Shown here: positions 1 to 64,000 of the stretch, in pieces | Numbering within the stretch: the first letter of the stretch is position 1 | Layout of the letters: every line of letters begins with the position of its first letter | From: an uncultured Pseudomonadota bacterium | GTDB taxonomy: Bacteria; UBA10199; JACPAL01; GCA-016699445 | Direction: 5' to 3' | Assembly (NCBI GenBank): GCA_964555055.1 | Contig: CAZKQW010000001.1 | Coordinates: 262,500-326,499, forward strand | Length of the DNA stretch: 64,000 bases | The notes under the pieces: generated by a model | What the model saw: the letters and a program-made list of their open reading frames with translations, nothing else | What the model was told of the DNA's origin: nothing | Database searches by the model: none | Program-made: the position numbers and the translations under genes

Positions 1-8121: not shown

Positions 8122-10958
8122 GCCAAGGGACAAACGACGAGAAGACCGGCGAAACGAGCGGTAAACGCTACCGAGACACCCTTCACCTTCCACAAACCGA
8201 TTTTCCGATGAAGGCCGAGCTGGCCAAGCGCGAGCCTTCATTCCTGGAACGCTGGGAAAAAGATCAGCTCTACCGAAAAATCCTAAACGAAAACAAAAAT
8301 GGACCGAAATTCATCCTGCATGACGGGCCTCCGTACGCGAACGGCAACATCCATTTCGGCCACATCCTGAATAAGATCCTCAAAGACATGATCGTCCGCT
8401 ACCATAATATGCTGGGGCACTACAGTCCCTATATTCCCGGTTGGGATTGCCACGGGCTTCCGATCGAGCATCAAGTGGATAAGGACTTGGGACCTAAGAA
8501 GAAGACGATGTCAAAGGCCGAAATCCGCAAAGCGTGCCGGGATTACGCCTTAAAATACGTCAACCTCCAAAGAGAGGATTTCAAAAGACTGGGAATTGCC
8601 GCCGATTGGGAAAATCCGTATTTGACGATGAATTATCCTTATGAGGCTCAAATCGCGCGTGAGTTCGGGAAGTTCGCCGCCCAGGGGGATATCTATAAAG
8701 GCCTGCGTCCTGTCCTCTGGTGCGCGCATTGCCGTACCGCTTTGGCGGACGCGGAGGTCGAGCATGAGAACCATACCTCCCCTTCCGTTTATGTAAAATT
8801 TCCGCTAGTCCAGGACGAACGTTTTCAATCGCTCTTCCCTAAACTCGCCGGCGAGAAGGTCTCGATCGTGATTTGGACGACCACTCCCTGGACACTACCC
8901 GCCAACCTCGCGGTCGCTGTCCACACGAGCTACGATTACGTCGCCATGAATGTGGATGGGGAATTCCTCATCATCGCCAAGCAATTGGCCTCGGCTTTTT
9001 GCGAGATCTTGGAAAAATCCGAGACCGAACCCGCTTATCGGGTTTCGGGAGAAAAACTTGAAGGCTTGTCGGCACAACACCCCTTCCTCGACCGCACTTC
9101 GGCGATCGTCCTCGCCGACCATGTGACCGTGGATACGGGAACCGGCTGCGTCCATATCGCCCCCGGCCATGGTGAAGAAGATTATGAAGTGGGCAAGAAA
9201 TATAAGCTGCCAACTCTTACGCCAGTCGACGGTGAGGGACGCTACACGGCTGAATGCGGGATCGAAGCCTGGAAGGGGACGAAGGTACTGGAAGCGAATC
9301 CGACGGTCATCGCTCTCTTGAAGGAAAAAGGAGCCTTGCTGAAGGAAAAGAACATCGAGCACATGTACCCGCACTGTTGGCGCTGCAAAAAGCCGCTTAT
9401 TTTCCGCGCCACGGAGCAATGGTTTCTGTCCCTCACGAAGCACGACATCAAAGGAAAGGCTTTGGACGCCATCCGTCGAACCACATGGATCCCCCACTGG
9501 GGCCGCGAGCGCATCTATGGCATGGTCGAAAACCGTCCCGACTGGTGCCTCTCCCGTCAACGCAGCTGGGGCGTGCCGATCATGGCCTTCCGCTGCCGCG
9601 AATGCCAATACCTTCTCTTAGATCAAAAGCTCATCAATGCGATTGCCGATCGTTTCGAAAAAGAAGGCTCCGATATTTGGTTTTCCGAGCCCGTGGAAAA
9701 TTTACTTCCGGCCGGCACTCAATGTGCCCAATGCCAAAGCACGGAATGGGTGAAGGAAGAGGATATCCTCGATGTATGGTTCGATTCCGGAGTGAGCTTC
9801 GCCTCCGTCTTGGAAAAGCGTGACGATTTGGATTTTCCCGCCGACTTATATTTGGAAGGCAGCGACCAGCACCGGGGATGGTTCCATGCCTCCCTTCTCG
9901 CGTCCGTCGGCACTCGAGGAAAAGCTCCTTATAAAACCGTTCTAACCCATGGCTTCGTCGTAGACAGCCACGGAAAGAAGTATTCCAAATCTGCCGGGAA
10001 TTACGTACCTCCGGAAAAGGTGATCAAGGAAAACGGGGCCGAGATCCTGCGGCTCTGGGTGGCGGCCGAGGATTACCGTAATGACATACGCGTATCGACG
10101 GAAATCCTAGCGCGCTTGGCGGAAGCTTACCGGAAGATCCGCAATACGGGCCGATTTCTCCTGGGAAATCTTTCGGATTTCGACGCAAGTACGCCTTGGG
10201 ATAAAGTCACTCTCTACGAAATCGACCATTACGCGCGCCACCAACTCCAAAAATTGGTTCTGAAAGTGCAAAAAGCCTACGAAGAATCGAATTTTCACGT
10301 TATTTTCCATGAACTGAACCGTTTCTGCACGGTCGACCTTTCGGCGTTTTACCTCGATATCTTGAAGGACCGTCTTTACACCTACGCCAAGAGTCATCCG
10401 GCGCGGCGTGGAGCGCAAAAAGTCCTCTTCGAAATCGTCACGGTCATGAGTCGGCTGATGGCGCCGATTCTCGCCTTCACATCGGAAGAGATTTGGCAGC
10501 ATTTGCCTAATTTCACCGGCAAGACCGAATCCATCCATTTGGCTCGCTTTCCTAAGGCGGATCCCGCGGCGATCAACGAGGCCTTATCCGGTCGTTGGGA
10601 AAATTTCAAAGAACTCCGCGCCGATATTCTGAAGAGCCTTGAAGAAGCGCGGCAAGGCAAAATCATCGGAAATTCCTTGGAAGCGAAGATCATTTTCACC
10701 GCAGCCGACGAACCTTTGCATCTTTTGGAGAGTTTCGGCGATCAACTCTCGGATCTGCTGCAAGTCTCGCAAATCGAATGGAGCGAAGACATATCCCCTC
10801 AAGCCAAGCCGAGCAGCCTTTTTCCTTCCCTCTTCATCGAAATCCGGCGTGCCGATGGTAATAAATGCGAACGGTGCTGGAAATGGCGCGGGGACATCGG
10901 ACGGAACGCCACACATCCAACAATCTGCCATTCCTGCATCGAGGCCATCACCTCATGA
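8118..10958 (+). CDS. ileS: isoleucine--tRNA ligase
   Basis: Class I signatures: HIGH (PYANGNIHFGHILNKILKD) and KMSKS (KYSKSAGN). Also has the editing domain and a C-terminal zinc knuckle (CERCWKW...CHSC). Length 946 aa. Confidence 0.95.
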   Translation: MSQGTNDEKTGETSGKRYRDTLHLPQTDFPMKAELAKREPSFLERWEKDQLYRKILNENKNGPKFILHDGPPYANGNIHFGHILNKILKDMIVRYHNMLGHYSPYIPGWDCHGLPIEHQVDKDLGPKKKTMSKAEIRKACRDYALKYVNLQREDFKRLGIAADWENPYLTMNYPYEAQIAREFGKFAAQGDIYKGLRPVLWCAHCRTALADAEVEHENHTSPSVYVKFPLVQDERFQSLFPKLAGEKVSIVIWTTTPWTLPANLAVAVHTSYDYVAMNVDGEFLIIAKQLASAFCEILEKSETEPAYRVSGEKLEGLSAQHPFLDRTSAIVLADHVTVDTGTGCVHIAPGHGEEDYEVGKKYKLPTLTPVDGEGRYTAECGIEAWKGTKVLEANPTVIALLKEKGALLKEKNIEHMYPHCWRCKKPLIFRATEQWFLSLTKHDIKGKALDAIRRTTWIPHWGRERIYGMVENRPDWCLSRQRSWGVPIMAFRCRECQYLLLDQKLINAIADRFEKEGSDIWFSEPVENLLPAGTQCAQCQSTEWVKEEDILDVWFDSGVSFASVLEKRDDLDFPADLYLEGSDQHRGWFHASLLASVGTRGKAPYKTVLTHGFVVDSHGKKYSKSAGNYVPPEKVIKENGAEILRLWVAAEDYRNDIRVSTEILARLAEAYRKIRNTGRFLLGNLSDFDASTPWDKVTLYEIDHYARHQLQKLVLKVQKAYEESNFHVIFHELNRFCTVDLSAFYLDILKDRLYTYAKSHPARRGAQKVLFEIVTVMSRLMAPILAFTSEEIWQHLPNFTGKTESIHLARFPKADPAAINEALSGRWENFKELRADILKSLEEARQGKIIGNSLEAKIIFTAADEPLHLLESFGDQLSDLLQVSQIEWSEDISPQAKPSSLFPSLFIEIRRADGNKCERCWKWRGDIGRNATHPTICHSCIEAITS

Positions 10959-11518
10959 GAGATCTTTTGAAAAAATGGCCCCTCGTCTTAGGACTTGCCA
11001 CGGTGGTTTTCGTCTTGGATCAAATCACGAAGCATTGGATCGTCCAAAACGTGCCTCGGGAGGTCTTCTTCCCCGTCATTCCAGGGATTTTCGACATCGT
11101 CCATACGCGCAATAAAGGCGCGGCATTCGGTTTCATGTCGGAAATGCCCGAGCATATCCGGATGCCTTTCTTTTTCATCAGTTCCATTCTCGCGTTGGTC
11201 GGCATGATCTATTATTTTTCTAAAGCCTATCCGGAAGAAACCCTGGTCACGGTGAGTTTAGGTCTCATTTTAGGCGGCGCCTTAGGGAATATTTACGATC
11301 GCATCACCTTGGGCGAAGTGGTTGATTTTCTATCCTTTCATTATTACGACCAATGGGCGGACTTTTCTCTTTTCGGTCTTTCCGTTTCCTTCCGACTGGA
11401 ATGGCCCGCTTTCAACGTGGCGGATTCCGCTATTTGCGTGGCCATCGGCCTGTTGCTTTTTTTCATGCTCTTCAGGGCCGAGCCCGCGAAAACCAAAAAA
11501 GGAGTCGTTCTCCCATGA
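10955..11518 (+). CDS. lspA: lipoprotein signal peptidase II
   Basis: Starts at the ATG overlapping the ileS stop (ATGA at 10955-10958). Typical LspA segments: LVLGLATVVFVLDQITKHWIV, HTRNKGAAFGF, NVADSAICVAIGLLLF. ileS-lspA is a conserved gene pair. Confidence 0.88.
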   Translation: MRDLLKKWPLVLGLATVVFVLDQITKHWIVQNVPREVFFPVIPGIFDIVHTRNKGAAFGFMSEMPEHIRMPFFFISSILALVGMIYYFSKAYPEETLVTVSLGLILGGALGNIYDRITLGEVVDFLSFHYYDQWADFSLFGLSVSFRLEWPAFNVADSAICVAIGLLLFFMLFRAEPAKTKKGVVLP

Positions 11519-12309
11519 TGCCATTTCTCTTTTCCATCGGAGGAACGAAAGTCCCCTCCTTCTTTTTCTTCATCATGGTCGCGACCTTGGCATGCACCTT
11601 TTACCTCTTCTTCAATGCCAAGCGCGAAGGCCTACAACAAGAAGCCATGTTGGATATGGGGATTCTTGGAATGATCGTCGGCGTCTTAGGCGCCCGAATC
11701 TTTCACATACTCGTCGAGGCCCCCGCTTATTATTGGGCGAAACCGACGCGCGTGTTCGAGTTTTGGCGCGGCGGCTTCGTGTCCTGGGGCGCCTTTCTCG
11801 CCCTAGCGATCTCGTTACCCATTTATTTCAGGGTCCGGAAGCTTCCTATCTTGGAATATTTCGATTTCTTTGCGACCGGGGCGCCTTTAATCAAATTCTT
11901 TGTGCGGTTCGCCTGTCTCTTGACGGGTTGTTGCTACGGGAAACCCAGCGATCTGCCGTGGGCCATTACATTTACCGACCCGGCGTCGACGGCCTACTAT
12001 TACTATCCCAACATTCCCCTACAGCCCACTCAAATCTATTCCATGATCCACGCAACGCTGCTTTTTTTCTTCATGAGATGGTTCTACAAGACGCATAAAC
12101 AATACCCGGGAGAGAGCATCTGCGTCTTAGTCATCGCATGGTCACTCCCAAGGGCTTTCATCGAATTTTTCCGGGGAGATGCGGATCGGGGGCTGTATTT
12201 CGGAGGCCATGTGTCGACAGGCCAAATCACGGGCATGGTCGTTTCCATCGTAGCCCTTATTCTCTACCGGTACCTTCATGGACGCTACGCGAAAAAGACT
12301 CAGAGTTGA
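11515..12309 (+). CDS. lgt: prolipoprotein diacylglyceryl transferase (paralog 2)
   Basis: Begins MMPFLFSIGG at the ATG overlapping the lspA stop; the track ORF from 11353 is an upstream in-frame extension. Lgt segments: GILGMIVGVLGARIFHIL, FWRGGFVSWGAFLA, CLLTGCCYGKPSDLPWAITF. Confidence 0.85.
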   Translation: MMPFLFSIGGTKVPSFFFFIMVATLACTFYLFFNAKREGLQQEAMLDMGILGMIVGVLGARIFHILVEAPAYYWAKPTRVFEFWRGGFVSWGAFLALAISLPIYFRVRKLPILEYFDFFATGAPLIKFFVRFACLLTGCCYGKPSDLPWAITFTDPASTAYYYYPNIPLQPTQIYSMIHATLLFFFMRWFYKTHKQYPGESICVLVIAWSLPRAFIEFFRGDADRGLYFGGHVSTGQITGMVVSIVALILYRYLHGRYAKKTQS

Positions 12310-12955
12310 GATCGCGATCCTCTTTTTCGCGGTTTTAGGGTCCATCCGGCTTTTTTACGGATTACGGCATATTCCCCTCTTGCATGATTATCTCTCCACC
12401 CTCGTCGCTATCCTTCTCGTCTATCCTGCCCTCCTCCACACGGAGAAGCGCAAACTTCCTTTCGTATTTTGGGATAAAAATTGGGTGTCGTCCTTAAAGG
12501 TCCTCTTGCTGACGTCGTTGGTGGTTTTTCCGCTATTTCTTTGCGGGAATGCTATTTATCAAACGCAGCTCCTGCACCGCGTCTTCGTGCCCAACGCTTC
12601 CGTCTTCACCATTTCCGCGATCTTGGCCCAAATTGTCTTGGTCGGATTTCCCGAGGAATTCTTCTTCCGCGGCTATCTCCAACCGGGTCTCCGCTTCTTT
12701 TTCCCGAGACTAACTGAGGAAATCAGCTTCTTAAGGCCTTTGAGGATTCATGCATCCTGGAGCATCCCCCTCTCCGCCCTTCTTTTCGCGGCCTCCCATA
12801 GCTTCATCGCCTACCAATGGTGGCATTTCTCGATATTCTTCCCGGCTCTAGTCTTTGGATGGTTAAGGGAAAAAACAAACGGCCTCATCGCCCCGACTCT
12901 CTTTCATGCCTTAAGCAACATCGTCATCACGTGGATTGGGGCGTCGTATCGTTAG
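12278..12955 (+). CDS. CPBP family intramembrane glutamic endopeptidase (CAAX protease/Abi-like)
   Basis: Multi-TM protein with the EExxxR motif (PEEFFFRGYL), FxxxH (FAASHSF) and HxxxN (FHALSNIV). The 5' end overlaps the lgt2 3' end; the true start may lie downstream. Confidence 0.7.
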   Translation: MDATRKRLRVEIAILFFAVLGSIRLFYGLRHIPLLHDYLSTLVAILLVYPALLHTEKRKLPFVFWDKNWVSSLKVLLLTSLVVFPLFLCGNAIYQTQLLHRVFVPNASVFTISAILAQIVLVGFPEEFFFRGYLQPGLRFFFPRLTEEISFLRPLRIHASWSIPLSALLFAASHSFIAYQWWHFSIFFPALVFGWLREKTNGLIAPTLFHALSNIVITWIGASYR

Positions 12956-13038
12956 CAAAGAAAACTCGTCACGCCCGCTCATTTTCGATACCGGTATTCT
13001 TACTTAATGCTTTCGAGACAAACTAGAAACACACACAC

Positions 13039-13725
13039 TTGAAATCAAATCCTTCAACGCCAATTAAAATACTTTTTCTAGATCCCCACTTTTTAGTGGC
13101 TGAAAAACCTGCCGGGATAGCCACGCAACCTCTTAAAAACAGCGCCTTGCCTTCGCTAGCAGCGCTGTTGGCCAACGATTTTCCTGAATTAAAAAATGTG
13201 GGAGGGAGCGATTGGGGCGCGGCGCATCGGTTGGACGTCGAGACTTCCGGTCTCGTGATTTTCGCGCGCGATCAACAAACGTATGATTATTTCCGAAAAA
13301 TCTTTTCCGCGAATAAGATTGAAAAAGAATACCAAGCCCGCGTGCAAGGGTGCATCAAAAAACCAGGGAAAATCACTTGGCCTATCGGCCCCGACCCGAA
13401 AAGCAAAAAGCGCGTGAAGGTTTTTAAGGATAAAAAGGAAGCCATCCGAAACAAGGCCCAGGAGGCGGTGACTTATTACACTCCCTTGGCATCCACTATC
13501 TCGACGACATTATTAAAAATTACGATCAAAACGGGACGACGCCACCAGATCCGTGCCCACATGGCGGCTTTAGGGCATCCGGTGTTGGGTGACCAGCTTT
13601 ATGGAAGGCAAATGAAACCACCGCTTCATCTCTATGCCCAGCAGCTCATCTTCCAACATCCCATCTCAAAAAAAAGGCATAAAATATGCCTTACTGACGG
13701 GGCCATGATGGAGACGACAGCGTGA
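13039..13725 (+). CDS. RluA-family pseudouridine synthase
   Basis: Catalytic motif HRLDVETSGLVIFAR (HRLD.xTSG). FLVAEKPAGI and HQIRAHMAALGHPVLGDQLYG are typical of RluA/RluD. The annotated start is a TTG and is uncertain. Confidence 0.78.
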   Translation: MKSNPSTPIKILFLDPHFLVAEKPAGIATQPLKNSALPSLAALLANDFPELKNVGGSDWGAAHRLDVETSGLVIFARDQQTYDYFRKIFSANKIEKEYQARVQGCIKKPGKITWPIGPDPKSKKRVKVFKDKKEAIRNKAQEAVTYYTPLASTISTTLLKITIKTGRRHQIRAHMAALGHPVLGDQLYGRQMKPPLHLYAQQLIFQHPISKKRHKICLTDGAMMETTA

Positions 13726-13747
13726 GAGCATTTTCTATGCAGCCCTG

Positions 13748-14167
13748 TTGCGCAGGCCAGTCGCATTTGTAGACTCTACTGACAACGAAACGGTATACCG
13801 AAAAAAAAGAAATAAGCCGCAACTTCTAAAAGAAAACGCCGATCTCCTGGGTAAGGAGATTTTTATGCATCCACCTCTCATTTCCTCTTTAGCTGAGCGC
13901 TTTTTGGGCGGCCTCAAAGGTATCCACCCAGAAGTAGCAGATGTCGTGGATTCTGCTCAGAAGCTTGCACACGCCGTGAAAGAAAGCCCCGAGGCGGCAT
14001 TGCACCGAGTTGCCAATGGAGCCATTGACACATTCACAAACCATGCTCCCAAGCCACTAGTCCGTGCGGTTAGTTGCGTTGGCCTCACAGGATTGTGCGT
14101 CGCCTTCTGGGCGGTTCAAGCCTACACAACGGCAACGGATGGGAAGACCGATGGAAGCCGCCGTTAA
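13748..14167 (+). CDS. hypothetical small protein (possible start at internal MHPPLIS...)
   Basis: ORF only. No motif, no clear RBS, and convergent with murJ. Weak. Confidence 0.2.
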   Translation: MRRPVAFVDSTDNETVYRKKRNKPQLLKENADLLGKEIFMHPPLISSLAERFLGGLKGIHPEVADVVDSAQKLAHAVKESPEAALHRVANGAIDTFTNHAPKPLVRAVSCVGLTGLCVAFWAVQAYTTATDGKTDGSRR

Positions 14168-14168
14168 T

Positions 14169-15479
14169 TCAAAGAATGGACTTTAGCTTATACCCTAGGT
14201 ATCCGGCATGTCCGATGGACGAGAGACTCAAGGCTAAGGCGAGCCCCTGTGATTCCAAAGGTTTTATCAGAATCATTGAAAAGAGAATATGAAGACCTAC
14301 GGAGAGGTTAGAGGCTTTGAGTAAAACCCGAGGCTGTTGGAGCGACAAAAAGACTTGGGAGAGAAGTTTTGATACCGACACGAAGGGAAGCCCGATCGCC
14401 GTCATGATCAAAACCCGTTGCGTCCCTAGGACGTCGTGAGAGCCGAACTGTCCATGCTCAAATAAAAGCTTCACGATAGGTTTCGCCAAAACCATCAACC
14501 CCAATGTGGCAGGGAGGATCAATGCCAGAGTCACTTTCATGGAAAATAGCAGGGTATCCTTAAGCTTCTGCCGGCCTTCTGCGCTCGACACGCTCTGAGC
14601 TTGAAGCGATAGAGTGGGTAAAAGAATCGTCGCCATAGCAACCGCCACCAACCCTAAAGGGAATTGGAACAAACGATCCGCATACCAAAGCCAAGACACG
14701 CTCCCCTCCGGCAAAAATGTCGCGAGGGCGGTAATCAGTAAGACGTGAAATTGATAAATCGCCGCCCCATAGCAGGACGGCCAGAAGAGTTTCGTCATCT
14801 TTTCCAAGACGGGATGTCGCCATCCGAAATCAAAGCGAGGGAGGAGCTCCGCCCGCTTCAATACGGGCACATGGATTAAAACCTGAGCTACGCCTCCCAC
14901 CAAGACTCCGGCCGCCAAACCATAGATCGGTTGGGCGAAAAACCGAGAAAGACCTAAGGCTCCGCCGATCATGCCGAGATTGAGAAGCACCGGAGCGAGG
15001 GCCGATGGGGAAAATACGCCCACGCTATGGGCGATTCCCATCCCCAAAGCCGTCCACGTAATCAATAAAAGATAAGGCAATAGAAGACGCACCAGTAACA
15101 AAATCTGGTCATGGCTCGTCCCCTCCACCAACCCGGGAGCGAGGGCATAAATCAGCCCGGGAGCCGCTAAAATTAATAGAAGCAAAAGGCCTCCCAAAAA
15201 TACCGTCATCGCCGTGAAGACCTTATCCACGACTTGCTTAGCCTGAGAGGTCCCCTTTACCTCCGAAAAAACCGGCACAAAGGCCCCCGTTAGAGCTCCC
15301 TCAGCGAAGAGACGGCGAAAAAGATTGGGCAGGCGAAAGGCCACGAAGAAGAGATCCGTCAGTCCTCCGGCCCCGAAAACATAAGCGATAGCCATGTCTC
15401 TCAGCATTCCCGTGACCCGACTCACCAAGGTCAAAAAACTGACCCCGCCGGCTTTTTTCAGGATTTGATTTTTTTCCAT
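14169..15479 (-). CDS. murJ: lipid II flippase MurJ (MviN family)
   Basis: N-terminus LTLVSRVTGMLRDMAIAYVFGAGGLTDLFFVAFRLPNLFRRLFAEGALTGAFVPVFSE is the canonical MurJ signature. Polytopic. 436 aa is on the short side. Confidence 0.85.
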   Translation of the reverse strand: MEKNQILKKAGGVSFLTLVSRVTGMLRDMAIAYVFGAGGLTDLFFVAFRLPNLFRRLFAEGALTGAFVPVFSEVKGTSQAKQVVDKVFTAMTVFLGGLLLLLILAAPGLIYALAPGLVEGTSHDQILLLVRLLLPYLLLITWTALGMGIAHSVGVFSPSALAPVLLNLGMIGGALGLSRFFAQPIYGLAAGVLVGGVAQVLIHVPVLKRAELLPRFDFGWRHPVLEKMTKLFWPSCYGAAIYQFHVLLITALATFLPEGSVSWLWYADRLFQFPLGLVAVAMATILLPTLSLQAQSVSSAEGRQKLKDTLLFSMKVTLALILPATLGLMVLAKPIVKLLFEHGQFGSHDVLGTQRVLIMTAIGLPFVSVSKLLSQVFLSLQQPRVLLKASNLSVGLHILFSMILIKPLESQGLALALSLSSIGHAGYLGYKLKSIL

Positions 15480-15536
15480 TTAAAGGGTTTTGGGCATTGA
15501 CATATTTTTTGGCTGAATGCTAGCTCAGCCCACCTT

Positions 15537-15857
15537 ATGGCAGAAGAAACTAAAGAAGGTTCTAAAGAGACCAAGAAGAAGAAACTCGTGAAAGGCCGTC
15601 ACGCCTCGGCGATTAAGCGTCACCGCCAAAACGTGAAGAAGCAAGCCCAGAACAAATCAGCCATTTCCGCGATGAGAACGGCCGAGAAGAAGGTCCGTCA
15701 AGCGGTCGCGGCTAAGGATGCGGGCAAAGCCAAGGAAGCGTTGAAGACCGCCGTTTCTCTCTTGGATCGGGTGGGCAAGAAGGGTATTTTCCACCGCAAC
15801 ACGACGTCCCGTCACGTTTCCCGTCTTTCCCGTTTAGTGTCCGGCTTAGCAGCTTAA
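15537..15857 (+). CDS. rpsT: 30S ribosomal protein S20
   Basis: Basic helical protein with HASAIKRHRQNVKKQAQNKSAISAMRT... and RNTTSRHVSRLSR. A TTGACA hexamer lies ~35 nt upstream (15498-15503). Confidence 0.9.
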   Translation: MAEETKEGSKETKKKKLVKGRHASAIKRHRQNVKKQAQNKSAISAMRTAEKKVRQAVAAKDAGKAKEALKTAVSLLDRVGKKGIFHRNTTSRHVSRLSRLVSGLAA

Positions 15858-16210
15858 GATCTGAATAGGGTTCTTAAAGCACCCAAGGCATTGAAAGCCG
15901 TTCTTGTAGCTTTTCTTTCCACGAAAGCTGTAATTCCGCTTCGAGGGTTAAACACTTCACTCAGCAATACATCAGCTTGTAAATCTCGATAGGTATTTTC
16001 CACGGCTTCTGAAAAATTCCCCTTGGAAAACCTATCCGTAAATCTCTCGAACCCTAAGCAACCGGCCTCGGCAAGTGCGATAAACCCTCTTTCCAAAGGC
16101 GTAAAGCGAGCCTGATCCGCTAAAATACCTACAGTTTCCTCTTGTAGCACTTGTATAAGAGGCCTCGCGGGTATTTGCGGGGTGAACTTGAAATTTATAG
16201 GCGCGTTCAT
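15854..16210 (-). CDS. hypothetical protein (118 aa)
   Basis: ORF with somewhat AT-richer composition than its neighbours. Its 3' end overlaps the rpsT stop by 4 nt (convergent). No recognisable motif. Confidence 0.3.
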   Translation of the reverse strand: MNAPINFKFTPQIPARPLIQVLQEETVGILADQARFTPLERGFIALAEAGCLGFERFTDRFSKGNFSEAVENTYRDLQADVLLSEVFNPRSGITAFVERKATRTAFNALGALRTLFRS

Positions 16211-16296
16211 TTGAATCTCCTTATAATCAAAGAAAGGTTATCGGCTCCTCTTTTAAAAAGTTGCTATGCGGCGCATCAATATTTTTATGCGGTGTG

Positions 16297-17187
16297 TTAT
16301 TTTAGCCAACCGACTTCCATGCCGTGATGGCACAAGATGTAGTCGTAGCGCACAGGATCTTCCGGATCGAGAGTCTTCAAAAACTCCGTAATTTCAAGGG
16401 CCATTTTCCAATTTGGGTTGGCGTAACGGCTCAGGCGGTACTTTTGGGCGAATTGGTAAATATGGGTATCCAACGGCACGACTAAAGAAGACGGCGGAAT
16501 CTGCTTCCAGAGACCAAGATCCACCCCGTCGCTGGGTCTCACCATCCACCTCAAATACATGCACAGGCGCTTACACGCCGAACCATCTTCGGGTGACGGG
16601 AAGAAATGACGGAATCCTCGGGACCATTCACGGCGGCCGCTCATATCCAAAAGCCTTCTCGAAAAAGCGCCTAAGCCAGCCGAGACATCGGTAGGGCTTC
16701 CCTTCGAAAACAGGTTTTCGATCGATCCATACTCCCGTAAGGCTCGGGATAACGTCTCCATCAGAAGAATTAGGTCCTCTCCCCTCACCCACCGATGCTG
16801 GATTTTGAGCCAGGATTCCAGGTCTTCGTGAGGGTCGAACCGACCCTCAAAAGACTTCAGGAAACGAGCCGGCTGCGGTCCTAAAAGGGCCAGGATTTTC
16901 TTCAAGGACGTATGAATCGATTTCACCTGACCGAAGGCCATCAAAGCCGAGATCAACCCAACGACCTCTTGGTCCTCAGGCGACGCGTACTGGTGGACGA
17001 AATATACCGGGTCGGCTTCGATGGGTTGGATACGGTGAAGTCGCGCCAGCTCTCGTACCTTTTCCAAAGCCGCGTTCCGATCGCGCTTGGATGGTGCCCT
17101 TAAAGGGCGGTTTGACAAGGGTTTTCGGCTCAGCATAGAGTTTTCTCGCCGACCTATGGACGACATCGAAGAGATTAGAAAGCTCAA
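16297..17187 (-). CDS. DUF2400 / TIGR02757-family protein
   Basis: Segments [10 protein letters not shown]...[15 protein letters not shown]...LGPQPARFL and [11 protein letters not shown] resemble the conserved DUF2400 core. The true start is probably the internal MLSRKP (~17136), because the 5' end otherwise overlaps divergent nadA. Confidence 0.65.
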
Positions 17188-18079
17188 AAAAGAGCGAAAT
17201 GCGGTTATCCTTGCGCACTTTTATCAGGAATCTGAAATTCAAGACCTCGCCGACTACGTGGAGGATAGTTTAGGGCTCGCCCGACGCGCCCAAAAAACCG
17301 AGGCGGACGTGATCGTCTTCGCCGGAGTCCATTTCATGGCGGAGACCGCGAAAATTTTAAATCCTACGAAGACCGTCGTCATTCCGGATCTCGAAGCGGG
17401 ATGCTCCCTCGCCGATAGCTGTCCCCCGAAAGAATTCGCCGCCTTTAAAGCCCGACACCCGGATCATATCGTGATTTCCTACATCAACTGCACGGCGGAG
17501 ATTAAGGCTTTGAGCGACGTTATCTGTACGTCGAGCAACGCCGAGAAGATCGTTCGGCAGATACCTCCGAACCAAAAAATCATCTTCGCCCCGGACAAAA
17601 ACCTCGGCGCCTATCTCGTCAAAAAAACCGGACGCGACATGGTGCTTTGGAACGGCGCCTGCATCGTCCACGAGATCTTCAGCGAGAAAAAATTGGTGCA
17701 GCTTAAAGTGCGCCATCCGGAAGCCAAGGTCATCGCCCATCCCGAATGCGAGGAACACATCCTGAAATACGCCGATTTCATCGGCTCGACGTCCCGCTTG
17801 TTGGAATTTTCCCAAAAAGATCCGGCTAAGGAATTCATCGTAGTGACGGAGTCCGGCGTCCTGCATCAAATGGAAAAAGCGGCGCCTCACAAGACGTTTT
17901 ACCCCGCGCCTCCGGACGCCAACTGCGCCTGCAACGAATGCCCCCACATGAAGAAGAACACCCTTGAGAAGCTACGCCTCTGCCTGAGGGACTTGAAACC
18001 CGAAATCACGATGCCCGAATCCTTAAGACTCGCCGCCTTGAAGCCGTTACAAAAAATGTTTGAAATGACGGATGCCTAA
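17153..18079 (+). CDS. nadA: quinolinate synthase A
   Basis: [22 protein letters not shown]-terminus. Also has [12 protein letters not shown], the CxxxC-containing NCTAEIK, the HPEC segment, and the C-terminal [11 protein letters not shown] iron-sulfur ligand region. Confidence 0.9.
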
Positions 18080-18286
18080 GTCAAGAAACGTCCACCGCCT
18101 ATTTTTCGGCAATTCGGCACTTCCATCCGTCAACTTTCTAGCACTTTTGCGGACATTGACGTTCATGATATCGTGGTCCTGCTGACCCCAACGAAATTAC
18201 GGAGTGTTTCCAAGCTTCTTCCACACGTTAGCCTCAGCGATCCTCATGGCAGAAAAATTGCTCTTACTTTCATCAGGAGGATCGCC

Positions 18287-19084
18287 ATGAATATAAAAAA
18301 AGTCCGACACTATGCTTGGATCGCCTTAGCGCTTTCGACGACGCCTGCATTCGCCGAGGGAGAGAGCTCCTATGAAAATCCCATGAATCATATGGAATTC
18401 ACCTTTGAACCAGGCCCTGTCTCCGTAAACGAAACAGTCGATGGCTTCAGATATTTTTCTTTTATCTACGATCTGTACATTAAAAATAATAACTCTGAGC
18501 CTGTATCTACCTCGTTGATTCATGAGCGTCTTCCCTTCGACTTGATGGACATCGCTCATATCGATGAAGTGGAATTGAAAAGCGACGAGTCTACGCGAGG
18601 ATTTTTCGATACTCTGGAAGTTGGGGGTGTGCAGCCTATGATTGCAGGAATGTATACGACGCGAAACACGGAAGCCGAGATCCAAATAAAAGATGTCTTT
18701 GGGCCTGGAGAATTCGGCCGCATAGGTTTTGCCGTGGAAGTTTTCAGCGACGAGTGCCGCCTTTTCCAAAGCCAAGCTCAGCTCTCTTTTGAATATGGAG
18801 GATCGGTATATCTCATGGAACCGGCCGCCCTAGGAACCGCGATGACGGGCTTCTGCGCTCAGCCGACGACGGAAGCGCCTTCTAAAGAAATTTCGGCGGA
18901 GACATCCCAGGGTCCCGACAATAATACCCCGACACCTGACTCTTGTGAGAGATATCGCATGGAAAAATCGGATTTATGGACACGGCTTGCCTCCGTCACA
19001 GATGGCAACGCTAGAACCGAACTCCAATCTCACATCGAATCCGTCATGCGCGAACTCGTCCGCTGCGAAGGTCAATGCCATTAA
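18287..19084 (+). CDS. secreted hypothetical protein (signal peptide), Cys-containing C-terminus
   Basis: Best start MNIKKVRHYAWIALALSTTPAFAEGE (signal peptide with AFA/EG cleavage site), preceded by AGGAGGA. The track ORF from 18173 is an upstream extension. Confidence 0.5.
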   Translation: MNIKKVRHYAWIALALSTTPAFAEGESSYENPMNHMEFTFEPGPVSVNETVDGFRYFSFIYDLYIKNNNSEPVSTSLIHERLPFDLMDIAHIDEVELKSDESTRGFFDTLEVGGVQPMIAGMYTTRNTEAEIQIKDVFGPGEFGRIGFAVEVFSDECRLFQSQAQLSFEYGGSVYLMEPAALGTAMTGFCAQPTTEAPSKEISAETSQGPDNNTPTPDSCERYRMEKSDLWTRLASVTDGNARTELQSHIESVMRELVRCEGQCH

Positions 19085-19125
19085 CCCTAAGGGATAAAAT
19101 AAATGTGCTAGAGACAACACTCGGA

Positions 19126-21306
19126 TCAATCCCTCACCCGTTCGGCGCTAATGACGCCTTTTATTTTGGAGAGTGCTTTGATGAGACTTTGAAGGTGCTT
19201 TAGATCTTGGATGCCGATTTCGAAATTGTTGACCATCTTTTGGTCGCCGATCGAGCGGCAGGAGGCTTGGTTAATATTGACGCCGAGGTCAGAGATGATG
19301 CGGCTAATGTCCGCAAGAAGCCCCGGCTTATCGATGCAAATCACGCGAATCTTCGTGCTGGTCGGGTCGGTGGCCTTGACGTTCCATGCCGCCTCCAACC
19401 GCCGCGTCTTGTCGGAGGCCAGCACCTTGCTGCAGTCCGACGAGTGGATGGTCACACCGCGCCCACGCGTAATGAAGCCGACGATCGAATCGCCTGGGAT
19501 CGGGTTACAGCACTTGGCGAGCGAGATCATGACGTCATCATAGCCTCCAACACGCACACGGCCTCGGCTACGCTCGAAGGCTTTTTTGAAGATGCGGCTG
19601 ATCGTGCTTTCCTTAGCGGCTTCTTGTTGAGCCATTTCGTCGAGCGTCTCCTTGGGTAGGAGGGAAGCAACCACTTGGTGGGCGGACAGTTTGCCGTAAC
19701 CTACGAGAATGAAGAGCTGCTTCTCGTCTTTAATGTGGCGACTTTCGAGAAAAGATAGAAATGCCTCGCCTTTATAAGTCTTGGCGGGACTTAATCCATA
19801 GCGGTCCAATTCCTTTTCCAATAAATCCTGACCCAGCTTGCCGGCGCGCGTGGATTGCTCTTCACGAAGGTGCTGGCGGATTTTCGCCTTGGCGCGGGAA
19901 GTTTGCGCGTATTTCAACCAATCTCGAGAGGGGTAATGTCCGTCTTGCGTAATGATCTCTACCGTATCGCCGCTTTTCATGCGGTAGCGTAGCGGCACCA
20001 GCTTTCCGTTAACGCGAGCTCCGACGCATTTGTTCCCGACTTCCGTATGGACGGAATAGGCGAAGTCGACCGGTGTCGATCCCGCCGGAAATTCGCGGAT
20101 ATCTCCTTTCGGCGTGAAAACGTAGACGTCGCTCGCGAAGAGGTCGAGCTTCACCGTATCCAAGTATTCCGCGGGATCCGAGAGATCCTTTTGCCATTCC
20201 ATGAATTGGCGGATCCACCGGTACTTCATCTCGTCCTTGAGGTTGATTTCGCCGCCTTCTTTGTAATTCCAATGGGCCGCGATGCCCCAGTCCGCCACCT
20301 CATGCATCTCGCGCGTGCGGATTTGAAATTCAACCCGATAACCCTTAGGACCGATCACCGTCGTGTGGAGGGATTGGTAATTATTCATCTTAGGCATGCC
20401 GATGTAGTCCTTGAAACGACCGGGCACCGGTTTCCATAGGGAATGAACGAAGCCTAAGGTTTCATAGCATTGGGGGATAGAATTCACGATGACCCTCAAT
20501 GCGAGCAAATCGTAGATCTGCTCGAATTCGACGTGTTGCTCTTCCATCTTACGATAAATACTGTAAACGTGCTTGATACGCGCCTGCAGGTCCGGCCTTA
20601 TCCCATACTCCTGCAATTTCTCGTTTAACTTCACTTTCATCTCTTCGATGGATTTCCCCGTGAGCTTCTCAAGGGCCGTGGCCTTCTCCGTCAGGGTTTC
20701 CCAAAGTTGGGGTTTCAAATATTTAAGGGAGAGGTTTTCCAGATCCAACTTCAGTTCCTGCATCCCAAGACGGCCGGCGATGGGGGCGTAAATGTCCAAA
20801 GTCTCCTGGGAAATGAGGATCTGTTTATCCTCCGGCATGTGTTGCATCGTCTGCATGTTATGCAGGCGGTCGGCGAGTTTCACCAGGATGACCCGGATGT
20901 CGTCGGCCATCGCCATGAACATCTTCCTAAAATTCTCAGCCTGCCGCTGTTCCTTGCTGTTGAAGTTGATCTTGGAAAGCTTCGTGACGGCGTCGACGAG
21001 CTTGGCGATCTGGGGTCCGAAAAGCTGCTTAATGTCGTCTACGGTGGCGAGCGTGTCCTCGACCGTATCATGGAGGAAGCCCGTCGCGATGGACGGTGCG
21101 TCCAGGTGCATCTTAGCCAAGATATGGGCGACGGCCAAGGGATGGATAAGGTAAGGTTCGCCGGAGCGGCGCATCTGGCCCTGATGGACCTTGGCCGAAT
21201 ACACGTAGGCCTTGCGGATGAGGTCCAAATCGGCGTTGGGATTATAGCTTTCGACTTCGGCGAGGATGTCTTCGAAACGCAGTGTGCTGTCGGCCATTGA
21301 CGCCAT
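19126..21306 (-). CDS. bifunctional (p)ppGpp synthetase/hydrolase, RelA/SpoT family
   Basis: HD hydrolase domain (RRSGEPYLIHPLAVAHILA...GFLHDTVEDT) and RelA/SpoT synthetase domain (YRVEFQIRTREMH). Also TGS (GDTVEII) and ACT regions. 726 aa. Confidence 0.92.
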   Translation of the reverse strand: MASMADSTLRFEDILAEVESYNPNADLDLIRKAYVYSAKVHQGQMRRSGEPYLIHPLAVAHILAKMHLDAPSIATGFLHDTVEDTLATVDDIKQLFGPQIAKLVDAVTKLSKINFNSKEQRQAENFRKMFMAMADDIRVILVKLADRLHNMQTMQHMPEDKQILISQETLDIYAPIAGRLGMQELKLDLENLSLKYLKPQLWETLTEKATALEKLTGKSIEEMKVKLNEKLQEYGIRPDLQARIKHVYSIYRKMEEQHVEFEQIYDLLALRVIVNSIPQCYETLGFVHSLWKPVPGRFKDYIGMPKMNNYQSLHTTVIGPKGYRVEFQIRTREMHEVADWGIAAHWNYKEGGEINLKDEMKYRWIRQFMEWQKDLSDPAEYLDTVKLDLFASDVYVFTPKGDIREFPAGSTPVDFAYSVHTEVGNKCVGARVNGKLVPLRYRMKSGDTVEIITQDGHYPSRDWLKYAQTSRAKAKIRQHLREEQSTRAGKLGQDLLEKELDRYGLSPAKTYKGEAFLSFLESRHIKDEKQLFILVGYGKLSAHQVVASLLPKETLDEMAQQEAAKESTISRIFKKAFERSRGRVRVGGYDDVMISLAKCCNPIPGDSIVGFITRGRGVTIHSSDCSKVLASDKTRRLEAAWNVKATDPTSTKIRVICIDKPGLLADISRIISDLGVNINQASCRSIGDQKMVNNFEIGIQDLKHLQSLIKALSKIKGVISAERVRD

Positions 21307-21396
21307 TATGCGGAGTTTAAAAATAGGGTCAAGTTTTGGGTGCCTTGGAAAAAAAATCAGCCGCTAATAGCCTTGTATTCAGAGCTCGTATTTTCA

Positions 21397-21921
21397 TTAT
21401 ACAAAACTCACCCGATGTTCCAACGGGTCAACCCAAGGCTGGGCATGATGAAGATTACAATAAACCCAGCCTCGCTTGATGATCCCTTCGAATGAGTTCC
21501 TCATCCATGCTTCCATTTCCTGCGATGTCATACGGAAGTTTTTAGGAACTTTGAAATAGCAGGCTACGCGTGACGCTTCATGCTCTGGAAAGTTTCTTCG
21601 TTTCCACCGATGCATCATTCCGATCCACGACTTTGGATCGAAATGTTCGCTAGCAATGAAGTGGAAGAAAAAATCGGCAGGTTCTTCTATGGATCCGATT
21701 CTAATATCACCAGGCCCCGAATTAAAAGCGAAAAAGCCTGTCCTAACGAATACACTATCTCTCGTTTCCGAGTGAAAATGAGGCGTACGTTCGCCGAACT
21801 TCTCTAAACGCTCTCTAATGAATTCCTTTAATGGACTACGCGTCTCATTAAAGTCGAAACCGCTAAAATCGCCGCTAACCGCTCTTCTAATCGTCGCTTT
21901 CTCCCAGACTCTGATTGCCAA
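21397..21921 (-). CDS. hypothetical protein (174 aa)
   Basis: ORF between gmk and relA/spoT on the same strand. No recognisable motif, and it is not an rpoZ-like sequence. Confidence 0.35.
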   Translation of the reverse strand: MAIRVWEKATIRRAVSGDFSGFDFNETRSPLKEFIRERLEKFGERTPHFHSETRDSVFVRTGFFAFNSGPGDIRIGSIEEPADFFFHFIASEHFDPKSWIGMMHRWKRRNFPEHEASRVACYFKVPKNFRMTSQEMEAWMRNSFEGIIKRGWVYCNLHHAQPWVDPLEHRVSFV

Positions 21922-22183
21922 AAATCGACCGCGCGCCTTAAAGCGGATGTTCTAGCCCGATTCTCGTAAGATAAAGGAGTAGCAGGCTTAAGCGAAGAGG
22001 GATCGCCCAAAATCAATTCAGGATACCTTGTAGATTTGTAATAGCCGGAAATAAAGGGCAGGGAAAAACTACAGTTCGCGGATCGGATAATCATACCCGC
22101 AAGTTATCGCATATTTGAGGGAAAAGTTTCTTTTTACTTTTTATTTTTTGAACCCTTAGAATCTCTCAACGTTACTAAGGCCA

Positions 22184-22753
22184 TTAACGGGAAGAGAGAA
22201 TAATATCCCTCACTTCGGCATAAGCCCGCTCGATATCGTCATTTATCACAACGCGGTCAAAATGGTCCTTTTCCAGAAGCTGTTCCTGCGCGTCCTTCAG
22301 GCGCCTCTTCAAGGAGGCCTCGTTCTCGGTTTGGCGGCGGCGTAAGCGCTCCTCGAGGGCTTCGAGGGACGGGGGCATCAGGAAGACGGTGAGGCTATCC
22401 GGGAAGGCTTTCTTCACGCTCAAAGCCCCGCGCGTGTCTACATCCAAGACCGTGTCCAGTCCGGCGTCCCGCCGCTTCATCAAAGGGGCCTTTGGGGTCC
22501 CGTAAAAATACCCGTGCACGTCCTCGTATTCGAAAAATTCGCCGGCCGCGATCATATCGCGGAACTTTTCTTCGCCCACGAAATAATAATCGACGCCTTC
22601 CCTTTCGCCCGCACGGGGCTTCCGGGTCGTGCAGGAAATGGAACATTCGATGTCGGGTATGTCCTTCAACAGGCGATTGACCAAAGTCGTTTTACCCGCG
22701 CCTGAAGGGGCGGATAGCACGAAAAAGCGGCCTTTTTTAGGTGTGGAAGGCAT
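22184..22753 (-). CDS. gmk: guanylate kinase
   Basis: P-loop SAPSGAGKTTL. Also SISCTTRKPRAGEREGVDYYFV and the characteristic following segments. Confidence 0.9.
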   Translation of the reverse strand: MPSTPKKGRFFVLSAPSGAGKTTLVNRLLKDIPDIECSISCTTRKPRAGEREGVDYYFVGEEKFRDMIAAGEFFEYEDVHGYFYGTPKAPLMKRRDAGLDTVLDVDTRGALSVKKAFPDSLTVFLMPPSLEALEERLRRRQTENEASLKRRLKDAQEQLLEKDHFDRVVINDDIERAYAEVRDIILSSR

Positions 22754-22761
22754 GTCCCATC

Positions 22762-23613
22762 CTACTCGACGTTTTGGATTTGTTCACGGACTTTTTCGAG
22801 TTCGCTCTTGAACTCGATGACGCGGTGGGAGATTTCCACTCCGAAGGATTTCGACCCGATCGTGTTGATTTCGCGACCCATCTCTTGAATCAGGAAGTCG
22901 AACTTACGTCCTACCGGATTCTTATCCTGGAGGTATTTTTCGAACTCCTTAAGATGGCTCTGGAGGCGCACGATTTCCTCCGTCACGTCCGCCTTCTCGA
23001 CCGCGATGGCCGCTTCTTGGATGGCGCGATCCTCCGGCATATTCGCTCGCTGGAGGCGTTCGACGACTTTGCGGTGGCGGTCATGGCCATGTTGTTTTGA
23101 ATGGGTTTGAACGTACTTTAAGAGGCTTTTGAGCTTTTTAAGCTCGCTCTGGAGCCACTTTTTCAACCTTAAGCCTTCGCGCTCCCTCATTTTGCGCAAG
23201 TGCTGGAGAGCTTCTCCGACAAGGTTCAGAAGAGGACCACGAAGCGTCTCGATATCCTCCCGCGAAGAAGAAACCCCGGTGAGAGTCCGGTACGTCAAGA
23301 GATCGCTTAATGTGATCTCTCCGGAGAGCTGCAGCTCCTGCTTTATTTTTTTTAAAACATGAAACGCTTTCCTCGACTGGTCGAGTTCCGCGTCGTCCCG
23401 GGAAGCCATCTCTTCCTTCAGAAAGAGATCGAACTTGCCGCGGGAAAAGAGTTCCCGGATCTTCCTTTGAATATCCCCTTCTAACGAAGAATATTTTCCG
23501 GGGAAGCGCAAGGACACTTCGATGAAACGATGGTTTACCGACCGCGTCTCGATGAAGACGTGCGAGCGTCCCGCCGTCCCGCGCGCGATCCCGAATCCTG
23601 TCATCGACCTCAT
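22762..23613 (-). CDS. yicC: YicC-family stress-induced protein
   Basis: N-terminal MRSMTGFG signature of the YicC N-domain. Followed by the coiled-coil/DUF1732 C-terminal region. Confidence 0.82.
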   Translation of the reverse strand: MRSMTGFGIARGTAGRSHVFIETRSVNHRFIEVSLRFPGKYSSLEGDIQRKIRELFSRGKFDLFLKEEMASRDDAELDQSRKAFHVLKKIKQELQLSGEITLSDLLTYRTLTGVSSSREDIETLRGPLLNLVGEALQHLRKMREREGLRLKKWLQSELKKLKSLLKYVQTHSKQHGHDRHRKVVERLQRANMPEDRAIQEAAIAVEKADVTEEIVRLQSHLKEFEKYLQDKNPVGRKFDFLIQEMGREINTIGSKSFGVEISHRVIEFKSELEKVREQIQNVE

Positions 23614-23623
23614 CGATAGCCTC

Positions 23624-24304
23624 CTATTGCAATCTTAGTTTTGTGCTTCCCAAGGCGATCAAGTCTCCAGACTTCAAGAGACGCGACTCCACTTCGGCTC
23701 CATTAACGAAAGTCCCATTTTTGCTGACGAGGTCCAGAATACCGATCGCTCCCGACTCGTCGTAGAAGATCATGGCATGAAGGCGCGATATGGAGATGTC
23801 TCTTACCTGAACGTCGGGGCCTCGGAGGAAACCCCCTAAATGTTCGACGCCCTGACCCGCCCCATGGCTCGCCGTCTTATTCGCACTGTCCTTTTTAAAT
23901 TGAGTGGAAAGATACTGCATGACTAACTTCTTGGAGGCTTCGTCCAAAGCGAGAGCCGGGTCGAAATTGAATATCTTCGTCTTTTCCACCTCGTCCACGG
24001 AACGGCCAATGGCTCGGCAGGTCCCTTGGTCCACACGAATCTCTTCCCCCTTTTGCTTACCCTCGACCACTAAAAACACGGCTTGAGCATCCTCCGCTTT
24101 ACGTAAAGAAATTTCCCCGGGAGTGTCTTTATTGACAGTCGGCAAAGCCGTCGCCTCCTCGACGAGGAGATGGGGAACGCCCTCACGTATCGGATAAACT
24201 ACGAGACACGCTTCACAGACAGCCCCTAGTTCATCCGTGGAGAGTGTAAGAGCGCCCTTACATTTAGGACAGGCTAAGAGATCGAAAAGTTCGTTCAGCG
24301 CCAT
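23624..24304 (-). CDS. Trm112-like (DUF343) zinc-ribbon domain fused to a C-terminal FHA domain
   Basis: N-terminus LLACPKCKGAL...CEACLVVYPIREGVPHLL has the Trm112p-like pattern. The C-terminus (RLHAMIFYDESGAIGILDLVSKNGTFVNGAEV...GDLIALGSTKLRLQ) has the FHA pattern. Confidence 0.6.
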   Translation of the reverse strand: MALNELFDLLACPKCKGALTLSTDELGAVCEACLVVYPIREGVPHLLVEEATALPTVNKDTPGEISLRKAEDAQAVFLVVEGKQKGEEIRVDQGTCRAIGRSVDEVEKTKIFNFDPALALDEASKKLVMQYLSTQFKKDSANKTASHGAGQGVEHLGGFLRGPDVQVRDISISRLHAMIFYDESGAIGILDLVSKNGTFVNGAEVESRLLKSGDLIALGSTKLRLQ

Positions 24305-24309
24305 TATCC

Positions 24310-24846
24310 TTACTTCTCGGTATCCTTTAATGGGCCGCTGAACTTAGAATTGTAGGCCTTGATAACTTGATCTGTCAGGTCTTCTTTGGAAGCCACATAA
24401 AGAACGGTATCCGCCGAAGATTCCATGACCAACGTAAAACCACCACCCTTACCGATGTCGGCGGTGACCGTCTTGAGATTTTGGAGTATTTGGGAAGTCA
24501 TCTTAGACTCGCGCGCCATTAACTCATCACGATAACCGGCGAAATTCTTCTGGAGTTCGGTGTACTTCTCTTGAAAAGTCTTCTGCTTGGCGATGAGAGC
24601 GTCCTGGGACAGAACGGCCTTTTGCTTTTCGAATTCCGCCTGCATCTTCTTTAATTCATCCTCTTGGATTTGCAGCTTCTTTTGCTTGGCGTCGAATTCG
24701 GACTTGAGGGCGGCCTTGGCCTTTTTCCCCTGTTCGACTTCGTTCAAAGCCTTTTGAAAATTCACGGTGCCGATCTTTATATCAGCGGCATAGGATGATG
24801 CCGTCATCAGGACTACGGCCATCAAAGATAAAATCGATTTCTTCAT
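24310..24846 (-). CDS. skp: periplasmic chaperone Skp (OmpH)
   Basis: Signal peptide MKKSILSLMAVVLMTASSYAADIKIGTV, then a long K/Q/E-rich coiled coil typical of OmpH. Sits directly downstream of bamA. The track ORF extends upstream to 24909. Confidence 0.78.
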   Translation of the reverse strand: MKKSILSLMAVVLMTASSYAADIKIGTVNFQKALNEVEQGKKAKAALKSEFDAKQKKLQIQEDELKKMQAEFEKQKAVLSQDALIAKQKTFQEKYTELQKNFAGYRDELMARESKMTSQILQNLKTVTADIGKGGGFTLVMESSADTVLYVASKEDLTDQVIKAYNSKFSGPLKDTEK

Positions 24847-24915
24847 GATACTCGCTCCTTTTCGTCTTATTTTTTTGGGCCTTATCTGATGGGGAGGCTT
24901 TAAAGACAAGTGATT

Positions 24916-27222
24916 TTAGAAAAAACTCCCGATCGTGAAGTTGAAGATCACGGGATCCTCGCCGGGTTCGCGATGGATGGGCAACCCCCATTCGAAACGC
25001 AAGGGACCGAAGGGGGAATTCCAACGCAAGCCGAACCCATAATTACTTCTTAGGTTCTTGATCGAGAAATTCTCCTCTTCGGAAAAGGCGTTTCCGGTGT
25101 CGAAGAAAGTCACTGCCTTAAAACCGGCGGGATCGTATAAGGGCAGCTCGAGCTCGAGGTTTAGTTGCAGCATTTTATTGCCCCCAAAGACGAACCGATG
25201 GTCGCCTCCGATCGACGAGACGGGCACTCGAACGCTCGGGCCCACGCTTCGTAGGAAATACCCGCGGAGGAAATTGACCCCTCCCAGGAAGTATCTTTCG
25301 GAAAGAGGCACCGGATCCGAACCGGTGCTTTCTATCTGAGCCATCGTGAAGTTCAGTTTTCCGACGATTTTCTTCCATAAAGGTTGGTAGTAGCGGAAAT
25401 TCTCGGAGATACGAACGAAGTTATTGTCTCCCCCCAAACCGGCGAACTCGGTCGTAAAACTCTGGTACATGCCCGAAGAGGGAAAGAGTCGGTTGTTGCG
25501 GGTATCGCGGATGAGCGACATGCCGACGCTGGAGGTGAGGCCGGAGAGATTGTTGGCGAAGACGGCCGGCACCGTGGTGGTGAAGTCGCTGATCTCCACG
25601 TCCTCGATTTGATAGGTGAGCCGAAAAGTGGAATAGTCGAAAATGCGGTGTCCCAACGTCGCACTCCCACCGAAGGACTTGCGGTCGAAGTCTGAGTAGA
25701 CGTTGATCGTGCGGAAACCGGAAATGCCCAGGATCCATTGCGAATCGAGGAAAGACGGATCCTCCAAAGATAGAACGAAGAGTTGGCGTCGCGACGACGC
25801 TTCCACGGAGAACTGTCCGCTGATCCCGTAGCCCAGGAAATTCTCCTTCGCCAAGGATGCCGTCAGGATGAATTTTTCCACCGAAGAGAAACCGGCCCCG
25901 ATCGAAAACTGTCCCGTCTGCCTTTCCTTCACCGAAATGTTGATTTGGATGCGGTCATCCGAAGAACCCCGCGGCGTCGCAAAATTCACCTCCTCGAAGT
26001 AACCGAGGGCCTGGACGCGTTGTTGGGATTCACGAAGGCGGGATTCGTTATAAAGGGTGTTCTCTTTGATCTTCAACTCGCGGCGGATGACCTTATCACG
26101 AGTCACCGAATTCCCTGAAATATTGATTTTTTCGATGTAAACGCGCGGACCGCGCTGGACCGTGTACGTCACGTCGGCGGTCTTATCGTCATCGTTGGGG
26201 AGAATCATGGGATTGATGTTCGCGAACGCGTATCCCTGATCTCCGTAGAGGGCGGAGAGCATCTGCAGATCTTCTTCTACTTTTTGCCGCGAATAATACT
26301 GGCCGGCTTTCAAAACCAGTTTGGAGTCCATCTCCTGCTTGGTCGTCAAGATCTCGCCCTGAACTTCCACCTGCCGGACTTTATACTTTTCGCCTTCCGT
26401 GATGTGGTATGTGACCGTGATCGACTTCCGGTCACGCGACAGATAGATTTTAGGACTGCCGACTTTAACCTTCAAATAACCGTTATTTTGGTAAAAATAA
26501 ACGAGGAAGGCGCTGTCCCTCTTCACCATTTCCTCTTGATACTTACCGCCTCCCGTCAGCCACGAGAAATAGCTCCTCGCCTTAGTCTTGATCTTGGAAC
26601 GTAATTCAGCGTCCGAGAAAACCTTATTGCCGATGAAATTAACGCGCGCCACCCGAACCGGCTCGCGCTCGTGGATGCGAAATATCAGCTCTTGGTTATC
26701 GCCCGTCGGCTCCTTTTTGAATTCCGTCGTGATTTCCGCCAGATGATACCCTTCCTTGGCGTAATGTTCCCGGATCTTTCGGATCGTATTCGAAAGACGT
26801 ACGGAATCGAGCGGTGAGAAGGCTTTTACCTCGCTCAGTTCCCGCAGCTTATCTTCTTTTACCTTCTTATTACCCTCAAAAGTGATCTTAGTGACGTTCG
26901 TACGCTCCGTAACCGTCACGATGAGCCTGAGGCCTCCCGCTACATTGACCCTCTCAAACTTTACATCGGAAAAAGACCCCATGCGGTAGAGGTTTTTCAC
27001 ATCCTTTTGGATCTTGTCGGGGGAATACGACGAGCCGATCCGGCTCTCGAGGGTGGCAATGATAGCCCGGGTCTCCACCCTTTGATTCCCGTTCACTTGG
27101 ATTTCCCGAATCATGAGGTCGGCAAGGGAAACATCAGGCAAGACGGAAATAAGAAGGAACAGCAGAGCCGCTAAGGATCGCTTCAAGATATAGGGGAAAG
27201 ATAAAGGACGGTCGCGTTTCAT
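24916..27222 (-). CDS. bamA: outer membrane protein assembly factor BamA
   Basis: 768 aa. Signal peptide, repeated POTRA-like modules, and a C-terminal beta-barrel ending in the aromatic FNFTIGSFF. Conserved bamA-skp arrangement. Confidence 0.9.
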   Translation of the reverse strand: MKRDRPLSFPYILKRSLAALLFLLISVLPDVSLADLMIREIQVNGNQRVETRAIIATLESRIGSSYSPDKIQKDVKNLYRMGSFSDVKFERVNVAGGLRLIVTVTERTNVTKITFEGNKKVKEDKLRELSEVKAFSPLDSVRLSNTIRKIREHYAKEGYHLAEITTEFKKEPTGDNQELIFRIHEREPVRVARVNFIGNKVFSDAELRSKIKTKARSYFSWLTGGGKYQEEMVKRDSAFLVYFYQNNGYLKVKVGSPKIYLSRDRKSITVTYHITEGEKYKVRQVEVQGEILTTKQEMDSKLVLKAGQYYSRQKVEEDLQMLSALYGDQGYAFANINPMILPNDDDKTADVTYTVQRGPRVYIEKINISGNSVTRDKVIRRELKIKENTLYNESRLRESQQRVQALGYFEEVNFATPRGSSDDRIQINISVKERQTGQFSIGAGFSSVEKFILTASLAKENFLGYGISGQFSVEASSRRQLFVLSLEDPSFLDSQWILGISGFRTINVYSDFDRKSFGGSATLGHRIFDYSTFRLTYQIEDVEISDFTTTVPAVFANNLSGLTSSVGMSLIRDTRNNRLFPSSGMYQSFTTEFAGLGGDNNFVRISENFRYYQPLWKKIVGKLNFTMAQIESTGSDPVPLSERYFLGGVNFLRGYFLRSVGPSVRVPVSSIGGDHRFVFGGNKMLQLNLELELPLYDPAGFKAVTFFDTGNAFSEEENFSIKNLRSNYGFGLRWNSPFGPLRFEWGLPIHREPGEDPVIFNFTIGSFF

Positions 27223-27237
27223 GTGGAGGAAGGGTCG

Positions 27238-27909
27238 CTACCCTTGAAGGGTTCCATCATCAAGTCGAATTATTCTAGGAAATCTCCGGGCGATCTCCTG
27301 GTTATGGGTCACGACGATTAGGGCGATTCCGCTTTCCTCATGAACCTTCATTAAAAGGTCAATCAAGCGTTGGCTGTTTTCATGGTCGAGGTTTCCCGTA
27401 GGTTCGTCGGCGCAAACGAGCCTCGGTTCCGTCACGAGGGCACGCGCCACAGCCACGCGCTGTTGCTCTCCCCCTGACATCTCTGAGGGTCGATGGTGGA
27501 GACGGTGATCGACGCCTAAGGCGGCTAAATAATGCTTCGCCCGCTCATAGGCCGACTTATCTCCACGCATGAGCAGAGGCATGGCGGCGTTCTCTAAGGC
27601 CGTGAATTCAGGCATTAAATGATGGAACTGAAACACAAAACCGATGGATCGATTGCGAAAATCGGAAAGTTCTCGATCGCTCAGCCGTCCCAGAGATTTC
27701 CCGTCGAAGATCACTTCTCCCGCGTCTGGGATCTCGAGACCGCTTAAAACATGAAGTAACGTGCTCTTCCCCGCTCCCGAAGCCCCCAAGAGGACCGAAC
27801 GACTTTTAAAAGGGAATGCCAACGAAATCCCCTTCAGGACTTCGGTCCGTGCGACTCCGCTTCCATAGCCTTTCCTGACGTCACGACATTCCAACAGGAC
27901 ATCGGTCAT
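27238..27909 (-). CDS. lolD: lipoprotein-releasing system ATP-binding protein (LolD-like ABC ATPase)
   Basis: Walker [13 protein letters not shown] signature [15 protein letters not shown], Walker [13 protein letters not shown]. Located after two FtsX-like LolC/E permease genes. Confidence 0.82.
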
Positions 27910-27921
27910 AATTTCTCCGTT

Positions 27922-29199
27922 TTAAAGAAGCCCATTCAACGCTACATGCGTTATTTTTCTCAACGTCAGGATACAACCCAGCAGACAGATCGATAATGCC
28001 GCAATCGAAACCCAAATAAGGTGGTCCCATAAAAAGGCGACGGGAACGGTTTTTAGGAAATAAATTTCCGCTTCCAAACGGATCGGAGCCCAGGTCTTTA
28101 ATACGAATTCGCACGCGAGCCCACCCGCCAAACCCGAGGCGGTTCCCAACACACCGATCAGGATCCCATCTAGAATGAAAACCCGCCGCAACCGTCCCCA
28201 GCTATAACCCAAGACCCTTAAAATCGCGATTTCCCGCCTTTTTTGCAGAATGAGCATCATTAAGGTGCCCAGGACGTTCAAGGAAGCCACGACGATTAAA
28301 ACAGCCATGAGAAGACCGAACATCCATTTTTCGGTTTCCATGGCTTTGAAGACATTCTCATGAATCTCCTTCCAGCTCAGGATTTCATAAGGAAAGCCGA
28401 GGACATCCCTCAAAGCCTCCGAAAATCGATCGGCGTTCTTCGGAGAGTCTAGCCAGAGTTCGAATCCGGAGACCCTATCACCCATATGAAAAAAATCGCT
28501 CCCTTCCGCCAAATCCAAGAACGCGAAGGAAGAATCGACTTCATAGACGCCGGTCTCGAATACACCCGCCAGAAAGAAGCTCTTCAAATCCTGGGTGCTA
28601 ATCTGGGAAAGATCTTTTTTTAGGTGCGTCTTCGGGGAAAAGGCCGATGGGAACAATAACTTCACAACACCTGGCTTGACTCCGGATTCCTCGGCGACGA
28701 CCTTGCCCAGATAGATTTTAGGAAGATGCTTCTCGTTTTCTCCCGCGGCCATGTCGACGGATATGATTCCGGACTTATGAAAATAGTCCTGTGATACGCC
28801 TTTTAAAACTAAACCTTTGAGACTTTTCCCGCCGACCAGCATACCTTCGCGGTAAATAATGCGTTCCATGTTCTTTACCGAAATACGGGTTTCTCGCGAG
28901 ACATCCCCCATCGCTTTCTCGACGGCGATCGGGTCGTCGATATCGTCTTCGAAATGCACCGTCACGTGGGCTTGAGATCCGAGGATCGCCTTCTCGTAAT
29001 CCCTCGAGAAGCCTTCCGTGATCCCAAGAGCTAAAAGCAATGCCATTACCCCGAAACCCATTCCTAAAATAGCGACCCACAACGACGCCGAGAAGAATCC
29101 GCCGGCGCGCGAGCTTGCAAATAATCTCCACGCCAAAATCGCATCCCAGAGCCTCATGACTCCTCCCGTTGCAAGGATGCGATGGGATCCGCCTCGCAT
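27922..29199 (-). CDS. LolC/LolE-family lipoprotein-release permease (FtsX-like)
   Basis: N-terminal TM, a large periplasmic domain, and a C-terminal three-TM FtsX domain. The likely true start is MRLWDAIL (~29157), overlapping the upstream permease stop. Confidence 0.78.
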   Translation of the reverse strand: MRGGSHRILATGGVMRLWDAILAWRLFASSRAGGFFSASLWVAILGMGFGVMALLLALGITEGFSRDYEKAILGSQAHVTVHFEDDIDDPIAVEKAMGDVSRETRISVKNMERIIYREGMLVGGKSLKGLVLKGVSQDYFHKSGIISVDMAAGENEKHLPKIYLGKVVAEESGVKPGVVKLLFPSAFSPKTHLKKDLSQISTQDLKSFFLAGVFETGVYEVDSSFAFLDLAEGSDFFHMGDRVSGFELWLDSPKNADRFSEALRDVLGFPYEILSWKEIHENVFKAMETEKWMFGLLMAVLIVVASLNVLGTLMMLILQKRREIAILRVLGYSWGRLRRVFILDGILIGVLGTASGLAGGLACEFVLKTWAPIRLEAEIYFLKTVPVAFLWDHLIWVSIAALSICLLGCILTLRKITHVALNGLL

Positions 29200-30377
29200 G
29201 CCTTATAGGCCGGGTAAAAGGCGGCCAGAAGAACGATCACGGGCACCAGAAAGAAAATCATGGATAATGAAAGCGGGGAAAAGGAAAGGGGGAGTTTATC
29301 GATGTAATACGTAGGCGGAAGATCGATCGGGTGGCGCACGCCCCAGAGAACGCAGGACAAGCCCAAAAGTCCCCCCACACCGCCACCCCATGCCGCTAAA
29401 CGCAAGGCGTAGAAAAGAAAGATCTTTCGGATGGCCTTTCGCTGCAATCCGAGAGCCTTTAACAAACCCATGTCTTTTCTCTTTTCGACGACAGTCAATG
29501 ACAGCACACTGAAAATGTTAAAGGAAGCCACCCATAAAAGTACGGCAAGCAAAGCTCCCATACCGATCTTTTCCAAGCGTAGAGCGGCGAAGAGCTTAGG
29601 GTTCTGATCCACCCAGGTTTCGATGGCGAAAGAAGGCGGATCCGAAATTGACGCCTGACTCGTGATCGCGCGCTTCATCCTTTCCGTGTCGTGAATGTCG
29701 TGAAACCAAACTTCCAACCCCCGTTTCCCCTCGGCTCCAAAAAGCTTTCGGGCCTCTTCATAAGAGACCAATCCGTATTTATGGTCGAAGTCGTAATAGC
29801 CCGAGTGGAACAATCCGGTCAGTCGAACCTCACGACGGTGAGGGATCAAATCACCCGTCGGCCCGATTTCCCCCAAGGGAAAAACCAACTGCATGGTTTC
29901 ATTAAAATCCGGATGAACGCGCAACATCCCGGCGAGCTCATCGCCCAAGATTAAAGAGCCGGATGCGAACTCCCTATTTTCAGAAAGCTCCCCCAACCTC
30001 TGAGGATCGGGTTTTTCCGAAATCCCCCGCAAGCGCATCCCCATCGTCATGCCGTTATCGGCTTGAATGATAGTCTCGCCTTCGACGAAGGGAAGGACTT
30101 TGAGGACGCGCGGAATCCTTTGGATCTTCTCTCGGAGAGTGTCCATCTCCACGGTGTTATAAGGGGACAACGCCACAACCAACAACGGAGCCCGAAATCC
30201 CAAAATCCTTTTTTGGAAATCCCTCTCGAACCCTTCCATCACGGATAGGATGAAGACGAGGGCAAAGACGGAGACGGCGATCGAAAAAAGGGAGATGCGG
30301 ATCAGAAACGTCAATAAAGGAGGGCGGTTTCCCGAAAACTGGAAATAGCGTTTCGCGATGAAGGTTTCGAAGGACAT
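29154..30377 (-). CDS. LolC/LolE-family lipoprotein-release permease (FtsX-like)
   Basis: MSFETFIAKRYF N-terminus typical of LolC/E. Same topology as its neighbour. Confidence 0.78.
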   Translation of the reverse strand: MSFETFIAKRYFQFSGNRPPLLTFLIRISLFSIAVSVFALVFILSVMEGFERDFQKRILGFRAPLLVVALSPYNTVEMDTLREKIQRIPRVLKVLPFVEGETIIQADNGMTMGMRLRGISEKPDPQRLGELSENREFASGSLILGDELAGMLRVHPDFNETMQLVFPLGEIGPTGDLIPHRREVRLTGLFHSGYYDFDHKYGLVSYEEARKLFGAEGKRGLEVWFHDIHDTERMKRAITSQASISDPPSFAIETWVDQNPKLFAALRLEKIGMGALLAVLLWVASFNIFSVLSLTVVEKRKDMGLLKALGLQRKAIRKIFLFYALRLAAWGGGVGGLLGLSCVLWGVRHPIDLPPTYYIDKLPLSFSPLSLSMIFFLVPVIVLLAAFYPAYKACEADPIASLQREES

Positions 30378-30387
30378 GAGTGCGCCT

Positions 30388-31776
30388 TCAGTGCGCCTTG
30401 GCTTCAGGCCTCATGAGAGGAAAGAGGATGACGTCCCGGATCGACGGCTGATCCGTCAAAAGCATCACGAGCCGGTCGATACCGATCCCCTCACCTGCCG
30501 TCGGGGGTAGGCCGTGCTCCAGGGCGCGGATATAATCCTCGTCGAAGGGCATGGCTTCCTCATCGCCCTTCTTCTTGGCCTCCACTTGAGCCAGAAACCT
30601 TTCCTTTTGGTCCAACGGATCGTTGAGCTCGGAGAACGCATTAGCTACTTCCATCCCGGCCACGTAGAGCTCGAATCGATCGCAGATCTCTCCGTTCTTC
30701 TCGTTCTTGCGCGCGAGCGGCGAATCCTTGAGCGGAAAATCAGTCACAAAGGTGGGTTGAATGAGATTTTTCTCCCCGATACGCATCATCTCCTCGTGCG
30801 TCATCCGCGCGAACGGAGCCTTAAAGGATAATTCCTTCCCTTGATAGGGTACCGTCGTCGTCCCGCAGACTTTTTGGGCGAGTTCAGAAAAGAGAGTTTC
30901 GGTCAACGCCATCAAGTCCTCGAAGGTCGCATACGACTGGTAAAACTCAATCATCGTGAACTCGGGATTGTGTTGGGTGGACACGCCTTCGTTACGGAAG
31001 TTCCGGTTGATCTCGAAGACGCGCTCGAAACCGCCGACGACCAGGCGTTTTAAATAAAGCTCAGGCGCAATACGGAGATACAGCTCCATACCAAGTGCGT
31101 TATGATGGGTCACAAAAGGCTTGGCGGCGGCTCCTCCCGCTAAGGGATGCATCATCGGCGTTTCCACCTCAATGTAATCCCGTGCGATAAAGAACTCGCG
31201 CATCCACTGGATAATGTGGGCTCGCTTCCGGAATACCATTTGAACGTCTTCATTAGCCACCAGGTCCAAATACCGCTGGCGGTAACGGATTTCGACGTCG
31301 CTGAGCCCATGCCACTTTTCGGGCAAGGGACGCAGGGACTTACCGGCGAATTGCAAAGTCTGGATGCGTAGGGTCAGTTCGTTCGTCTTCGTGCGGAAGA
31401 GATTTCCCGACACGAAGATGAAGTCCCCAATGTCGAGGGATTTGTAGAGAGAGAACGTCTTCTCGTCGACACCCTTTTGATCGATAAAAAGCTGCAGCGT
31501 CCCCTTACGGTCTTTAAGGCGGATGAACGCGGCCTTGCCGAACGCACGCACCATCATGATGCGTCCCGCGAGAGTGAAGATCTCAGGGATCTTTTCCAGC
31601 TCCTCACCCGAAAATTTCTCGTAATTCTCGGAAATTTCCCGCGTCGTGTGCGTCACCCGGAAACCATTCGGGTACGGATGGATGCCTTGGGACTTCAATT
31701 CTTCCAGACGCTTCAACCGATTTTCGTATTCTTCTTGTGACATGAGTGGCTTGGTTTTGTCCAAGATCGAGACCAA
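30388..31776 (-). CDS. lysS: lysine--tRNA ligase (class II)
   Basis: [23 protein letters not shown]-terminus and an OB anticodon-binding domain. Class II motifs: [32 protein letters not shown]. Confidence 0.9.
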
Positions 31777-31958
31777 GTCAATGTTCTAGTCGCCGATCCG
31801 GACTATGAAATCGCCTTTGAATGGGAACTCAAACGATATCCCCATTCCACAGTTTCTCAAGGAAAGTTTCCCAAGGAAATGTGATTTCTTTCGCAAGAGG
31901 AGGCCGCCTCAAAACACCTTTATAGTTATCATATAGTATAATTTCACTATATTTATGC

Positions 31959-34901
31959 TTAAGGTGCTGTCGTGATGCCGACTGGATAGACGGAACCCTC
32001 CGGTAAAACGTTCGGATAGGCGTGACCAGGTAGTGGAAGGCGGCTTGGATCAGAATCATTCGCATCTCTATTTTCGCCTCTATTTGCACGATCTACGCTA
32101 TCACAATGGCCGGAACCTATCGGTCGAGTGAATTCGAAAAAATTAAAATTGGTAGCAGGAGGCATCACCGTCATTTCTGGTGCATAGACAACACACCGAA
32201 ATGTTTCTCCATATAGAACTCCGCCACCATACATTCGATCAAAAGAAGTGGATACATCGCCCGTCGATCCGTTTAATAGGGGAATTTGGCCGGAATTCCA
32301 TTGAAAAAATCTTCCACCATTAGCGCAATGGCCACCTCCACTTTGTCCATATCTTCCCTGAGGGCCATCAAGCTCTGGCCAAGCTTCATTACCTCCATGC
32401 GCCCATTCCCCGTAACTACAACAGGACACGGTAAACGATGGGGCGCCTCGCGTGATGATGTTCGCCATAAGATGTCCATTATATTTTGAACAACCCGCGA
32501 CCCCATCACGGCTATCATGCTTGTTTCCATTAAGACCAGAGCAACTTAATCCATCTGGATTTCCGATAGGAACATTAAAAAATCTCTGAGGCTCATCATA
32601 ATTGTCCATATGCAGCCAAACTCCAGCCTCTCCTTCTAGCCCTCCTGCTTTCGTGCAATATTGGAAATCTGTACATCCTAGGATAGGCGCTTCGTTACAA
32701 TTGGTATCCGCAAGAATATAATCATATGCCCACGCCGTCGTGTTAAAATCTTTAATAATATTAATACCAGGGTTTTGAATATAGATGGGCAATTCAATGA
32801 AAAGATTCGGGCCACGAGAAATGGACATTTGGTAAGAATTACAGGTTAAATCCCGAGTGAGGCGATTCACATACCGGATTTCCCCCGTCGGCGTCACCGA
32901 GAGGCCGGGGGCCGCCGTGAGTGAGCTCACGACGATAGGCCCACTGGAGGCGGTGCATGCCGGGTTGGGACTACTCTGAGCGACGTTGAATTGAACGAAC
33001 CAAGGGATGTTCTCCGGCGTCTCCGAGAGGTGACGGCCGCTGATATTGATGAAACAAGATTGGCGAATATGAGTGGTGAGTTCCAATTGTCCGCTCGTGC
33101 AGGAAGTCCCACTCCCTAAAATTTGTCCGTTAGGCGTGCTGATCGCATCATGGCGCGCACAGACGTTACCGTCTGGCCCATACACATCACCAAAATCAAA
33201 AGTCGTCGCGGCTTCGTCATAGGCACAGTCAAAATCGACCGTCTTTACCGTCGGCTCTACGCCAGCGATAGCCCCTGGGATATTAATCTGAACAGAAGGC
33301 AGAACTCCATTACCCAAGAAACGGCATGTCTGGGAGAAATTCACGCGTCCAATACCAGCCGTAGCGGCGTTATCGGCATAAGACCCGCCCTCACACCCTT
33401 CAAAGGTCGGGGCTTCGCCCGCATTGGTATAAGACCCCTGGATCGTGAAAAAGGGATTGGTACGGTCGATCACGACATCATCCACTTGAAGCCCCGCACT
33501 TCCCAAAGCATAACGGCTTTCTGAGGAAAATATTTGCCCGTCTACGGAGCGCACCACGAGCTTAAACAAAGACGGACTCACCCGCATACGGGCGTACACC
33601 GTGTTTTGAAGAGCATCTCGCAAAGGAATACGGCAAGTCATAGCGACGAACTCGGAGGTCCTGGGTAATACGGGAGCATTCATGACAGGATCCTCTTGAT
33701 AGCCAGGCGTTACGCGAGGACCCGAGTCGACCACAGGCGTGGAACTACTCCCGGATCCCACCGACATGCTGCGCACGGTTTGGGTGGATGAGGACGTGCA
33801 CGTGCATCTTCCGGAAGAACAACTTTCAAGACAGGGAATGCCGTCATCCAAAGATCCATCGCGATAAACGCCATTTTCGGAGGTTCTGAGGATATTATTG
33901 CAGCTTTCCACTCCAAAAGGCCCGTAAATATAAGCTTCTTGAACGGCGGAAGCTTGTATGCTCTCCAGAGACCAATCTATCTTTAACAGTCCGCGGGAGA
34001 GTCTGGATTCGGACACTGTCAGGTTGGCGCGCGCGTTCGGCCCGATATTCGTGGCCATGCAACGGCCAGCATCGCAATAGCTTCCCGCACTGCATTGATC
34101 ATTCCTCTGGCACGATCCACAACGGCCCGAAACGCAGGCCTGGCCGGAACCGCACTGGTTGGTGTTTTCACAAGCACCGCATAAACCCATAATTTGCGAA
34201 GAAGTCGACGTGGCGTTCCGACACACCATGCCTTGGTAGTTGGCATTATCCCGAGAACACTGTGAAGCATCGCCAATCAAACAAGGATTGCACTGTCCAT
34301 GAAAACACACCAAGCCCTGGGAACACGCGGGGAGCCCTGTCCCGCATGTGGGGCGTGTATTATCTACGCATTGGGAATTTTCGCAAATCTGACCGCTGGG
34401 ACAATCATAAGCCGTATTGCACGCATCCACGCACTGGTTCCCGCGACAGACTTGACCAATCAAACATTGGGAGCTGCTCCCAGCGGAACATACGGCGGTC
34501 GTGGGAGGCACCGCGCTCCCCCCCATACCCGCCGTACCACCTCTATTAACAACAGCCACTTGGGCCAAGGTCACCGCTTGGTCTCCGCATATTTTTTTCA
34601 CATCGTACAATCCATTAGCCGAAGGAGGGATGGGAAACGAAAAAGACGCGCTTGTCGCAGAGAGAAAGCCGATGACGGAACGAGGAACCAGCTGCGTATC
34701 AAATAAAATGGCGCATCCTTCGGATTCCGTAAGGCCAGTGCATGTCACGCGAGTTCCCCGCGCGCCTGACGAAGGCGTGCATGTTTGGAGCAAGGATTGG
34801 TTCGTCTGATTTTGGCCCGCAGGACCTGAGGAGTTTTCGCTACAGCCCAGAAAGCCTAAAAAAGGGAGCAGGATGAGGACATAAAACGATAATTTTTTCA
34901 T
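31959..34901 (-). CDS. large (~980 aa) cysteine-rich lipoprotein, unknown function
   Basis: Signal peptide with lipobox (LLPFLGFLGCS). A central block of repeated Cx(2)GQxCxxxxC-type modules (e.g. CPSGQICENSQC, CGSGQACVSGRCGSC, CSAGSYCDAGRC). Followed by a large Cys/Gly-rich C-terminal region. Confidence 0.6.
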   Translation of the reverse strand: MKKLSFYVLILLPFLGFLGCSENSSGPAGQNQTNQSLLQTCTPSSGARGTRVTCTGLTESEGCAILFDTQLVPRSVIGFLSATSASFSFPIPPSANGLYDVKKICGDQAVTLAQVAVVNRGGTAGMGGSAVPPTTAVCSAGSSSQCLIGQVCRGNQCVDACNTAYDCPSGQICENSQCVDNTRPTCGTGLPACSQGLVCFHGQCNPCLIGDASQCSRDNANYQGMVCRNATSTSSQIMGLCGACENTNQCGSGQACVSGRCGSCQRNDQCSAGSYCDAGRCMATNIGPNARANLTVSESRLSRGLLKIDWSLESIQASAVQEAYIYGPFGVESCNNILRTSENGVYRDGSLDDGIPCLESCSSGRCTCTSSSTQTVRSMSVGSGSSSTPVVDSGPRVTPGYQEDPVMNAPVLPRTSEFVAMTCRIPLRDALQNTVYARMRVSPSLFKLVVRSVDGQIFSSESRYALGSAGLQVDDVVIDRTNPFFTIQGSYTNAGEAPTFEGCEGGSYADNAATAGIGRVNFSQTCRFLGNGVLPSVQINIPGAIAGVEPTVKTVDFDCAYDEAATTFDFGDVYGPDGNVCARHDAISTPNGQILGSGTSCTSGQLELTTHIRQSCFINISGRHLSETPENIPWFVQFNVAQSSPNPACTASSGPIVVSSLTAAPGLSVTPTGEIRYVNRLTRDLTCNSYQMSISRGPNLFIELPIYIQNPGINIIKDFNTTAWAYDYILADTNCNEAPILGCTDFQYCTKAGGLEGEAGVWLHMDNYDEPQRFFNVPIGNPDGLSCSGLNGNKHDSRDGVAGCSKYNGHLMANIITRGAPSFTVSCCSYGEWAHGGNEAWPELDGPQGRYGQSGGGHCANGGRFFQWNSGQIPLLNGSTGDVSTSFDRMYGGGVLYGETFRCVVYAPEMTVMPPATNFNFFEFTRPIGSGHCDSVDRANRGENRDANDSDPSRLPLPGHAYPNVLPEGSVYPVGITTAP

Positions 34902-35053
34902 AATTTTATCCTTAACTTCCTTAACTTAAGCAACAGAGATGCCAAGTGACGACTTAAGCGAATCGATCCTAAATTGCTGAAATTAATTGATTATTTTAAG
35001 AGGCCTCAGCCTTTTATAGGCGAAGGGTGGGATTTCTTTCCTCAATTTGAGAA

Positions 35054-36151
35054 CTAAGAAACTTGGCTTAAAAGATACGCTTTCATGAAGGGATCAAGGT
35101 CGCCGTCAAGAACGCGATCGGTATCTCCGACCTCATAATCCGTTCGATGGTCTTTAATCATACGATAGGGTTGTAAAACATACGACCGTATTTGGGACCC
35201 CCAAGCGATGTCCTGTTTGCTATCCTCAATCGCGGCTTTTTCCTTATTTTTCTTTTCCATTTCCAAATCGTAAAGCCGGGCCTTGAGGATCTTCATGGCC
35301 GTGTCCCGATTGCGATGCTGGGAACGTTCGTTCTGGCAAGCGACGACAATATTCGTGGGCAAATGCGTGATGCGCACCGCGGAGTCCGTCTTATTGACCT
35401 TTTGACCACCGGCCCCGCTGGAACGGAATGTATCGATGCGCAGATCCGCAGGATTGATTTGGATGTCGATCTCTTGTTCGATGTCCGGCAAAACGAAGAC
35501 GGAAGCGAACGACGTATGACGTCTTTTGTTGGAGTCGAAAGGCGAAATACGTACGAGCCGATGGACGCCTACCTCGGCTTTCAAATACCCGAACGCATAA
35601 GGACCTTCCACGATCATCGTAACGGATCGGAATCCCGTCTGGTCGCCAGGCGTAAAATCAATGATCTCGTTCTTGTACCCGTGCTTATCGGCCCACATGC
35701 GGTACATGCGCAGGAGCATTTCCGCCCAATCACATGATTCCGTCCCGCCGGCACCCGCGTTGATGGAAAATATGGCATTCGCCTGGTCGTTGGAACCCGA
35801 GAGAATTTGATGAAACTCCAAATCCCCCACCGTCTTCTCTAATTCTCGCAACTTCGCTTCGGCCTCGTGTTCGAGTTCGGCATCGTCACCGCTCGCTAAA
35901 AGCTCGAATATAGACTCCACTTCGACCAAAATATCCGCGATTTTCTTGTCGATGAAAAAATCGGCTTTGAGCTTCTCGAGCTCTTTTAAGGACGCGGCGG
36001 CTTTTTGAGGGTCGCTCCAAAATGTGTCAGAGGCCGTGAGGTGTTCGAGTTCGTCAAGACGGTGCTTCTTGGAGGCTAAGTCAAAGCCTCCTCCTAAGAG
36101 GAGCCGAGGCCTCTTTCAGATCTTCAAGCTTTCTTTTGAGGTCGTTTTGCA
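35054..36151 (-). CDS. prfB: peptide chain release factor 2, with a programmed +1 ribosomal frameshift
   Basis: Main frame carries SPF (RISPFDSN) and GGQ (SGAGGQKVN) with RF2-wide similarity. An upstream short frame MQNDLKRKLEDLKEASAPLRRRL ends at the in-frame TGA of AGGAGGAGG CTT TGA C. Shifting +1 at CTT joins the 291-aa frame seamlessly. Confidence 0.9.
36068..36088 (-). promoter_or_regulatory. prfB autoregulatory +1 frameshift site (internal SD AGGAGGAGG + CUU UGA C)
   Basis: Reverse complement of 36068-36088 reads AGGAGGAGGCTTTGAC. This is identical in organisation to the E. coli RF2 recoding site. Confidence 0.85.
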
Positions 36152-37747
36152 TGTCGCGTCCTTATGGAAAAAAGAAACGGTGAGCAACAAAATCAGAAGG
36201 GCCACGCACGTCCAGGCGAAGACATCCCCATATTTCATATAGACGGTTTCGGTTTTCAGGATGGGAATGGAGACGACGCGCGTTTCCTCCCGAAAAGGCA
36301 TCAATGAGGCGATCGCCTCCCCCGTCGGAGCAAAGACGGCGGATACGCCCGTATTGGTCACCCGGACCATCGAGCGTCGGTTCTCGATAGCTCGAAAACG
36401 GGAAAAATCAAGATGCTGGTACAACGCCGAAGAACGGTCGTACCAGGCGTCGTTGGTGAGATTGACGAGAAAGTCGGCGCCTTTTCCGGTGAAGGTACGG
36501 CTAATTTCCGGGAATAGATCCTCGTAGCAAATCGTCACCCCAAAGGATCGTTCTCCGATCGAAAGCACATGGAAATCAGATCCCGGCTCGAAATCCCCGG
36601 CGCCTGGCACCACCTTTTCCAAAAAATAAAAAAACTTTTTAAAAGGCACGTATTCTCCCATCGGCACGAGATGCCTCTTGAAATACCAACCTTGGAGACG
36701 GCCACCGGGCATCACCAAAGCGGCTCCGTTACGCATACGGAACATATCGCCCTCGTAAGCCTGAGGCGCGGGAGGCGGCCAAGCCTCCGGTGGGACGCCC
36801 TCGTAAGTCAGCATTCCCATGAGAAGGGGGATTCGTATACTTTTCAATAATTCAATATCGAACTGATCCGGTGGAATGACCGTGGGAAAAGATGATTCGG
36901 GCCATACGATAAGGTCGGGGGATTCCTTCTGCAACTCTTCCGAGAGGGAAATATGCCGTTGGACGATTCCATCGACGTTCTCTTCCAACCACTTTTCGTC
37001 TTGAGGAACGTTTCCTTGCACCAGACCTACCTTCAACACATTCACCGTAGACTTTTGCGCTTCGCTGATTTCGCTAAGACGCCATTTTCCATAAACGCAC
37101 AGGCTTGCCATGAGGACCACGGACACGGAAACGGCCACCCAAGGTGATCCCCACTTTTTCGAACCCACCACGTCTTCCTGCTCCATCCACTCGCGGGCAA
37201 ACCAGTAAATGATTTCTCCTAAAGCGGCGTTGATCAGAACCAGGACAAACAAAAGGCCATAAACGCCGAAAAGGTCTAGGGACTGGAGGAAAGTCAAAAA
37301 AGACCGCTGGCTATAAGCTAAATGGGCCCACGGAAAACCTTGGAATGGGAAATAATTCCTCAAAAATTCAAAAGCCGCCCAGGCGAGAGGAAAGGCCCAG
37401 AAAATTGGCCCGCCGCGACGGTGGACCCATACCGAAATAAAAGCGGTCATTCCGGTAAAAAGAGACAGGAGGCAAACGAGTGCGGCGAGCGCTCCAACGG
37501 CTCCCAGGAAGGGCACATTCCCATAGCGGAACAACGCGATCGTGACCCAGTAGAGAGAAAACGAAAAATGAAAAATCCCAAAGCTAAACCCCTTCCAAAA
37601 ACTCCCTGAAGATCGTTTTTTTCGAATCGAAAGATAGAAAGGCACTAAAGAAAACCACGCGAGAAAGCCCAAATCGGGCCAAGGATTGCCGAAAGATGTC
37701 GGGAGGCTCAAGGCCGAAAGCAATCCTGAAAGGGACGCCAGCCACAT
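36116..37747 (-). CDS. lnt: apolipoprotein N-acyltransferase
   Basis: N-terminal multi-TM region plus a CN-hydrolase domain. The catalytic Cys lies in the VTICYEDLFPE context. The 3' end overlaps the prfB start by ~36 nt. Confidence 0.83.
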   Translation of the reverse strand: MWLASLSGLLSALSLPTSFGNPWPDLGFLAWFSLVPFYLSIRKKRSSGSFWKGFSFGIFHFSFSLYWVTIALFRYGNVPFLGAVGALAALVCLLSLFTGMTAFISVWVHRRGGPIFWAFPLAWAAFEFLRNYFPFQGFPWAHLAYSQRSFLTFLQSLDLFGVYGLLFVLVLINAALGEIIYWFAREWMEQEDVVGSKKWGSPWVAVSVSVVLMASLCVYGKWRLSEISEAQKSTVNVLKVGLVQGNVPQDEKWLEENVDGIVQRHISLSEELQKESPDLIVWPESSFPTVIPPDQFDIELLKSIRIPLLMGMLTYEGVPPEAWPPPAPQAYEGDMFRMRNGAALVMPGGRLQGWYFKRHLVPMGEYVPFKKFFYFLEKVVPGAGDFEPGSDFHVLSIGERSFGVTICYEDLFPEISRTFTGKGADFLVNLTNDAWYDRSSALYQHLDFSRFRAIENRRSMVRVTNTGVSAVFAPTGEAIASLMPFREETRVVSIPILKTETVYMKYGDVFAWTCVALLILLLTVSFFHKDATCKTTSKESLKI

Positions 37748-37748
37748 A

Positions 37749-38159
37749 TTAAACGGGAATCCCTTCCATCACTTGGAACGTCTTCTTCCACATGCGCGCC
37801 GCATCCTTTTTAGTTTTATCCCGGTAGCCTAATATATGAAGTAGTCCGTGAACGCAGAGGATGGTCGTTTCCTTCGCGAAGGAATGTCCGCATTCGCTGG
37901 CCTGCCGCTTCGCGGTGTCCAAGGAGACGACGACATCGCCCAAAATCCCTTGGGCCTTCATCTCGAAGGCCAGCACGTCAGTCGCATAGTCGTGATCAAG
38001 GTATTTCTGGTTCCACCGGCGAATGAGCCGATCGGAGACGAAGAGGAAATTGACTTCAAGATTTTCCACCGCCAACCGGGCGGAGATGAGTTGGAGAGCT
38101 TTTCGGATCTTGGAGGGCGTCCGAGCGGATGGGTGTTTGTTGATGATATTTATCGGCAT
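37749..38159 (-). CDS. ybeY: rRNA maturation endoribonuclease YbeY
   Basis: Zinc-binding motif HGLLHILGYRDKT (H.xxH.xGYxH). Length 136 aa. Confidence 0.85.
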   Translation of the reverse strand: MPINIINKHPSARTPSKIRKALQLISARLAVENLEVNFLFVSDRLIRRWNQKYLDHDYATDVLAFEMKAQGILGDVVVSLDTAKRQASECGHSFAKETTILCVHGLLHILGYRDKTKKDAARMWKKTFQVMEGIPV

Positions 38160-40197
38160 TCGTGCCCCCGTTGTCGATGTCTTCCCTAGGAGACCCCTTC
38201 GATTGTCCTCGCGCCATTAGCTCCTGGGCATCGGGCGGGTATTCGATCCGCTTGTGATAGATCCCCATGAGGATCCTGACGAAGCTCTTTCCGATCACGT
38301 GCAGGTCCTTAAGGGTCAATTCGCATTCGTCCAACTGACCGTCTATGAAATTCTTATTGATCATGTTGCGGACAACCTCTTCCAAACGCGCGGGAGAACG
38401 GTCCTTTAAGGCCCGCGTCGCGGCCTCGATCGTGTCCGCCAGGAGGATGACACCCGCTTCCCGAGTCTGCGGCTTCGGACCCGGGTAGCGGAACTCCCTC
38501 TCGTCGGCCACATGCAGATCCTTGTTCTCGCGTTCCTTGGCCTTATTGAAGAAATAACTGATCAATTTCGTGCCTTGGTGCTGCGGGATGATGTCGATGA
38601 TCTTCTGAGGCAACTTGTGTTCCTTGGCCAACTCGATACCGTCCTTCACGTGCGATACGATGATCAAGGCGCTCATCGACGGACTGAGAATGGCGTGACG
38701 GTCCTCCCCAATAGGCATGTTTTCGATGAAATAACCCGACTTCTTCATCTTCCCGATGTCGTGGAAGTAGCATGCGACGCGCGCGAAAAGGGAATCCGCT
38801 CCAATAGCCGCGCATGCCGACTCGGCTAACGTCCCCACCATGTGGCTGTGATGATACGTCCCCGGCGCCTGCACGATCATGTCGCGGAGCAAGGGATGAT
38901 TCAGGCTTCCGTACTCGATCAGTTTGATGGGCGTGAGGTAATTGAAGAGGTTTTCGAAAACAGGGCTTAAGATAAGGACGAGGATTGAAGCCAACGCCCC
39001 CCCTAAAAACGCGAACAAGATCTTCATGCCGATTTCGAGGGGTGACATCATGCTGAAGCTGGAGTTCATATAGAAAAAATCAATGGCGGCGAGCGACAGG
39101 ATGTTCAATCCTCCGAGCCACAACCCCACTTTCAAGATCTGGCTCCGTGTCTTCACGCCTTTGACCCAACACACTCCCATCATGCCACCTGAAAGGTAGT
39201 ACAACATCATCGAAAGATCGCTCTGCTGGACCAGCCCCGCGAAGGCCGCGAGAATGGGTGCGAAAAAAAGAGCGACGGGGACAGGAAGCATAAGACGCAC
39301 CATCATCGCCGCCGCCGCGATCGGAATCGCCGGATAAAAATCCGGCAACGCCATGGAGAACGGAAGAAAATTGCGCGTTGAATTGCCGATGAAAATGAAG
39401 CTTCTCTCTAAAACGATGAAAAGAACGAGAAGGGTTCCCAGAAAAATCAAATCCTTATCTTTAAGCCTCGCTTTGGAAGAAGTTTTTTCAAAGACAAAGA
39501 GAAATACGCCTACAAACAAAGATACGAAGAAAAAGGCACCTAACATACGACTCTTCCCGAAAAACAACGCCTTTTCCTCTCGGATACCGTTCAGGATCTT
39601 CAGGTGCCTTGCTTCGAAACGATCCCCGTTCCGGATGATGGCTTCACCCGCCTGCACCTTAATGATGATAGGCATCACCGAGTCCAGAGCCTTCTCCTGA
39701 GACTCATGGTAATCCTCTTCGTTGAAGAAGAGGTTGGCCCGCGGCTCTGGATTCCCTCTAAGCTTGAAACGTTTCAACTTTCTGGCTTCATCGACAGAGA
39801 GAATCGAATCCAAGTCTTTGATCAGGATCTTGGGTTTGTCCGTATCGCGCATATTGCGAATCAGGATCCCCGTTTTTTGCCACGGCTCCAGGGCGCTTCG
39901 CGACTCGACGATCTTCTCGTCTAGCAAGTCCTCCAAGTCCTCATCCCAATCAAATACGGGAATCACGTCTTCCAACGCCTGCCGTTTCAGCTTACCGGTC
40001 TCCTCGTAATCGACGATCTCGTAATCCTTATCCGCATGATAATCCTGGCGAGCGATTTTTCCCACTTCCAAATCCGACGGGATTTCCGACCACGTTACAT
40101 TCATCACGAAGGACATGAGACAGGCAAAAAGCAGGATACCTGCGATGCGGGTCCAAAATCGGTTCTTTTCGATGAAATCGAGGATCTTTTCTTTCAT
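38056..40197 (-). CDS. 7TM receptor with intracellular HD hydrolase (HDIG) domain
   Basis: N-terminal TM plus a large extracellular region, then a 7TM bundle. C-terminal HD domain: HSHMVGTLAESA, FHDIGK, ILLADTIEAATR. Conserved position between phoH and ybeY, as in Bacillus phoH-yqfF-ybeY. Confidence 0.85.
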   Translation of the reverse strand: MKEKILDFIEKNRFWTRIAGILLFACLMSFVMNVTWSEIPSDLEVGKIARQDYHADKDYEIVDYEETGKLKRQALEDVIPVFDWDEDLEDLLDEKIVESRSALEPWQKTGILIRNMRDTDKPKILIKDLDSILSVDEARKLKRFKLRGNPEPRANLFFNEEDYHESQEKALDSVMPIIIKVQAGEAIIRNGDRFEARHLKILNGIREEKALFFGKSRMLGAFFFVSLFVGVFLFVFEKTSSKARLKDKDLIFLGTLLVLFIVLERSFIFIGNSTRNFLPFSMALPDFYPAIPIAAAAMMVRLMLPVPVALFFAPILAAFAGLVQQSDLSMMLYYLSGGMMGVCWVKGVKTRSQILKVGLWLGGLNILSLAAIDFFYMNSSFSMMSPLEIGMKILFAFLGGALASILVLILSPVFENLFNYLTPIKLIEYGSLNHPLLRDMIVQAPGTYHHSHMVGTLAESACAAIGADSLFARVACYFHDIGKMKKSGYFIENMPIGEDRHAILSPSMSALIIVSHVKDGIELAKEHKLPQKIIDIIPQHQGTKLISYFFNKAKERENKDLHVADEREFRYPGPKPQTREAGVILLADTIEAATRALKDRSPARLEEVVRNMINKNFIDGQLDECELTLKDLHVIGKSFVRILMGIYHKRIEYPPDAQELMARGQSKGSPREDIDNGGTNADKYHQQTPIRSDALQDPKSSPTHLRPVGGGKS

Positions 40198-40206
40198 GCT
40201 TTCTTC

Positions 40207-41238
40207 TTATTCGTGATTGCCGACGAATTGGAGGGAACGTTGCTTGGCGTTTTGTGTGTGCTCATAGGCCTTGACGATTTCGGTCACCAAAGGATGCCGA
40301 ACGACATCGTCCCCCGTAAAATAATGGAACGAGATACCCGGAATCCCTTTAAGGATCCTCTCCGCGTCGACCAGACCGGACACTTTCCCGACCGGCAAAT
40401 CCACCTGAGTGACGTCTCCCGTGACGACGGCCTTAGAGTCTAAACCCAGACGCGTCAAAAACATTTTCATCTGCTCGCTCGTGCAGTTTTGGGCTTCATC
40501 CAGGATGATGAACGAACCGTTCAAAGTACGGCCGCGCATATAAGCCAAAGGCGCGATCTCGATAACTCCCGTCTCCATCATGTGCTTGATCTTTTCGTTA
40601 TCGAGCATGTCGTAAAGCGCATCATAAAGAGGTCTCAAATACGGGCTCACTTTTTCCATCATGTCCCCCGGCAAGAAGCCCAACTTCTCACCCGCTTCCA
40701 CGGCCGGACGCGCAAGAATGATGCGGCTCACTTCCTTCTTCATCAAGGCCATTACCGCCATGGCGACGGCTAGGTAGGATTTGCCGGTCCCGGCCGGTCC
40801 CATGCCGAAGACGAGGTCGTGCGTGCGGATAGCGTCCATGTATGCTCTCTGATTCGGAGTCTTAGGGACGAGCATCTTGTGCTTACTGGGCAGGTAGATG
40901 GAATCGGCCAGGAAATCTTCCAATGTGGCTTCCTTATTGGAGGAGAAAATGCGGATTACGCGCTCCAGGTCCGATAAAAAGACCGGATGGCCTTTTTTGA
41001 GCATATTATAGAGTTCCAAGAGGATTTTTTCGACGAGACGGGTTTGGTGGTTTTCTCCGTGGATGCTGACGTCGGTACCGCGGACGTCAATGCGGACGCC
41101 GAGCTTCTTTTCGATCGACTTTAAATGTTGGTCTTGAATCCCGAAGAGATCGCGGGCCAAGTTGTTATCATCAAAACGCAAGCGAGTGACATGGGATTTT
41201 TCCTTATCCTTCTCCAACACGTTTGCCTTTTGACTCAT
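40207..41238 (-). CDS. phoH: PhoH-family ATPase
   Basis: Walker A GPAGTGKSYLA. DEAQN box. PhoH-like C-terminal segments VTGDVTQVDLP, HYFTGDDVVRHPLV. Confidence 0.9.
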   Translation of the reverse strand: MSQKANVLEKDKEKSHVTRLRFDDNNLARDLFGIQDQHLKSIEKKLGVRIDVRGTDVSIHGENHQTRLVEKILLELYNMLKKGHPVFLSDLERVIRIFSSNKEATLEDFLADSIYLPSKHKMLVPKTPNQRAYMDAIRTHDLVFGMGPAGTGKSYLAVAMAVMALMKKEVSRIILARPAVEAGEKLGFLPGDMMEKVSPYLRPLYDALYDMLDNEKIKHMMETGVIEIAPLAYMRGRTLNGSFIILDEAQNCTSEQMKMFLTRLGLDSKAVVTGDVTQVDLPVGKVSGLVDAERILKGIPGISFHYFTGDDVVRHPLVTEIVKAYEHTQNAKQRSLQFVGNHE

Positions 41239-41682
41239 TTAACGTCCTCCTGGTTGGGGGGACGGCATGGGCGCACCCGCAGGTGCGGCCCCCGGTTTGC
41301 CGGGAGCGGTTACCGTCGCCGTTTCGGAAAAAACGCAGACGCGGAATTCGCGCCTACGACTCGTTGCATCAAAATCGATCAAAAAGACATCCTGCCAAGG
41401 ATCGACCGCCAGCTTCCCCTTTTCCACTGAGAGGGCGAGAGATTTCGGGAGGAAACATTGAATGAGCTGGCTTTTTAAATAAGGTGCTAACTCCTTCACC
41501 AGAAGATCCCGCGAGACCTCTTTATCAAAAACCGCCAAACCCGCCCCAGAAAACGGTATCATCACGGTCACTTGCCCGATTTCTGGACGAGACTCCTGCA
41601 AGGCTCTTCGAATCTCATGGCTGATTAATAAGATGTCGATACTTTTCGTCGTATCAACGTAATAGGCTTTAGAAACCAACAT
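41239..41682 (-). CDS. YjbQ-family (UPF0047) protein
   Basis: Segments GQVTVMIPFSGAGLAVFDKE and KGKLAVDPWQDVFLIDFD...RRREFRVCVF match the YjbQ core pattern (NGRLALGTWQGIYL.E.....R.R.V.V). Confidence 0.6.
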   Translation of the reverse strand: MLVSKAYYVDTTKSIDILLISHEIRRALQESRPEIGQVTVMIPFSGAGLAVFDKEVSRDLLVKELAPYLKSQLIQCFLPKSLALSVEKGKLAVDPWQDVFLIDFDATSRRREFRVCVFSETATVTAPGKPGAAPAGAPMPSPQPGGR

Positions 41683-41771
41683 CGATAAGTCAATGGTACG
41701 CCCGCGCAGAATCTATGTCCACGGGAACCTTGCTTTTTTTAGAAAAAATAAAAGACGGTTTTGGCGTCAGG

Positions 41772-42353
41772 CTAAACAAAAACACTGCGAATTTTTTGGA
41801 TAAGATCCGGAATGACGAAAGGCTTTTCAAAATAACCCACGACTCCCATTTTTCGGAGTCCCTCCTTTTCCTCAAGGGTTTTACGCTGACCCGTGATGAG
41901 AATTACAGGCGTTTTTTTAAGATCGGCGTTGTTCTTGAGAAAGCCGAAAAAATCCAACCCATTCACGTCGGGCAAAACGATATCTAGGATGATCACATCC
42001 GGCTGCCAGGATCCGACTTTTAAGCTAGCTTCCATGACCGTGTTCACGCTGAAAATATTCCAGTCATCTTCTTGGTTTAAAGTCTTTGAAAGAAGCTTGG
42101 AAAAATCCCTATCGTCGTCTACGATTAAGACACGTTTCTTACTCACCTCCGGCCTAGGAATCTTACCCAGGAAAGGCAGTCCGTTTTCCTGGACGAAACT
42201 CATCAAGTCGCTCTTCAATATGCGATGGTGCTTTCCGATCGTCTGGTAACTTTTCAGCTTGCCGGATTTAATCCAGTTGAGAACCGAACTGGAATCCACG
42301 CCACAAATGGATGCGACATCGGACGTCGTAAAGACATCTATCTTCTCCTTCAT
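41772..42353 (-). CDS. response regulator with N-terminal excisionase/MerR-like HTH and C-terminal receiver domain
   Basis: HTH_17-like TTSDVASICGVDSSSVLNWIKSGKLKSYQTIGKHHRI. Then KRVLIVDDD...DVIILDIVLPDVNGLDF receiver with the conserved Asp pocket. Confidence 0.7.
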   Translation of the reverse strand: MKEKIDVFTTSDVASICGVDSSSVLNWIKSGKLKSYQTIGKHHRILKSDLMSFVQENGLPFLGKIPRPEVSKKRVLIVDDDRDFSKLLSKTLNQEDDWNIFSVNTVMEASLKVGSWQPDVIILDIVLPDVNGLDFFGFLKNNADLKKTPVILITGQRKTLEEKEGLRKMGVVGYFEKPFVIPDLIQKIRSVFV

Positions 42354-42392
42354 ACTAGTCCTTTCTAAGGTCTGTGACGTTTAAAAAGCAAA

Positions 42393-42773
42393 TCAGTCTT
42401 TCCGCACGGTCATTCCAATGCTGTTCAGCAAGTCCTTTTCTTGGAACGGCTTGATTAAGACGGGATATTTCTCCGTCACGAGGGTTAACTCGTCCTTCTT
42501 CAAGCTGATGAGGGCCGTCATGATGACGATCGGCGTGTCGCGTAAACGCGAGTCTGGATTGAGGCTCAATTTTTTGCAAAATCCTGCACCATCCAACTTA
42601 GGCATATTTAAATCGAGAAGAATGAGATCCGGAAGAAACGCTGAAACTTTTTCCAAGGCTTGCTCCCCGTCGGATGCCGTATCCGTGGCGTACCGATAGG
42701 ATTTCAAGCACATCGAAACCATTTTGGCGATATCAGGCTCGTCGTCGACGATGAGTATTTTCTTTGTTTCCAT
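42393..42773 (-). CDS. single-domain response regulator (CheY-like receiver)
   Basis: KKILIVDDEPDIAKM...PDLILLDLNMPKLDG...PIVIMTA, a canonical REC domain. 126 aa. Confidence 0.8.
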   Translation of the reverse strand: METKKILIVDDEPDIAKMVSMCLKSYRYATDTASDGEQALEKVSAFLPDLILLDLNMPKLDGAGFCKKLSLNPDSRLRDTPIVIMTALISLKKDELTLVTEKYPVLIKPFQEKDLLNSIGMTVRKD

Positions 42774-42782
42774 AGTCTCCCC

Positions 42783-43973
42783 TCATTGAGACGGCATGGG
42801 TATCTGAAAAATAAACTCCGTGCCGAAGCCCAACTGGCTTTCCACCCAAATTTTACCTTGATGCATCTGGACGATTTCCCGGCAAATCGCCAATCCCAAG
42901 CCAGTCCCTTTATAACCTGCTCCCCCATGGGGTCTTTTGATTTGGACGAATTTATTGAAAAGCGCCGGCATGTCCTGCTCCCCGATCCCCTCCCCATCGT
43001 CAACGACGCTTACTGTCAGGAACCCTTCAACCTCTTTCAGGCAAACAACTATTTGTGAATTTGTGTAACGGAGGGCGTTGTTGACGAGGTTTGTTAGCAC
43101 GCGGATCATCAACTCCGGATCCGCCTTGACGATTTTGCAGGGCGTTTCGCAGTCAATATGGATCATCACGCCCTTTTCCTTCGATGGCAGGCTGAAATTC
43201 TCGACCACTTCCTTGGCAATCAGCATGAAGTCGATCGTCTTGGGATTAAACCGGATGTTTCCCGACTCCAATCTTGAAAAATCCAATAAGTCATTGATCA
43301 ATTTTTCGAGGCGGTCGGTGTTCTTTTGGAGCATCGTGACCATTTCTTTCTCGTCTTGACTGAGCTTCCAGGCGCGATCCGCCTCCAGATTATCGATGCC
43401 CATTTTTAGGATAGAAAGCGGGGTGCGAAGTTCGTGGGAAACCGTACTGAGAAAGTTATCCTTCAAATCATCTAATTGCTTCCGCTTCGTCACGTCGATG
43501 ATACTGCCCAAGACCAACATCTCCTCTTCGGATTCGATGGGATTCAATCCGATCTCGATCGGGATTTCATGACCGTCCTTGTGCACACCGAAAAGATCTC
43601 TACCTCCTCCCATCGGGCGTACGCTGGGTTCCTTCGTGAAGCCCTCGCGATGGGCAGAATGGTTCGCCCGGAACCTCTCCGGCACCAATTTTTCCACTTT
43701 TTTCCCCAGAAGTTCCTGACGCGTGTATCCGAACATTTTTTCCATTTGTCGATTCACGAGAACGATATGACCGGCGGCGTTGATAATGACGATCCCGTTC
43801 GGCACGGATTCAACGACTTGCTCGAACTTTCTCACCTGTTCCGCTAGATCTAAGTTTTCCTTTTTAAGCTTAAGATTTAACTCTGAAATTCGAGCATCCC
43901 GCAGCCCGAACACCGCTTTTTTATTAGCGATGGTTTTCTTTGGTTTTAGGGAACCTCTATTTATTTTTTTCAT
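42783..43973 (-). CDS. PAS-domain sensor histidine kinase
   Basis: N-terminal coiled coil and PAS (VPNGIVIINAAGHIVLVNRQMEKMFGY). HisKA H-box HELRTPLSIL. HATPase_c N/G boxes (LVNNALRYT, DDGEGIGEQ, GTGLGLAICREIV). Confidence 0.85.
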   Translation of the reverse strand: MKKINRGSLKPKKTIANKKAVFGLRDARISELNLKLKKENLDLAEQVRKFEQVVESVPNGIVIINAAGHIVLVNRQMEKMFGYTRQELLGKKVEKLVPERFRANHSAHREGFTKEPSVRPMGGGRDLFGVHKDGHEIPIEIGLNPIESEEEMLVLGSIIDVTKRKQLDDLKDNFLSTVSHELRTPLSILKMGIDNLEADRAWKLSQDEKEMVTMLQKNTDRLEKLINDLLDFSRLESGNIRFNPKTIDFMLIAKEVVENFSLPSKEKGVMIHIDCETPCKIVKADPELMIRVLTNLVNNALRYTNSQIVVCLKEVEGFLTVSVVDDGEGIGEQDMPALFNKFVQIKRPHGGAGYKGTGLGLAICREIVQMHQGKIWVESQLGFGTEFIFQIPMPSQ

Positions 43974-44011
43974 ACGGGAGTAGGCGTCTTTTAATCCGCC
44001 CGTAGGTATCG

Positions 44012-45016
44012 TTAATGTAAGAACGAATTCACGGCTGAAACGATTTTAGATGACGTTACCGGTTTCGGGATGAACTGACGAGCGCCGAAAGACTTCGCGC
44101 AATCCACGATTTCCAAATCGTCGTAACCGCTGACGACGATAACGGGAGGGACCTTTTTATTCAAGGGAGCCATGATCTGAGAGAAGTTTTCGAGAAATGC
44201 GAATCCACTCGCTTTTTTAAGCGACAAATCCAGCATCACTAAGTCAGGGGAGGAGTGTTGAATCTGAAATAAAGCATCCTCAACGCTTGAACAGGGCATG
44301 CAACGATATCCCGCTCTTTGAAGCGATTTGACGAGCAGCCGCTGAAAATCCGGGTCGTCGTCGATGATCATAACCGTTTTCTCCTGCGACACCTTAGGCT
44401 CCATTTTCCTCTGCAAGGAAGGATTGAAGGGCCGCGAGTGGATGTCGAAGCCGCATCCTCCCCTGATCTTGGACTTAAACATCGCCTTGACCGAATTCCT
44501 AATGAGAGACGAGAGATCATTGCTATCGAAGGGATACAATGCGATCCCGAGACTAGCGTTGACCGTTATTTCATTACCGTCGACGGAAAAAGGAGATTGG
44601 AAAACGCTTAACAATCTTTCTGCCACAGAATAGGATTTTTCCTCCGATAAGATATGTCGAATGAAAACGATAAATTGATCTCCGTCGACTCGAGCCACCA
44701 CATCCTCGTATCGCGTCCGTTTCTGAAGGGCTTCACCGATGGAATAGAGAAGCCGATTGCCGATTTCGTATCCCCACCTTTGGTTCACAAGCTTGAACCG
44801 GTCGAGGTTGATAAAGAAGATGCCAAAGACTTCTCCGTAGAGTTTTGCCTCGGAAATCATGTTAACCATCTTTGAGTAAACGCTCTGATTATATTGTTTG
44901 AGCTTCGGGTCCTGCGTAGCCTCGACGAATTTCATTCCTAATTCCTGCGTCAAAATATCGATGCTTTTTTGAATATGTAGACCTTGCTCTGGATTGTCAG
45001 TTTCTTGGATTGTCAT
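44012..45016 (-). CDS. degenerate GGDEF domain fused to a C-terminal receiver domain
   Basis: GGDEF-like fold (GEVFGIFFINLDRFKLVNQRWGYEIGNRLL...) with the signature replaced by RVDGDQF instead of R[YL]GG[DE]EF. C-terminal REC: KTVMIIDDDPDF...PDLVMLDLSL. Confidence 0.68.
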   Translation of the reverse strand: MTIQETDNPEQGLHIQKSIDILTQELGMKFVEATQDPKLKQYNQSVYSKMVNMISEAKLYGEVFGIFFINLDRFKLVNQRWGYEIGNRLLYSIGEALQKRTRYEDVVARVDGDQFIVFIRHILSEEKSYSVAERLLSVFQSPFSVDGNEITVNASLGIALYPFDSNDLSSLIRNSVKAMFKSKIRGGCGFDIHSRPFNPSLQRKMEPKVSQEKTVMIIDDDPDFQRLLVKSLQRAGYRCMPCSSVEDALFQIQHSSPDLVMLDLSLKKASGFAFLENFSQIMAPLNKKVPPVIVVSGYDDLEIVDCAKSFGARQFIPKPVTSSKIVSAVNSFLH

Positions 45017-45225
45017 TTTTCCTCCGATGAAACCATATCTATTTTAATATTCGTAAAAACTTTTCTCAAAGGAAGAAACCAAAATTCACCATTCCCATCG
45101 ATTTTATGCGCTTTGTTTTTCTGATTTTCTTGGTTTTCAGCGTTTTTATTATTCGGTTTTAATTTTCTATTACAATGCTGACCCTAATAGAGTTTTCTTA
45201 GGGAGATTTCTCCCGAAATTTTCGC

Positions 45226-45873
45226 ATGATTTTTTCGACTGATATTTTCGGATGTAATCTATTGACCCGAGAATCGGGCTCCACTATCCGCGCCCTCATG
45301 CCGGCCAATCAACTCGTTCTAGACCTTGAAACAAAAAAGACTTTTCAGGAAGTCGGTGGCCGCGGGGCCGTGGAGCTAGGGGTTACCGTTGTCGGGGCGT
45401 ATTTTTACGAAGGAAATCGTTACGTCGTATATGAAGAAAATCAGTTAGCCGATTTAGAGCAACAGATTTCTCTCGTAACTCGCGTCATTGGATTCAATAT
45501 CCGTCGATTCGATTTTCCCGTCCTCCAGCCCTATATGAAACATATCAAACTCGCGGACATCGAGATCTTCGACATCCTCGACGACCTTGAAAGACTCTTA
45601 GGCCATCGTATAAGTCTTCAAAGCGTCGCTTCCGCCACGCTCAACGTCGGCAAGAGCGGCAGCGGACTGGATGCCATCGAATACTACCGCACGGGCCAGA
45701 TGGATAAGCTAAAAAAATACTGTTTAGACGACGTACGCCTCACGATGGAGGTCTACGAATTCGGGAAACAGAACGGCCAAGTCTTCTACTGGTCGAAGGA
45801 CGGATCCACTAAAAAGGAAATCGACGTCGCCTGGAAGGATCCCGAGCCGCCCACCAACCTCTCCCTTTTCTAG
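45226..45873 (+). CDS. RNase H-like 3'-5' exonuclease-fold protein (YprB/PolB-exo-like)
   Basis: Exo I-like LVLDLETKK, Exo II-like IGFNIRRFDFPVL, Exo III-like YCLDDVRLTMEVY. The start could also be the internal MPANQ. Confidence 0.5.
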   Translation: MIFSTDIFGCNLLTRESGSTIRALMPANQLVLDLETKKTFQEVGGRGAVELGVTVVGAYFYEGNRYVVYEENQLADLEQQISLVTRVIGFNIRRFDFPVLQPYMKHIKLADIEIFDILDDLERLLGHRISLQSVASATLNVGKSGSGLDAIEYYRTGQMDKLKKYCLDDVRLTMEVYEFGKQNGQVFYWSKDGSTKKEIDVAWKDPEPPTNLSLF

Positions 45874-45880
45874 ACGCGCC

Positions 45881-46477
45881 ATGCAGTACAATCGGAAAGA
45901 TAAGTATTATCAAAAAGCCAAGGACGAGGGGTTCCGTTCGCGCGCGGCGTATAAGATCCAGGAGATCCATCAGCGTTTCAGGCTTTTCAAGGCCGGGATG
46001 AAGGTCGTCGACTTGGGCTGCGCTCCTGGAGCCTGGCTACAAGTGATCGCGACCATCGTGGGCCCGTCCGGAAAAATCGTCGGTGTCGACATCGAGACGG
46101 TGAGTCAATTTCCCCAACGCACCATCCATCTTTTAAAAGGGGACATCCGAGAAGAAAGCACGAAAGAAGCCATCCTCGAATCATTGGGCTCCCAAGCCGA
46201 CGTCGTCGTCTCGGATATGGCACCGCACACGACGGGGATCAAATTCCGCGACCAGAACGATTCCTACGAACTCGCCTGCCAGGCCCTCCTCATGGCGCAA
46301 AAAATCCTGAAGCCCGGGGGCTCATTCGTCTCCAAGATCTTCCCGGGTCCGGAACTCGAGACCTTCCGCAAGCAACTCCGCGGACACTTCGATTCCGTGA
46401 AAGACTTCATCGCCGACTCGACGCGCACCACCTCCACGGAAATTTATTTAGTCGCGAAAAATTTTTCCCCAAAATGA
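45881..46477 (+). CDS. rlmE: 23S rRNA (uridine2552-2'-O)-methyltransferase RlmE/FtsJ
   Basis: RSRAAYKIQEI and SAM-binding VVDLGCAPGAWLQV. The K-D-K-E tetrad context includes SDMAPHTTG. Confidence 0.9.
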   Translation: MQYNRKDKYYQKAKDEGFRSRAAYKIQEIHQRFRLFKAGMKVVDLGCAPGAWLQVIATIVGPSGKIVGVDIETVSQFPQRTIHLLKGDIREESTKEAILESLGSQADVVVSDMAPHTTGIKFRDQNDSYELACQALLMAQKILKPGGSFVSKIFPGPELETFRKQLRGHFDSVKDFIADSTRTTSTEIYLVAKNFSPK

Positions 46478-46553
46478 GCGAGCATCGGCAAAATCGGCTT
46501 TACGCCGTTTTGACGAGCGGAGCGAACGAATCCTGAAAGTTCGATGGGGATTA

Positions 46554-46610
46554 TTAAGGGGAGAGCAGGATCTCCCCTTAATGCAAAAAGCCGGCTTGCG
46601 CCGGCTTTTT
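46554..46610 (+). terminator. tandem hairpins downstream of rlmE; the second is an intrinsic-terminator-like stem with flanking A/T runs
   Basis: TTAAGGGGAGA-gcagga-TCTCCCCTTAA is a perfect 11-bp stem. It is followed by AAAAAGCCGGC-ttgc-GCCGGCTTTTT, a GC stem flanked by A5 and T5, so potentially bidirectional. Confidence 0.6.
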
Positions 46611-46814
46611 GAATGGGAAAGGAGATGGGGGATTGGGCGGTGGAGCATGTCTCCTTTCCCCTTGCTCCACCAACTTGTCTAATGAGGTGGTCCTTTGGGG
46701 ACATACTTATTATCGTCAACAAGGCTAAAAAGTTTCCTCTTTTTTTAAAAAATATTCTTCTTCCTTTTTAAGGCTGAGATTGTCGGGCTTTATCTTATTG
46801 AAATAGTTATATTA

Positions 46815-48128
46815 ATGAGTTCTTTGTTTTTTATGTTTTCGAAATATTTTTTTCCTCCTGAAACGACTCTCTCCGTAAGCCCTGACGAATTGCCTTTTTC
46901 CCTTTTTCAAGAGGAAGGGACCGTTTTGCTAGAATCTTCACTTGTGTCACAAAAGTCACGGCATACTTTCCTCGGCCTCAAGCCTCTTCGCATTCTCTCC
47001 TCCACCACAAGCACTCTGGAGGCCTTGGAAGCCGAAATAGACGCCACCTGGAGCTCCCACTCGCCTCCGTCCGCATGCAACGGAATGTGGGTGGGTTATT
47101 TAGGGTATGAAGCCTATGAGAGATCGGCGACGGATCTGACGCCCTCTTTTTGGTTCGGTTATTACGACCAAGGCTATGTCTACGATCATCTCTTGAAAAG
47201 AGGTTTCGTTTTTTCTCCCCGACTCGAAGAAACGAAATCCCTCCTGAAGGAGGGCTCCCCACGAAAAAACGGCACCTTCGCGAATGCGCCAAGCCCCCAA
47301 CCCCGAAGCACGATGACGCGTTCGGAGTATTTCGAAGCCCTCCGTACGATTAAAGAGCATTTGGCGAACGGGGATTGCTACCAGGTAAATTTCGCCCAAC
47401 GCTTCGAAGCGCCCTTCTCGGGGGATCCATATGGACTCTACCGGAGGCTTTGCCTGACGAATCCGGGGACCTACGCCGCCTACCTCAATCTCGGCGACGC
47501 GCACATTCTCTCCTCTTCACCCGAATGCTTCTTGGAGATTTCCGGTTCCGCGATCTCGACCCGTCCCATCAAAGGCACTCGCCCACGGGGAGCGACGCCC
47601 GAGGAGGACCGGCGCTTCAAGGAGGACCTGGCGTCCCATGCAAAGGACCGGTCCGAGCTTTTGATGATCACGGATTTGGAGAGGAACGATTTGGGCAAGG
47701 TGTGCGTCCCCGGCAGCATCCAAGTCACGAAGCTTTCCGACATCGAGTCCTACGCGCACGTCCACCATCAAGTCTCCGAAATCGCCGGCGTCCTCCGCGA
47801 CGATACGGCCTTATCGACGATTTTGCGGGCCCTTTTCCCGGGAGGCTCCATCACGGGGGCTCCCAAGCGGAAAGCGATGGATATCATCCGCCGTTTGGAA
47901 CGCCATCCGCGCAACGTCTACTGCGGAGCCATCGGCTACGTCGGCGAGAATCGGCAGTCCCAATTCAATATCGCGATCCGGACGATGGTGCTGAAAAACG
48001 AAACGGCTTATTGTTACAGCGGTGGGGGTATCGTCATGGATTCGGACCCGGAATGCGAGCATGAAGAGACCCTCATCAAGGCCAAGGGGATGTTCGAAGC
48101 CTTAAACGAGACTGTACGGCTTCGGTGA
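46815..48128 (+). CDS. pabB: aminodeoxychorismate synthase component I (chorismate-binding enzyme, PabB-like)
   Basis: Chorismate-binding domain motifs: PIKGTRPRG, LMITDLERNDLGKVC, SITGAPKRKAMDII, RNVYCGAIGY, GGGIVMDSDPE. The short N-terminal region and the downstream pabC favour PabB over TrpE. Confidence 0.75.
   Translation: MSSLFFMFSKYFFPPETTLSVSPDELPFSLFQEEGTVLLESSLVSQKSRHTFLGLKPLRILSSTTSTLEALEAEIDATWSSHSPPSACNGMWVGYLGYEAYERSATDLTPSFWFGYYDQGYVYDHLLKRGFVFSPRLEETKSLLKEGSPRKNGTFANAPSPQPRSTMTRSEYFEALRTIKEHLANGDCYQVNFAQRFEAPFSGDPYGLYRRLCLTNPGTYAAYLNLGDAHILSSSPECFLEISGSAISTRPIKGTRPRGATPEEDRRFKEDLASHAKDRSELLMITDLERNDLGKVCVPGSIQVTKLSDIESYAHVHHQVSEIAGVLRDDTALSTILRALFPGGSITGAPKRKAMDIIRRLERHPRNVYCGAIGYVGENRQSQFNIAIRTMVLKNETAYCYSGGGIVMDSDPECEHEETLIKAKGMFEALNETVRLR

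Positions 48129-64000: not shown

What the first reader, a model, noticed from the sequence alone, without database searches (positions are those of the whole stretch)
31959..34901. 980-aa lipoprotein with a block of Cx2GQxCxxxxC cysteine-rich repeats
After a lipobox signal peptide, the protein carries many near-repeats of a small disulfide-knot-like module: CPSGQICENSQC, CSQGLVCFHGQC, CGSGQACVSGRC, CSAGSYCDAGRC. It then has ~600 aa of Cys/Gly-rich sequence of unknown fold. It is encoded alone between the lysS-lol-bamA operon and prfB. Such repeat-rich giant lipoproteins are often adhesins, S-layer-associated or predatory/contact-dependent factors.
Basis: seen in the sequence. Interest (0 to 1): 0.5.

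Follow-up and report, generated by a model that had tools for sequence, protein, structure and literature searches.

The report
Sigma-54-controlled orphan cysteine-rich giant lipoprotein
This is a real gene for a large, disulfide-rich membrane-anchored protein with no known function, found in only a handful of uncultured bacteria and always switched on through a special signal-dependent (sigma-54) promoter; it most likely sticks out of the cell envelope as a binding or recognition protein.

Summary
The 980-aa ORF (31959-34901, minus strand) is intact and has a lipoprotein signal peptide. It carries six ~20-aa four-Cys modules (aa 138-281): five exact C..G..C....C copies against 0.02 expected, and module similarity z~11. 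The rest is not repetitive. Residues 286-700 model as Ig/FnIII-like beta-sandwiches, and the last 280 aa match nothing. The family is tiny, with 7 sequences among ~15 billion, all lipoproteins and none matching Pfam or NCBIfam. The repeats are sub-threshold relatives of the myxobacterial TraA-type repeat (TIGR04201, 16.6 bits against a 25-bit cutoff). New here: every family member, in four different gene contexts, has an exact sigma-54 -24/-12 promoter (TTGGCA-N5-TTGCT) 24-31 nt before its start codon. The gene is an insertion into the ancestral prfB-lysS pair, is absent from sister genomes, and is the fastest-evolving gene of its neighbourhood while keeping 48 of 53 cysteines. Best reading: a signal-induced, disulfide-braced outer-membrane lipoprotein with a stalk and a distal orphan domain, probably for binding or recognition. 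Location and function are inferred, not shown. I rate it moderately interesting: an orphan family assembled mostly from known module types.

The parts
34929..34944 (-). Sigma-54 (RpoN) -24/-12 promoter element TGGCATCTCTGTTGCT in front of the gene
   Evidence: Pattern TGGYAY-N5-TTGCW: 2 hits in the 64-kb window against 0.10 expected. There is exactly one hit in each of loci L001-L007, always just upstream of the homologue. It is invariant in the alignment of six otherwise poorly alignable upstream regions. The -12 GC lies 24-31 nt from the ATG in all six.
34909..34913 (-). Shine-Dalgarno AAGGA, 7 nt before the ATG
   Evidence: Read from the sequence. A purine-rich SD occupies the same place in all six leaders.
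31959..34901 (-). Complete ORF, 980 aa plus stop codon
34842..34901 (-). Signal peptide with lipobox (aa 1-20, FLG|C20; Ser at +2)
   Evidence: The lipobox Cys is conserved in all family members.
34785..34841 (-). Low-complexity tether (aa 21-39, SENSSGPAGQNQTNQSLLQ)
   Evidence: Read from the sequence; pLDDT below 50.
34548..34784 (-). N-terminal small beta-rich domain (aa 40-118, four conserved Cys). It looks IPT/TIG-like by eye, but this was not confirmed.
   Evidence: Beta strands with pLDDT 50-58. C41, C54 and C105 are invariant in the six-member alignment and C63 is conserved among the three closest members. 72% identity to P0002 over aa 51-100. No Pfam or PDB sequence hit.
34059..34490 (-). 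Six four-Cys modules (aa 138-281; 24 Cys, 16.7% Cys). R5 and R6 have the canonical C-x5-C-x5-C-x4-C-x2 spacing.
   Evidence: Weak DUF7107 hit (13.1 bits) and weak TIGR04201 hit (16.6 bits). phmmer hits to repeat proteins P0006, P0007, P0009 and P0010.
32802..34046 (-). All-beta region (aa 286-700), modelled as several Ig/FnIII-like sandwiches. It is interrupted by a variable, low-confidence S/T/P-rich insert (aa 331-421 = 33639-33911).
31962..32801 (-). Orphan C-terminal domain (aa 701-980). Conserved H795, D799-G800, C804, the C827-C828-x-Y-G-E motif, C903, R-P-x-G-x-C-D and an acidic D-x-D-D-S-D tail.
   Evidence: Alignment A4. It is unpredicted in both AlphaFold runs (pLDDT 25-55; 36). No Pfam, NCBIfam or PDB match.
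35038..35053 (-). Inverted repeat TTCTCAAATTGAGGAA directly after the prfB stop codon, about 95-110 nt upstream of the -24 element. Its role is unknown: activator site, or end of the prfB transcript.
   Evidence: Conserved in the window, L001 and L004 but not in L005-L007. It was not picked up by the terminator scan.

Best explanation
The gene encodes a ~100-kDa exported lipoprotein. After Sec export and lipidation at Cys20 it is probably sorted to the outer membrane by the Lgt/LspA/Lnt/LolCDE machinery, all of which is encoded in this same window. The mature chain has 52 cysteines and is probably locked by up to 26 disulfides. From the lipid anchor outward it has these parts: a flexible tether; a small beta domain; six TraA-like four-Cys modules that act as a rigid spacer (stalk); a string of Ig/FnIII-like beta-sandwiches; and a distal, cysteine-stabilised C-terminal domain of unknown fold. 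That distal domain is the likely working end, for binding or recognition of an external or envelope ligand. The gene is not simply read through from prfB. It has its own sigma-54 promoter, so it should be made only when a matching enhancer-binding activator is switched on by a signal. Shown here: the ORF, the lipobox, the repeats, family-wide conservation of the cysteines and of the promoter motif, patchy lineage distribution, and faster evolution than the neighbours. Inferred: actual lipidation, outer-membrane or surface location, disulfide bonding, the stalk role, a binding function, and the identity of the activator and signal.
For: Real, selected gene. Lipoprotein: the lipobox is conserved in all members and none has Asp at +2. 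The window encodes lgt, lspA, lnt, lolC/E/D, bamA and skp. Disulfides: 48 of 53 Cys are conserved against the 52%-identical orthologue. The four real losses occur as neighbouring pairs, 361/366 and 735/743. The mature Cys number is even in 5 of 6 distinct members. Repeats. They have the same Cys spacing as proteins that pass TIGR04201. Module number varies from 0 to 6 across the family, as expected for a spacer. TraA repeats are proposed to form a stalk and some are dispensable (PMC3325183, PMC6372800). Beta-sandwich array. Sigma-54 promoter. A sigma-54 activator is encoded in the window. Sigma-54 commonly controls cell-exterior components (PMC3162934). Exposure to diversifying pressure: X is 52% identical where its neighbours are 60-95%, and 34% where they are 61-93%. 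The anchor-proximal parts are the most conserved and the insert and C-terminal parts the least. Accessory nature: it is absent between prfB and lysS in two sister genomes.
Against: No experiment or homology places the protein on the cell surface. The +2 sorting rule is established for enterobacteria, not for this lineage. The C-terminal domain has no fold assignment (pLDDT 36). The overall model is poor (mean pLDDT 51), so the domain picture rests on about 300 confident residues. No adhesin, lectin or receptor family is matched. The repeat fails the curated thresholds of TIGR04201 and DUF7107. P0008 lacks the repeats and has a different C-terminus, so the 'stalk plus head' plan is not universal in the family. 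P0004 has an odd number of mature Cys. No shared activator-binding site was found. rpoN itself was not seen, because it lies outside the window.
Confidence: 0.45

Rival explanations
1. It is a periplasm-facing structural component of the envelope, for example a spacer or tether between the outer membrane and the wall. On this view it is functionally tied to the lipoprotein and outer-membrane biogenesis genes around it (lnt, lolCDE, bamA, skp).
For: It lies inside a block of envelope-biogenesis genes in the window and in L001. It is a long, rigid, disulfide-braced modular chain. Many outer-membrane lipoproteins face the periplasm (general knowledge).
Against: The surrounding genes are ordinary conserved housekeeping operons (ybeZY-lnt, prfB-lysS, lolCDE, bamA-skp). 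These operons exist unchanged without X in sister genomes L010 and L011. Only the prfB-X link recurs: P0003 is followed by rpsB-tsf, and P0004 and P0008 sit elsewhere. X evolves much faster than every envelope gene beside it. It also has a signal-dependent promoter rather than a housekeeping one.
Confidence: 0.15
2. The orphan C-terminal domain is an enzyme or toxin (hydrolase, or a contact-dependent or predatory effector) held on a long stalk. This follows the 'predatory/contact-dependent factor' idea of the first reader.
For: His, Asp, Cys, Tyr and Glu residues are invariant across five diverged members (H795, D799, C827-C828, Y830, E832). The domain matches nothing known. aa 801-850 are as conserved as the N-terminus, at 70%.
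Against: There is no hit to any catalytic, toxin or defence family. There is no immunity-like or partner gene next to it in any of four contexts, and it is monocistronic. The vicinal Cys pair and the other conserved Cys are equally well explained as structural disulfides. There is no evidence of a predatory lifestyle in the window.
Confidence: 0.15
3. The TGGCA-N5-TTGCT element is not a working promoter. The gene is simply co-transcribed with prfB and expressed constitutively.
For: It is on the same strand as prfB with only 152 nt between them, and no convincing terminator was detected after prfB. Promoter function was not tested.
Against: The element is invariant in six members whose upstream sequences are otherwise barely alignable. 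That includes two loci where the upstream gene is not prfB: tsaD in L005 and spoVR in L007. It is the only hit in each ~22-kb locus. Its geometry relative to the SD and ATG is conserved. The chance expectation is 0.1 per 64 kb.
Confidence: 0.07
4. It is a spurious or decaying ORF, not a functional gene.
For: There is no annotated family, and it is a 'hypothetical protein' in the only named record.
Against: There are full-length orthologues at 52% and 38% identity. Third-codon-position identity is 0.36 against 0.71 at second positions. 48 of 53 Cys are conserved. The promoter, SD and lipobox are conserved.
Confidence: 0.01

Closest known systems
TraA of Myxococcus xanthus (outer-membrane exchange receptor; Cys-rich repeat TIGR04201)
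   Same: It is a cell-envelope-anchored protein with tandem ~20-aa Cys-rich repeats between the anchor and a more variable distal domain. The Cys spacing C-x5-C-x5-C-x4-C-x2 is the same as in proteins that pass TIGR04201. Repeat number varies between orthologues. The repeats are proposed to act as a stalk (PMC3325183, PMC6372800).
   Different: X fails the TIGR04201 cutoff (16.6 against 25 bits) and gives no hit to the TraA model. It has no PA14-like variable domain, no MYXO-CTERM tag and no traB-like neighbour. Its anchor is an N-terminal lipid rather than a C-terminal tag, so the polarity is reversed. It has Ig-like sandwiches and an orphan C-terminal domain instead.
Widespread bacterial proteins with Dickkopf_N/DUF7107/EB-like CxxGxxCxxGxC tandem repeats (here P0006, P0007, P0009, P0010)
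   Same: The repeats are homologous: phmmer E = 6e-9 to 1e-4 against the whole 1.84-billion library. Many are also lipoproteins or secreted proteins that combine the repeats with Ig-like, TIG or LamG domains.
   Different: Those proteins have 7-18 regular repeats and recognisable Pfam domains. X has six irregular modules that fall below every curated threshold. It shares nothing with them outside the repeat block.
Sigma-54-controlled cell-surface components, e.g. the Rrp2-RpoN-RpoS-controlled surface lipoproteins of Borrelia
   Same: In both, a lipoprotein of the cell exterior has its synthesis gated by a sigma-54-dependent switch. This is a general theme (PMC3162934).
   Different: In Borrelia the control is indirect, through RpoS (my own knowledge), and the lipoproteins are small and unrelated. 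Here the -24/-12 element sits directly in front of the gene. The activator and the signal are unknown.
Long modular bacterial adhesins with Ig-like extender domains (e.g. Lap/RTX adhesins, PDB 6xi3, 5irb)
   Same: The predicted middle part is a string of Ig/FnIII-like beta-sandwiches that would extend a distal domain away from the cell.

Membership tests
Bacterial lipoprotein (signal peptidase II substrate) | Positively charged n-region, hydrophobic h-region and a lipobox [LVI..][ASTVI..][GAS]-C within the first ~35 residues | tested here: met
   MKK-LSFYVLILLPFLGF-LG|C20. Equivalent lipoboxes are found in P0002, P0003, P0004 (LSAC after start correction), P0005 and P0008.
Bacterial lipoprotein (signal peptidase II substrate) | The organism encodes Lgt, LspA, Lnt and a Lol system | tested here: met
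   lgt 6815-7615; lspA 10865-11518 (TIGR00077, 119 bits); lnt and lolC/E/D.
Bacterial lipoprotein (signal peptidase II substrate) | Actual acylation and cleavage; membrane and leaflet of residence | not testable with these tools
   Needs labelling, globomycin treatment and fractionation.
TIGR04201 Myxo_Cys_RPT (TraA-type Cys-rich repeat) | Score at or above the curated cutoff of 25 bits | tested here: not met
   No hit for the whole protein. The isolated block scores 16.6 bits, E = 0.0064, at aa 261-281. Positive controls: P0007 at 82.7 bits and P0010 at 44 bits.
TIGR04201 Myxo_Cys_RPT (TraA-type Cys-rich repeat) | Tandem ~20-aa unit with Cys spacing C-x5-C-x5-C-x4-C-x2 | tested here: met
   R5 and R6 are exact and R1-R3 are near (x5-7). 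The same regular expression finds 13 copies in P0007 and 18 in P0006.
TraA outer-membrane exchange receptor (NF033759) | PA14-like variable domain, MYXO-CTERM tag and adjacent traB | tested here: not met
   No NCBIfam or Pfam hit. The C-terminus ...VYPVGITTAP has no sorting tag. The neighbours are prfB and lysS.
Pfam DUF7107 (PF23416) / Dickkopf_N (PF04706) | Score at or above the gathering threshold (24.6 / 25 bits) | tested here: not met
   DUF7107 scores 13.1 bits, E = 0.12, at aa 161-204. There is no Dickkopf_N hit.
Sigma-54-dependent promoter | GG at -24 and GC at -12 in TGGCAC-N5-TTGCW with exact spacing, upstream of the gene on the coding strand | tested here: met
   TGGCATCTCTGTTGCT at 34929-34944 (-); 2 hits in the window against 0.10 expected. 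The consensus itself is taken from my own knowledge of the literature.
Sigma-54-dependent promoter | Conservation of the element in orthologous and non-syntenic loci | tested here: met
   All six distinct members have it, one hit per locus, 24-31 nt from the ATG.
Sigma-54-dependent promoter | The genome encodes RpoN and enhancer-binding activators | tested here: inconclusive
   An activator with a Sigma54_activat domain (236.7 bits) is at 55251-56723. rpoN itself is not in the window.
Sigma-54-dependent promoter | Upstream activator sequence; mapped transcription start; RpoN dependence | tested here: inconclusive
   No motif is shared by all six upstream regions except an A/T-rich stretch. An inverted repeat occurs in three of them. 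Start site and RpoN dependence cannot be tested here.
Ig/FnIII-like beta-sandwich array | Seven- to nine-stranded sandwich domains that match solved Ig or FnIII domains | tested here: inconclusive

The most novel reading that the evidence does not exclude
The 280-residue C-terminal domain (with the conserved H-x-S-D-D-G, CC-x-Y-G-E and acidic D-x-D-D-S-D motifs) is a genuinely new fold with a new binding or catalytic activity. Together with the family-wide sigma-54 promoter it would form a previously undescribed, signal-induced surface recognition or effector system. That system would be specific to a small clade of uncultured 'deltaproteobacterial' lineages and would have been gained by insertion into the prfB-lysS operon.
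Probability: 0.25. Interest if true: 0.55.

Novelty: new variant of a known kind. Interest (0 to 1): 0.37.

Why it matters
If the reading is right, this is an undescribed protein family: 7 sequences among ~15 billion, with no Pfam, NCBIfam or PDB relative. It shows how uncultured bacteria build a signal-gated surface protein from a lipid anchor, TraA-like disulfide modules and Ig-like domains, capped by a domain of unknown fold. The invariant sigma-54 promoter gives a direct experimental handle: a reporter fusion or an activator screen could find the inducing signal. The orphan C-terminal domain is a candidate for a new fold. The effect on wider questions is modest. The work adds one more sigma-54-controlled 'cell exterior' component and one more use of Cys-rich stalk repeats outside Myxococcota.

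Tried and rejected
1. Pfam, NCBIfam, PADLOC and PHROGs scans of X and its family members gave no family; the only hit was DUF7107 at 13 bits.
2. PDB sequence searches found nothing meaningful. I searched with the whole protein, the family profile A2, the isolated Cys block and the isolated N-terminal domain. The 6xi3 hit aligns no cysteines and I reject it.
3. A profile search of the 5.8-billion word-indexed database with A2 returned only the query itself, not even P0002, so it was uninformative.
With A3 it found only CP064976.1 in the genome collection and nothing in JGI metagenomes.
5. AlphaFold on the full length gave a mean pLDDT of 51. On aa 690-980 alone it gave 36, which is a failed model, so I did not use it for fold search.
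6. The afdb50 library was unavailable.
7. dN/dS could not be computed because synonymous sites are saturated.
8. The sigma-70 promoter and terminator scan gave nothing convincing in either intergenic region.
9. Literature searches for DUF7107, the assembly accession and the SRA runs found nothing. The sample environments and the GTDB placement therefore remain unknown.
10. S-layer, predatory-factor and contact-dependent-toxin readings were considered and rejected. There are no matching domains or partner genes.
11. A functional link to lnt, lol and bamA was considered and rejected, because sister genomes keep that block without X.
Full report

Yes. The window holds an uninterrupted 980-codon ORF at 31959..34901 on the minus strand. 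The identical protein is called on two assemblies. A full-length orthologue at 52% identity exists in a complete MAG chromosome, CP064976.1 'Deltaproteobacteria bacterium'.

Identity to that orthologue at codon positions 1/2/3 is 0.63/0.71/0.36. dN is 0.42 and synonymous sites are saturated. This is the signature of a protein-coding gene under purifying selection.

The N-terminus MKKLSFYVLILLPFLGFLG|C20 is a lipoprotein signal peptide.

All four quoted motifs are present, plus a fifth. C..G..C....C occurs five times against 0.02 expected from 2000 shuffles.

The true unit is a ~20-residue four-Cys module: C-x5-7-C-x5-C-x4-C followed by x2-3. It is present six times between residues 138 and 281, with the fourth copy expanded. 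The mean pairwise module score is 36.9, against 21.3 +/- 1.4 in shuffles that keep the block's cysteine content.

The remaining 695 residues contain no internal repeat. They have 3.5% Cys and 10.9% Gly.

**2. What the protein looks like**

No Pfam, NCBIfam, PADLOC, PHROGs or PDB sequence relative reaches significance.

The last 280 residues were unpredicted in both runs; the separate run gave pLDDT 36. This region carries conserved motifs across five diverged members:
- H795-x-S-x-D-G
- C827-C828-x-Y-G-E
- Y-G-E-x-x-x-C903
- R-P-x-G-x-C-D
- an acidic D-x-D-D-S-D tail

Of the 53 cysteines, 48 are conserved in the 52% orthologue. The lipobox Cys is merely shifted by an alignment gap. The four real losses are two neighbouring pairs, 361/366 and 735/743, which is what loss of whole disulfides would look like. 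The number of cysteines in the mature protein is even in five of six distinct members: 52, 48, 48, 46 and 22. It is 45 in P0004.

**3. The family**

An exhaustive phmmer search of 1.84 billion representatives found nine proteins. Five are real relatives:
- P0002, 56% identity
- P0003, 38%, full length
- P0004, 30%
- P0005, 29%
- P0008, 31%, over aa 421-699 only

The other four match only the Cys block. With P0011, a near-copy of P0002, the family has seven sequences among ~15 billion, and each 90% cluster has one or two members.

All are lipoproteins without any Pfam domain. The number of Cys modules varies from six down to none.

The repeat-only hits pass Pfam DUF7107 and Dickkopf_N. P0007 (82.7 bits) and P0010 (44 bits) also pass NCBIfam TIGR04201, the repeat defined on Myxococcus TraA. 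X's isolated block reaches only 16.6 bits against a cutoff of 25. The Cys spacing is nonetheless identical.

X's repeats are therefore divergent relatives of the TraA-type repeat, not members by the curated criterion. In TraA these ~20-aa repeats are proposed to form a stalk that displays the recognition domain. Their number varies between orthologues and several are dispensable (PMC3325183, PMC6372800).

**4. Genomic context**

In the window and in CP064976.1 the order is phoH - 7TM-HD - ybeY - lnt - prfB - X - lysS - lolC - lolE - lolD - bamA - skp. In the P0003 contig the upstream side is the same, but X is followed by rpsB-tsf-pyrH-frr. P0005 also follows a release-factor gene. P0004 follows tsaD and P0008 follows spoVR.

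BamA of this organism has dozens of relatives at 60-70% identity in uncultured 'Deltaproteobacteria bacterium' MAGs. In two of them on long contigs (GCA_016180845.1, GCA_023265625.1) prfB is followed directly by lysS, with no X.

So X is an accessory insertion into the ancestral prfB-lysS pair, and its distribution is patchy. The host of P0005 is as diverged as one of the X-less genomes (prfB 75% identical in both) and yet has prfB-X.

X is the fastest-evolving gene of its neighbourhood. It is 52% identical where the neighbours are 60-95%, and 34% where they are 61-93%. Within X, the anchor-proximal domain and the repeats are most conserved (66-72%). The insert and parts of the C-terminal region are least conserved (34-42%). 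The apparent association with lnt, lol and bamA is therefore best explained by neighbouring housekeeping operons, not by shared function.

**5. The new finding: a family-wide sigma-54 promoter**

Aligning the prfB-X spacers of four genomes showed an invariant TTGG(C/T)A-N5-TTGCT. This is the -24/-12 consensus of sigma-54 promoters (TGGCAC-N5-TTGCW; my own knowledge of the literature).

The pattern TGGYAY-N5-TTGCW occurs twice in the 64-kb window against 0.10 expected. One copy is at 34929-34944 on the coding strand of X.

In each of the seven fetched loci with a family member it occurs exactly once, always immediately upstream of the X homologue. That includes the two loci with unrelated upstream genes.

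The six distinct upstream regions are otherwise barely alignable. In all of them the -12 GC lies 24-31 nt from the start codon with a Shine-Dalgarno sequence in between. For P0004 the element overlaps the database start codon. This shows that the true start is the downstream ATG, which also gives a normal lipoprotein signal peptide.

The window encodes a sigma-54 activator. No activator site shared by all six was found. An inverted repeat just after the prfB stop codon is conserved only in the three closest genomes. Sigma-54 control of cell-exterior components is a recognised theme (PMC3162934).

**6. Most likely mechanism**

These points are shown:
- a selected gene
- a lipobox
- six Cys modules
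- a conserved cysteine scaffold
- a beta-sandwich middle part, at moderate model confidence
- a conserved -24/-12 element
- accessory distribution
- fast evolution

These points are inferred. The protein is exported, lipidated at Cys20 and sent to the outer membrane. There is no Asp at +2 in any member, and Lgt, LspA, Lnt and LolCDE are all in this window. It is cross-linked by up to 26 disulfides. It extends from the membrane as tether, small beta domain, rigid Cys stalk and Ig-like domains, and presents the orphan C-terminal domain for binding or recognition. It is made only when an unknown enhancer-binding protein is activated. I put this composite reading at about 0.45.

The rivals are:
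- a periplasmic structural role (0.15)
- an enzyme or toxin head (0.15)
- constitutive read-through with a non-functional motif (0.07)
- a spurious ORF (0.01)

**7. Comparison and novelty**

The closest functional analogue is TraA, which has an anchor-proximal Cys-rich stalk and a variable distal domain. X fails every defining feature of TraA membership: no PA14-like domain, no MYXO-CTERM tag, no traB neighbour and a sub-threshold repeat score. Its polarity is also reversed.

X shares the repeat type with many bacterial 'Dickkopf_N/DUF7107' proteins but nothing else. It resembles long Ig-domain adhesins only at the level of generic fold.

I class it as a new variant of a known kind: an orphan family assembled mostly from known module types, with an unassignable C-terminal domain and a distinctive, strictly conserved sigma-54 control.

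**8. Verdict**

Interest is moderate (0.37). The gene is real and unusual in its rarity and regulation, but its function remains inferred, and a specialist would not find the architecture very surprising.

Noticed in passing
window 52474-52489 (+) and 52559-52876 (+): This is the only other exact sigma-54 -24/-12 match in the window (TGGCATTTTCTTTGCT). It lies 70 nt upstream of a 105-aa ORF with a signal peptide and four Cys (MKRTITMFLIGVTLILAQPVMA|GG...). It is about 3 kb from an NtrC-type sigma-54 activator (55251-56723, -) and a PAS histidine kinase (56748-57932, -).
   Followed up: partly
window 36080-36095 (-): Classical programmed +1 frameshift site of prfB: AGGAGGAGG CTT TGA C, an internal Shine-Dalgarno three nt before CUU UGA C. 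This explains why the listed prfB ORF (35054-35929) starts at PCRF profile position 53 and why gene callers truncate it.
   Followed up: partly
window 6815-7615 (+), 8118-11518 (+), 24310-30377 (-), 36116-37747 (-): The whole lipoprotein maturation and sorting pathway, plus outer-membrane assembly genes, lies within one 64-kb window: lgt, ileS-lspA, lolC/E/D, bamA-skp and lnt.
   Followed up: yes
window 2310-3296, 3391-5109, 5134-6699 (+): Three consecutive large ORFs (328, 572 and 521 aa) lie just upstream of lgt. They have no Pfam match and no signal peptide. The middle one has a hydrophobic Ala/Gly-rich C-terminal segment.
   Followed up: no
L009 1544-1559 (+) and 1583-6863: In a sister genome (BamA 66% identical) a different insertion of four genes without clear Pfam matches sits between lysS and lolC. 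It consists of a 140-aa ORF, an 819-aa AAA-like ORF, a 252/271-aa ORF and a 532-aa ORF. It is also preceded by an exact sigma-54 motif (TGGCATGTCCCTTGCT). The prfB-lysS-lol region may be a recurrent landing site for sigma-54-driven accessory genes.
   Followed up: partly
L005 649-695: The database start of P0004 (position 656) lies inside the sigma-54 element. The real start is the ATG at 695 (MSSRKVFLAFSLLAVFSLSAC...), preceded by GGAGG.
   Followed up: yes
L010 3578-4399: In an X-less sister genome, a 273-aa ORF without a Pfam match lies between lnt and prfB.
   Followed up: no
P0005 aa 202-219: One distant family member has a thrombospondin type 3-like acidic motif (DSDSDGVADASDTC) inside its Cys-rich region (TSP_3, 18.4 bits, below cutoff). 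The acidic D-x-D-D-S-D tail conserved at the C-terminus of five members looks similar and might bind calcium.
   Followed up: no
tool behaviour: The word-indexed profile search with alignment A2 returned only the query protein and missed P0002, which is itself a row of that alignment. Negative results from that mode should not be trusted.
   Followed up: no
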